NCBI GenBank assembly: GCA_022605425.2
Contig: CM061250.1
Coordinates: 1,054,001-1,118,000, forward strand
Direction: 5' to 3'
Source: Hamiltosporidium tvaerminnensis FI-OER-3-3
Lineage: Eukaryota; Fungi; Microsporidia
Length of the DNA stretch: 64,000 nt
Shown in pieces: positions 1 to 64,000 of the stretch. The position numbers were made by a program, and so were the translations under genes. The number at the start of each line of letters is the position of its first letter. Position 1 is the first letter of the stretch. Under the pieces are notes generated by a model. That model saw only the letters and a list, made by a program, of their open reading frames with translations, was not told the origin of the DNA and did not search any database.

Positions 1-1
1 T

Positions 2-169
2 TTAAAAGGCATGGATGCCCTGCCTATTTTTTCGAATAAACTTAGAAAAATTAATGATAAATCAAATCCACTCCAATCTGTATTAAAGAGGAATTCAAAG
101 TATATAGCCGTGGATGATCATAAGGAATCCTCAGATACCGAAGAAGATGAAGTAAGAGAAAAATTTTAA
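2..169 (+). CDS. 3' end (truncated by window edge) of a paralog of the small secreted protein at 5837..6331
   Basis: Manual translation LKGMDALPIFSNKLRKINDKSNPLQSVLKRNSK...ESSDTEEDEVREKF* aligns with SKEMDVIPDFSSRPRNICTKSNGKLSSLKK...GSSDTQEDELRERF*. The 3' flanks are also homologous. Confidence 0.75.
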   Translation, partial: LKGMDALPIFSNKLRKINDKSNPLQSVLKRNSKYIAVDDHKESSDTEEDEVREKF

Positions 170-3100
170 ACAATTATTATTTATAGAAAATAAATTTTGC
201 ATTTTTTTTCTTTAAAATTAATTTATCTAATATTACAGCTTTAAATCCTAAATTTATATAATTTTTATATCTGTATTTTAAAAATTTATCAAATTTTTTT
301 TACTTTTTATACTTCAATAAAAATTGAAAATTTTTCTGCTTTTCAATAAATCTCATTGAAATTAAAAATTTTTAAAGAGTAAAATATATCAAGAGCTAGG
401 ATTAAATTTCATTACAATGGATTTAGCTTTATTCTTAATTAATAGCTTCTTTTGTATTTAAAAGAAAATTATAACAGTGATTTTAGGAAGCCGATGCAAT
501 TTACCACAAACGAATTATTAAATTAAAAATTAAATATGAAGGAATAAGAAAGTTATGTGATCAAAGATTTGAAAAATACCTTTTAATATCCGCTTGTTAT
601 AGAAGGAGATTATTATTGGAGAGAATGATAATAACTATTCTCTTTTAGAGCTTTTTTAAAAAAAACATAAAGACTAGATGTATCGATGTCAAAAAAACAT
701 ACTGTTGATAAATTCAAGCGATTTTCGAAAAAATCATATTAAAGTAAACCTTTACACTTATATTCTTCCGTAAATATTTTAACCGGGCTCAGTCGTAGTT
801 ATAGACCAGTCGCATAAGGCCTTCATTCTATTTTTTACTCGAGATCAAAAGTTACTTTAATGACTTTCCTAACTCGTTATACAGCCATTGTTTTTGCTCA
901 AAGAATTTATATTGAATCACATATCGTTCACCTAAATGCCAATACTTTAAATGAATTCACGAAAAAAAAATATTAATATGATAAATTTTGAATAAATCGA
1001 AGGCAAAAATATTTAAAAAAGCATCGTACCATAGAGATAATTTGCAAATATTTGTTTTTGTCGTGTATTGGTTGAAGAAGCAGAAGAAATTAAAAACATA
1101 GTAATGAAGCGAGGTGGAACGAAGCAGATGAACGTGTCATTGTTTTTGAATCGATGGCAGGATGTTTCTTGATTTAGATGGATCGGCAGAACAAAGATTG
1201 CGGATTCCAAAGTCTTTTTTAATCGAATATAAGCTATGATATTACAGGAAAATTTCTGCAACTAGTAATCTCTATTCTGATATGACAATGCTTCTTATGG
1301 AAGCTCAAGGTATTCTGGTGCGTCAAAATCGTAGAATGAAAAATAATTCAATAACGTGTAGTAACCAAAAAAGATATACTCAAACTCTGAAAAATTATAA
1401 AGCTTTGTTGCAATAAATTAAAAAAAATATTTTATATACTTAAGATACACAATATTACTGGTAAACATCTATAAATACGATATTGAATAGTTAGGAAACT
1501 GATTTTAATAAAATAATACTTTCTGAGAATAGTTGTACAAAACTAACTATTCCTCGATTGAGATGAAAACGATGACTGATTTATCTAGTTCAGATCCGAG
1601 ATAGAATTTTACAAATAAGGTGAGGAAAATTGCTTGTATTGCTGCTTTTTAATAGTCTTATGAGCCAGTTTGATTAAAAGATTAGAGAGATTTTACAAAT
1701 ACCTACAAATAATTTTTTTTAGGGTAAAATACACTATAATCGTTAAGATTTTTTGCTTTATCACATTTAGCAGTAAATTTTTATTGTTATTTCAAAATTT
1801 ATTCCACTTTAACCGCTTATTTTGGCTTCGAAACCTGACTTTTAATTTAAATTTTTCATTGGTTCCTTCACTTTAAATACACATTTTCCAATAAGAAGTA
1901 CCATATCCTTTGTTTTAAATGTTTAAAATTATTTACCTCATTGCATAGTCATAGTCGTGATAATAGGAATATTGATTTTCGAGTATCTTGGTGCTCTCTG
2001 ACTATCATTAAGCTTACTGTAATCCTCTTTGACATCTGATCCTGACTCAAGTCTTTTCTTAGATCAAATTAAATCCATTCGGATGCTTTCTTGTGTACTA
2101 TTTACTAATTTCTTTATTTTGTATTTCCGAGTAGTTTAAGTCCCCCGGGAAATATTTTATGAGGTTTGGAACAATAGAGTCTTTGGTTATCATATAAGAA
2201 TCTATATTATTACTACTCTTCAATAAAATTCCACTAATTAGCTAATATATTGCACTCTACAAGTTTTTGAATTTTAACTATTAGAATTGAATCTTAGAAG
2301 GTAATTATTATTTCAATACAAGTTAAATTTTTTTTGATAGTATTCAAAATAAATATATCAGGTCCATTTTATTAATTTTAACTTGATTCTTAATTCCGTA
2401 TTTCTTGTTTCTGAATACACATTTTTATACAGTTCTTGAGCCGAGTTTCTGCTATTTTGTTTTGTAGTTTTGAATTTATATATTTATAGTGATAATCTAA
2501 GAATTATTCGATTTAATTATTTTATCTTGTGTATTCATCTCTAGCCTTTTTATTAGCTAGTCGCAAAATTTTATAGTATTCCATTAGACTGATTGTAGAG
2601 TTGACATTTTGCTTACACCTCTTAGATTACATTCATAATTATATATACATGAGCATCGCTTCAGCGAAAGGCCTTATATTCACTCTTTTTAGCCCTTCTA
2701 AGAATCATTAACACATATAGCTCCATTAATTTAAAAGCCTTATAAGTTTAATTTGTGGTTTTGTTTTTCTTTTTTTTAAATTCGTAAGTAGGTCCTTTTT
2801 TAATTTACTTTGTTAAATTCATTATCTAAGCTGTACTCTAAGAAGCAAAAAGCATTTTTCGAGGGAGAGTTGCACCTTAATAGTATTTAGAATCTTTAGG
2901 ATTGTGTTTTTTCTAGTTGAGGTTTCTTTACATTTCTAAGACAGTCTAAAAGTATCAGAAGAATATTCTTGCTTGGAAAACAAACATCTTTTAGTTCTCT
3001 TCTACTTCTGTTCAGGGAAATTACGAAAAATTTTACAAATTTAAAAAAATAAACTTTTCTATACCAATACTTGTTTTAATGCATCATACCTTATGATTTC

Positions 3101-3399
3101 AGCGGGTTCAGTCTAAATACTCTTATATTATAGTTAATTTTAATATAACAGGATGATTGATCGAGGGAAAATAATTTTTACGAATCTAATATTAGGTAAA
3201 AAAGTCTTTAAAATCTGGTTTTTGCTTTTTTTTGTGACTTTTAAATCTACTAAAAATTCAGATTTTCACTATTTTCTTTTATGATTTTGTAATATTTACG
3301 AATATCCAACACGATAGTTAAGGTAATAGTATCTTCGGGAAGGTTTCTACAATGCTGACTTTTAAGGCGATATAAAAGCAATTCTTATCAACCTCCTTA

Positions 3400-5350
3400 G
3401 TTTATTTATGTCACAATTGCTTTTCATTACCTATTATGCAAGAGTTAGTATATTTGATAAACAAAAAATGATTTGTAACAATGTAGTGTATCTAAATATA
3501 TTGAACCCTTTTCTTGTCTCTAATTTAGTTTTTAACTCAAAAAATCACCACAATAAAAAAGAAAGGCGAAAATGGTATCTTCCTACCAACGCTCCCTCAA
3601 TTTTATCGATTATGAGTTTTTTAGGTTTTAGTGAAATATGAATTTTAAATTTTGCAGAGCCACACTATAGATATTTTTCGATTCAATTGGTTGAATTTAG
3701 ATATTTGAATCATTGAACCAAACAAGCACTATCTACATAATTATTTTTTTTGTCGGAATCATTTATGATGCCTTCAAATTGATCTATTTTTTTTAAAAAA
3801 AAGATTGAGTGAATCTTGTAATTTCTCCTTTTGCGCTTCTGGCTAATATTTTTATAAAAAACCTTCCTCTTTTACAAAATCAAAGATTTTTTTTACCGCA
3901 TTCCGTCTTAATCTTATAGATATTTCAAATTCAGATATTATTCTATGGTAACAACTTCAAAGTAGAGTACTCTATAGAATCTGATGTTTAATACTTCGTT
4001 AAAATGATTGAGCTTAAATCATTATTTCTAAGGATATGACTTAAGCAAAAAAAAGATATTTATGTGAGCCCATGGCTTTCCAGATAATAAATATTGTAGT
4101 ATCAGACGATACAAAATCATAGTTAAAGATCCAATTAATACTATTGATAAATTCTCAAAGCGAAGAAACATTAATTAGCCGAATATCTGATAAAAGGTAC
4201 AAAATAATTATCAAGTTTGACTGTTCCAACGTTTTTATTTTACTTTTAGATTAAAAAACTTACAATACTTTCAAGATTAACTATATTCTAAAATCGAAAA
4301 CGCTTAGTATGCCCGCTTTTATATCGAACTCTTACTCTCTAAACCACCTAATTATATTTTCGGAATCGCATATTCTTGCGATGCTTTGTAATCGTTTTTT
4401 TGTAGACACTCAAAGACTCTTTAGTCATTATCAAAGCCGCAGAAATATGATTTTCCCTACTCTTAGACAAATTAAACTACTGCTTAATAGCCCCGAGGTT
4501 TTTTAATACCATAAGGTTTTACTGTTCAAATACATTTCGAAAAATATTTTTTGAAAGTAAACACGTAGATGTTTAACTATAATGATTTTATTCTATCGTA
4601 TTTGGTCTTTATTTACTTGGCCTCGTATCATATCATGTCTTCTTGCTTAAATTTTGCATCCCTTGATAATTATAGACATTGGTACATAATATTTAACACG
4701 TTCAATTGCTCTTTATTAATCAAGTCAGAAGATTTATTATCAACCAATTCATTCAAAGGCTTCAGAGTTAAAACTACTAGTCTCCGATTTTACTTCCCAG
4801 AGTTTCTTGATTCTATACAGGTACTTCTCAATTGAGATACATAACTGGAATATTGCATTTGTGAATGTGATTTGCTAAAAGAGGTTACATTCTAATTCGT
4901 TTTCAATCAACTTAATTCCTTGGTTTTCTTTCAACTATTATGTGCTTTTTTTTAGATCACTATTTTAAGTAAAACTAAGTTTTTCTTTATATTACCTCCG
5001 AATTTAAACCAGTTATTTCTATTGGGAGGTAGAGAGACAATAACCACATTAAAACCTATATCCTTGGTAGTGACTGATAAAATTGATGTAAAAACAGGTT
5101 AAAATCTTGATATGATATAATACACATAGAATCATTAGGAAGATTCTCTATAATCCCGAATTATAACAAATTTAAAGAAGCAAATGGAAAACTTATATTT
5201 GTCCATCCCAACACTGAGCGATACAAGAGAACTAGAATAACTAGGTGTTTGTATTACTTTCCATGTACTCTTCGGTCCCTTAAGAATCATAGATCGAGTT
5301 TTTTTGCTTCTCTACGGCTTTAACAGAGTCCAAAATTGAACGCTACACGA
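3400..5350 (+). mobile_element. Heavily decayed Ty3/Gypsy-like pol remnant
   Basis: Fragment YLPTNAPSILSIM resembles RT motif MPFGLxNAPxxFQR. FGPLRIIDRV at ~5271 resembles the integrase GPY/F motif. Many stops; boundaries approximate. Confidence 0.3.
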
Positions 5351-5836
5351 TCAGAGAGTTTATTATCAAATGACAAAAGGATTGGGTTTTTTCCATACGG
5401 TTAGTTGACCTAGACGCTGATCCATCAAGTAGTAAGACGAGAATATAGTGTAAAACAAGCAGACGGGGTTAGGCTGCAACTGCTGCTTGGTGTAAATGTG
5501 TAGTATTATGGAGAACCTGTTGAGGCAAAGATCTCGCTGATATATATTGTTTCTGCGTTGAAACAATTAATTTATATCTTTAAAGCCATTCTAAGTTATT
5601 TAGAGCCTTTATTTTTACATTTTATAAATTTAGGCAGTCAACTTTTCCTTCTAGAAGTTAAAAAATATGTAAAAATCATTTTAATTAAAGAATTTTTTGG
5701 AAGCTGAAATTTTATTTTTAAAACCCACTTTTGGACTTAATAATTATTAAAAAGAACAATTTTTAGACTTCCAGTAGATAAAATTCTTTTGAAAAAATAT
5801 ATATTTTGAAATTAAATTAAAAAAACACGCACTGAA

Positions 5837-6331
5837 ATGAAAATAAAAATCTTAATAGTAGTCAGTAATATTTTATGCAGTTCTTACTGTAAAAAAAGGA
5901 ATTTAAGGAAAAATAGATTGAAAAATATATGTTGTATGTTGTCTAAACCTAATTCAAACGATATCGAGGATTTTAAATTAGCTGCAGATGACTTAAATTT
6001 AAGCGAAAAACATAAAAATTCAAAAAAAAAGGCCCCAATATATTCTTGCAAGACAGAGGATAGGTGTTCCGTAATATATAATAAAAATATGAGCTCTCGC
6101 AATTTTAGAAGTAAAAAGGATAGAAATTATCATAATTTTGAGACCGATCAATCAAAAGAAATGGATGTTATTCCTGACTTTTCAAGTAGACCAAGAAACA
6201 TTTGTACAAAAAGTAACGGAAAGCTTAGTTCGTTGAAGAAAATATTTTTTAGTAATTCAAAATCTCGTTGTCCTAAAAGTCGTAGGGGCTCTTCGGATAC
6301 TCAAGAGGATGAACTAAGAGAAAGATTTTAA
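5837..6331 (+). CDS. Small basic, putatively secreted protein (164 aa), lineage-specific family
   Basis: Signal-peptide-like N-terminus MKIKILIVVSNILCS and acidic C-terminal motif SDTQEDELRERF. Two paralogs occur in this window. Confidence 0.7.
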   Translation: MKIKILIVVSNILCSSYCKKRNLRKNRLKNICCMLSKPNSNDIEDFKLAADDLNLSEKHKNSKKKAPIYSCKTEDRCSVIYNKNMSSRNFRSKKDRNYHNFETDQSKEMDVIPDFSSRPRNICTKSNGKLSSLKKIFFSNSKSRCPKSRRGSSDTQEDELRERF

Positions 6332-9300
6332 ACGAACAGTATTTATAGTAAACTAATTTTTTGCCATTTCTTTTTTTTTATAATTTAATTTATCTAATAT
6401 TACAACCTTAAAATATAAATAGCATTATTTGTAGTTAAAAATTTACAAATTTTTTAAAATTATAGTTTTATATTTCATCAAAATTTTTAATTTCTTTGTG
6501 TATTCAATAACTCTCATTAACTTTATAAAATGTCTAAAGACTAAAATATTCAAATAAGACGAATTAATTTAAGATATAATAGGTTTTCGTAAACCCTCTT
6601 TTTGATCATTTCTTTTTTTTGTATTAAATAATTTCAAAACGTATATTTTAAGAGTCGATACAATTTACTATAAACAGAATGTTACTTTATAAATTTGTCA
6701 AGAATGAATATTAAAGTTATGTGCTTAAAGATTAAAAATAAACATCGAAATTGGTTTATTTCCGATAAGATCATAGAATGGAATATTTATATGCTTTTTC
6801 TAACTTTCCAAAAAAAACAAAAGACTATATAGATCGCATCAAAAAAACTTGATTTGTAAAACCAAGCCATTTCAAAAGATTGTTTTAAAAAACGGAACTT
6901 GTATACTTCATTCTCATCATAAATCTTATAACCGAAACAACCGATTCTGGTCTTGGCCGCACTAAGAATTCATTTTCATAATCGATCCGGAGTAATATTT
7001 TACCAAAATCGCATTTTAACTCGTACCACGGCCTTTTCTACTCAAATAATATACTATCCGTGGATTCGTCTTTTGTTTAAATATTTTTAAATTGAATCAA
7101 TTGTCACAATGTTATATTACTCACCAGTCAACATAAAATAAAAGTCAAAAGATTAAAGTGAAATTCTTACAATAATATTTGTCTTTCATCATATATTTAT
7201 GTTTTATAGTAATCTATTTGTTTGAGAACCAAATTAATATTTATAGTAGCAATACATTCCGAATCTGTTTCTGATATAGCAAGTTATCATTTAATATTTC
7301 ATAGTTTCAAGTTTCTTAAAATAGATTTTTCACACGAGTATAAAACACAGAACAAATAAATTTACCTATAAATGGTAAGTAAAGACTTTATGAAGAAAAG
7401 TTTTACATATGTTTTTTTACGGAATGATCGTATTTTATCCAGAATTTTCTTGTATTTGGATATGTAAGGCGTAGATATAAGAATCAAATACACATATGAT
7501 AGATATCAAAAAGCTATTCCAGAGCTTATATTAAATGTTAAAAAAATATTTGCTCGAATTCAATGAACAAATGACTTTTATACTCTTCACAGAAATTTGT
7601 CTTTTTCTCATAAGTATCACCAAAATCTGGAAAAACTATTTATTCTGTGAGCAACGGAAAGAATTCAAGGAATATATTCTAAAGCAAATAATATCTTAAG
7701 CAACAATTAAAGATGTCTTTTTCTGCTTGATACGAACTTAAAATAAAATGAATACTTTAATTTGGTACAAGAATATTTATAAGGCTTTTTCTAGCAAATC
7801 TTCAATTAATTATATATCAGAAAGTTCTCAATTGCGAAGGTACGGATAAAAATAAAATACGTGTTGATCTGCCAAATTAATTTGTCTAAATTATATATAG
7901 AAAAATACCAACCGGGATAAAATGAATATAAAAAAGTTTATCATGTTAAAAGAGGCGAAATACAAAGCAGAAAACTACTAAGATTTGGAGATAAGAAAAT
8001 TTTGTTTTTAAGTTAAGATGAATACAGAATTTTTGGTATATAATATATTCCAAGTCTAAAATGAAGCCGGGATTGTTGAGCCAAAACAATTTTTGATTAT
8101 AATTAGAATAAAAACTAAGATTTAGATATAATATTAATCTGTTAATTTCTGGACATCCCAATAATCAAATGTCTTGAAAAGGTAATTCATGGATTATTAT
8201 ACAAATTGGTGTGATTTTTCGCATTCTTTGATGAAATGAACATAAATTATGCTTTCAAAAAATATTTGAAAATATTATAATTATATAATGTTTTAGAATG
8301 AGTATACAAAAAATATGGATTTCACCAAAATACCAAAGTAATTTACAATATCGAATCTAATATGGTTTAAGAGGCGAAATATAAAGATATAATGATAATG
8401 AAGCCCGAGAATACTGCAAAAACATGCTTATGATTTTCGAATCATAAATATTAAACATATTGGCCGTTGATATAGATTAGGTTTTATCTAAAAGACAATA
8501 CCAAAACATTTCCCTTAAGATATTTTAGACTATATCGTTACCAAACAGAGTAAAATTTATCTTAAGAAATTTGAAATCCTGAATTAAATAAAAAGTAACA
8601 AAATCATTTGATACTACATAAAATGACACTTGAAACCATTCGTGTTAAGCAAAGACCAATCTAATTCACGATTAATTGAAAAGGCTCAGAAAGATACCGA
8701 CATGTATCTTCAGACAGGTGATTAAACTAATATACATTTTATGAAACCGTGAGAGAAATTAAGAAATCAAACCAATATCTTTATTAATAGAATACAACTA
8801 AACTTCGAAGTACAATTTAAAATTTTATATAAAAACAGATAAGAAACAAACAAATATAACATCATATTATCAATAAAAAAAATATTTCGAAGGTGAGGCG
8901 GTAATATACCAAAAAAATATATTTTAAGTTTCTTAATTGATCAATCAATAAATTTAGCATTGATTCTACATTGAAATATTTAGAAAACATGAAAATATAT
9001 GAATTCAAATCTAAATAATTCCTTTTGTGAGGAATCATAATCTACTTTGAACAATGACCAACCCACTAAGAAAGAATGATAACACAAACAAAATATTTTT
9101 TTAAAAACCGTTGTATTGTTAGTAAATGATAAGTATTCTTATTAATATTAAAAAAATATTTTATACGGCATAAAATGTTCTTTAAGCTTTAGATGTAGCG
9201 TATTTATTTTTAAAATTGGTTTTTTACAATCTTAGTAAAAAATATAAATTTAAAATTGATAATCTAAGATGGACTTTTCAAATTGTAGATTCTATTTGTG

Positions 9301-9576
9301 AGAAGTAATTAAAAATTAGATTTTTTGGTACAAAGAAATTTACAAATAAAAGCTTAAAAACGAAATTAATACATCTTTAGTTTTTTAATTATTTCGATAT
9401 TCAAATGAGATATTTATATTTCTAGAAACAACTACAATTATATTTAGAAACTACTAAATACGATACAAATGTTTTAAAAATAAATGAATTTTATAAAACA
9501 AATCAAAAAAATATAATTCGTCTATAAAACAAATATGTTTCATAAAACGTACAAAAACCGAATTTTATAATAAAAT

Positions 9577-10449
9577 ATGAATTTAATTGTTATAAATCTT
9601 ATTTTGTATTTTATAAACGCAGAAAAAATAGAATATTGTGTTTCTGGCGAACAAAAACGTTATATAATAAATTCACCGCCAAAACTTAAAAATTTTAGAG
9701 CATCGCTACTTAAAAAGTTTCCTGTCAGTGTTTCTATAGAAAAGAGACAGAAAGAGTTGAAAAACAAAGATATAAAAGATTTAGAAAATCTTAATATTTC
9801 TGGAAGTGCACAGCCAAATATTTTACAATTGACTTCTTTATTAAATATATTGAATACTCTAAGTAAAAAAATTATATTTGTAGATTTGAGAGCAGAAAGT
9901 CATTTTTTTATATCACCAACTGATAATATAACATTGGATTGTAAAAAATACGATGAAGATATTATTAATCAAGAAGAAATTGACACCAAGGATTTCACAG
10001 AACCTTATCATGTTGTAATGACCTATAACAGAAAAGAAAAGAAAGTGGTGAAAGTAGAAGATGTCATAACCGAAAAAAAGTTTATAGAAAGAGATTTTTC
10101 TGATACGGTTGAATATTATAGAATGCCTATTAAGGACCATATGGCACCAGATAGAGAAATATTAGATAAATTCATAAATTTTATAGAAGGCAAACCAAAA
10201 GGAACATACTGGATTCATTTTCATTGTAATGGAGGAAAGGGAAGAACTACATACATGATGACTATTATGGATATTCTTATAAACGGAAAAAACTCTACAT
10301 TAGACGAAATAATTGGAAGGATGTATCTTTTAGGAGGAAGTGATATGTCAGAATTTAATGATAAACACAAAAATCAACATTATAAAAGATATCAAATTTT
10401 AAAAGGAACCTATCAAGATATTATTAAGAAAAAAATTAAACTCAATTAA
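9577..10449 (+). CDS. PTP-like phytase (inositol polyphosphate phosphatase, cysteine phytase) with N-terminal signal peptide
   Basis: Family motifs appear in the expected order: NFR, LNISGSAQP, FVDLRAESH, TE, YYRMPIKDHMAP (general-acid loop), WIHFHCNGGKGRTT (CX5R P-loop), IIGRMYLLGG. Hydrophobic N-terminus MNLIVINLILYFINA. Confidence 0.9.
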   Translation: MNLIVINLILYFINAEKIEYCVSGEQKRYIINSPPKLKNFRASLLKKFPVSVSIEKRQKELKNKDIKDLENLNISGSAQPNILQLTSLLNILNTLSKKIIFVDLRAESHFFISPTDNITLDCKKYDEDIINQEEIDTKDFTEPYHVVMTYNRKEKKVVKVEDVITEKKFIERDFSDTVEYYRMPIKDHMAPDREILDKFINFIEGKPKGTYWIHFHCNGGKGRTTYMMTIMDILINGKNSTLDEIIGRMYLLGGSDMSEFNDKHKNQHYKRYQILKGTYQDIIKKKIKLN

Positions 10450-13400
10450 TTTAATAATTTTATAGAATAGAGGTTTGATACTTAAAAGTATGCTATTAGC
10501 AAAAAAATTCTATGAATAAAAATCAAACTTTATTGTTTTAAAATACGAGTTATCTAAATATATTTAATCTATCCTAAATAGATAAATATTATTTTTAAGT
10601 ATTAAACTAATAAATTTAAAATATACAATCATTAGATTTATCTTGAATCTTTAAAATCAATAAATTTATGAAGTTTTAAAACTTTTCTGGTAATTTAAAA
10701 AATAAAATTAATTTAAATGATGTATTGTAGGAAAATATATTTTTATTTTTTCATTTTTTTTCTTGAAAATATCAAAAAAATATTTATTAATTGAGATTTA
10801 TGGTTATTATAAATAAAAAAACAACGGAATGTTAATTTGGGTTGTCTAACTTCATTTTTCGATTTAGATAACTTTATCCATACATTATATTTTCCTGAAA
10901 AATGACTGACAATTATAATATGTAGATATACTTCGTATCTTGCTGTTTCTAACCACTGAATGTTAGTATTTCCGACAGACCAAATGTTTATTTTAAAAAA
11001 ATCCGAACTCTATATGTCCCTTTAGATACTTTATTAAGTACCATAGGCATTTCTCGGGTCCGTATTGGAATAAAATATCAAAAGATTCCTTCTATACAAC
11101 CAATAGATAGTATCGAATGCATTTATAAGCAAAAAAAATCGGTAAAAATTAGATATATTTTAGGTATTAAAAAAATTTGTGTCATTTAATACTTTTTGTT
11201 AGATTTGCTTTTCAGGTATTGATTATTGCGTCCTTGAATACCAAATAAAACCGAAGATCTGCTTTTACTTTGCAAATAAACCATGTTTTCTCATCTGTTT
11301 TTTTGGTTTAATCAAGTTGTAAGAATCTTACCAATAAATCTTACCACCCACCTAATATATTTAAACAATTCCCACCTAATATACCCAGTTTTATTCTTAA
11401 GTCAAACTATATCGGTAAAATTCTGTCTTTTTTAGTCAGAATGATCATTTCAATGTATTAATTTTCAAATTTAGTAGTATTTTGAAATTATTTTAAGTGA
11501 AAGTCTATTTAGCCAAATCAACTGTTTTATTATATTTATGAGGTATAAGGGTATAGAGTTTTCTCGGTAAAAATTTAATAATTTGATCAATAAAAAGTAT
11601 TTAACCATGTACGAACATTTACTTAACTATGAACTCTAAAATTAATTTATAGATTCGATAAAACGCCTTTCTTCATCACTCAATGCCTTTTTTTTTATTT
11701 TTAATCATCATAAATATTTTGCGTTATTATGTAAGCAACTTTGCTTTTTATACATAATTTGTGAATTTTTATCTTATAAAACATTCAAATCATATCTAAT
11801 TCTTATGTTTTAATTTTTAATTTTAAAATAACATTTGAGACACATCATAGAAATCTTGCTATAAATTTTTGATTTATCGATTTTAACTAATCTTTTGAAT
11901 ATATGTTATATCTTTTCGTAATCAGATAAAAAAACGTTTTTTAAAATAATTTCATATTAAAATTTAATGTCATCAAGTACTTTTTAAAAAATATAAATTT
12001 TTCTTTTTTTGCTAAATTCTATTCTCAAAAGTATTTTATTGGTTCTATTGTAAAATTTTTTGGTTTTATTTCGTTTTTCCATATAATTAAAATTGGAATC
12101 TGTGTTTTTTTAAACCTTATCAAACATGTTTTTTCATTCAATATGTATATATTTAATTTATTGTTTTCGTATTTCTAGTAAAAGTATTATTATGGTAATT
12201 TTCTTGCAATTCTGAAATGTTTCTAAAGTTGTAAACTCACATGCACGAAGAATATTGTCTCGAACTGAAGGTTGATGTAAAAAAAACTAGGTTTACAAAA
12301 TACATCGCACAGGATTGAGATTACATAATCAAATATTGCCATTTCTGAATCTAAAAAAGAGATAAAGAAAGAAAAATAAAAGATTTGAAATGAGAAATTT
12401 GGCCTATTGAAATCATAAATTATATTTTTTTTTAATAATATTCTATACACGGTAAGGCATTTGCCACACACATCTCAGCTCAAAATTTTTGGTGTAAAAA
12501 AAATAGACTGATTCTCAAGCTCACTAATAAAAACATATTTTTTCTTTTCGATAATATGGCAGAAATTTTAGAAAGCATTTGAAGATTCGAATTCAACAAA
12601 CTTAATTGTTTATCGACAGCTATTTTGAGAATTAAACTGAACGTAAACTTCTTTATAACTTAAGATTTATTTGCTCTTATTTATAATATTAATAATACTT
12701 TCGTTTAAAATTATTCGAAAACTGTTTCAACTTAGCCTTTGGCATATGTTTTAAAAAATGACTACGCATGCGGTTTTTATTCGTATCTCCTGCTGTAAAT
12801 GAGCACTAAGAAGCGGAGTAATCGGTTTATATATCATTTAAGTTCTTCACCATGGTATACAAATACAACACGTTTGCCATTGATACCTTATTAACCAATG
12901 AAAAGTTATTCTATTGATTACTTATAACAGAAATATACGTAAGTTTTAAATTAATATATCAATTTCTGAAAATATTTTTTTTACCATAAAAAAGTTAGAA
13001 TAGGTAATGGGAACCTAAACACCTCTGTATATAGTTTGAGTTATTATAAGCTTTCTATTTCTAATTTTTTCAGAAATATTTCTCTTATAAGATAAAACAA
13101 CGAAGAAAAGTCCAAATAAAGATAATTAAAATACAAAAGCGTTTAAAAATTGTTGTATCTAGATATATAATCAATTCAGATTGCGAAAATTTTTCGCGGA
13201 CAAATAATTTTTTTTTGTACTCCATAACCTTTTTTAAGAATAACTGCAATCAATCATGTACTAATTGATTTCAAACAAGAAAATACGCCAACTTAATTGC
13301 ACCAAAAAGAAAAGAGAAAACCATTAAAAAGTAACTACATACAAAGATTCAAAAGTTTACATCAATAATGGAGTTATGTGCAATGATAGATTTTTAAATA

Positions 13401-14898
13401 ATATGATCAGCACATCAAATTTCATAAAAAAACAATTTACTAGAAAATACTAAATTGATTTCTACTAAACTGGTTAATTAAGAAATATAATTCTGCAAAT
13501 AATAGATTGCTCGCTCGGATGAAAATATAAAATTTCTTAAACTATTTATTTCATTTGTTAGACGCGATTTACGGACTAGAAATTCAACGATGTATAGTTT
13601 TTTTATTTAGAATTCAATATTTTTTCGCTAGTTTAACTTTTTTTGGTTTCTCTATACTCTTCCTTGTTTTTTTATTGTAAACCATGAAATAGAATTTAAT
13701 TATTAAAAGCTCTGATTTTAAAAAAGTATATTTACAAAATCAAATTCTTATTTTTAATAATTTGCGATATCTAAACGATATAAATACAGAGTCTATTCTA
13801 GTCTAATTTATACACCCGAAAATATTGAATGAATTCATTTTTTTGTGTGTCGAATATATGATATTAAATATTAACGTCCATAAATCCATGCAGCTTATAA
13901 ATTATAATTGTGGTTTTGCTCTTTTTGATGTTTAAATTTGTAGAACTGACTTGTTTGTTGAGTAGCAGATAATTTATAAGAAAATTGGCGATTTTTTGAA
14001 ATTTCATAGGGAAACCGGAAAAATAAACGTTTGGACGTATAAATCAATGTTTATGGAATAGAATCAATATGAAAATATTCTCAACCGGAGAAATTCTAAC
14101 TTAAAACATTTCAATTAATAAAATATTTGTCTTCTGAATATAACTAAACTCGAGATTTATAAAGATTTTCGAGTACGAGAGGCTTTGAAATAGCCTACAC
14201 CTCTTCTCTATGTTAAACTAATACCCTACAAAAGCAGCAGCTGTAAAATATTCTTGTCTGATAGGATTGAATCTAGATACAAAAAAGAATTAATACCGAT
14301 ATTTTAGTATATTAGAGACATGAAGTATATATGTATCAAAATATAGATAATATAATGCGCCTAAATTTCTTTAAATTCTAAAAAATTGCGAGAATCAGGA
14401 AGTAAAGAGAAAAATTTTAACCGTTCAAGTTAAGTAAGGAACTAGAAATATTAGAACGTTATAAATATACCCAGGAAACTTTAATTTATCATATTCTTCA
14501 AATTAATCCGGGAATAAAACGCAGAAGTAACTCTAAAATTTTGACTAGAATTGAAAGTAGCTAATATTATGAAAAAGACTTATAAAATAGACAGGCAAGA
14601 TTTAGAAGAAATTTAGAAAGTCTTCCTTTTAGTAATTCTATGTTAGCTGGGTTGGTATCTTATATAAATTATCATCATTGGGTAAAATTTAGACTTATAG
14701 AATATATTTGAAGATAACAAAGTTAAAAGTCTGGCGAAAATGAAACATTTACATCGAAAAAATATACTGAATTAATATCAATTTTTATATTACTTTATTT
14801 TAAAACTTCAATTCAAAGTAAATAAGAGTAAAAAAATATTTTTATTCAAATTTTTGTATAAACATTAGATATTTTAGATTTGGATAAATATATAAATT

Positions 14899-15390
14899 TT
14901 AAGGTGTTTTTATCAACTGCTCTTCTTCTGAATCTGATATTTTCTCATGGTTTTTACATTTAAGATACTTTGAACTTCTTGCAATTAATTTCTTAAACGA
15001 GCCAAAATTTAAATTGCATTTTTTATCGTTTTTTTTGCCTTTACTAGAGACACAAGGCGTATCATTTGATATATTTGAACAAAGAACTTCGGAATTTATA
15101 GAAATAGCACCGGCGTCATTTATAAAACGACTAGACTCACTTGATCTATTGCAAATGACTGTAGTAATAATGACAGGAATAGTAGAATATATCGAATTTC
15201 GATTTATTTTTCAATGTTTTTCATCCAAGTTTGAGTCATATTCAGTCGGCTTTGCAACAAAATTATTGTCCGTTTTGGGTCTATGAAACACAGAAGATAT
15301 TCTTTTTAACTTTTGCTTCAATAAAGTCAGATTTTTAATGTAGTGGATACATAGAACATGACACAAGACAACTAAAAGAGCAAATCTCAT
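14899..15390 (-). pseudogene. Paralog of 5837..6331 with one in-frame TGA at codon 60 (not in ORF track)
   Basis: Manual translation MRFALLVVLCHVLCIHYIKNLTLLKQKLKRISSVFHRPK...DSNLDEKH*KINRNSIYS...FGSFKKLIARSSK...SDSEEEQLIKTP*. It has 164 codons and aligns without gaps over the first 59 aa to ...DLNLSEKH. Confidence 0.75.
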
Positions 15391-18300
15391 TTAGAAAATT
15401 ATATTTTTATAATTTATAGTAAATATTTAATTATCGATAAAAATGTTTTGTTCCATATAATTTAAATCGAAATTTGTTTGTAAAAAATTTAATTAATAAA
15501 TTTAATTAATAAATTCATTTATCAAATTTCGAATTAAAAGTTTCGAAACTCAAACGAATCAAAAGTATATTTGGTAACGAAATAATTCATGGAAATAAAG
15601 AAGACATAGAAGCCTTGCTTTTTACTGACATTACCTAAATTTTTGAAGAAAAAATTCTAATAAATATCCACAAATTTTCCGGTCCCACTCAACCAGTCTA
15701 TTTGGTTATAAAATATAAACTTTGGAAATTTAAACAGATTTTAGTTCAATTCAGGCGAGGATCTCATAAGTCAAGTTACAAATGCGACAGATTATTTTAA
15801 GGAATATATTTCTGAAAAAATAATAGTTTAAAATTATCTTCCTATCCTAATATGTACAAGCTGGAATTCAGAAATTGATTTGTACAATATCAATTAAGTA
15901 ACAACTCAAATAATTCTTTTTCACTCAGCTAAAGAATCGCACTGTTTTCAGGTTCAAAAATTAATATTATAACTGTTTTGGTTCGTTCAACGTAATAACT
16001 ACAATATTACTTATTGAAACAGAAGAGACAATAGTATAGAAAAATAAAAAGTACGGAGTTATAATATTAACATAAAATTTATATCAGTTTTTCCTACATA
16101 ATAATTTCAATTATAACCGATTTATACTTTCTCAATATATAAATTTAAATTATACAAGTGATTATAACATGTTTAAATATTATATAAACAATATAAAGTG
16201 AATTTCTTACAAAACGAAAGAATATATCAATAAGTTCATCCTAGTTTATCTATGGAATCTGATCATTCGATAACTTTCAATTGCTAAAGTATTCCATGCC
16301 ACATAAAAATTGGTCTAAACTTAATAAGAAGATTAAATAGAAGTTAAAATTCCGTCTTCAATAAATTGCTTAAGAATTTAATAAAATGCAACCAAACAGT
16401 AATAATCTGTGCTTTCGATAAGAGCCTTTAAGTTAAAAACTTTTTTCTAATAAAACAAAGAATTTTTACTTGAAACTTTAGCTCGGAAAATAATTTAAGA
16501 ATGTGTTTGTCGGAACCCATGTCGAAGCACCCAGATAGAAGGTATCTTTGGTAGAACCAGGCTCTATGTTTCAAATAAAAGAAACAAAACATGTGTAATT
16601 ATTTATTTTTCTTGAAATAATATATTTTCATCATTCTTCTTCAACTCTATGTTCTTTTTATTCCACTATTATAGTCTAAATAGAACATAATTTATAAAAA
16701 AAAATTATAACTCACTATCATACATAAGAAACTGCAATGGTAGAAAATAAACAATCATTTAGAAGGTAGAAAGTGATTTATACAAGCAACAATTATACTA
16801 TAAGTTATATATTGGATTTTTTTCCAATTAATTAGAGTTATCTAATTCTAAAAGTTGTGAAATGTTCTAAATTTTAATTTCGATATATATCGTGGATCAT
16901 ATTTTATTAAATTCGTAGGTATGCATATTCCTAATAAATATACTCCTAAGTTTCAAAGATATGCTTTTTTTCGAAGTTTGTAAATTTATCTATTTTTACA
17001 CTTGTTTTTGACTAAATTGAAACTCCATATTTTTTTAAAGATAAAATTGCTATATTTAGAAATTTATTGTTCCTTAAAAAGTTTATAGCATTAAAAGACT
17101 TATAAATCGATTGATCAACACGGTAAAAGTTAAAATATAAAAAACACAAATTACTAAGTGGAAGAAACTGTACATAAAAAATAGAATTTTAAATATCTAG
17201 AATATATGAAATTTATAATATGAATAATTTCCCTCAATTTTAATAAAATTATATAAATTCTTGATTTGAGCTTCAAAAGTGATAAAATAAACGCAAACCA
17301 GCCTCTTTTTAATGTCTGCACTCAAAAAAATAAAAAATAAAGCTTGGCGTAGGTTTACACGAAAAATCAATGTGGAAAAATACTCGCTTGTTTATAAAAA
17401 CACATCCTAAACTTAAATTATCCGAATAAATCTTAAGATTTATTGTGGGCAAATACTCGCTTAGGAAAAAAATATATCAACATAGATAAGATTTTCTTTC
17501 GCAAACAGGCAAGATTAAGCTATTTATATAATTTCCGGTTTCTGCGTGTATGATTTTTTAGATTTAGGTTGAAATTTCAATGATAAATATTAGAATATAA
17601 AGCGAATGTGTTTTCAGGCTATAAAATATCGATAGATTTCCAACATATTATATAATGGTTATTCTTTTATATCGTAAAAGGCCAAATTCGTATTCATTTT
17701 TAAACACTAGACAAATCTACTATAATACATCTGCAAAGATTTATAAATAGAATTCAGAACAAACTATGTAAATATAATGATACCTTCTACGCAAAGATTT
17801 AATCCTATATTACAAATATTTGAAAGACAAAAATCTCGGTTTTTTCCTATGAATAGGTGAAAAAAAAGTATTAAATTTGAAAAGCCATCTTAACATAAGT
17901 ATAATATAAGCAATTGAAAAATTTGAAGAACTTTAAGCAAGAAACAATCGAAAAATTAGATAAAAACACTTATATTTATCTAAGATGGTATTGTTTGTGA
18001 TGATTCAGTTAGAATTCCATAAAACGACTAAAAATATTTGAAAAGCGTTTTATTTCAGAAAGTAACTTGAACAAGTCGAAACAGATTTGAGCGCAATCGC
18101 AAATAAACATTTTGAATTTTTGAATTGTTTAAATATAAAAAAAGAATTCAGAAGTATAAAAACGATATTTGAAAGTTAAAGCAGTAAACAGGAACTTGTT
18201 GCTCATTATCGACTATTTAAATGCTATACAGAAGAAATAGAAGGCCATAATGTCGAGATACGATCATATTTAAAAACAAGAATTTCAAAATTTAAGTTAT

Positions 18301-19843
18301 ACAAAGTTATATAGTGAAACTAAAAAAACCAGCAGAGTACCGTAGATTAATTTATTTCAAACCATAAAAACATCCAAAAAATTACCATTGGTTTGTCAAA
18401 TCCTACACATTGGGAATACCACAGATAAGAAAAACACTATCAGCATCTTGTAGAATTTAAAAGGCCACAAATAAAAATAAATAAAACAAAGTAAATTAAA
18501 CGGCCATATTAGTTCCATTATCAAATAAACAATTATTTCATTTTTCTTATTAAATAAACGTATAAATTATAACTTTAAAAAATAATTATGAATCATACTT
18601 ACAAAATATTCTTGAACTTGAATATTTAAATTTAAAAAATGAACTGATAGATAATAAAACATTTAAATTCAAAACATTAATAGGAATATTTTTTCCAGAG
18701 AAATACCACACAAATAAAATATTTAAGTCTGAAATTAAATTAAAAATTTGAATTCAAATAGATAAAACAGAGTGTTTAAATTTCGAAAGTTTGAATCTTA
18801 TAGATTATAGTCTTATAGATCATAGTCTTATTCATCATAGTCTTATATGGTTTATTCATAAAACCTTGTAACGAATGACTACTTTTTTTTACAACTAGAT
18901 TTTACAAATACGAAAACCTAAAGAATGAAATATCAACTTCGATTTATAATTTTAAAAATCTCACAAAATTTTATATCTTAGAAAAGAACGGAAATCAAGA
19001 TAAACCATAAACAAAGCAGTATAATAGCATTTTTAAATGTAATACACGAATTTAATTCACACTTAGCATACGACGAAACAAAGAAAATTAAACCTAAAAA
19101 CAAAAAATCGAGATTTAATGACGTATAACAAAATAACCAAAAATATAATTAAGTGGTAAATATTTTAATAGCTTAAGAAAACTGAAAACTATAGAAAAAT
19201 AGAGACACAATCAGAAGAATTAAATAAAATTTTTAAAAAAAACAATTTTAACTTTAAAATAGTTTAAGAATTGAATAAAATAATTTTTAAAAAATACAAT
19301 TTCAATTTAAAATAAAATACTTTTAACTCTAAAATAGTTTAAGAATTAAATATAATTTTATTTTTTTCAAACACAAAGATTGAATTATTTAAATAAATTT
19401 TAATTTTTAAGAATAATTGGTATTTTTATTCTAAAAAAAACAACAGAAAACTTTTATAAACTTAAAATTTTAAAATTTCCTAAAATATTTAATTTCTACT
19501 TCATCCTATTTTCTACTTTAAAAACTTTTTGGCTTAAAAAATTCTTAAAAAATTCTTAAAAATTCTAAAAAAAAATATTCGAAATAATTGTAATTCCTTC
19601 ATTCTCAAAATACTAAAACAACAAAAATAAATGTAAAGTAATACTTAAATAACAGAAATAACAAAAATAACAAAAATGCCTAAAACAATACTTAAATAAC
19701 AAAAATAATAAAAACAATAAATAAATAAATTAAATAAAATAACAAAATTATTAAAAAATTCTTAAATTTTACAATTTATTTTTAAACCTCAGAATCTCTT
19801 TAAAAAAAATAAAAATACAAATAAAATGAATTCACCCATAAAA

Positions 19844-22135
19844 ATGCATAAACGAAACAACATCATACGTGATGGTAAATCACAAGTAGTAAAAGATTTT
19901 CCAAAAGGATACGCCACTTCTCAACAAACAAAAACTGAAAAAATACAAAATGAACTTCCCAAGCCAGAAGTAAATGCTCCCAGTTTACCTTCAGAAGTAG
20001 AAAAAGATCAAAAAATATTTTTTTCATTTGATACTTCTTCATATCCTCCTCCTCTCTCCACCACAGATTTTTTTGTAACTGAAACTAAAAATACCGATCC
20101 AAATCTTCTAAGATCTAGTTTTTATGTCATTCCAGCTGAACCTTCAATTTTTCAATCTATAAATTTACCATTGACTACAGTTTTACAACCCTTCAATTCT
20201 AAGGCATTAATTAATGAAATAGAAAATATTAAATCTGTTCGTTGTATGGAATGTCTGGCCTATGTAAATATTTTTACTAAAATAGATGATTTAGGAAAAT
20301 ATTTTAAATGCAATATTTGTAATGCCAGTGTAGAACTTAAAGGAATTATAACAAAAGAAGATCCTATTTTACGGTTTTCTACTTTGGATTATTTAAAAAA
20401 AGAAGAAGAAATAATTTATAAACCAAATTTTGTAGATTCTGAATATTTTAATTATAAATTTTATAAAAGACCTATTTTTATATTTTGTATTGAACTGACA
20501 TCTTCAAGTATTACAACGGGTCTTTTTGATTCTTCTTTGGATTCTTTAGAATCTGTACTTTTGAATAGAGATTTCTCTATTTTGTATGAAAGTATTGCAA
20601 TATTTATATTTGGAAGAGAAATTAAAAATTTTTGTTTTGAAAATGAAGAAGTAGCAGAATATGTTATAACTGATGATATAAACACACCCTTTGTTTCTAC
20701 TTCTCTCCTTATTTCATTAGACAGTGAATTTTATGATTTTAAAATTACAAAATTATTTGAAGTTTTGAGAAATTTAAAATCTAAAGATAGTATAAGTTGT
20801 TTAAAGAATATGCTAAATGTGAGCTGTATGCTTAGTTGTATGACACCAGGTGCTATTACACTGATTTATATGACACATTTAGGACAGATTGGTGATTTTT
20901 CTTATCTTTCTAATAATATAACTGAAATGACTTCTAAATTTTTAAATTCGTCAAATTCTTTATTCATTTCTTCTTTAGAAAAAACCACGGATAATCCTTT
21001 AATTCGTCTGTGTTTTAATTGCAATGGAAATTACAATTTTTATAAAAATTTATTTGAATTAAGAAAATTACTTGTAAAAGATGTAAATGAAATTTGTTTG
21101 AAACAAAGAGGATTTAATATTTCAATAGAAACTAGAACATCAGATTCTATAAGAAAATCTTCTGTATATGCCAATACTTCATCCGAAACTACTCTCTCTG
21201 TATTTATCTCACAGATGTCTGATTCTGACACAGTAGCGTTTTCTTTTTACATCGATGAAAGTGTAAAAGAAAACACAATTCTTTATTTACAAATTACTGT
21301 AAATTTTATAGATAATTTTGGAATTAAAAAAGTCAGAGTTTTTAATCATTCATTTATCAGTTCATATAAAATAGCAACACTTTATAACAATCTATGTTTT
21401 GACACAATTTTTTGTTCCTTTGTAAAATTTTTAATGAACGACACAGAAAATCTTAAAAAGAATTTAGAAAATATAAAAAATATGCTAATAAAATCACTAC
21501 AATTCTACAGAACATCCTGCTCATCACAAGCAACCTCTACTCAACTTGTTCTTCCAGAAAGTATAAAACTACTTCCTGTCCTGTTTCAGTCCTTAGAAAA
21601 ACACAAATTTATTGCCAACGAAATTTCTTACTCAGATTTTAGAAAAATTATAAACTTTTCTGTACAAAAAAATCTAAGATTTTTTTATCCTCGTTTGTTT
21701 TCATTAACAGATTATTTTGTTGAAGAAAATCTTAAAAAAGTAAATTGTTTAAGACTTTCCTCTCAAAACATAAATTCTAATGAAATTTATATTTTAGAAA
21801 ATTCCTTAAAAATATATATTTATGTCGGTAGACAAGTAGAAAAAGAACTCATAATTTCTTTAAAAATAGAAAATTTAGAAGATTTAAATTTTTATAATTT
21901 TTGTACTGAAAATGAAGAAAATGAAAATATTTCTGAAGAAGCTTTTGTTCTTAAAAATATGATTAAAGAGATAAAGGAGTGTTATGATAAGGAAATGGAA
22001 GTTGTTGTTATTAAACAGGGAAATGGACAAATAGAAACGGAATTTCTAGAAAATATGGTTGAAGATAAACTTAATAATGTAGGGTGTTATGGTGACTATC
22101 TATGTGATTTACATTTTAAAATACAGAAATGGTAA
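19844..22135 (+). CDS. SEC24: COPII coat subunit Sec24
   Basis: PNLLRSS, zinc finger RCMECLAYVN...CNIC, trunk IFIFCIE, VRVFN, QLVLPESIKLLP, FFYPRLF, gelsolin LRLS...IYILEN, YGDYLCDLH. The second ATG (19844) is preferred over 19826 because CCC lies just upstream of it. Confidence 0.93.
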   Translation: MHKRNNIIRDGKSQVVKDFPKGYATSQQTKTEKIQNELPKPEVNAPSLPSEVEKDQKIFFSFDTSSYPPPLSTTDFFVTETKNTDPNLLRSSFYVIPAEPSIFQSINLPLTTVLQPFNSKALINEIENIKSVRCMECLAYVNIFTKIDDLGKYFKCNICNASVELKGIITKEDPILRFSTLDYLKKEEEIIYKPNFVDSEYFNYKFYKRPIFIFCIELTSSSITTGLFDSSLDSLESVLLNRDFSILYESIAIFIFGREIKNFCFENEEVAEYVITDDINTPFVSTSLLISLDSEFYDFKITKLFEVLRNLKSKDSISCLKNMLNVSCMLSCMTPGAITLIYMTHLGQIGDFSYLSNNITEMTSKFLNSSNSLFISSLEKTTDNPLIRLCFNCNGNYNFYKNLFELRKLLVKDVNEICLKQRGFNISIETRTSDSIRKSSVYANTSSETTLSVFISQMSDSDTVAFSFYIDESVKENTILYLQITVNFIDNFGIKKVRVFNHSFISSYKIATLYNNLCFDTIFCSFVKFLMNDTENLKKNLENIKNMLIKSLQFYRTSCSSQATSTQLVLPESIKLLPVLFQSLEKHKFIANEISYSDFRKIINFSVQKNLRFFYPRLFSLTDYFVEENLKKVNCLRLSSQNINSNEIYILENSLKIYIYVGRQVEKELIISLKIENLEDLNFYNFCTENEENENISEEAFVLKNMIKEIKECYDKEMEVVVIKQGNGQIETEFLENMVEDKLNNVGCYGDYLCDLHFKIQKW

Positions 22136-22154
22136 ATAAAAAAGAGTAAGAATT

Positions 22155-22597
22155 AAAGGGGTGTTAACCGATAGTGTGATAATATATTATATTAAAAGGG
22201 TGTTAAATAAGTGTATTGTAATATATTGCATTTAAGGGGTGTTAAATAAGGTGATTGTAATATATTATATTAAAAGGGTGTTAACCAACACTATAGTAAT
22301 ATAGTGCATATAAGGGGTGTTAAATAAGGTGATTGTAATATATTATATTAAAAGGGTGTTAACCAACAGTATAGTAATATAGTGCATATAAGGGGTGTTA
22401 ATTAAGGGTATTGTAATATATTGTATTAAAGGGGTGTTAAACAACAGTATAGTAATATAGTATATTTAAGGGGTTTTAAACAACAGTATAGTAATATAGT
22501 GCATATAAGGGGTGTTAAATAAGACTATAGTATTACATTGTATTAAAAGGGTGTTAAACAAGACTATAGTATTATTTCTATTAAAAGGGTGTTAATT
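22155..22597 (+). repeat. Minisatellite, ~39-bp unit x ~12, core GGGTGTTAA
   Basis: Units such as gggtgttaaataaggtgattgtaatatattatattaaaa and gggtgttaaccaacagtatagtaatatagtgcatataag, partly alternating. Confidence 0.9.
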
Positions 22598-22625
22598 AAA
22601 TACTTATGATATTCTCCTTAAAAAC

Positions 22626-23057
22626 TCAAATTTTTATTTTAGGATTTTTCATAAACCCGCAGGGTAAATAAAAATCTTTTATATTTCCAATATAACTCCA
22701 ATCATACAAATGAATTACAAACAAATTCTTAAATAAAGAAACATTTTTTATATTTTTTATAGTTTTTATACTTTTTATAGATTTTATATCTTTTAGATTC
22801 TTAATATTTTTTATAGATTCTATACTCTTAATATTTTCTATCCTTTTCATATTCTTAATATTTTTTATTTCACTTATTCTCTTAATATTTCCAAATTTAT
22901 TTACAAAATCACTTTTTAAATTTCTTAATTTTTCACCCCTGAAAGATTTTTTTCTTTCAATTAAAATATGTTTTGGTGGATTTTTATTATTTTTAGATAA
23001 AAACACTTTTATAATAATTTCTGTATTCGGTTTTATTTTAAATAACTTTCTATTCAT
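22626..23057 (-). CDS. Hypothetical basic protein with internal (IKN/IKS)n low-complexity repeat
   Basis: 143-codon ATG ORF convergent with SEC24, with non-repetitive ends (HLYDWSYIGNIKDFYLPCGF). No family recognised. Confidence 0.4.
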   Translation of the reverse strand: MNRKLFKIKPNTEIIIKVFLSKNNKNPPKHILIERKKSFRGEKLRNLKSDFVNKFGNIKRISEIKNIKNMKRIENIKSIESIKNIKNLKDIKSIKSIKTIKNIKNVSLFKNLFVIHLYDWSYIGNIKDFYLPCGFMKNPKIKI

Positions 23058-23524
23058 TGTTTTTTATTTAAAAATTATAAAAAATATTTAATTAATTATA
23101 TTCTTTGTAAAACATTTTGTTTTATAGATAAGAATAAAATATATTTTTTAAAGATTTAAAAAGAAAGATTAAGAAATAATTTGTTTAATATTTTATGAAA
23201 TATAAGTTTGAAGAAAGTAGGAAATACTAATTAAAATTTAATTGTAGCTTTTTTAAGTATAAGGAAATATAAATCTGAATAGTTTTGTTTTTTTAAGTAT
23301 AAAGAAATATAAATTCTAATTAGTTTTATTTTTTTAAGTATAATGAAAATAGAAGTATATTTTTAGATTAAGAAATAAATTTAATAAATATTTTTGGATA
23401 AAGAAATAAATATATTACTCATTTTATTCTTCTTTTATCTCTCGGTGTCGAGGATGAACAAATTAAAGTTTTTCAATTGTTTCTTTTAATCTGTTATAAT
23501 TCGAATTATAGGGTATCGGTCTGT

Positions 23525-23635
23525 GGATACGATGTGGTTTATATCCTACCACGATGGCAGAAATGATTTTCGCACGGATTTTAACGCACTCATTGCTAAG
23601 CAGATAATTTTTAATGTTGTTATCCTTCCCTACCT
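23525..23635 (-). repeat. Diverged inverted copy of the 5' part of the dispersed element at 38993..39735
   Basis: gcactcattgctaagcagataatttttaatgttgttatccttccctacc matches the reverse complement of ~39000-39050 (cactcattgccaagcagaaagttttttatgtggttatcctccctccacc). Confidence 0.7.
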
Positions 23636-25224
23636 AATAATTATACTAAGGATTAAAAAGATTTTGTATTCTTAGTTTTTTTGTATCTGGGTACCTTATA
23701 TGCTTAATATCTTGGTATTTAAAAATTAAATAAAATTTTGGTTGAATTATTTTTTAACAAATTCTATGGAAAAAGGAATTCTAGAGGTGGAGAATACTGA
23801 TACATTTTATATACTAGAACAATACTTGCCATATATAGGTGGTTCTTGTTAGGTAATGGTAAATGAGATTAATAAGGTTTGTTCAGTCATTTCTTGTATC
23901 TAACAAAATACTAATTATAAAAAGACGAATATTTTGATTATTGAAAGATAAAATCAAATAAATCTATAAAAAAGTGTAAATTTGTATTTTATCTTTTAAA
24001 TATGAATCAGTAATTGTAGATATTTAAGTATTTGATTACTTTGTTTGCCTTAAGATAGCATTTATATCTCAAAGATGTTAGTCGTGTCTTTAAAATTATT
24101 GGATGAAAATGAAAAATACTGAATATTCAACGAATTAGTGTGAATTTTTGAAATTTTAATGATATGAACACAATTTATTATGTTTTTAAACACTTTGTTG
24201 TAAACAGGCAAGAGGTTCAATCAGTAGGAATACAAGGTTAGTATATTATTGATACCTAAATGAACGAAAGCACGTACTTATGTATATAGACAGTCTCCTT
24301 TTATCTTTAAGTTTCGATGATGAATATATGCAAGCCAACGTTTCTTTCGCTAGTCAATGTTCTAGCTTTATTCTTTTTCACGGGAGGGCCGGTTTTAATA
24401 CATTAAACCGTTTAAATTTTCATAATTTTTTATATTTTTATCCTTAAAACCTTTACTTTGATGTTCAATAAGCCATGAATAGATGTCCACGCCCCTTCAT
24501 AGATTTTTAAGACTGTTTTTTAGCTTTCGATTTGTTACTTTAAACCTTTTTAAATGAGATTTACAGAGGATTTGGCAGTAGATCTAGGATGTATTGTGTT
24601 CCACAAAAAAATCAAGCAATGATTTCCACTCCAAGTCCACACACTGATGGCCAAGCAAATTGTTTTTTTAAACTCATTCCTTCTTACTCTGTAAATAAAC
24701 ATGCGATTACAATTTAAATGCTCAAAATTTTAAATATTCTCTTGGAAGTGCCTTAAAAATTATTTTTTACAAAACATTTCACAAAATTATAAAACTACAT
24801 TTAACATTATATTTTATGGTTTTGCAGGCAAATATATACAAACATAGATTCTTTACTTCAATTGATAAGCAGTATTTTTGTTCTTTTAATTAACTATATA
24901 TGGTATTAAAAATAGAGATTTTCAAACTGAGTTCTTGGTGTCAATTTTCCTGATAGATTATCAATACGTAAATATTTTTTGGATTATATAAATAAATTTT
25001 TTTTGAAGACATAATTACTTCTTATGAAGAAAATATATACTAAATAAAAATACTTGTTCGTAACAATTAGATAATCTGTTTTGAGGTAAAACCTTTCTAT
25101 ATTTTCAGTAGACTCCTGATTAAACTTCCCATGTAAGCTTATTAATTGAGTCACATTTTATATTTTAAAATAATTTCCTATATAATATAGAAAACCTCTC
25201 TTTTTCTTGTGTTTAAGATTTAAT

Positions 25225-25401
25225 AATTAGGTTTTACACACCTGTTAGATGAAAGGCTTTGGGACATAGGTATCTCAAATGATACCGATGGAGTGTTGGA
25301 GTAGCAGTTATTTATGTTAAACCTAGATCTGTGTTAATATCATGAAAACAAATATTACACTTGCCACTATTTTAAAAAGATGTGATACTTTTAGATAAAG
25401 T
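25225..25401 (+). repeat. High-identity copy of the 3' part (39558..39734) of the dispersed element
   Basis: Shared strings tacacacctg-tagatgaaaggctttgggac, taccgatggagtgttgg-gtagcagttatttatgttaaacctaga, acacttgccactatt-taaaaagatgtgata. Confidence 0.9.
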
Positions 25402-26139
25402 ATCTATAAAAATATAAATGATAATTTAATATGTTTCAATCACCTCATCTGGTTTGATAAAGCTTAATATATACTTTTATCTCTTTATTAGAGAAATAAA
25501 CTTTTCTTCAATTTTAAATTTTCTTTCACTTCATAAAGTCTAACTTACCTTAAAGAAAAAGACTATTTATAAAAGATAATGATATTATATATCTTCATTA
25601 TTACCATCTTCTAATTATGTTCGTTATATTTATTGTATTGGTTTATCAGTAAAAATCCTTATCAAGCGTTGGTATGATAGTAAAATTATATTTGTAAGAA
25701 AAATACAAAATTCGAGAATAAAAAATTTATGCATTTCTTTATATTTTTATTGTAAGATGTGTTTATTCTCGAAAATAAAAAAAAAATTGAATTACAGAAT
25801 TATAAATGACTTTGTAAAACATCTTAAGAAGTCATAGGCGTAAATAATTAAATAAATTTAAATTTCAGAATTTTCTAATAGTAACTTCGAATAGAACGGT
25901 AGAAATAATTAAAAAATATTTTAAATAAATTTACAATTCAAATTACTTACTTAGTTATTCCATTCCTCTTGTACCTCTCGGTGCTTAGGATCAAATTCAA
26001 ATCACAAATTAGATTGAAAAGGAAATATATAAACAAATTCTACTCCAACAAATTTTGAATTAAAGATATTATTTGATTATTTTTGTAATTCATCTTTTAA
26101 AACCATATTATTAACCAAAAGACATTTATAGAATACAAA

Positions 26140-26195
26140 ATAAAAAAATATAAAAAAATATAAAAAAATATAAAAAAATATAAAAAAATATAAAA
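26140..26195. repeat. (TAAAAAAATA)n tandem repeat
   Basis: About five 10-bp units downstream of the PRA1 gene. Confidence 0.8.
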
Positions 26196-26266
26196 TTACT
26201 TGAATGGTATTTTATTTCTTACAACAAATTCTAATCTCCCTACTGTAAAACTACTAAGCTTAAACA

Positions 26267-26752
26267 CTACTTCTTTGATTCTTCTTCTTCTTTATAAGAA
26301 AGACAATGAGAAATAATGGCAATACCACATAAAGAAATAAATGCAAGACCTGTCATAATAATATTACCGAATAACAAAGAATATATAACAGAAACTGCAA
26401 CGGTTATTCTGAATATCCAGATGGTAGAAATTGTTTTACCTACAATATTGGAAGTACCGTGTATGGTAAATCCTACAAAATAGATATAAAAGAACCAAAG
26501 TAGAGCCAAAGGAATGGCAAATATTTTGAATAAAAAGAATAAAACAGTGAATGAGATTGCAATAATTAAGTAATTTCCTTTGAATCGACTTGTATTTTCA
26601 AAAAAACGTTTCTTGCACTGTTCAGAATCTTTTGGCAAACTAAATTTTGTTTTGTCAAAAAATGTTTTGATATCTTTTGAAGAAGAAATAATTTCTTTAA
26701 TTTTGTCGAAGGAATTTATATTTTGATTAGAATTGTTTAATGAACCGTGCAT
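26267..26752 (-). CDS. PRA1 family protein (prenylated Rab acceptor, Yip3-like)
   Basis: FFDKTKFSLP...RFFENTSRFKGNYLII matches the PRA1 signature (F..F..P....R...N...F..NY). Two long hydrophobic hairpins, a late His and an acidic tail follow. Confidence 0.8.
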   Translation of the reverse strand: MHGSLNNSNQNINSFDKIKEIISSSKDIKTFFDKTKFSLPKDSEQCKKRFFENTSRFKGNYLIIAISFTVLFFLFKIFAIPLALLWFFYIYFVGFTIHGTSNIVGKTISTIWIFRITVAVSVIYSLLFGNIIMTGLAFISLCGIAIISHCLSYKEEEESKK

Positions 26753-27258
26753 TCTCCTTATTTTCTTATTTTCAATTTTATTTTTATTTAGAAATTTGTT
26801 TTAAAAGGGGAAGTTTTAAAAGTAACCAATCAGTATCTATTGATAAGAAAATTATAAATAAATAGTTTTTGTATATATAAATATTATATCACTTAATACA
26901 AAATATTATTTGTATTTCAGTTTATAAACTATTGCTATATTAGATGACACCTGTCAAAATTTTTACTCCTTAATTTTTCAATAAATAAGATTTAAAATAC
27001 CTTTATTATAATTACAAACAACCTATAAAATAAGATATATAAATATATAATGAATAGCCCGTGATAAAACCCAGTAATAACCAAACAAATAAATATAATA
27101 TGTACCTTTATTTAAATTATGAACAACCTATTGTTCATCTTTACGATAATTAGCACCCCTTTATAAATTATAGTGTTTATATAAGAAATAACACCCTTTA
27201 GCAAAAGACTTATTTTTACCCTTTTAGCTCTGTATTAACACATCTTCTTTATAAATTT

Positions 27259-27466
27259 AACACACCATATAAGACTATACCCCTCACTAACACCCTATAA
27301 GTAATTCCTCTTTACTAACACCATATAAGTCTATACCCCTCACTAACACCCTATAAGTCTATACAAATTACTAACACCCTATAAGTATATACCCCTCACT
27401 AACACCCTATAAGTATATCCTCTTTACTAACACCCTATAAGTATATCCTCTTTACTAACACCCCCT
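27259..27466 (-). repeat. Minisatellite, 28-bp unit x ~7-8, core CTAACACCC (GGGTGTTAG on - strand)
   Basis: Units aacaccctataagtatatcctctttact / aacaccctataagtatatacccctcact begin right after the stop codon at 27472. Confidence 0.9.
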
Positions 27467-27471
27467 CATAT

Positions 27472-28002
27472 CTATTCTTCTAATTCTTTAATTTTACTTT
27501 GAATATATTCAATATCTAAAGTATAAGGAATGGTATCATTAAAAATAAAAATATCATAAATAAAAGAATCTCTTTGATAAATTAAATTAGAAATATTAAA
27601 ATAATGAGAAAAATAAATATCGTTTACATTTCTATCGATATGAAAGTAACCAACAATAAAAAAATCATAATTAGAAGAAATATAGATTACACGACGTATT
27701 GTATGACATATTGTATCTTCTATCTGTATTTTAATATTTTGCTCATTTAATAGTTTCTTTTGTGTGTAGAAATATCCATCAAATGGTATTTTATTGGATT
27801 TTATAACATAAATTTCTGTTATAGATGGCTTATAAAGACATATATTTTTAAAAAATATATTTTGATTTGAAAATACGTTTTTAAAAATATCAATAGCAGT
27901 AGAAGGAGATATTGGAATTGGATGAGTGCCTATTTTAGAACCAATCATATAGGGGTTGGAATGTGAAATTAAATTTGTAGAAATGTAGATAAATGAATAC
28001 AT
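27472..28002 (-). CDS. Hypothetical protein (176 aa)
   Basis: Long ATG ORF with globular-looking composition inside a housekeeping island; family not recognised. Confidence 0.55.
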   Translation of the reverse strand: MYSFIYISTNLISHSNPYMIGSKIGTHPIPISPSTAIDIFKNVFSNQNIFFKNICLYKPSITEIYVIKSNKIPFDGYFYTQKKLLNEQNIKIQIEDTICHTIRRVIYISSNYDFFIVGYFHIDRNVNDIYFSHYFNISNLIYQRDSFIYDIFIFNDTIPYTLDIEYIQSKIKELEE

Positions 28003-28114
28003 TTTTAATCTATAAAAGAAATTGTAAATATTATTACATTTTATTTACTTCCTATTCTCTGAATATTATTATAGTTGCTTTCTATTTTTGAAGGAAAGTA
28101 TTGGTTTTACATTT

Positions 28115-28340
28115 AGTTAGTATTAAATTTATTTAGTATTAAATTTCTTATGTATTAAATTTCTTATGTATTAAATCACTGTAGTATCTATTTATTTAGT
28201 ATTAAATTTCTGTAGTATTAAATTTATTTAGTATTAAATTTCTTATGGATTAAATTTATTTAGTATTAAATTTCTTTCGTATTAAATCACTGTAGTATCT
28301 ATTTATTTAGTATTAAATTTCTGTAGTATTAAATTTAGTT
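28115..28340. repeat. Imperfect ~16-bp tandem repeat (tagtattaaattt...)
   Basis: gtattaaat recurs more than 10 times with a higher-order duplication (tattaaatcactgtagtatctatttatttagtattaaatttctgtagtattaaattta occurs twice). Confidence 0.85.
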
Positions 28341-29233
28341 GAATGATAAATTATCTATAGAATAAAATTAGTGAAAAATAATTTGAAGTTACAATAAATC
28401 AGAATTACAAGCCAATAAGAAATTAAATTTATCAATTGAAAAGAAAATAAAAACACTAAAAATACTTTAAAAGAATATTTTTTGGTTATAAAAGTTTTAT
28501 ATAAAAGAAGCAAATATATAACAAAAAGAGATGAATTGTATGCAAAAAGGAAGTAATTTTGTATTTAAGAAATATTAAACCCATTAAATAGACATATATT
28601 TTATTTGAGGAAATAAAAATTTAAAAAAAAAGAAAAGTAATGGTTTGTTTAAATATAATTTTTTTTAATTATTATATCTGAAAAATTTAAACTTTTATTT
28701 ATGCATCTATATAATATAGCACGAGTTTGTTTAATAAGTTTGAAATTGTAAATATATTCAATAAATAAAAATTTTATACTTAATTTTTTTATAAATGTAT
28801 AAATAATTTATTTTAACCTTAAATTATTCCACATTTAATATAGGAATATATTTTTTTACTATTTCTATATTTTATAATTAATTTTCTTTTAAAATCTAAA
28901 CAAAAAAATTTAAATTTTCAATTATAAGAATTGTAAATTGTGCTGAAGTTTATATTTTTAGTTTATAAATCTTAATTTTATAGAATTATCTTCATAATAT
29001 TTTAGGTATTCTAAAAATAGAAACAAAACTTGATTTTTTTAAAATACTTTACCTTAATTCTAAATAAATGAAAACAAGGATCGTGTGTCTAATTTAAAGT
29101 AAAATCACAATAAATATTTCAAAAAATGAAAAATCTTGTATTTCGCATATCTAATTAAACTGATAAATTAAAAAATATTTTTTTAATTTAATGTATATAA
29201 ATAAAAATAAATTGAATTGCATGGACATTATGA

Positions 29234-30079
29234 TGTTTAAATAAAGAAAAAGAATTTTCTAATGTTGAGTATAATTGTAATTTATGTGGAAAGAGAAAAA
29301 AAAGTTGTAATTATAAGTCCAATCGTATAAATTTACCTGAAAAATACTGTTTTATAAGATATAGAAGGATTTTATATGTGATATGGATTATATGGTTTAT
29401 AGGAATAAGTGTATTGGGATATTTTATTATCAAACAAAAGAATCGTACTGATATAAAATTAGATACCGACTCTAATCTGATATCTCTATATAACAATTTC
29501 ATAGAAAATATTTCTTTATATAAATATATTTCGATTACGAGAATAGAAATTGATAGAAATACCAAATTAGGTAATTTTAAAACTAAAGAATTCAATGAAA
29601 AATCTTTTTGTATCGTAAATGAATCAGATGTAAAATTTTTAAAGATTTCTAGAAATGGAAATAAAATAGATGAATTTTGTGATGTAAACGATGGATCAAA
29701 TATACATAAATGGAGAAATTTTTACGATCCAAGAGATGGCGCAGACGCCCAAGGCAATCCTGGTAGTATAGGTGTATCCATTTTCAAATATGGTATAATT
29801 TGTCATGTCATATCCCCCAATATAGGAGATATCAATCAAAAAAATATTATAAAAAACGTTTTTTTCGAAATATACACCAAAGTTTATAATTTATCCAAAG
29901 AAAACAACATTTCGACAATAATTTTTCCTATTTTCAACACCAAAACACCAAATTTCCACAAATTAAAATATAAAAATGACAAAAACTCAATTTTATTTTA
30001 CAAGGAAATGTTTAATGGAATTGAAAAATTTATTTCTACTTTAAAAAAAGAAACTCCCAGAGTTATTTTCAATGTATAA
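29234..30079 (+). CDS. Divergent membrane-anchored macrodomain paralog (copy 1); start codon unresolved, possibly a pseudogene
   Basis: TM segment VIWIIWFIGISVLGYFII. CIVNES, FKYGIICHVISP, IIFPIF and VIFNV align with copies 2-4. The frame is open from 29234 but has no in-frame ATG before the TM; the ORF track starts at a GTG (29378). Confidence 0.65.
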   Translation, partial: CLNKEKEFSNVEYNCNLCGKRKKSCNYKSNRINLPEKYCFIRYRRILYVIWIIWFIGISVLGYFIIKQKNRTDIKLDTDSNLISLYNNFIENISLYKYISITRIEIDRNTKLGNFKTKEFNEKSFCIVNESDVKFLKISRNGNKIDEFCDVNDGSNIHKWRNFYDPRDGADAQGNPGSIGVSIFKYGIICHVISPNIGDINQKNIIKNVFFEIYTKVYNLSKENNISTIIFPIFNTKTPNFHKLKYKNDKNSILFYKEMFNGIEKFISTLKKETPRVIFNV

Positions 30080-30488
30080 ACCTCTGTAATGGAACGAAAC
30101 AACCAATAAATGTTTATTAAATAATATTTTACAAAAATTTACATTTTTTAAAACTCTAGATATTTAATTTTTTATTGGTGAAAAATATTTCTATTTCCTC
30201 ATTTAAACTTTTTTTGTTTTCCGTTTACTATTTTATTTCTCTATTTCTCTATTTCTCTATATTTTTCTATTTTTCTATTTTTCTATTTTTATATTCCTCT
30301 ATTTCTCTATTTCTTTATTTTTTTATGTTTCCGTTTACTATCTTATGAATTTTCATATTTTTATATTTTACACACTTTCATATTTCTCTATTTTCATATT
30401 TTCATATTTTCGTATAGACAACTCTTTATTCTTTCAATTCTATTCCTTTACTCCCATTTTTGGTATTCTCTTTAAATTACCCTTTGTA

Positions 30489-31466
30489 ATGACAATTCTT
30501 AAAGAGAAACACATCGAATTCCTTACAAAGGAAACTCAAACTCGAAACTTTCTTTATTTTTCAACAAAACCACTCAGACTAGCAACTATTTACTGGACAG
30601 TCTGTGCACTAAAAATGTTAAAAAAAACTGACATTTTAAAAGAAAAAAGAAATGAAATAATTTCTTACATTCTCAGCTGCCAGAACACAGATAAAGGTTT
30701 TGGTGCTTCTAAAGACTTTCCTTCTACAATTCTCAGTACATTCAACGCTCTTCAAATATTTTATATTTTAGAATATTTATATTTCGATAAAAAAACTATA
30801 AAATATATTTTAAGTAATTTTGACTCATCAGATGGTTCTTTTAAAAACGATACGGGCGGAGAAAAAGACACAAGATTTTCGTGTTGCGCAATACTTTCGT
30901 TACATTTGCTATTTCTGTTCAATAAATACGGAAAATTTGTATTCAAAAAGAAATTAAATCAACCAATAGATTACAAATATATAAAATATTTAGAAGGAAA
31001 AGGATTTAATGTAGAAAAATTCGTTCAAAATATTTTAAACTGTTGTAATCCAGATGGTGGCATCGGTAGCAAACCGGGAAGTGAATCACATGCAGCACAA
31101 ATATTTTGCTGTATTTCTTCTCTTCGTTCTTTAAATCTTATCGATATAATTGATTTAGAAAAAGTTAAAAAATTTTTAATTTTTAGACAAACGGAGAACG
31201 GTGGTTTAAATGGAAGACCAAATAAAAAAGAAGACGTCTGTTACTCTTTCTGGGTATTCTCTTCTCTCGTAATGATAAATTCAGATGATAAAATAGATAA
31301 AAATTCTTTAAAAGAATTTATACTCACTTGTCAATCTGAAGAAGGTGGATTCTCAGATAGGAAAGGACACGAACCAGATATATATCATACAATGTTTGCG
31401 TTAGCTGGTTTATACTTGTTAGGTAATACTGATTTAGAATCAATAGATCCTGGATTTTGTTTATAA
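30489..31466 (+). CDS. BET2: Geranylgeranyl transferase type II (Rab GGTase) beta subunit
   Basis: LRLATIYW, SCQNTDKGFG, GEKDTRFSCCA, NPDGGIGSKPGSESHAAQIFC, GGLNGRPNKKEDVCYSFW, GGFSDRKGHEPDIYHT. The true start is probably MTILKEKH (30489; CCC upstream). Confidence 0.92.
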   Translation: MTILKEKHIEFLTKETQTRNFLYFSTKPLRLATIYWTVCALKMLKKTDILKEKRNEIISYILSCQNTDKGFGASKDFPSTILSTFNALQIFYILEYLYFDKKTIKYILSNFDSSDGSFKNDTGGEKDTRFSCCAILSLHLLFLFNKYGKFVFKKKLNQPIDYKYIKYLEGKGFNVEKFVQNILNCCNPDGGIGSKPGSESHAAQIFCCISSLRSLNLIDIIDLEKVKKFLIFRQTENGGLNGRPNKKEDVCYSFWVFSSLVMINSDDKIDKNSLKEFILTCQSEEGGFSDRKGHEPDIYHTMFALAGLYLLGNTDLESIDPGFCL

Positions 31467-31876
31467 ATTGAATAAAATATTAATTGTATTTCCTTTGAAT
31501 ACTAAATTTCTATTAAATTTTCTTTAGAAAAAAAATCTATTTTGATATTTCGTAAGTCTACAATTATATGATTTTTATATTTTATAAAAATCTACTAGCT
31601 TAAACTAGTTTTGATATTTCGTAAGTCTAAAAGTTTATATGATTTTAATAATCTTAATATCTCATAAGAATTTAAAAAAAATATACTTAATTTAAAAAAT
31701 CTAAAAGTTAAAATATTTCGAATTTATAATCGTTTTATATTCTTTAAAGATATAACAAATTATTTAAAACATATTTAATAAACAGAATTTCGAATAGTCG
31801 CAAGATAACTGAATTAATATTTTCTATTTAAGTGATTTTGAATATTTAAAAAAATTATATTTTTGGTAATTGAGTG

Positions 31877-31936
31877 GAGTAGAAGAAAACGTATAAAAAT
31901 GGTAAAAATATTTTAACCCAGAATTTTATTAAATAA
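31877..31936 (+). mobile_element. ~60-bp 3'-terminal fragment of the non-LTR element
   Basis: gtagaagaaaacgtataaaaatggtaaaaatattttaacccagaattttattaaataa is nearly identical to the reverse complement of 41293..41352. Confidence 0.75.
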
Positions 31937-32431
31937 GTTAATTGATTGGAGATTAAATATTTTTTAAAATATTAAAAAATCACTAAAATAGAAAATATGA
32001 GAATGAAATTTAAAAAAAAAGAATTATAATCTTAATTTCTAGTAAATATTTCTTTTTAAAAATTCAGATTTTAATTATATTTTCACTAAATTTGAAATAA
32101 AATATATATTTATTAAGAAATATGGAATACACAAAATATGGTTGGTTTTAAGAATAAAATTTTTTTTTTAGATATTGATTTACGCGATTCAATGATATGA
32201 GTACGGTTTTGGATTATGAAAGGTTTATAAATCTATAAATTTGTTATAATTACAAATTGTGTAATAATTAATATTGTTTTTAATATACAAAGAAGAAAAA
32301 ATTTTAACAAAAAAGTTTTAAATATTTGAGCCAAAGAACCGTGGATTATGAAATATATAAAAAATGAAAACACATTTTGCAAAAAATTATTATAGAAAAG
32401 ACATATAAACATGGAAGATGTAAAAACTTTT

Positions 32432-33292
32432 TTAATGGCAAAATACATTTATGAATATTTTAATCTCATTTTTATCTGTTTCTGTTATAAAATCTGTAAT
32501 TCCTGAAAAGATTGCAGTTAAAAATTCCGATTTCTTGAAATTTTGACTTGCTTTAATATTACAGTTGAAACTTTCTGAAAATATAGGGAAAACGACCGTG
32601 TTAGCTTCTTTGTATCTGGCGAGGCGCAAAATATCAACATATATACGTTTAATAGCCCCTCTTAGTTCTTTTAAATCTTTAAAACGATTTTCCCTACCAA
32701 CCGAAGAAGCATCAGGAGCTCGAACATGAAATATAAAACCATATTGAAAGCTGGAAATGCCTGATATGGAATCTGCCAAATCTTTGCTATCATCATAATA
32801 CCCATAGTTTTCATCATCGTCTTCATTTTCATCATCATCTTCTTCATGTTTTAGTAATTCAAAGTTTTTCCAAATATCATCGTTTATTCCATCATTAGAT
32901 TCGACCCAACGAGTTATACCTCCATTTAAACCTGATTCCCCTGGTAACAGATCTGAAGAAGCAGAGTTGACAACCACAAGCGACCTTCTAAAATCTTGGT
33001 TTATTAAACCCATGTTTCCTTGTGTTGTATTTTCATCAAATTTAAAATCAAGAATACCGACATTGTACTTTTCTTTGAGAGTTTTTATAAACTCAGTCCT
33101 AATTTTCTTACAAATTATATTATCATCTAAGACATCGTTTTTCTTACTGCCAGAAGATGCAAATATTTCACAAGCCAAAACAATACAAACAAAACAAAGA
33201 ACAATACCAAGTAATACTACAAGTATTAAATTCTTATAATGCTTGATTTTTGAATTTTCAGAGTTCACCAAATTATCGTTTCTAATATTCAT
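32432..33292 (-). CDS. Membrane-anchored macrodomain protein (copy 2) with acidic insertion
   Basis: N-terminal TM LILVVLLGIVLCFVCIVLA; VVVNSASSDLLPGESGLNGGI; HVRAP; VVFPIFS; insertion EEDDDENEDDDENYGYYDD. Confidence 0.85.
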   Translation of the reverse strand: MNIRNDNLVNSENSKIKHYKNLILVVLLGIVLCFVCIVLACEIFASSGSKKNDVLDDNIICKKIRTEFIKTLKEKYNVGILDFKFDENTTQGNMGLINQDFRRSLVVVNSASSDLLPGESGLNGGITRWVESNDGINDDIWKNFELLKHEEDDDENEDDDENYGYYDDSKDLADSISGISSFQYGFIFHVRAPDASSVGRENRFKDLKELRGAIKRIYVDILRLARYKEANTVVFPIFSESFNCNIKASQNFKKSEFLTAIFSGITDFITETDKNEIKIFINVFCH

Positions 33293-34466
33293 TAAAAGCC
33301 GAATTTTTATTTCATTAAAATATTTTTTTATGGATAAAAATGTCTTGTTTTTTTAATTATCAGTTAATTTCTTATCTAATATATTCTTGTGTCACCAAAA
33401 AAAGAAATATTTAGATATTAAAAAATTATATTTCTAGATAAAATTATATAAAATATTTCAAGTAAAATAGAAATAACTATGATGGTTAAACTAAAAAATG
33501 ATTGCTATATTTTATAAAGTTGTCATTTTTAATACAATATTAAGCGAAACACATTGAAAGCTTAAAATTTATTAACAAGTTAATATGCAATTATGAAGCC
33601 AATTAAAACCAAGCTATAAGTTCATAAATGTTCGTTAGATTAATGCCTAATTGTATAACCTTCTTATAGATCAAAAACACAGTCTTTCATATCAAATATT
33701 GCAAAGAAATACTTTGATATTAGATTTTACCCGTACACAAAAAAGCTTATAAAATTAAAGTTACCTTTATGAATGAAGAACAATAATATCCATAATTTTA
33801 TAATTTAATTCTTCTTTGAAAGTAATTTACAGAAAAAAGGAAATTAATTATTCCACATATTGCATCTAATATAATTAAAAGAATAAAATATATTTATTAA
33901 ATTAACTAAATTAAAATTCTTTTCATTCGATAATAAAAGCAAATTAAATATTAAATATTAAATATATTAATTTTAATAAGAAAAGATTCAAAAAAAAATA
34001 AATTAATTTCAAACTATTCCTTTAAATTCTCAAGAACAACGGAATCTATTACATGTGTAAGTTCAAAATAAAAAAAAAACCGTAAGAAACAAACTACAAA
34101 ATATGATAATTAAATTATCCAAGTTTAAAAATATTACAACAATAGAATTCTAAATTTTGCAAATATATTTATGAGTTACTCAATAAAGAATAGTTAACTG
34201 CAAATTTTTACGTGAATATTTTTATTCATTTTTCTTACAAAAGTTAAAATATTTAATTTTTTTAAAAATATTTTCATTTGAATTACTTCTAACGTTTTTT
34301 GTTCATAAAGAACCAAATACATAATTTTAAAATAAAAGAGATTAAAAAATTACATGAGACTGTTAACAGATATACTAATAACAAATCAGAACCAACAATC
34401 ATAATAAAATGTAATAAAAAGGAAATTAATATATAAATTCGAAGGACACATACTTTACTTAACTTT

Positions 34467-35288
34467 CTAGATATTGAAATATACCTTAATATTCTTAAAC
34501 TCGGTCTTTTCAATAAATTTTTTTACTGCATTTTGAATTGCACAGAGAAACTCTGATTTTTTAAATCCTACTTTAGAATTCGACTGACAAAATAAATCAC
34601 CAGAAATTACTGAAAAAATTATATGACTGCATTCGTAATCATTTGCCATTCTAAGGCAGTTTTTATAAGCATTCGTCAACAATTCTGTGACTTCAGATAA
34701 GTTTTTGCATTGCTGCGGGTTTCCAACCAGTGAACCCTGTGGACCAATGACATGAAGTAGAATTCCACCATTGAAACGTGAATACGCAGCAAGACCAAGT
34801 TTTTTTGTACCTTCTGTCTGGCCTTCAGCACACGCGGTCAAATTATTCCAAACTTCACTGCTACCATTCTTAGACAAACCTTCCCTTTCTCTAACCCACA
34901 CCGTAATACCTTTATTCAAGCCGCCCAATCCCGGTAGCAGTTCCGGATTTGCTGCATTCACAATAGCCAAATGTGTAACAGCTTCATCAGTAAGACCCAT
35001 ACCAGCATAACTAAGACCGGTATCAAATCTAAATTTCAAAATATTAATTTTTTTTTGTCCTTGCAGGTAAGTCACAAATTCTTCTTGCATTTTACTACAA
35101 ACCTTTTCATCTGACAATATATTTTCTTGGCTTGTATTTTTCGTGTTTTCATTCTTATTCTTTTCTTTGAATAGCTTAACACCAATCAAGAGAAGCGTAG
35201 ACGCAAGCAAAAGGCAAATTAAAACTGCTGCTATATATTTTAAATTCCTATTTCTAACTTTATTCGTATCCTCAGAATTATTTGCCAT
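34467..35288 (-). CDS. Membrane-anchored macrodomain (MacroD-type, ADP-ribose-binding/hydrolase) protein (copy 3)
   Basis: TM YIAAVLICLLLASTLLLIGV; AIVNAANPELLPGLGGLNKGI; HVIGP; LTNAYKNCLRMA; IIFSVISGDLF. GGG directly precedes the ATG. Confidence 0.9.
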   Translation of the reverse strand: MANNSEDTNKVRNRNLKYIAAVLICLLLASTLLLIGVKLFKEKNKNENTKNTSQENILSDEKVCSKMQEEFVTYLQGQKKINILKFRFDTGLSYAGMGLTDEAVTHLAIVNAANPELLPGLGGLNKGITVWVREREGLSKNGSSEVWNNLTACAEGQTEGTKKLGLAAYSRFNGGILLHVIGPQGSLVGNPQQCKNLSEVTELLTNAYKNCLRMANDYECSHIIFSVISGDLFCQSNSKVGFKKSEFLCAIQNAVKKFIEKTEFKNIKVYFNI

Positions 35289-35807
35289 CCCTATACATAA
35301 ATTTTATATATTTATGTAATTTCATTGATAAAAATGTATTCCAAATATATTTAAAATACATTAAATATTTAATCGATTGATAAAAATGGAATATTAAGAG
35401 TAAATTAATTAAAAGCAATATAATATTAATAAATATATTTTATTTAACTTAACTAAAAAGTTCCAAAGAACAACAATAGAATTTATATCGAATGCTAGTA
35501 TTTATAAAACAATATAACTAAAAAAAATATTTTATAATTAAATCAATAATGATTCAAATAAAAGACTCAGTAAAAAAATTAATTAGTATTAACAAATTAA
35601 ATATTTGTGGAAGTAAAATAAATAAGCCAATAACTATCTTATTGTCAATGCTTTAATAAACTTGATGAGCTAATTGTTGTTTAAATTTTAGAGCGAGATA
35701 AAACTGCATTAATTTTGATTTTTCTGTGAGAATTTGTATAAAAAGAGAAAGTCTACAAAAGTCGCGTCATTTTTTCTTAAAAGTTGATAATTAATTGGTT
35801 ATTTTTC

Positions 35808-35972
35808 GATTAGAGACTGCAACTATACATGTAGAAAATTGGCATTTTAGGCAAGGTAGTTTAATCGTGGTTGTAGAATTTAAAGACTTAGAGCTAATGA
35901 GAAAAAACCTCTACAAAACCAGTAAAAGTAAGAAGCTAATTATACATGTTTTTATGACATTTCGAGGTCTGT
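35808..35972 (+). repeat. Old diverged copy of the middle of the dispersed element (~39200-39375)
   Basis: gactgcaactatacatgtagaaaattggcat vs gaccgcagctgaacatgtaggtaattgccat; aagacttagagc vs aagacttagcgc; ttatacatgtttttatgacatt vs ttatacctgttggtatgacatt. Confidence 0.6.
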
Positions 35973-36399
35973 ATGTAAGTTATATAAAGGCTAAGATATA
36001 TACTAGCCGCTGTCTATTCCTTATACCAGCATTTTAAATCGGAATAATGAGGTCTTAGTAGAGTTAACTAGGCAAGTTTTGCCTACAATAAACATAACGG
36101 GTAAAGAAATACACAAACATCAAAGTATTTCCTCGACAGAAATTGATTCTACACAGCTTTGTGATATAAGGCTGATATATGAATAATTTAAGTGATGCGG
36201 ATGGAATTAGACGTTGTGATCACCTATAAAAAATCGCAGAGCTGAGTAAGTGTCATAAAAGCAATATATATACCTTATCGTTACAAAAAAAGATTTTGGT
36301 TCTCAAAAAATCAACTCAAACGAAATTACATGACCAACCCTCTGAAGCATAATTTCTTTTATCGCTAAGAATGAGTATAAATTTAAAAGAAACAAAAAA

Positions 36400-38000
36400 C
36401 TTTCCATGAATAATTCATATTTAATTTATTCTTCACTAACGACGGAATACGTAACGTATGTTGAATATTTTTTTTAATAAATCATAGGTTATATTTTTGA
36501 CACTGGATAAATTTCTAAATATTATTTATTGTTACCAATCAGGCAAGCTCATGACGTTTAAGCTGTTGCAATTTCTTTCTGAATAAAATTATTTGCTGTA
36601 AAAAATTCTTGTGAATATAAAAAAGCCATGGTTTTGAACAAATCCCCAAAGTATTTGATTTTCAAGAAGCCTGCGTACCTGATTCAAGAAGGAAAAAAAT
36701 TAAAAACTTTAATTTCGGCCATTAGTTGTGCATATAGACAGCAAAAGTTGAATAGTAGTCATGTGACAAAGATCTTTTGGCTTGGGTTAAACACTAATAT
36801 TTTTCCGAACGAAAGTTCTAAGCTTTAACAGGTGAGAAAAATGCACTAAGGCTGTGTCTGGTGAAATATCGGCTATTCAAAACGCATGAAAAAATCTATG
36901 ACACATGAATTAGTGCAATAGAGCCTCTGATTAGTAAATGATCAAGCCTTGACAAAATTCAGCAGCCCTTTATATCTTACAATTGCATCGGAACTTTTTA
37001 AAGCAACCAAACTGACGAATTTATACATTAATACTATCCGAAAATATCACATGCGAAGAGATCAACCAAAAATATTTCGCGAAATAAATTATCCCATTTC
37101 TTTTTATAAGATGTCTGAATTCACTCTTAGAACTAAAATTTTTTTAAAAAAGCGAAATATTTCGATAAATGAGAAAATAAGTACTAAAAATCTAATCATA
37201 TTTTTGATCATAATAAGCAATTCTATACAAAAAGATCATTTTAGGCAACATTTAAAAAAGTACATTATTCTTCATTTAATATAGAATTTGAGATATGTAA
37301 AAGAAATTACTGAGATAAGAGGCATAGTAGAATGACAGCTTCAAATTCAAATTGAATAAATACATTGAGAAATAGAAAATTGAACAGGTAATCCGACGCA
37401 TATATATTTTAGTTTTAAAAGTAGCGTCTAATAAGAGTTAAAAAACCTTTTTGACCCAAAATAAGTGAGGAAGCTGCATTTCGAGCAATTTTTGAACATG
37501 ATATGTTCTTAATCAATATAATATCAAACATTTCGAGGAAATCGCATATCTATGAGCCATATATGAAACATTTATGAAGCTTTGGCTAAAAATAAGATCT
37601 ATCATAAAAATGATAAAAAAATACTATGATTATATAGATCAACACGAAATAAGCTTTAATAATGCGAAATTTCGAGGATATTGCTCTGAATTCTTAGAAT
37701 TCTTTTAATTAAAATAAATAAATATCCTTGTAACAGTAAGAAACATACAAATCGAAACTGTTTATTAAACTATATCGAGCCTAAAAAGGTATAAGTTAAG
37801 TGAAATACATGAAAATGTTCAAATATTGAATTCAATATACAAAATAGAATAGAAAAACTTATTTGAGAGTCATTATAATATTATAAAAAACTAGTGACTA
37901 ATTTGATTTTTTGTAAAAAGAGCAGTGTAATACAATATCTGATCCGGGTAAGAAAAAAAGTTCGGTTTATTCGGAATAGAAATGCATTTTTAATTCTCCA
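36400..38000 (+). mobile_element. Decayed Ty3/Gypsy RT-RNase H remnant
   Basis: KFSSPLYLTIAS resembles DFxKPFxLxTDAS; YPISFY resembles PIAFYS; KIFWLG resembles the RT xxFLG motif. The order is correct but the region is fragmented; boundaries approximate. Confidence 0.4.
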
Positions 38001-38992
38001 AAAGTTCCAAAAATTGAATAAATATGCTTAAACGTAGCGTCCTTATTAAAAAAAGTTGGAGAAATACTCAAAGAGAGATATAAAAAAAATTATTGATCAA
38101 TCTATTTATTCATTTTTATTAAAACAACAGTAAAATACAAACACTAAACAAATAGAGATCGCTCTGCTCAAATAATCCTCGAAATATGAGTGTGTATAAG
38201 TGAATTAGAAACTTTGGTTTTGTTCATCTGATATTCGAAAAGATATCCATATAGATCTATTTTAGACAAAATATAAATATAATAGCGCTTAATTAAGTCA
38301 TTTTTTAGGAGAAGATCTCTGCAGAATATTAAAAAAAACCAATCAAATATAACCTATTAGCAATGTGATTGGATTCTATTTTAAGGCTTAATGTAATTTA
38401 AATTTTATCTTATCATCTGAAAAATCTTTATAAAATCATAACTAAGAATTAATGTACGTGCTACAGTACAATTAGAAGTATTCATAGAGGCAAAAATACT
38501 GTAAAAACAACCATTCTCAGTTAAAAACTCCAGAATAAAACCTGCATTAAAAATGAATTCAAAATATAGTCAGAATAGAGCATTAATAGGATGCATACAA
38601 AAAACCGAACGTACAAAAAAACTTGTATTGCATATGCCTCCCTTCGAATATGAAAAGGGTAAGCAAACAAACACCAACATAAATAAACCCATAAGCGTAG
38701 AAAAAAGCCAAAATAAAAACATGATTTAGAATATAAAAAATAGAAAAATAAAAACGACGGAGAATCGAACGGTAAAGAAGTATCACATAGTGCAGGTATA
38801 ATCAAAATACATAATATTAAATAAATATTTTTTTTACTATAACATGCGACTAAACTTATAGATTTTTTTAAATTCAAGTTTATTAGTTCTTTTTTTATAT
38901 TACTTAGGATTTAATTCTTAAACATGTTTTTTGCTATTTCATCTCGAATTTACAAATAGAATAAGAAAATGAAAAATATAAAATTTTTATGT

Positions 38993-39735
38993 AAAAGGAG
39001 GTGGAGGGAGGATAACCACATAAAAAACTTTCTGCTTGGCAATGAGTGTGTGAAACTGGTGTGAGATCATTGTTTGGATTTTTGGTGGGAATACAACCAC
39101 ACTACATCTTCGGTTGTTCCATGGGAGTTGTTATGAGGAGGAGAGGTCTAAGAAATGGTGAAACTTTTTCTACGAATTTATTTGTAGTTTTTTATGTAAC
39201 CAGATTGCAGACCGCAGCTGAACATGTAGGTAATTGCCATGTAAAAGCATGGAAACCTAGCCTTGCTCACTCGGGTTAGAAGACTTAGCGCCTGGGAGAT
39301 ATAAAAATAAAACCCATTAAAAGCCGGGAGAGCTAAGTAGCAGGTTATACCTGTTGGTATGACATTGCACTGTCTAGGTGGACCCCATGTAAATCTCTGA
39401 AATATATCTTAGCTAGAAGTTTATTGGGTTCAGAAAGTGTAGAGTAAGTGGGAATGCTGCATAGTCTTGGGGGAGCCCAGGGGGGGGGGGGCTTCGGCCT
39501 TCGATCACACTCCATGCAACGGACATTAACGAACTCCGGGCAACTGCCTCGCCTATTAATTAGGTTCTACACACCTGGTAGATGAAAGGCTTTGGGACGT
39601 AGGTATCGCAGGGGTTACCGATGGAGTGTTGGGGTAGCAGTTATTTATGTTAAACCTAGAACTGCGTTAATGTCATGAAAACAAATATAACACTTGCCAC
39701 TATTGTAAAAAGATGTGATATTTTTAAATAAAGTG
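38993..39735 (+). repeat. Most complete copy of a GC-richer ~740-bp dispersed non-coding element
   Basis: Sharp GC rise relative to flanks, no credible ORF, and partial homologs at 23.5, 25.2, 35.8, 48.4 and 58.2 kb. Confidence 0.8.
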
Positions 39736-40023
39736 ATTATGTAAAAGGTAGAGTTAAGAGCACATTAAAACTTCAAGATCTTTAAAAAATAAATGGTTAA
39801 AAAATGTGAATAACGGCTACTAAATATCAATACTTTGATTTTTCAAGGCGAAAAATATAAAAATAGAATAAATCAATATTCACATGGAATAATAAACCAA
39901 CAAGACTATATAAAATAAATTTAATCAATAAACACAAAATGAAAAGGTGTAAATATAGTTTACAATATTAAATTGTAAAAATAAGTGAAATAAATAAAGA
40001 AACATAAACTTTTATTTATGTTT

Positions 40024-40854
40024 CTAAACGTTGAAATAAACCTTAATGGTACCGAAATCATTTTCGACAAAATTTTTCACTGCATCATGAACAGCTAGAA
40101 GAAACTCGGATTTTTTAAATCCCATTTTAGCATTACCATCACAATATAGACCACTGGAAACCACAGTGTAAATAATATGACTGCATTGTTGCTCAATTGC
40201 GACCTTAAGACAATTTCCGTACGCCTTTGTCAATACTTCAGTGACTTCAGACAAATTTTTACATTGATGTAAATTCCCAACCAATTTAGCTTGTGGGCCG
40301 ATAACATGAAGAATAATACCTCCTTCAAATTGCGAATAAGCCGCAAGACCTAGGTTTTTGGTGTCTTTTATCTGTCCTTCAGTATATTCAGTTTTTCCAT
40401 ACCATCTTTCATTGCCATCTGACGCATCTATACCCTTTTTATCCAATACCCACGATGTAATACCTTTATTTAACCCACCATATCCGGGAGATAATTCCGT
40501 ATTTGCTGCATTTACAACAGCTAATTTGGTTACATTTTCTCCAGAAAGTCCCATATCTTCATAAGTAACACCGGAATCAAATTTGAATTTCAAAATTTTT
40601 ATATTTTGTTTTTCTTGTAGGTATTCGATAAAAATTTCTTCCATTTTACTACAAACCTTCGCATCATCGTACTTAGTACCATTTCCATCATCATTCGACT
40701 GCTTTGTAGTACTAGCTTCTGTGCCAAAAAAACTCATCAAAATATATCCTATCAATATGACACCACCTCCAATCAGAAGAGCAAAAAGAAAAGTTTTAAT
40801 AATCTTGAATTTATTTTTACTCGCCGAAATTTTTTCTTCCGTATGTTTTGTCAT
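40024..40854 (-). CDS. Membrane-anchored macrodomain (MacroD-type) protein (copy 4; most canonical motifs)
   Basis: TM FLFALLIGGGVILIGYILMSFF; AVVNAANTELSPGYGGLNKGI; HVIGP; LTKAYGNCLKVA; VVSSGLYC. Close paralog of copy 3; GGG directly precedes the ATG. Confidence 0.9.
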   Translation of the reverse strand: MTKHTEEKISASKNKFKIIKTFLFALLIGGGVILIGYILMSFFGTEASTTKQSNDDGNGTKYDDAKVCSKMEEIFIEYLQEKQNIKILKFKFDSGVTYEDMGLSGENVTKLAVVNAANTELSPGYGGLNKGITSWVLDKKGIDASDGNERWYGKTEYTEGQIKDTKNLGLAAYSQFEGGIILHVIGPQAKLVGNLHQCKNLSEVTEVLTKAYGNCLKVAIEQQCSHIIYTVVSSGLYCDGNAKMGFKKSEFLLAVHDAVKNFVENDFGTIKVYFNV

Positions 40855-41290
40855 CCCATAACAGATTTTTTTTACATTTATGAATTTACCTAATTAGAAA
40901 AGCATCAAAAAAACATATTTAAATGGTTGATATGCCGAAAAGGAGCTTCAAAAAGTAAATTAATTGGTAAATTTTTATAGAACAACTTCATATTCATTTA
41001 AATACAATATAGAGACATATCTAATACCACAATCAGCAATAATTTATTCCATTTATAATGTAAATATAAATATTCAGAAGATTTCAAATTTAATTTATCA
41101 TCGAACTTTTATGTTATATGAACGAAAAATGTAGTTTAGCACTCAATTGCATAACCACAATGTCTTTTTCTTAAATTAAATTCTTTTTCTGAATATTTTT
41201 TTTAAAAAAATGATTCAATATTCATAATATTGAAATTTAATTTGAAAATTTTTCTATATTTGATTTATTAGAAAATAAAACAGAAAAAAA

Positions 41291-44200
41291 TTTTTATTTA
41301 ATAAAATTCTGGGTTAAATATTTTTTACCATTTTTATATGTTTTCTTCTACCTCTTTAACCACTATTGTCTCTTCTTCCAAATCCGACTCTCATTTATGT
41401 TATTGGTCGGTTCCTCTAAGTGGTTCCTCTTGTGAAATAAGGGGTGTATTATTTTTTGGTTTTAAATTTTAACACCATCTTCCCTTGCTTCTTTTAAAGG
41501 GGGTTTGGTTTCTGTCTCTGATCTCTAATAACACCCATTGACGCCCCCGCCCTCGGCATTTGGTCCGACTAGTCCCTTCGTCGATCAAGGAAATAGTTTC
41601 GACTGTTTTTTAGTACTATAGACTGAATGTATGCTTCTACATTCTGGGTATTTTAGTCTTTTAGATGAGATTTATGGTATTTTGTCATACCGTCCCAGGT
41701 CATCCTAGGGATTATTCACACTACACTTTAAATAAGGCCCAACTCATTGGCTAGCAGGTCTACTCTTGTTTTTGTTTCACTATTTGAAGTGAATCTTGGG
41801 AGTGATTCCTACTTCATGAGTGTTTCTTTTTTCTTCTTATCTAAAATAAATATGTCCGGTCTGTTTTCGAATTTTAACATCAGTTTTAATTCTGGTGTCC
41901 ACCTTATCTCTGCATACTCTTTCGAATTTTTGACTGAGTGGCTCCTTATTCGTTTTGAAGACTTAAACTTTATCTATTTAGAAGGAGAAGGTGTAGGCAT
42001 CTAACCACTTATTTGCGTCTAGTGTAATCATGGCCTAGCTTTTTTGCATCTAGTTGTAGATGATCCCAGTCTTCCAGACTTCCCGCATGTTGACACACCA
42101 TCTGCTCCCCAGAATACATTTCTATCCTGGATATAGCAGAACACAGCTTCATTTCGTGGCCTAATATTTCTCTTAGCCATCTTGAGAGTCACTAACACTA
42201 CAGCTCATTTTGACTTGCCTTATATAACTTTGAATGAGTTTTCGTTTTTTATTTCGTTTATAGTTTTGAGTTGAGCTTTTCTAAACTTTCTTAGTGACTT
42301 CTTCACCAACCTGTACTTTACTTTTAGAAGCCTTTTATTAGTGCAAGTGGGTTTTTTATTATTTCCACCTTGAGGATTGCTGCTCGTCTAGTTGTTTTTT
42401 TCTTTTTCCAGACAATCCAAGAGTTGCAGAAGCATATGTTCGCTTCGCAACTCACACTATGTAGACCTCTTCCAGTTCTGTTCTAGGAAGATACACCGCT
42501 CTTTACATCCTGGGCGGAGATGTATCTTTTTTTACCAACACCGCACGCACTGCCTCATCTAACTTAGAGAAGTCAGCCGGTTCAGTCGAAGTACTCCTTG
42601 TGGTAGTTGATTACGATATCGCATGTTGATTGATTGCAGAAAATAATTTTTGCATTTAATCTACTGTGAGTCTTTCACTCTTGATATAAGTTTGTCTGTC
42701 TTTTCAATGAGCTACGTGTTGGGATTCCTCTGCTATCTTCTATTATTCCTAAATATTTGTAAACACTAACACCTTCTAGAGAGTGCAGTATCTTCAACAC
42801 GTATCATTTGTGGCTGACTTCTCTTTGTTAATCTCTAAGCCAATCACCTCTAAAATTCCTTTGCCTGCCTGTCATAGCACTCAATGTGGAGCTGTCTTTT
42901 GCAGGAGCTTAAGATCATCAATAAACAAGAGATGATTAGTAGAATGGGATTCTGCATCTGTTTGTCTGTTTTTGTGTTTTTTCATTAGCTTTCGGCTTAA
43001 TGGATCCATCACACAATAACAAGGTGACAGACTATCTCCTTGTGATCCCTCTCATCTCTTGCTCTGTTTTTTCAGGCCCTACTGTTATCATTTTCCATTT
43101 TGATATAATTACCTTAATAAATTTGGATCCATCGGTATTGGTTTTATGATTGGTTAATAAGTGTCTATTGATCATAGCTTTTTAACATCTCCTGTTGCCT
43201 TAGTTATTTCCATACCTTTTTTAAGGCTATTGTGGCCTGTCTTTCGCCCCTGCCCTCTTCCGCCCCTAGTTGGTTTCGCAGCACCTCGCCTTTCCCCATT
43301 TGACGACTTTCGTCCACACTTTGTCGTTAACTTTAGAGGTTGGACATACAGTGATTGGCCTGTGTCGGCCTCTTCGTGGATTCCTTTCGGTATCATACGT
43401 GCCCGCGTAAACCAATCGTTGGGTGTTCCTTCTAACATTACTTTACATATCATAAGTTTTGTGAAGAGTTGTGTTTCTTAATGAAAAAATTGTAAATACC
43501 ATCAATCGCGCTTTCCATTAGGGAGCCAATTATGTATTCCAATTCTCAGTGAGGAACGTGGTCGGATGATTATCTGATACAAATGGAATCAAATAATCAT
43601 CGTCGTGACTGTCTCTTTTTGTTCCACATTGTGGCCAAAACTCACTTTCCGGCTAACCACTGCTCGGTTCCCACGCTCGGTACCCGTAAATCGACCTCGG
43701 AAAGCTCAACTCGTCTTTGGATTGCTTCCCCTGCTCGTTTTTTTTCGTAACATTAGCTCTTTCTTACTAAAGCCTCGAAGATCGTTCGCTGCTCGTTTAT
43801 TAACTCTGCTGTTTTTTAGGCTCTTCGTTTCCGAGTGGGGCTTTTCCTGCTTCGGCTTTTCGGGGATCTTTGGAAGTACTAACTTGATTTTACTTTCTGT
43901 GTTCCTTCCAGCGGATCTGGCTTCTCTTTCGTGTTGTCGTCTGCATCCTGCGCGCTTGCTGTATAGCGGCTTCCGTATTGACTCGGTACTGGCTCCTGCA
44001 TATTCCCGACTACTCGATTTATGGATCCGAACTTTACTATCACCAATTATTTGGATGTTTTCTGTTCGCCCCACTTTTCATTTCGTTCTCGGATTTCTTT
44101 GTTTTACTCAGAATTTATTCTCGGTTTATGTACTCCGTGGTGTCGGTCAGGTGTGTTGCGAGACAGTGGCGATTCTCGTCGCTTCCATTTCTTCTGGTTT

Positions 44201-44630
44201 TCATCCTTTCCATCTCACTTTGTGCCAATTTTTTAACACTTCGGTTTCGTGCGCCGAATTTTATTATAGTACCTGTGGCTCTGTCCGCCATTTTTGGCAT
44301 TCTTCAACCTTGTCTGTACTGCAAACAATTCGAGGCCATCCTTCGGGTCGGCTGTTCGGAATCGAATATCGTCCGCTGCCATTGCCTGTTACCTTCCGGA
44401 TGCTGGTCGGGGCTTGTCTGTCGTCGATGGCTCGCACGCGACTTCACCGAAGGGGAACTGGTGCATTGGGGGTGGTGTCGCCACTTTTTGCTTTTACGCT
44501 GTTTGGCTTGGTGGTGGGGTGTTTTGTTGTGTGGGGGTCGCCGTGGGTGCCTTTTGTTCCCTTCCCTTTTTCCCTCTCGTCGTTTGCGCCTTTTTTTGGT
44601 TTTTCTTTTCGCTTTTCTTCTCCCATTTTA
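41291..44630 (-). mobile_element. Decayed non-LTR retrotransposon with RT and C-terminal restriction-like endonuclease (R2/R4/NeSL-type architecture)
   Basis: Minus-strand fragments QGDSLSP..VMDPLSRKL, NHLLFIDDLKLL, VYKYLGIIED, LRSEHMLLQLLDCLEK, CYIQDRNVFWGADGVCQH, RPDIFILDKKK and terminal ESDLEEETIVVKEVEENI*, followed by AATAAA. Many frameshifts. The GC-rich 5' part begins at ATG 44626. Confidence 0.9.
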
Positions 44631-44635
44631 AAAAA

Positions 44636-44850
44636 ACAGAAAAAAATAAAAAATAAAAAATAAAAAATAAAAAATAAAAAATAAAAAATAAAAAATGAAA
44701 ATAAAACAGAAAAAAAGTAAAATTTTGAAAATAAAAAATGAAAATTATGAAAATAAAAAATGAAAATTATAGAAATAAAAATAAAACTGAAAATAAAATA
44801 TGAAAATTATAGAAATAAAAATAAAACTGAAAATAATAAAAGAAAATACA
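44636..44850. repeat. (AAAAAT)n microsatellite and degenerate A-rich repeats
   Basis: About nine near-perfect aaaaat units, then gaaaataaaaaatgaaaattat duplications. Confidence 0.85.
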
Positions 44851-45016
44851 AATATAGAAACTCAGTCTTTAATTCATCATAGATCATTATAAGACTATCA
44901 ACATTACATCCGAGCTCTAACATCATGTAAATCTTAGAAATAATTTCTTCATTAATTTCAATGTTTAGCTTTTCAGAATAATCAAGAAACATTTTCATTT
45001 GTTCTTTGGATGGCAT
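44807..45016 (-). CDS. MZT1: Mitotic-spindle organizing protein 1 (MOZART1)-like
   Basis: Three-helix pattern FLDYSEKLNIEINEEIISKIYMMLELGCNVDSLIMIYDELK resembles L.EIS.LL.TGLD...L.IC..L.E.GVNPEALA.VI.EL. Size fits, and CCC lies upstream of the ATG. Confidence 0.65.
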   Translation of the reverse strand: MPSKEQMKMFLDYSEKLNIEINEEIISKIYMMLELGCNVDSLIMIYDELKTEFLYLYFLLLFSVLFLFL

Positions 45017-45052
45017 TTACAAAAAAAGGGTGCTTTTTTGATTAAAAAATTA

Positions 45053-45125
45053 AGGGTCCACGCGGATTCGAACCACGGACCATTCGATCTGCAATCGAAA
45101 GCTCTAACCACTGAGCTATGAACCC
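45053..45125 (-). tRNA. tRNA-Cys (GCA)
   Basis: Reverse complement GGGTTCATAGCTCAGTGGTTAGAGCTTTCGATTGCAGATCGAATGGTCCGTGGTTCGAATCCGCGTGGACCCT folds as a cloverleaf with anticodon GCA, a GTTCGAATC T-loop and no intron. Confidence 0.96.
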
Positions 45126-45700
45126 TAAACTGGAGTTTGTTAGGTCATATTAACAACTTTTAAATACATAAAATTTTAGGCAAAAAACAATTCTCGGGTA
45201 ATTATCCCAAATGTATTGATAGTTTCATTGTTGAATTAACAAAAATTATAAAATATTTACATTTGTAAAAAAAGCTAAAATTCAAAATTATATTTTGCTG
45301 ATTTTAAGATTTAAAGTTTCAAAAATATGGTAAAAGAATTTAAGAAATCCGCAGCACAAAAAAATCGACGTTAAAAAAGACTGCATTGTCTTAAAGGAAA
45401 ACCAAATTTAAGATTCCATTGCATCAAAGTAACATATTATAATACTAATAACCAATTCAAAAAGATATAATTTGTTAAATATAAAAATTATTAAATGAAA
45501 ATTTTTAAATAAATGATTTTTATATAAAAAACTACAAAAAAAAATTTGGTAAGAAATAAGAAAAATAAAAAAATAGAAACTTAAAGCGCTATTACTGCTA
45601 TAAATAAATATATCCCAAGACAAATTGAATAAAAAATAAATTTTTTGTATTTTTTAAAAAGGAGATATTTTATACAAAGAAAATATTTTTAATAACCCAT

Positions 45701-45783
45701 TTTTTACTTAATAAAATTCTGGGTTAACAAATTTTCTCTCGTTTAACTAATTTTTTCCATCACTTTAACCACTTTATTCTCTT
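45701..45783 (-). mobile_element. 3'-terminal fragment of a related non-LTR element
   Basis: ttaataaaattctgggttaa and ctttaaccact..t..tctctt match 41298..41375 colinearly. Confidence 0.65.
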
Positions 45784-45812
45784 TTTCTTAATAACCCATA
45801 ATTACAATTACA

Positions 45813-46220
45813 ATGAATGATAAAAGTTTAAAAGAAATTTACAATTTTCTAAAAAAGAAAAAAAAAGTTTTGAATAGAGAAGATATTCGTAAATTTTTAA
45901 TATTTTTATTTCCATATAAAGAAAGAGAAATAATATATGAAACGATAAAGAAAGAAACGAAGGACACATATACATATGAAGATTTTAAAGAATTTTGGAT
46001 AAAAAAAATAGAAAAACCCGAAGAAGATGTAATAAACAAAATATTTTATATATTAGATAGAGATTCTGATGGTTATATTTCATATGAAGATTTAAGAATA
46101 AATTTTCTTTATTTGGGATTTTCAGTTGATAAAACAATTCTTACCAAATTGTTTTCTATTTTTCCAACAGAAAAAAAATCGATAAATTTAAGTGAATTCA
46201 GAAATATTATAATGAAATAA
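45813..46220 (+). CDS. EF-hand protein, centrin/calmodulin-like
   Basis: Four-EF-hand layout in 135 aa with one canonical loop (IFYILDRDSDGYISYEDL) and degenerate loops (YTYEDF, INLSEF). CCC upstream. Confidence 0.8.
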   Translation: MNDKSLKEIYNFLKKKKKVLNREDIRKFLIFLFPYKEREIIYETIKKETKDTYTYEDFKEFWIKKIEKPEEDVINKIFYILDRDSDGYISYEDLRINFLYLGFSVDKTILTKLFSIFPTEKKSINLSEFRNIIMK

Positions 46221-48419
46221 TAGTTAATTAATAGAAGAAATCTTTATATTTAAAAAAAAATTAGAAAAAAACTGAATTTAAAAAATAAATTGAATTTAAT
46301 TCATCACAAATAAAAAAGTCACGTTACATATTTCACCATTAAAAAATATATTTTGGAAATAAAAAACAGAAATTTTTTATAGATTTGAAAATGGATTTTC
46401 TAGATTTAATAGTTTTTGAAAGCGAAAAAGTAGTAATAGAGGTGACTTATTGCTAAAAAAAGACTAATTATACTTAACCTAATGTTTATAAACATTTAAG
46501 TATTTATTTTCTATGTTCTTTTCTATATTCTTTCCATCGAATATTCTTTAAATGATATTAATTCTTAAAAAAGAAATAAATTAATGAATTATAAAATAAA
46601 GAGTTTTTCTTATATTTTGACAAATATTTTACCTTAAAACGATCTTTAATTTTATTTATTAAAACATTCCTATTTATCGAGAATTGAATTTAATTAAAAA
46701 CTATTTACTTTAAATTTTTCTTCTTTATGAATTAATTATAGATTGAAACACAAAACTTATAATTTAAAAGATAAGTTAATTTTTCATCTGAAAATATCTG
46801 ATTTTTATTAATATAAAATTCTTATTTGTCATATCTTATGATTTAAAAGATATGTTAATGTTGAATAGATAATATCTATTTTTATTAATAAAAATTCTTA
46901 TTTGCCACATTCAGTTGCAGAGAAAAAAATGTAAAAAAAATTCAGTATCTGATTTAAATGAAAAAAGAATAATTATTTAAGAATTAACTGAAAATAAGGT
47001 TAGAAAATATATTGCAATGAGGGGAAATAAAGAAAAAGGTCGATGAAAAGTTGGAATGAGATTTTTTTTATTGAGGTACAAGATAAGAGATTGGAAAAGG
47101 AATAGTGGCTTTAAAATAATAGTTTAATATATATTTATATTATGATCGATTAGCTTGAACTAAAGAGTAAACTCTTAATTAGAAGAAAAGTAATTCTGAA
47201 TATATAAATCATGTTAAACGCACGTTGCCTTGCTTAACACTTTAATTAAATTAATATATAACATATACTTACACATAACAGCAGAAAAGCTAACAATTCG
47301 TATATTGCTTATGAATCAATCAGATAGAAAATAAAAATATAGTAATAAAGCTATTTATAATATTTTACGATATATAAAGGTTTCGTTCGAAATAATTAAG
47401 AATTAAAATATTACATTACGATGCAAATAATTTTTTTAGTATTATTACATAAATATATTTGATGTGTAAGTCTTGATAGTAAAAGCCTGAAAAAGACTCG
47501 GAAGTCTGGCGACTAACATAAGCATATATTTAGATACAATCAAGATAAGATTTATAGAAGAATTACCTGGTATCATTTAAATAAAAATATTTTAAATCTT
47601 TACACGAAATGTGAGCTATTTTGTTAATTTATTTTCAAATAATTTGTTCAGATAAGAAAAACTAGAATAAGAAAATAGCACCTATATTCAAATTAGGTAG
47701 ATATTCACTAAAATTTAACGAAAATGTTTATCAAATTTGAGATTTTGTAATGTTTTCGCTTCTCTCAACAGCTTTTGAACAGTTTGATGAGACAATAAAG
47801 AAATCAACTTGAATTCAAATAACCTTTGTGTTTTTTTACTTTGCATTAGAATTATTCATATACCAAGAACTGAATTTTTGATCATATAAAAGCATTATAA
47901 TAATATACAAAAAAAATACAGAAGCTATAATAGAAAAAGGCAGTAAAATAAGGTTAAGCGCAACGATAGTCTAAATAATTTTATTAGCCCTGAGTAACGT
48001 TATGAAGACAACAATTGCTTGCAATAAGAGGTAGAAAAAAACCATAGCAATTTTATCCAACGAGAAATAAAAAAGAACGATAAGTTTGTCAATACCCAGG
48101 CAAATAAATACTGCAAAAAGTGATAAGTAAAAAATCAAAGGCTAAAAAAGGCCCTTTTTGGTATAATCGCTAGCGAGAAACATCCTTCAAAGTATAGAAG
48201 GTAAGATAAAGTTATATGTGAGTAGAAAAACTATAGTAAAAAGTAAATTCTCAAAATTAAAAAAAATTTGATTGCTTAGTATTTGTAATTGATATAAGAT
48301 ATCCACAGCAAAAGCTTGATAAATGATAAATATTAGGTGAATTTGATACTAAAAATTAATTTCGATGCTTTTTAGGATGAAGATTACTATGTTTTTGATC
48401 TTCCAATGAAATAAGTATA

Positions 48420-48640
48420 TGAAGAGATAACGTAGGCCATGGTGAAATCTTTACTTCAAACTAGTGTATAGTTTTTGTTATAACTTGATTAAAACGCCTG
48501 CTAACATGTAGAGAATCTTCATTGCACAATAGAAAGCTAGTACGGCTCGCTCGAAACAGAAGACCAATGCCTGTTCTATACGATAATAAGCAATTTTTAG
48601 AAAGCCGGGACGCTAAGTAGCAGTTAAATTCCTTGAAATG
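48420..48640 (+). repeat. Diverged copy of the dispersed element (~39135-39350)
   Basis: atggtgaaa, aacatgtag, gctcgctcg..agaagac and aaagccgggacgctaagtagcag (vs aaagccgggagagctaagtagcag) are colinear. Confidence 0.7.
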
Positions 48641-50630
48641 ATCAAAAGTTTCTAAATGCACCTCTTTAAGTTCTGAGATTTATATAAGCCGTAAGTCTAT
48701 TTCATTCGAAAAATTTAGAAAGATTTGGAAGGTGCTAGTCTTTGTGTGCCTAAAAGTATGTTCATTCAGTAAAACTCCATAAAAAAACGGATATAACATA
48801 TTGAGCAACAGCTTTACTAATATAATGTTTTTTACACACCTGTGGTTGTAAGTTTTGAATGCAGGATCGGTTGTATTATCATAAGATTTTCTAAGCCGTT
48901 ATCCATCTTGAATCCCAAATTGCATTAATATCGTTGATACAATACAACTGCCAAAAAAACATGATATATATTTACTCAAAATGATTTTACTTTTTACTAT
49001 TTAATGGATTTTACATGAACATTTCAATAATAAATTTAATATTTTCTTATCGAGAGGAATAGAATTCGTCTTAGACTTACATATTTAGGCGCCTAGTATA
49101 AGCTAACTATATAACCAGCAAAAATATAGAGTAAATTCATAATTTTTAGAAATATACTTCGAAAGACTTTTTATCGGTTGATATTGAAAGAATTTTCAGG
49201 ATTTTTAGAATATTATTTAAGAATCGGAAAGAAAGACAAACAAATTTCAATTTTTCGAAAATTTTACAAAAATTAATTATTCCAGTATATTTAATAAAAA
49301 AACTTTAAAATAACCCAAATTGTAAGTCTAATTAAAAAAGATAAGATTCGTGTAATTACAACATTAGAACATTATTACCGATTCTAGGCTTACGGCCTTT
49401 AAGATATGATAATATCTTTGTGAAGTCTATATATGATTAAGACAAAATAAAAAATCATCTTTGACAAGAATCATCATCCATGTGTTCCAATAACAAATTT
49501 TCTAAGTTCTACGCAATATAAAATAAAAAAAATTAATAAAACGTATCAAAATTCTAATATTTTCTGCAAAAAATAGATATTTAAAATAATTTTTGTCTAC
49601 TTACAGCAGTTTATATATACCATATATAATTTTTAAAACAATTCAAGCCAAAAGATTGGTATGCAAACAAAATTTAGACTATTAATATTTATCTCACTAA
49701 ACAAATCAATTCAGAAATTTTGGACCAAAAATAAAATCAAAAAAAGTATTTTTTTGAAGAAGAAATTCTTATGTAGGTATTTAGAAATAAATGAAAATCT
49801 TAAAATACGTGTTTCCTTAGAGTATTACTCGAAACATAAAACTATAAAATCATTATATATATTTTAGCACAGTTTTTTATATTTATATGTATATGGAATG
49901 TAAATTATTGTATATTCCATCATTAGAGATAACATGTTTAGATTTATAACAGAATACTTTAAATTGTTAATTCTAAAGGCTAATTAAAACTTAAATAGTA
50001 TATTAATCGTGCCGGAAAAACAAATTAGTTTTAGATTTATAGAAGATAAAATATTCTTAGATAAACATCACAAACTATGAAATATAATTTTTAAGAAAAA
50101 ATGAAAGCTTTCGATTGTACCAAGAAGCTTATAGATGATATGAGAAGACAAAAGCCAAAGTTCCAAGATATGCTGCAATTATATTTGACTCTCATAGCTT
50201 TTTTTTTAAAAAATAGAAAAATTTAAAAAAAAATACAATAAACAACCCAAAAGATATCAGAATTATCGTATAATTAAAAACGTGTCTTGATTGGATTTAT
50301 TATCAAATATTTTCATGTTTTATTAAGAAATTAAATTTCTCAATCATACTAAACGAAAAATTCGGTCTAAACATGTAGATTCGATTGAATGATTTGCAAG
50401 GGAAAATATACTTTATAACAAAAAAAAATTAATATGGAAATATTTTTAGGTTTAATCTCATTCAAATTCTGAACAATAAAATTTAAACTTAGCAATGCAT
50501 AGAAAAAGATAGTTTAAGATTAAAAATAAAAGAATATTTATTTATCTTTTCTTGCAGAAAAAAAGTATAACCCAACAAAAAGAACAGAAACAGCCAATAC
50601 ATTACTAGTAGTATAAAAAAACAAGTCTTT

Positions 50631-52164
50631 TTAGAAGAAAAACATTCTTTTTAGACTCTTTTTAGGCCGAGTATTTTCATGTTTGAAAATGTATATAAGA
50701 TAGTCGGTTTTTACTTGATCTGAATTTCCAGGCCTTTTATTTTGATTTCCTTCCGATTTTTTATTTATTTCAGTGTTTAAGAATTTTTTAAATTCATCAT
50801 TAGAAAAAAGATCAACAAGAACAAAAATTTCCAACAAAATTGATGATCTGGGTACTTTACTCTCGTCTAGAAAACCTGTGTCTGTGTTGATAGCATATTT
50901 CATATTTTGAATACCAATCGCTTTTTTCATAGCATCAATATATGCGTTTCTATATCTCTGTATTTCTTTTACATTAACAGTTTTTTCGGATTCAATTTTC
51001 AAAACTTTAGCAAGAAATATAAATTCCATAATGATTCTAATGGCTTTATTTTGTTCTAAAATTCCATCCTTGAGGCAAAAAGCCTTTAAACATATTATGG
51101 CTGAAATATACTTATGATATTCCTGCTTAGTTTTTTCTATCAAAAAGTCATATAAAACATTAATTCGATTCACATCGGCTTCCTGACAAAATAATTCTAT
51201 GAATACACCAGGAAACCTCGAAACCTTTGGATCCGAGTATGATGTAATCCTATTTCTAAGGAAGTCAAAAATTGTATTCAATTCACTTTGATTTTTTAAA
51301 ACATCTTTAAAAATTGGTTTTGAAATGTATTCTAGTATTTTTAAACGTTTATCATGATCGAAATCGTTAATAACCTCTATCAAAATGTTTATCGCTGTTT
51401 TAGTTGAATTTTGAAAACTTTCATCAACATTTATATCAGTGACACTAGATCCAACTGTGCTTCCTAAAACGATATTAAAATTCTTTGCAAAAAAATCTGA
51501 CTTTAAGACTGAAAAAAATACAAAAAAATATTCAAATGTTGCATTAGATAATTCATTGCCAAGTTTATGAAAAATACTATCATTTTTTTTACTACATGTT
51601 AATCTCGGTTTTTCGTTATACCATACTATTCAAAATATTCTTCGGATCAATAAAACGTTCTATCGCTTTTCGCACGTTTTTATTTTTCGAAAAATCAAAA
51701 TTTTCTTTCAATCGAAATATTTTAAACAAACAAAAAATTAACGACTCTTTCACTAACGATCCAATTTCAACATCTGAAATGTATATTTCGATAAATTTTC
51801 CAAAAGAAATTAGATTAAAAAGGAGTTCTGGTCTATATTTTTTAAGACTTTCACTACCAACATTATTATATACGATATAACAAATTATAGTTGTAAAACG
51901 TAATAAAAATTGATGAGAGCTTTCATTAGTATATTTTTTTATTTCATCATAATAAAAGCTTGCAAGTTCAGCGATTTTTACATATTCTTTAATTCCATAA
52001 ACTCCATTTATTTTCATAATATGTTCAAAAATATCACTGTTATGAGAATAACCAGAAGGGATTTCCAAATACATATTTCCTTTAGTTGTCGGATCTTCTA
52101 AAATATCGATGTAATTATAATCTGATTCAATGCTCGCCAAACAAATAAAAATGTAAAAAAACAT
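50631..52164 (-). pseudogene. ~510-aa putatively secreted protein split by one frameshift (joins ORFs 51616..52164 and 50631..51383)
   Basis: Signal-like MFFYIFICLAS with CCC right before the ATG. The downstream frame is open continuously from ~51630 (..YNEKPRLTCSKKNDSIFHKLGNEL..) to 50631. Confidence 0.65.
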
Positions 52165-55100
52165 GGGATTGTAATTTTTCTGAAATATATATCATATAAT
52201 TTACCCAAAAAGGTCGATTATTTTTTTCGAAATATTCATTTGCTCGATTAAATAATTTGATTTTTTTAAGTAATTTATGATTCTTTTATTGGTTATTGAT
52301 AAATTTGATAATTTTAGAATTTTTATCATGAGAATTTTGATATCTTTTATTTTCAATCAAGTTATAGAATCCAATTATGTTAAGATATATAATTTATATT
52401 ATTTCTATGATTGTAAAAAAAATTAAATAATAAAGTATTTTTTCTAGCATCTAAAGAATCTATACATTCTTGAATAAATTCTCGAATACAAAATTAATTG
52501 GTCATAATATTTTGGTGTATTTGAGAATTATATTAGACATTCAATTACTAATTTAATTAATAAATAGATAAATTTTTGAAGAGAAAGGATTAAAATTTAA
52601 TTTTTAACGACATTGTTTTATTACTATTTTTATGCAAATTTTTTCTTCATGAAAAGAATTTTCTTTTGAAAAAGTAAAAACAGAAATACTTAAAATATTT
52701 ATTCAAAAAAAAAATCATATGATATTCCGTTATTGAATCATTTGATCAATTAATCAGAAAATGCGGAAAATAATTAGATTTAAATCTAATTTTTGATCAT
52801 TATAAAAATTTCGAATCAAATTTTTATTTTCTATCCTTCCAAAATGATATAATTGATTGTTTTTTACAAAGTGATTTAAAAATCAAAAATGGCAAATTTT
52901 TTTTAATCATCATGAAATTTTCAATCAATGTTTTATTTTCCATATTTTCAAGTAAATATCGTTTATATAATTCAGTAATGTCCCGATGACGACGAAGACT
53001 CACTTCGAAATGTTTATTGGTTAACGTAAAATAAGACACCAATAAGAATGCTCTGATTAAGATATGTCTCTTTCTATTTGTTCATAAAATCTATACAACC
53101 AATAATGGTGAGTAGAAGTGAACATAAAACAATGAAAAGATTCTGTTGGTTCAAAAAAATTTTGAATATAAATTGTAAATTTTCTTCAAGTTAAACAATT
53201 TACCAAGAATAACATAATTAAATTTGTTTTTTCTAACGTTTTCATTTTTAAAGAAGATAAGAATTAATTTTTTCTGATTTCTTTTCTAAAAATTTACAGT
53301 TGCATAAAAAATTTTATGAAACAAATGATGTTTTTTTGCCGTTCTTCCATGCAATTTATTTATATTTTCAATAATAAGTGCATAAACAAATATTGCTTTG
53401 ATATCTTCATAGAACTTTTTATTTGATTAAATCAAAAGATTCATAATAAAAATGACTATGAATTTATACAAAAAATATATTAACCAAAACAGCATATCGT
53501 TAAACGGCAAGTTTTCTGAGCTAAATATAGCACTTCACAATAATAAATTTTTTCGAGAAAAGCACAGAATTGAATGAAAATAGGTGGAAAGTGAACAGGC
53601 ATAATATTAAAGCCGATCTGAAGTTTTGAAAAATTGGTAGTAAATAAAATAGAAAGAGGAGAATATACTAACTAAAAAATATCCTAAATTTTATTGAGAA
53701 TTGCTTAAGAGCGGCAAATAAGCAAAAAACGAAGGACATAAAATATAAGAAAAACAGACTAGGTGAGAGTTAAAATTTTTATTGAGATGATTGGGAAATT
53801 ATGGCTCAAATAACGAACACCAAGAATAATTTCGGCATTCATACTTATGAATGTAAAGGAAAGTTCGTTTCTACGAGCTTAACGTCTAGAGATTTATTGT
53901 TTTTTTTACAAATATTCAAATTTTAAATTTTTGAATTCCGTTTTTTTCTTTTAGAGATATATGTTAATGCATTGAAAATGTCTTATTAAAATATTTTTCT
54001 TCCATTTTTTAATATTTTGTTAGACATGTTAAAATATATAAATTTTTTTCACTTAAAGGTTTTTAGACATAGACTTGGGCGATAGCTACGAAATAAAACT
54101 CTAATGTTTGAAATAGTTATTTTTAGCTGATATTCTGAAAATAAAATACTATTGTAATTACGCAAATAGATTAAACATAAAAATGTGGTCCAAAAATCTT
54201 TTTTGATGATGCCATCTTGAAAATATTTAAGACACAAGTGTAATATACCCAATGTTTATTTTACACTTACATTTAAATCATATTATTGTATTAGTATGAA
54301 GAGAGGTATAAGAATATTCTTTATAGTTAAAAATGATGCTAATACTTGTAAAAATATAATTTCATATCCCAATTTTTTATGATGAAATATTCTTACTACT
54401 TGGAAAATCAGCTCCAAGAAATAGTTAATTGTTTACAGCTAAATCTTAAAATTTCTCATTTTTTGAATCTAGTGAAGTTATTTTGACCGCAATTTTTCTA
54501 TAATATAATTAAGAAAAAATAGTTTTATTCTAAAAGAAAACAAGTCAATCAAAGAGCCTCACCTCATCCATATATCATAAAGGACAGTTAGGTTTTTTAC
54601 ATGTTTACAAGAAATAGATCGAGATAGTTGATAAGAATAAAGTATTGTGATGAATAGTTAATAAAAGCTATTAGTTTTAAAAAGTTCAATCTTAATCACA
54701 GTACATTATTTTATCTTTTTTTATCTTTATGATATATATCTTCATCTCGAGTATTTTCAAATAGGCACTTGCGTCCTATATTTGGGCTCTTTGCCTTATA
54801 ATCATTGTAATTAAATTGAATGATATTGGTTGACCTCTCTACCAATATATTATAAGTGAATGAATTTACTTATTTAGGCAAGTCCGACTTTAAACAAGAT
54901 CGGATGAGTTCTTTAGCAACACCCTTAAGATCATAGTTGTAACACATGTAAATAACCTTACACATACACTTTTTTAATCAAATCAGCTTAGGTAGTTCAA
55001 GATATAAATTAATTCAGCTGCGAATTTTCTAGTAAATGTATCAGTTGATTGTGACACAGGTTTATATGGCTTCTACACTAAGGATAATCTTTATAAAAAT

Positions 55101-58100
55101 AAGGAAGAATCAGTAGATTCTTAATAAGATAGTTCGAATTCCCTTGTAGAAGATACAAAAACATTAAAAACTCATTTCTATTTATAGTTTTGGTGATATT
55201 TCACAACCTTATTGTCTTTCTTTTTATATTTTAAGGCAATAAATAAAATTTCGATAGGATAATCATAAATCAACAAACACTATCATAAAAATTTTAGTTT
55301 TTGAATAATAATATAGAACTGACTATATAAAATTAATATTCCTTATTTAGCCTTCTTATGTAATATCCTCTGATAAATATATCTAGATATAAAAATGTTA
55401 TCAATATCTCCCAATTCAGGTTAATAAAGGTGTTTCTTAATTTTTAAAGATTTTTTAATCGCTAGAAAGCTCTGTTAAAAAAATATATATTAAAAATGAG
55501 GTATAAAATTAAGTTTATACTGAACTATAAATTTATTAAAGATTCATTCTATCTTTATACCAAATTAAACTCTTATTTCAAATATTTTGTCATTGAATTA
55601 TTGTTTGTGAAATCCGATTTGGTCCAAAGAAAATTAAAGATCTAGGAAATCTAAAATAATAGAGATAACTATACCTTTTAAAAAATAATTGTAGCGATTG
55701 TATTTTAAACGTTAGATAAATTAAGAACATTAAAATTAATAAATAATAATGCAAAATCATCCATTGAAATTTAGTTTTAATATAAAAACAGGCTAGTAAG
55801 AACAAATTTATTACTTCAAGAAATTTTAAAATAATAAATTTTATTTAAATTTGATTCTTTAGTTCTTCACAATAAAATATGTACAAGTATAAAAATTTAA
55901 GTTGGTTACGCCTGACTAAAGAATAAAAACAAACTATGTCTGTATATGGATAAAGTAGAAATAATCAAATCATAGAATCTACAGATATAGATTTTTTGCA
56001 TATGAATAAAAAATTAAATACCGTATAAATTTAAAACTAAAATTCAATCAAATTTATTTCAAGAAAGGCAATAATATTACTTTTCTGATTTATTCTCTTA
56101 AAAGTAGTATACATAATATTTAACCATCTTTTCACATGTATATCTTTCTTTTACATATCTTTTTTTTTCGTTTTGAGTAAAACAAACAATACAAATATAA
56201 AAATGTTTGGCAGTTGATATAAATTAGAGAAAAGTAAATCGTATACGGTTATATAAAAATCTAGAGTTACGTATGAATGCTTTAAACAATTAATGGTTCT
56301 ATCAACATGCTCAAGACTTTGCGGAACGATCTCACAAAATTTAATACGGCTATATTTAGGCTTAACACAAGGTATTCTGACCAAAATTACAAGATCTTAT
56401 TTTTAGATTAAAGTTAGGGTTTTAATACTCTAAATGTTTAAAATAACCATAAAAAACAGCTAATGCATTGCACTCAAAAACTTCCAATTATGGTAAATTT
56501 TACAAGTTTTTTGGACTTAACACCTTAAAACCAATAAAAAGTGATTAAACCTAACTATAATTTTATATAAACCATTTTTAATGAAATCCTAAATTTTAAG
56601 ATAAATGAATATAAATCTAACATAAATTTATCAAAAAGATAAAATTATACATTTTTTAAAAACAGGTGTTACTTTTTTCTACTAAATTTATAGATAAAAA
56701 TAACTAGAATTGTTTTATAAGTAGAAAAACAGCTTTTCAACATGCCTAGTTAACTTAGCAAATAAATAAGAAAAGAATAATCGGAAAACAGTTTAAACAA
56801 ATAAAAAAAGTAGATTCGAATAAGAAAAATTAGAATTTATTAGAAGTGAAAAGATATAAACAAATGAAATTTTAATGAAACAAACTAAACATAAGAACCA
56901 TTCTGTAGTTAGAAAATATAACTAAAAAAAATTATAAACTAAAAGATTTAACTTAAAAAGCTTAAAGATGAAAAAAAGGTAAATAAAAGTCAAAATATGA
57001 TGCAAATTTTTATATTAGAGACAGATTAAAAATTTAACACATATCAATTGTATCAAATTCAAATTAAACATAAAAACGAAACAGAAATGGTTTATATCGA
57101 TGTAAAGACTATATTATTTATACCGTATAAGGGTTAATATAAAAAACCAAATAAATAAATTTGAACCATGTATTTGAAAAAAAGACTTAGATAAGATATA
57201 TATTTTTATGAAAAGGAAAGCAAACACAAAGATAGTAAATTTAAAATTACATATAGAAAATAAATACCTTATTTTGAAGTATGTCATTATAATTTTACTG
57301 CTAATATGCAAAACAACTGAACTTACCTTAACATATCAGAATTAATACTGAAGAATAGACAGAGTATTTGAGAAAATGGATAAAAAAAACTTACTTAAGA
57401 TGTATCTTTAAAAAGATTTATTTGGCCAAAGTAAAAGTATTCTACATAATATAAATTAATTGAAATTTAAATTTCTAATTTTAGATAGAATTTTTGTGCA
57501 ATATAAAAACGAAAAGTCACATTTGGTTTGAATATATATATCAAATACCAACTCCTTTAAAATAGTAAAAGCCAAATTAGATAAAAAAATAAACTGTAAT
57601 ATGAATATTAATTTCGAAAAGTTTTTTTGTAAATTTTGAACGTATAATTTTGTAAGTATGATATAGAAAGCTAAAAAGATTGAAATTCAGACCACAGAAG
57701 TATAAGAGAACATAAGAGGTTCAAATTACAAAAGAGCCCAGTGTTCTAAAGCTGTGTTTCTAAAAAACATAACTGTTATTTTAAACGTAAAAGATTATGA
57801 ATCTTCTTAATCAGAATCAGGCTTTCAAAAGCAATTTTAATTACATAAAAAATAAAAAATATATATTAAGTCGAATAAAGACTTAAGAAAACCAACAGGT
57901 GTTTAAAATACAGAAAATCGCAATAAAAGAAACATATATAATTGATTATCAGTTAAGCATAAAATATATTTTAAACTATCCCATATTTTTGTAACTATAG
58001 CATGCATTATTAGCCAAATAAAATGTAACAGGTTTAAAATTTAACCTAAGTGACTGCTTCTCGTACTCTTATCGGTAATTTAATTGTTCTTAGATCAAAA

Positions 58101-58214
58101 GAATTACCACGTAAAACGCGTAGAACAACTTATTTCTTTCCAAATGCAGTCTGGAAATATTTGTTGCTGTCCCTTGAATAAAATTTGATCGTCAGTCAAA
58201 TGCTATCCTATGTA

Positions 58215-58365
58215 TCTCTAAGACCATGCCGATTTCCAACTTACTTTAGAATTACCACTCTTATTTAACTACATCTAAGATATAGCCCAGCGAATTACAT
58301 GGGTTCTACCGAGACTAACATTTTCATACGGTAGGTATAACCTGCATCTTAGGTTCCTCAACTTT
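58215..58365 (-). repeat. Diverged inverted copy of the dispersed element (~39320-39470)
   Basis: ttacatgggttctaccgagac...tcatac...aggtataacctgc vs the reverse complement ttacatggggtccacctagac...tcatac...aggtataacctgc; aagaccatgccgatttccaacttact vs aagactatgcagcattcccacttact. Confidence 0.65.
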
Positions 58366-61300
58366 AAAAATTTTGAATTGTGTTTTTCCAAGTGCTAAGT
58401 CCTAAATTCGAGCGAATAAAAGTGAAGATTTCCTTGCGAAAAACTAAAAACTAAGTTGCAGTTATAAATCTAGTTACATTAAAAAAAATATAAGTAGATT
58501 TGAAAAAGTTTTGCATTTCGAAATCCTTTACATCTTAAAACAACCAACTATCAAATAACATAATATTTTATGCCGATCTATCTCAACCTTAAAACCAAAA
58601 AATTTTTGTACAACTAAATTTTAAATATTTATTTTCAAGCAAAAGTATTTATTTTGGTTATTTCCCTAACCATTTTTTGCAAAATACTTTTTGAATTTCG
58701 CAAGCATCGCATTGTTATAATATTTATTCAAATTTTTTTTATCTGGACATATGTCAACCTATCATCATATGTTTGTGTCATAATCGTATTGTTTACAGTG
58801 AATTTTCATTTTTTTTGTATACTTAGTTTACCTTTACAAAATCATCTACTTAATTCAAATTTCCATACATTATTGCTGAACGTAGAGTTTGAAGTATTTA
58901 ATTAATATGACTGTATTATACACTTAAAAAACAATCTATTAACCTTTAATGATAAAAAAGTCTTAGATATTTAAATTCATACCAGAAATTAAAAACAAAA
59001 ATTAATATTATGCCGAGTATTTTATATAGTTTCTAAATGTTCTAAACCGAATATAAAAATATAAAAGCTTTTAATAACTTAAAATTAATTTAAATATTCT
59101 GAACTAAAATATTTTCTCGATCTTTGAATATCTATTTGTCTACTTAAGAAATAAAGTTTTCTTTCCATATGTTTCTGTTAAACTTAAAACATATAACTTT
59201 TTAATGTATAATTCTGTTAGAGGAATAACATAGTACATTTCATATGAAAAATTATTACATAAAATACAGATCCAAATAAGACCATAATCTCTTACATACA
59301 GCAAAATATAAAAGATGTATTTCTAGAGAATATTTTACAACATAATCACACTAAGTATTTTGTCATTCTATTTAATAATGGTTTTTCGCTATAAAAGAAA
59401 ATTTACGTCTAAGATATAAATTAAAAAAATTAAGAAAAAAATTTTCTTCTATTTTAAAGACCTCTTACAATACAAATGGATTTTTAGAAGTTAATTATTT
59501 AGTGAATTTTTAAATTTGCCAATGTTAAAAAAACAATGGGATTTATCATTTATGGAAAGCAGATGTATTGAAATTACATTTCTGTAATTTTCTTTATTGT
59601 AGAAACAATAAGAAAAGATAAATGTTATAAGCTTTAGAATTATATTTAAAATATTAGGATTTTTATTGCTATTGCATTACGTCTGCATAAAACTAATTTT
59701 TTTTTTAAAGATCGCTATATTTTTTTTTGAAAATTTTACTCTCTATGATTTGAATCTTAACGGATCTTCCTTTAAAGAAAAATTAAATTAAAAGTGAGGT
59801 GGAGAAGTACAAAAAAGAAAGATGTAAGAATGAAAAAATTAAAATATAAGCAAGAATATATTACAAGGAAGAAATTATGTTGAAACTATCGTAGTATCAA
59901 CATAGATTATAAGGTATAGGTGTTCAGATATGATTTAAACACATGTAGATAATTGGCATTGGGCGCCTAATGATTTTAAACAATGATTGAAGGCTCGATC
60001 TGAAAACACAATAACATGAGGTGTATTCTGTAAGGCATCACAATAGTTACTTGCACCAATGATTTTTAGCTATCTCAGAAACTATATTATTAATGTATTT
60101 GGTTTATAAAATAGTGCAAAGTTTGTTATATTACCAACAAAGAAAATTTTTACACACAAGAGGACAGAGAGAAGGCTTCAACAGTAATTTAAAGCATTCT
60201 TATAGAATATCACCTGATAGATCTGTTTTATGATACTTGTATAAGATGGTTGATATTTGGTGCGAAAGATTCAATTGTGAAGTATAAATCAATCTGAAAA
60301 TTCCAAATTATCTAAATTGGCTTTAAAATACTTGATTATAAATTTTCGAGTAAGAACAAAAAAGATCAATGGTCATATGGCTCACAAGTTAATAAAATGC
60401 TTTAAAAAAAATTTGTTTTTACTAAAGTAATTCTAAGTGATTCCTTTAAAAACGGAAACATAGAAAAACTGTCTTTGCATGACATTAAAAATTTTATTTT
60501 TAATTTTTAATAACAAATTAAGACTTTGAAGTAACATGTGTATAATAAGTAAAAAACATTCATAAAAAATAAGAAAATCCGAAGAAAAAACTTAGTTTAA
60601 TTGGTTGTAGAATAATCGCATAAAGATCTTCTTCTCATTAAATTTAGTTTTACTACGCCTTTAGCACTTAATATTTATTTGCTCATAAATTTTTTAGCAA
60701 GATACGTGTTAAGGAAATTTTGACATCTCATTTTATTTTCAAAAGTTTTATAAAAAGTAGTTCTTTTCTTTAAGCATTGGTAACTTTGCAGAACATATCA
60801 TTTTTTGTAAAACTTATTTTTGACAATTTATTCATCTGTAAAAAAATTAGAGCAAAAAAACCAATATTTTTAAATTCTTTTGTAGATTTCAATTTTTCTT
60901 TTATATGATAAAGTTTTATTGTAAATTTTTTATGAATTATTTAGGTATAATGTTTTACTATTCGCTTTATCCATTGTGACTGTAGTAGGAAATCTAAAGA
61001 GAATAGCTAAGTACTTAAAATTATCCAGTAAAAGAATAGTGTCTAAGGTTCATAATTTTATAATTTATTATTAATAAAATAATTTTCATTTAAATTTAAA
61101 AATTATAAGTCGTTAGTTTGATAATAAACTATCCTATTCTTTAATAAATGAGACTTTTTATAAAAAATTTCAAATTTGATATATCTAGGATTTTTTTCAT
61201 TATTTTAGCAAGATATGGAACAATTTAAATTATGTTGTATCCTTATAAGAACTGGAAATTTATCATTTGCGTGATTTATAGCTATATATAGATATATTTG

Positions 61301-64000
61301 ATGTAAACAAATCCAACAAAAACTTTGAGCCAAAACTAATAATACTTGAAAATTTTAAAATAAATCTACATAAAACCTTTTACACAAACTTTTATAACAG
61401 AAATCTACACAGCCTTAAGTTAATTAAACGATTCTCATTTATAAATTACTATTCACAGTGTCTACCCTTCAACATTTTACCGACATTTGAAGTTTCTAAA
61501 TAATTAAAAAAATCTATCGTGACCTATGAAAATCTTAATAGAAGTAGAAAATTTATAAACTTAGACTAAAAATACCTATAAAAGAACGTGAGATATAAAA
61601 GAACTTGTGTAATATGCATCACAATGTTTCATTTGAAAACCGATATTTAAGATATATGCAAAGGTATGCTTTGTTATACAATATAATGAATTTACTTGTA
61701 TGCATCTTAATATATCTTCCTAGATAATACAATACGAAAGTAGCTATCTTTCAGTTTCACAAGCATTGGATGATTTCCAATATGATGAATGTCCTATTGT
61801 CTACAGATACACAGTATATAGATAATGCGCAATACATAATAAAAGCATTTAAATCCTTCATTTGCTTTTTAAAGATAAATTCGACGTATATGAATATAAT
61901 TTTAAAAAATAAAGTTCGTTTTTAAAAGCTAAGGTAATAAATTTTACTTTAATTGTATACCTGAGCTCTCGTTGAAAGGTAAAATTTAATTTTTTCTAAA
62001 ACCATTCAATAAAAACCAGAAAACTATTGGAACTAAAAATATTTTAGAAAAAATTAGATTTATGGTTTCTTCGTATTAAGCTTTGATATTTGAAATGTAT
62101 AGATGGAATCTTATGCAAGTTATAGTTTTTTTATATTACTTCTGGTTTGCATAGCCTTATGGCTCAAATAATTATGTTTTTTTATTGGAGCGAATATACT
62201 TTTAAAAATATAATACTACATATGCTTTAATTTATTTCTTTTCTTTATTTTTCAAATAAATATTCAAAGGAATGAATAAAATAGTCAAGGATTGTGTATT
62301 CTTACCTTAGAAATCTTGATTCTATTTTATAGTGAGTTTTACGTGTATTAATTATAGTATTACTAATATACAACTTTAAACCTACTTTTAAGTAATAAAT
62401 TTTTATAAGACATTGAATTATGATACGTTGGAAAATTACCGTAATAGTTTTTTACTTTATTAAAATTTAAAAAATCTAAAAATAAATGAAAAATATTCTC
62501 AAAAAGTAATGAAAACATTTATTTCCACAGAAAATTCTAAAAAACTTATTTAAATAAAAAATGATTTCAAATATGCAATTGCTAATACTTATACTAGTTA
62601 AACAATAGGTTTTTTAAAATTCTTGCAAATATATATTTAAAATTGATAAAGTAAATTTTTAAAACCGAAGAATGTGTCACAAATTATTTTAATATACACA
62701 ATTGTTTTTAAAAGAAGAACTTCAATAAAAAAATTTTCTTCTTTATTTCTTGCAAATTACTTTAAATTTTCATAAGTTTACGATGATGCTGAATTATGAT
62801 GTTTAAAAAATATCTAGAATAGACATCAAAAAGAAAAAAAGATAAAATTTACTAAGATTAGATTTGAAACAGCTTAAAACAAATATAATGTATCTCGACC
62901 ATTATTTTTTTAGATCAGTTTTTTTTTATGCTGAGTAAATAAAATTCTGAATTTACAAATATACAAATTCAAATTTGATTTTTATTTTGTTTTTTAGAAA
63001 AATACAATTTTAAAAAATATTTTAATTAATTAGAACATCGATTTTCAATGAGAGATTGATAAATAAAAGTATGCTTTATATAAAACGGTGAAGTTTTTGA
63101 TTGCTTTTAAAACTAGTTTTGCCTTGGATTTAAATTATAAAAAAATAAAATTTAATTCTTTGCTACGATGTATTTTAAATTCCTATTTTATTAGAAAAAA
63201 ATATCTTGTACGGATTAGTATAAAAATACTAACAAATTTAAATTACAATTAGATAATTCGAATGTTAAAATGACTAATTAGTAATTAATTAAAGTTATAT
63301 TTAGTAACTGTTAAAAATTTATATATTTTATAAAAGAAAAGAAAATATTTAAACATTTCTTAATTATACATTTTGATTTTTTTTTTATAAGAAAAATCTG
63401 AAACGTTAAAAATTTTAGGACAAAAAGAAATTTTCATTTCAAATTGTTTACAATAAATTAGTAGATATAAAAAAAGATCAAAAATGATACTTATATATCT
63501 AGAAATGAATATATAATAGAAAAAATAGAGTATTGACCAATTTATTTATGATATCTTGATAAGGTATAATAATATTTTATTCTCATCTAAGGTGCATTTT
63601 TTGCTTATTAGAAAACATTTAGAGTTAAATTTATTTATTAGCTCTAGATTTTGTAAAGAACTTAAAAATTATATAAAAAAAGTAAAAATCTGCAATGATA
63701 CCTAAATAAGTAAAGACAATATCGAAAACTCTGCAAATAAATTAAACTTATTTCAAATTGCTATATAAAGATATACACTAAGAATATTAATATAGAGAGA
63801 TACTCGGAATTTAGTAAATCTCTTTTTTGATCAATTTGTTTATTGAACAAATTTAAAGCAAAAACTCTAATAAAAATCAATTTTATAAACATAATTAATA
63901 TTCTTCAGTATATATAATAACTCATTTCGTACTAAAATATTAAATATAAAAATATTTTTTTTTGTAAATTGGTTTAATTAAATATTTACATTTTTCCCAG

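What the first reader, a model, noticed from the sequence alone, without database searches (positions are those of the whole stretch)
29234..40854. Local expansion of four membrane-anchored macrodomain proteins: a candidate parasite-surface anti-ADP-ribosylation system
Seen: four paralogs share a short basic N-terminus, one TM helix, a linker and a macrodomain (VNAAN..L.PG.GGL..GI / HVIGP / AY.NCL..A / F..IS..LF). Established: MacroD-type domains bind or remove ADP-ribose and are normally soluble, and viral macrodomains (coronavirus Mac1, alphavirus nsP3) reverse host PARP-mediated defence. Inference: positive charges before the TM predict type II topology with the domain outside the parasite, and cysteines shared by copies 2-4 (KVC/IIC after the TM, LFC/LYC/FNC) could form a disulfide. 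In an intracellular parasite this would face the host cytosol or vacuole, where it could erase host ADP-ribose marks or scavenge NAD+ metabolites. I know of no described family like this in microsporidia, but could not search.
Basis: partly seen in the sequence, partly recalled or inferred. Interest (0 to 1): 0.88.

Follow-up and report, generated by a model that had tools for sequence, protein, structure and literature searches.

The report
Membrane-anchored macrodomain gene family, microsporidian
A Daphnia-infecting microsporidian (Hamiltosporidium) carries seven genes, four of them in this window, for single-pass membrane proteins ending in a divergent ADP-ribose-binding "macro" domain, and their closest relatives are exported lipoproteins of intracellular bacteria, which suggests a role at the host interface that is not yet shown.

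Summary
The observation largely holds. The window encodes three intact genes: c2 (32432-33292, minus strand), c3 (34467-35288, minus) and c4 (40024-40854, minus). A fourth gene, c1 (29221-30079, plus strand), has its start codon out of frame. All four have an N-terminal hydrophobic anchor and a C-terminal macro fold.

- **Fold:** the c3 model has pLDDT 89.7 and matches E. coli YmdB at Z 12.2. The model of the c1 orthologue matches at Z 11.7.
- **Family size:** the genome (Hamiltosporidium, 98% identical to H. magnivora) holds seven members on three contigs and no other Pfam Macro match.
- **Motifs:** only c3 and c4 in the window keep the catalytic Asn and near-canonical phosphate loops. c1 and c2 have lost them.
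- **Relatives:** the family sits in a strongly supported clade (100/99) with TM-anchored proteins of Anncaliia and Tubulinosema and with lipoproteins of Amoebophilaceae/Cytophagales. This clade is separate from canonical soluble macrodomains.
- **Topology:** The exported bacterial relatives support an outward-facing domain indirectly.
- **Disulfide and expression:** neither could be tested.
- **Closest described analogue:** Toxoplasma MAF1, a tandemly expanded, membrane-anchored macro-fold effector family.

UniProt already auto-labels the orthologues "Macro domain-containing". I found no paper describing the family. Verdict: a new variant of a known kind, of moderate interest.

The parts
29221..30079 (+). 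c1: the most divergent paralogue. The ATG at 29221 is out of frame with the long open frame that runs 29234-30079. The anchor is at about 29369-29431 and the macro-fold domain at about 29465-30076. The catalytic Asn and both phosphate loops are lost.
   Evidence: a one-base net length difference from the intact 285 aa H. magnivora orthologue P0018; profile E 1.7e-18; orthologue model pLDDT 79, YmdB Z 11.7, rmsd 3.1 over 146 aa; motifs.
32432..33292 (-). c2: intact, 286 aa. The anchor is at 33170-33229 and the macro-like domain at about 32435-33073, with an acidic Tyr-containing insertion. The catalytic Asn is replaced by Ser and loop 2 is degenerate.
   Evidence: (E 7.4e-32 against c3). No Pfam match. 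Substitutions against H. magnivora fit neutrality, with 2 synonymous of 12.
34467..35288 (-). c3: intact, 273 aa. The anchor is residues 18-37 (35178-35237), the linker is about residues 38-58, an N-terminal helix follows, and the macro domain is residues 78-273 (34470-35057). It keeps Asn114, the Gly-rich loop 1 (G120-N125) and loop 2 (I228-C234).
   Evidence: Pfam Macro 22.0 bits, equal to the cut-off; pLDDT 89.7; YmdB Z 12.2, rmsd 2.7 over 144 aa. Under purifying selection against H. magnivora, with 9 synonymous of 16 changes and binomial p 0.002.
40024..40854 (-). c4: intact, 276 aa. The anchor is residues 21-45 (40720-40794) and the macro domain is at about 40027-40614. It keeps the catalytic Asn and near-canonical loops, and has the clearest N-in charge bias (-5).
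   Evidence: Pfam Macro 21.2 bits; 52% identity to c3; 23.8 bits in the genome scan.

Best explanation
The four genes belong to a seven-gene Hamiltosporidium family of single-pass membrane proteins. Each has an N-terminal signal-anchor, a flexible charged linker and a divergent MacroD-like macrodomain. This part is shown. The family lies in a distinct macrodomain clade whose members nearly all carry export or anchor signals: TM anchors in the microsporidia Hamiltosporidium, Anncaliia and Tubulinosema, and lipoprotein signal peptides in Amoebophilaceae/Cytophagales, which are intracellular bacterial symbionts. This is also shown. What follows is inferred. The anchor most likely enters the ER with the N-terminus in the cytosol, so the macrodomain ends up on the exoplasmic side, meaning the secretory lumen and then the parasite surface. 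In meronts lying directly in host cytoplasm, that side faces the host. There c3 and c4, which keep the catalytic Asn, the Gly-rich loop 1 and loop 2, would bind ADP-ribose conjugates made by the host and probably hydrolyse them. c1 and c2 have lost these residues and would act as non-catalytic binders or are decaying.
For: Fold. Anchor in all seven members. Clade of 44 rows supported 100/99 and separated from canonical GGGV macrodomains, with the bacterial lipoprotein subclade also at 100/99. Invariant lipobox Cys. Named bacterial relatives are Ca. Amoebophilus sp., Amoebophilaceae and a Cytophagales MAG. TM-anchored orthologues in Tubulinosema and Anncaliia. Motif retention in c3, c4, the C3 copy and C12a. 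Purifying selection on c3. Synteny and intact copies in H. magnivora. No PARP was found in the parasite genome, so any protein substrate would be host-made (but the control was silent). The patchy spread, the expansion and the fast divergence fit a host-interaction family.
Against: Topology is not established. The charge difference across the anchor ranges from -5 to +6, and long, very hydrophobic anchors with short N-termini can also insert with the N-terminus outside. No expression or localisation data could be obtained. The MacroD Asp/His pair is replaced by Asn125/Thr129 in c3, so hydrolase activity is uncertain. Pfam scores are borderline, and NCBIfam matches lie far below their cut-offs. 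This is the only macrodomain family in the genome, which also has one sirtuin, so a housekeeping role is possible. Hamiltosporidium genomes are reported to be shaped by drift (PMC6944219).
Confidence: 0.45

Rival explanations
1. This is a cytosol-facing housekeeping enzyme. The anchor inserts with the N-terminus outside and the C-terminus inside, as in microsomal P450s. The macrodomain then sits on the parasite's own cytosolic face of the ER or plasma membrane and clears O-acetyl-ADP-ribose from the parasite's sirtuin, or other ADP-ribose metabolites.
For: Basic clusters of 5-6 K/R in 15 residues lie directly after the anchor in c3, the C3 copy, both C12 copies, Tubulinosema and Anncaliia. This is the only Pfam Macro family in the genome, and one SIR2 gene is present. 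c3 is under purifying selection.
Against: The sister clade consists of exported lipoproteins. N-terminal flanks carry a net +2 to +5 charge in nearly all members, which disfavours translocating them. Seven diverging copies, three of them without the catalytic Asn, are unexpected for a housekeeping enzyme. Family members came from only a few microsporidian lineages among 96 hits. No Tpt1 was found.
Confidence: 0.22
2. This is a MAF1-like adaptor. The macro fold is used mainly as a protein- or ligand-binding module at the host-parasite interface, for example to tether host organelles or host proteins, and not as a hydrolase. This is how the tandemly expanded Toxoplasma MAF1 family works.
For: Toxoplasma MAF1A (6bxt/6bxs) matches the c3 model at Z 11.3 over 169 aligned residues. 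MAF1 has a signal peptide plus a TM domain, sits on the vacuole membrane, is present in 4-10 tandem copies and has paralogues with different functions (PMC4004538; PMC7999873). Three of the seven Hamiltosporidium copies lack the catalytic Asn but stay intact in two species. c2 carries a unique acidic insertion.
Against: c3, c4, the C3 copy and C12a keep the ADP-ribose-contacting motifs. Identity to MAF1 is only 14%, with no sequence-level relationship beyond the shared fold. No interaction data exist.
Confidence: 0.2
3. This is a drift-driven expansion with little function. The array reflects segmental duplication in a bloated genome under weak selection, and most copies are on the way to becoming pseudogenes.
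For: Hamiltosporidium genomes are reported to carry long segmental duplications and an excess of nonsynonymous change (PMC6944219). c1 is frameshifted at its start in this assembly. c2 changes fit neutrality. Motifs are degenerate in c1 and c2.
Against: c3 shows purifying selection (p 0.002). c1, c2 and c3 are intact and syntenic in H. magnivora. Paralogues are 20-52% identical yet all seven keep long open frames. The architecture is conserved in Anncaliia and Tubulinosema.
Confidence: 0.08

Closest known systems
Toxoplasma gondii MAF1 (mitochondrial association factor 1; PDB 6bxs/6bxt)
   Same: It comes from an intracellular eukaryotic parasite. The locus is tandemly expanded and diversifying. 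The protein has an N-terminal secretory signal, one TM segment and a C-terminal macro fold. Some paralogues bind ADP-ribose and others have a different function. It matches the c3 model at Z 11.3 over 169 residues.
   Different: There is no detectable sequence relationship (14% identity). MAF1 has a cleaved signal peptide followed by a separate TM segment and is delivered from dense granules to the vacuole membrane. The Hamiltosporidium proteins have a single N-terminal anchor. MAF1 acts by binding host mitochondrial import proteins, whereas c3 and c4 keep hydrolase-type motifs. The two are analogues, not family members.
MacroD-type macrodomains (E. coli YmdB, Oceanobacillus MacroD, human MacroD1/2, archaeal AF1521)
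   Same: These give the best structural and profile matches. c3 and c4 share the VNAAN Asn, the Gly-rich loop 1, the H-x-x-G-P strand and the I-S-x-G loop 2.
   Different: The known proteins are soluble. The Asp/His pair of MacroD is Asn/Thr here. The first Gly of the triple-Gly loop is Leu, Tyr or Met, and there is a one-residue insertion. An extra Trp-containing insert and an N-terminal helix are present. All NCBIfam equivalog scores lie far below their cut-offs.
Viral macrodomains (coronavirus Mac1, alphavirus nsP3)
   Same: They are parasite-encoded macrodomains placed where host PARP products occur. The c3 model matches CHIKV nsP3 at Z 10.8. The P-x-x-L-P-G-x-G stretch after VNAAN resembles the alphavirus loop, by my own reading of the motifs.
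   Different: The viral domains are part of cytosolic replicase polyproteins and are not membrane-anchored ectodomains. No activity data exist for the microsporidian proteins.
Lipoprotein macrodomains of Amoebophilaceae/Cytophagales (uncharacterised; annotated only as 'macro domain-containing protein')
   Same: They belong to the same macrodomain clade (100/99 support), share the Trp insert and the C-terminal F-x-K-x-E-F and I-L-N-N-W-like motifs, carry an N-terminal export signal, and come from obligate intracellular organisms.
   Different: They are bacterial and have a lipobox Cys in place of a TM anchor. Their loops are more canonical (GGGG-I/L-N/D-G; I-S-T-x-I-F-A). They are single genes among housekeeping neighbours.

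Membership tests
Macro domain superfamily (Pfam PF01661) | Three-layer alpha/beta/alpha macro fold | tested here: met
   The c3 model has pLDDT 89.7. The top 50 Foldseek matches are macrodomains or macro-fused crystallisation constructs, and the model matches YmdB at Z 12.2, rmsd 2.7 A over 144 aa. The c1 orthologue model has pLDDT 79 and Z 11.7.
Macro domain superfamily (Pfam PF01661) | Score at or above the Pfam gathering cut-off (22 bits) | tested here: inconclusive
   c3 scores 22.0 bits, c4 21.2 (23.8 in the genome scan), the C3 copy 28.8, and c1 and c2 give no match. The family profile matches solved macrodomains at E 3.4e-7.
Macro domain superfamily (Pfam PF01661) | ADP-ribose binding | not testable with these tools
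   This needs ITC or co-crystallisation. Only motif conservation could be assessed.
MacroD-type hydrolases | Catalytic Asn, the second N of VNAAN, equivalent to Mac1 N40 and CHIKV N24 (established knowledge) | tested here: met
   Present in c3 (Asn114), c4, the C3 copy and C12a. Replaced by Ser in c2 and by Asp in c1 and C12b.
MacroD-type hydrolases | Asp and His after the triple-Gly loop (GGGVD-G-x-I-H) | tested here: not met
   c3 has Asn125 and Thr129 at these positions. The whole clade has N/D and L/T there. AF1521 and the viral macrodomains also lack this pair yet are active (established knowledge), so activity is not excluded.
Type II (N-in, C-out) signal-anchor membrane proteins | Single N-terminal hydrophobic segment of about 19-25 residues | tested here: met
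   All seven paralogues and the Anncaliia and Tubulinosema orthologues have one, with Kyte-Doolittle 19-residue means of 1.97-3.50.
Type II (N-in, C-out) signal-anchor membrane proteins | More positive N-terminal than C-terminal flank (positive-inside rule) | tested here: inconclusive
   Delta(C-N) is -5, -3 and -3 for c4, c2 and c1, but +1 for c3, 0 to +1 for several others and +6 for the C3 copy. No dedicated topology predictor was available.
Toxoplasma MAF1 family | Sequence homology to MAF1a/b | tested here: not met
   The match is structural only, at 14% identity. MAF1 was absent from the profile matches to solved structures at E up to 10.
Exported macrodomain clade (defined here) | Placement inside the clade that joins microsporidian TM-anchored and Amoebophilaceae lipoprotein macrodomains | tested here: met
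   The clade of 44 rows has 100/99 support and includes all seven Hamiltosporidium rows. The placement of c1 within the clade is unresolved because of its long branch (2.06).

The most novel reading that the evidence does not exclude
An exported macrodomain clade has moved between intracellular bacteria (Amoebophilaceae) and microsporidia. Both display it on their surface inside host cells to erase host ADP-ribose marks. This would be a cellular-parasite counterpart of viral Mac1/nsP3, with pseudoenzyme paralogues recruited as binders.
Probability: 0.2. Interest if true: 0.8.

Novelty: new variant of a known kind. Interest (0 to 1): 0.55.

Why it matters
Macrodomains that reverse host ADP-ribosylation are established virulence factors of RNA viruses. 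For cellular parasites, the only studied membrane-anchored macro-fold family is Toxoplasma MAF1. A second, independent family in microsporidia that shares ancestry with lipoproteins of intracellular bacteria would suggest that exporting a macrodomain to the host interface is a recurrent strategy of intracellular life. It would also provide a tractable set of natural active-like and inactive-like paralogues to test. If the domain instead faces the parasite cytosol, the family is an ordinary membrane-tethered metabolite-clearing enzyme and interest is low.

Tried and rejected
- **Expression:** The look-up of sequencing runs listed four holders of unknown kind and many unindexed RNA runs.
- **Word-based protein searches:** these found almost nothing. 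The exhaustive profile search was what worked.
- **The search for related loci on genome contigs:** it failed twice for lack of a conserved stretch and once found no relative. Bacterial taxonomy therefore rests on three named proteins.
- **Positive-inside analysis:** inconclusive.
- **Disulfide Cys64-Cys234:** Both Cys are confined to one subclade, so there is no independent covariation.
- **Monophyly of microsporidian rows:** the AU test gave p 0.029. I set this aside because the group was chosen after seeing the tree and unnamed metagenomic rows were forced outside it. The direction of any transfer is unresolved.
- **PARP search of the genome:** no match, but the prokaryotic controls were also silent, so absence is not shown.
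- **Bacterial gene neighbourhoods:** these are housekeeping genes and give no functional hint.
- **Atlas feature search:** the best scores were 0.81, which is only a lead.
- **The look-up of encoding contigs for c4:** nothing on record.
- **Contamination or a bacterial contig:** rejected. The genes share the genome's AT-richness and lie between eukaryotic genes, syntenic in H. magnivora.
- No spliced models or joined sequences were used, and no contig was taken for human.


Full report
**What is in the sequence.**
The window is AT-rich (about 24% GC) and gene-sparse. Four related ORFs lie between 29.2 and 40.9 kb:
- c1: open frame 29234-30079, plus strand.
- c2: 32432-33292, minus strand, 286 aa.
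- c3: 34467-35288, minus strand, 273 aa.
- c4: 40024-40854, minus strand, 276 aa.

A Rab geranylgeranyltransferase beta-subunit gene (30345-31466, Pfam Prenyltrans E 1.9e-84) separates c1 from c2. c3 is 52% identical to c4, 30% to c2 and 20% to c1.

**Which organism.**
c3 is 98% identical to a Hamiltosporidium magnivora hypothetical protein that UniRef auto-names "Macro domain-containing protein". The assembly has 21.6 Mb in 17 contigs, and the window is C5:1054001-1118000. An H. magnivora contig carries c3, c2, the prenyltransferase gene and an intact 285 aa c1 in the same order. The array therefore predates the divergence of the two genomes compared.

**State of c1.**
In this assembly the c1 ATG at 29221 is in a different frame from the long open frame and runs into a stop at 29242. 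Two H. magnivora assemblies have one base less in net length here and read straight through. The remaining 281 codons are 99.6% identical between the two genomes. The break is therefore either very recent or an assembly error. I describe it only and propose no change.

**Family size.**
A profile of six domain sequences finds exactly seven places in the genome:
- the four in the window;
- one on C3, about 25 kb from the contig end;
- two on C12, which have linkers of about 100 aa (Lys/Glu-rich in one of them).

c1 was not in the profile, yet it scores E 1.7e-18. Every member begins with one hydrophobic segment of 20-25 residues. The Pfam Macro model matches nothing else in the genome.

**Is it a macrodomain?**
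Pfam alone is borderline: c3 scores 22.0 bits, exactly the cut-off; c4 scores 21.2; c1 and c2 give nothing; the C3 copy scores 28.8. The family profile matches solved macrodomains, namely S. aureus SauMacro at E 3.4e-7, a Methanobrevibacter macrodomain, and AF1521 at 2.3e-5.

AlphaFold2 with a 61-row alignment gives c3 a mean pLDDT of 89.7. Foldseek's top matches are essentially all macrodomains at probability 1.00. VIA-align gives E. coli YmdB Z 12.2, rmsd 2.7 A over 144 residues, and 206 chains reach Z 8 or more. The most divergent copy, folded as its intact natural orthologue, also gives a macro fold (pLDDT 79; YmdB Z 11.7). Its first 40 residues are low-confidence, so the Cys-rich N-terminus has no assigned fold. 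The macro fold is established for the family. NCBIfam equivalog models match only far below their cut-offs, so the family belongs to no curated bacterial subfamily.

**Active-site motifs.**
By established knowledge, the second Asn of VNAAN (Mac1 N40, CHIKV N24) positions the distal ribose, and two loops bind the phosphates: GGG-V and I-S-T/S-G-I/V-Y/F-G. Their state in each copy is as follows:

| Copy | Second Asn of VNAAN | Loop 1 | Loop 2 |
|---|---|---|---|
| c3 | kept (Asn114) | P-G-L-G-G-L-N | I-S-G-D-L-F-C |
| c4 | kept | near-canonical | V-S-S-G-L-Y-C |
| C3 copy | kept | similar to c3 | similar to c3 |
| C12a | kept | similar to c3 | similar to c3 |
| c2 | Ser | not scored | degenerate |
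| c1 | Asp | gone | gone |
| C12b | Asp | not scored | not scored |

The MacroD Asp/His pair is Asn125/Thr129 in c3. AF1521 and the viral macrodomains lack that pair too. c3 and c4 are therefore plausible ADP-ribose binders or hydrolases, and c1 and c2 are not plausible hydrolases. This agrees with earlier first-stage notes on the same stretch.

**Selection.**
Divergence from H. magnivora is small. c3 has 9 synonymous changes out of 16 where 21% would be expected (binomial p 0.002; dN/dS 0.21). c2 has 2 of 12, which is indistinguishable from neutrality. c1 has 2 of 3. c3 is clearly constrained, and the data cannot decide for c1 or c2.

**Relatives.**
An exhaustive profile search of 1.84 billion representatives gave 96 hits at E up to 0.001.
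- Named eukaryotic relatives are from Tubulinosema ratisbonensis and Anncaliia algerae. They have the same layout of N-terminal TM, linker and domain.
- A large set of hits are bacterial proteins with a signal peptide ending in an invariant Cys, that is, lipoproteins. The named ones are Candidatus Amoebophilus sp., an Amoebophilaceae bacterium and a Cytophagales MAG. They sit among housekeeping genes.
- In a maximum-likelihood tree, 44 rows form a clade with 100/99 support on a long stem, apart from canonical GGGV macrodomains. The clade holds all seven Hamiltosporidium copies, the Anncaliia/Tubulinosema group and the lipoproteins.
- Inside that clade the lipoproteins form a subclade (100/99) that is sister to Anncaliia/Tubulinosema (98/85). 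The grouping (c2,(C3copy,(c3,c4))) is fully supported. c1 and the two C12 copies are unresolved at the base.
- At least 34 of the 44 rows carry an N-terminal anchor or export signal.
- An AU test of microsporidian monophyly gave p 0.029. I do not lean on it, for the reasons given under Tried and rejected.
- At least one transfer between bacteria and microsporidia is implied. Its direction is open.

**Topology.**
Counting charges in the 15 residues on each flank gives C-minus-N differences of -5 (c4), -3 (c2, c1), +1 (c3, C12a, C12b, Anncaliia), 0 (Tubulinosema) and +6 (C3 copy, whose start is uncertain). Many members have a Lys-rich cluster right after the anchor. The rule therefore does not decide the question.

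Two other observations favour an exoplasmic domain. The N-termini look like signal-peptide n-regions, with net charges of +2 to +5. The sister clade is exported in bacteria. I put the exoplasmic orientation at roughly 60%.

The suggested disulfide (Cys64 in the helix after the linker, Cys234 at the end of loop 2) could not be measured. Both Cys are confined to the (c2, C3copy, c3, c4) subclade, which counts as one evolutionary event.

**Function and comparison with what is known.**
The structural list also contains Toxoplasma MAF1A bound to ADP-ribose (Z 11.3, 169 residues aligned). MAF1 has several matching features:
- It is a secreted, TM-bearing protein of the parasitophorous vacuole membrane.
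- It is present in 4-10 tandem copies.
- Its paralogues differ in function (PMC4004538; PMC7999873).

It is the closest described analogue in layout and genomic behaviour, though it is not a sequence relative.

I found no paper on macrodomains in Hamiltosporidium or other microsporidia, on the specific locus tags, or on Amoebophilus macro proteins. A fungal PARP survey reports PARP1 in only one of 12 microsporidian genomes (bioRxiv 10.64898/2026.07.25.740670). My own PARP scan was negative, but its control was silent. One sirtuin is present, which keeps a housekeeping role possible.

**Verdict.**
The genes and the fold are real, and the family is larger and older than a local four-copy expansion. 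The outward-facing, host-directed eraser model is possible and gains indirect support from the lipoprotein relatives, but it is not shown. This is a new variant of a known kind, namely membrane-anchored and exported macrodomains of intracellular organisms. It is worth a localisation and activity experiment.

**Constraints.**
I worked beside them and sent none of their letters to any search tool afterwards.

Noticed in passing
window 29221-29244: The c1 start codon is out of frame with the rest of the gene, and the ATG frame stops at 29242. Two H. magnivora assemblies are one base shorter in net length here and encode an intact 285 aa protein. This is either a recent break or an assembly error.
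   Followed up: yes
window 29234-29368 (c1 N-terminus; P0018 residues 5-49): c1 has a cytosolic-looking N-terminus of about 49 aa, basic and with several Cys spaced like a small zinc knuckle. The AF2 model is low-confidence here (pLDDT 45-51), so no fold is assigned.
   Followed up: partly
window 32770-32850: c2 has a unique acidic Asp/Glu/Asn-rich insertion with Tyr residues, in the loop after the conserved Trp of the domain.
   Followed up: partly
window 30345-31466 vs L008:6815-7792: The Rab GGTase-beta gene has no differences from H. magnivora over 325 codons, whereas c3, about 3 kb away, differs at 16 of 819 bases. Divergence is uneven along the locus. The 373 aa ORF in the window starts 48 codons upstream of the 325 aa gene call in H. 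magnivora. That extension is hydrophobic and low-complexity and is probably not coding. A TCTATTT-like microsatellite lies directly upstream.
   Followed up: partly
L010, L011-L013, L014; P0122, P0127: Amoebophilaceae/Cytophagales bacteria encode lipoprotein macrodomains with an invariant lipobox Cys and canonical ADP-ribose loops, among housekeeping genes. I found no description of these exported bacterial macrodomains in the literature searched.
   Followed up: partly
G000:C12:790693-791340 and C12:2388280-2388930 (L005, L006): Two family members have linkers of about 100 aa (Lys/Glu-rich in L005) between the anchor and the domain. One keeps the catalytic Asn and the other has Asp.
   Followed up: partly
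L007:5977-6597 (P0007): A metagenomic contig with 29% GC encodes a soluble version of the same clade, about 200 aa with no anchor. It comes from an unidentified organism, and its neighbours have no Pfam domains.
   Followed up: no
They lie in the c2-c3 spacer and were not examined or searched.
   Followed up: no
window 42001-44000: GC rises to 0.41 against about 0.24 elsewhere. An ORF at 43605-44663 lies here, and a first-stage note calls it a non-LTR element.
   Followed up: no
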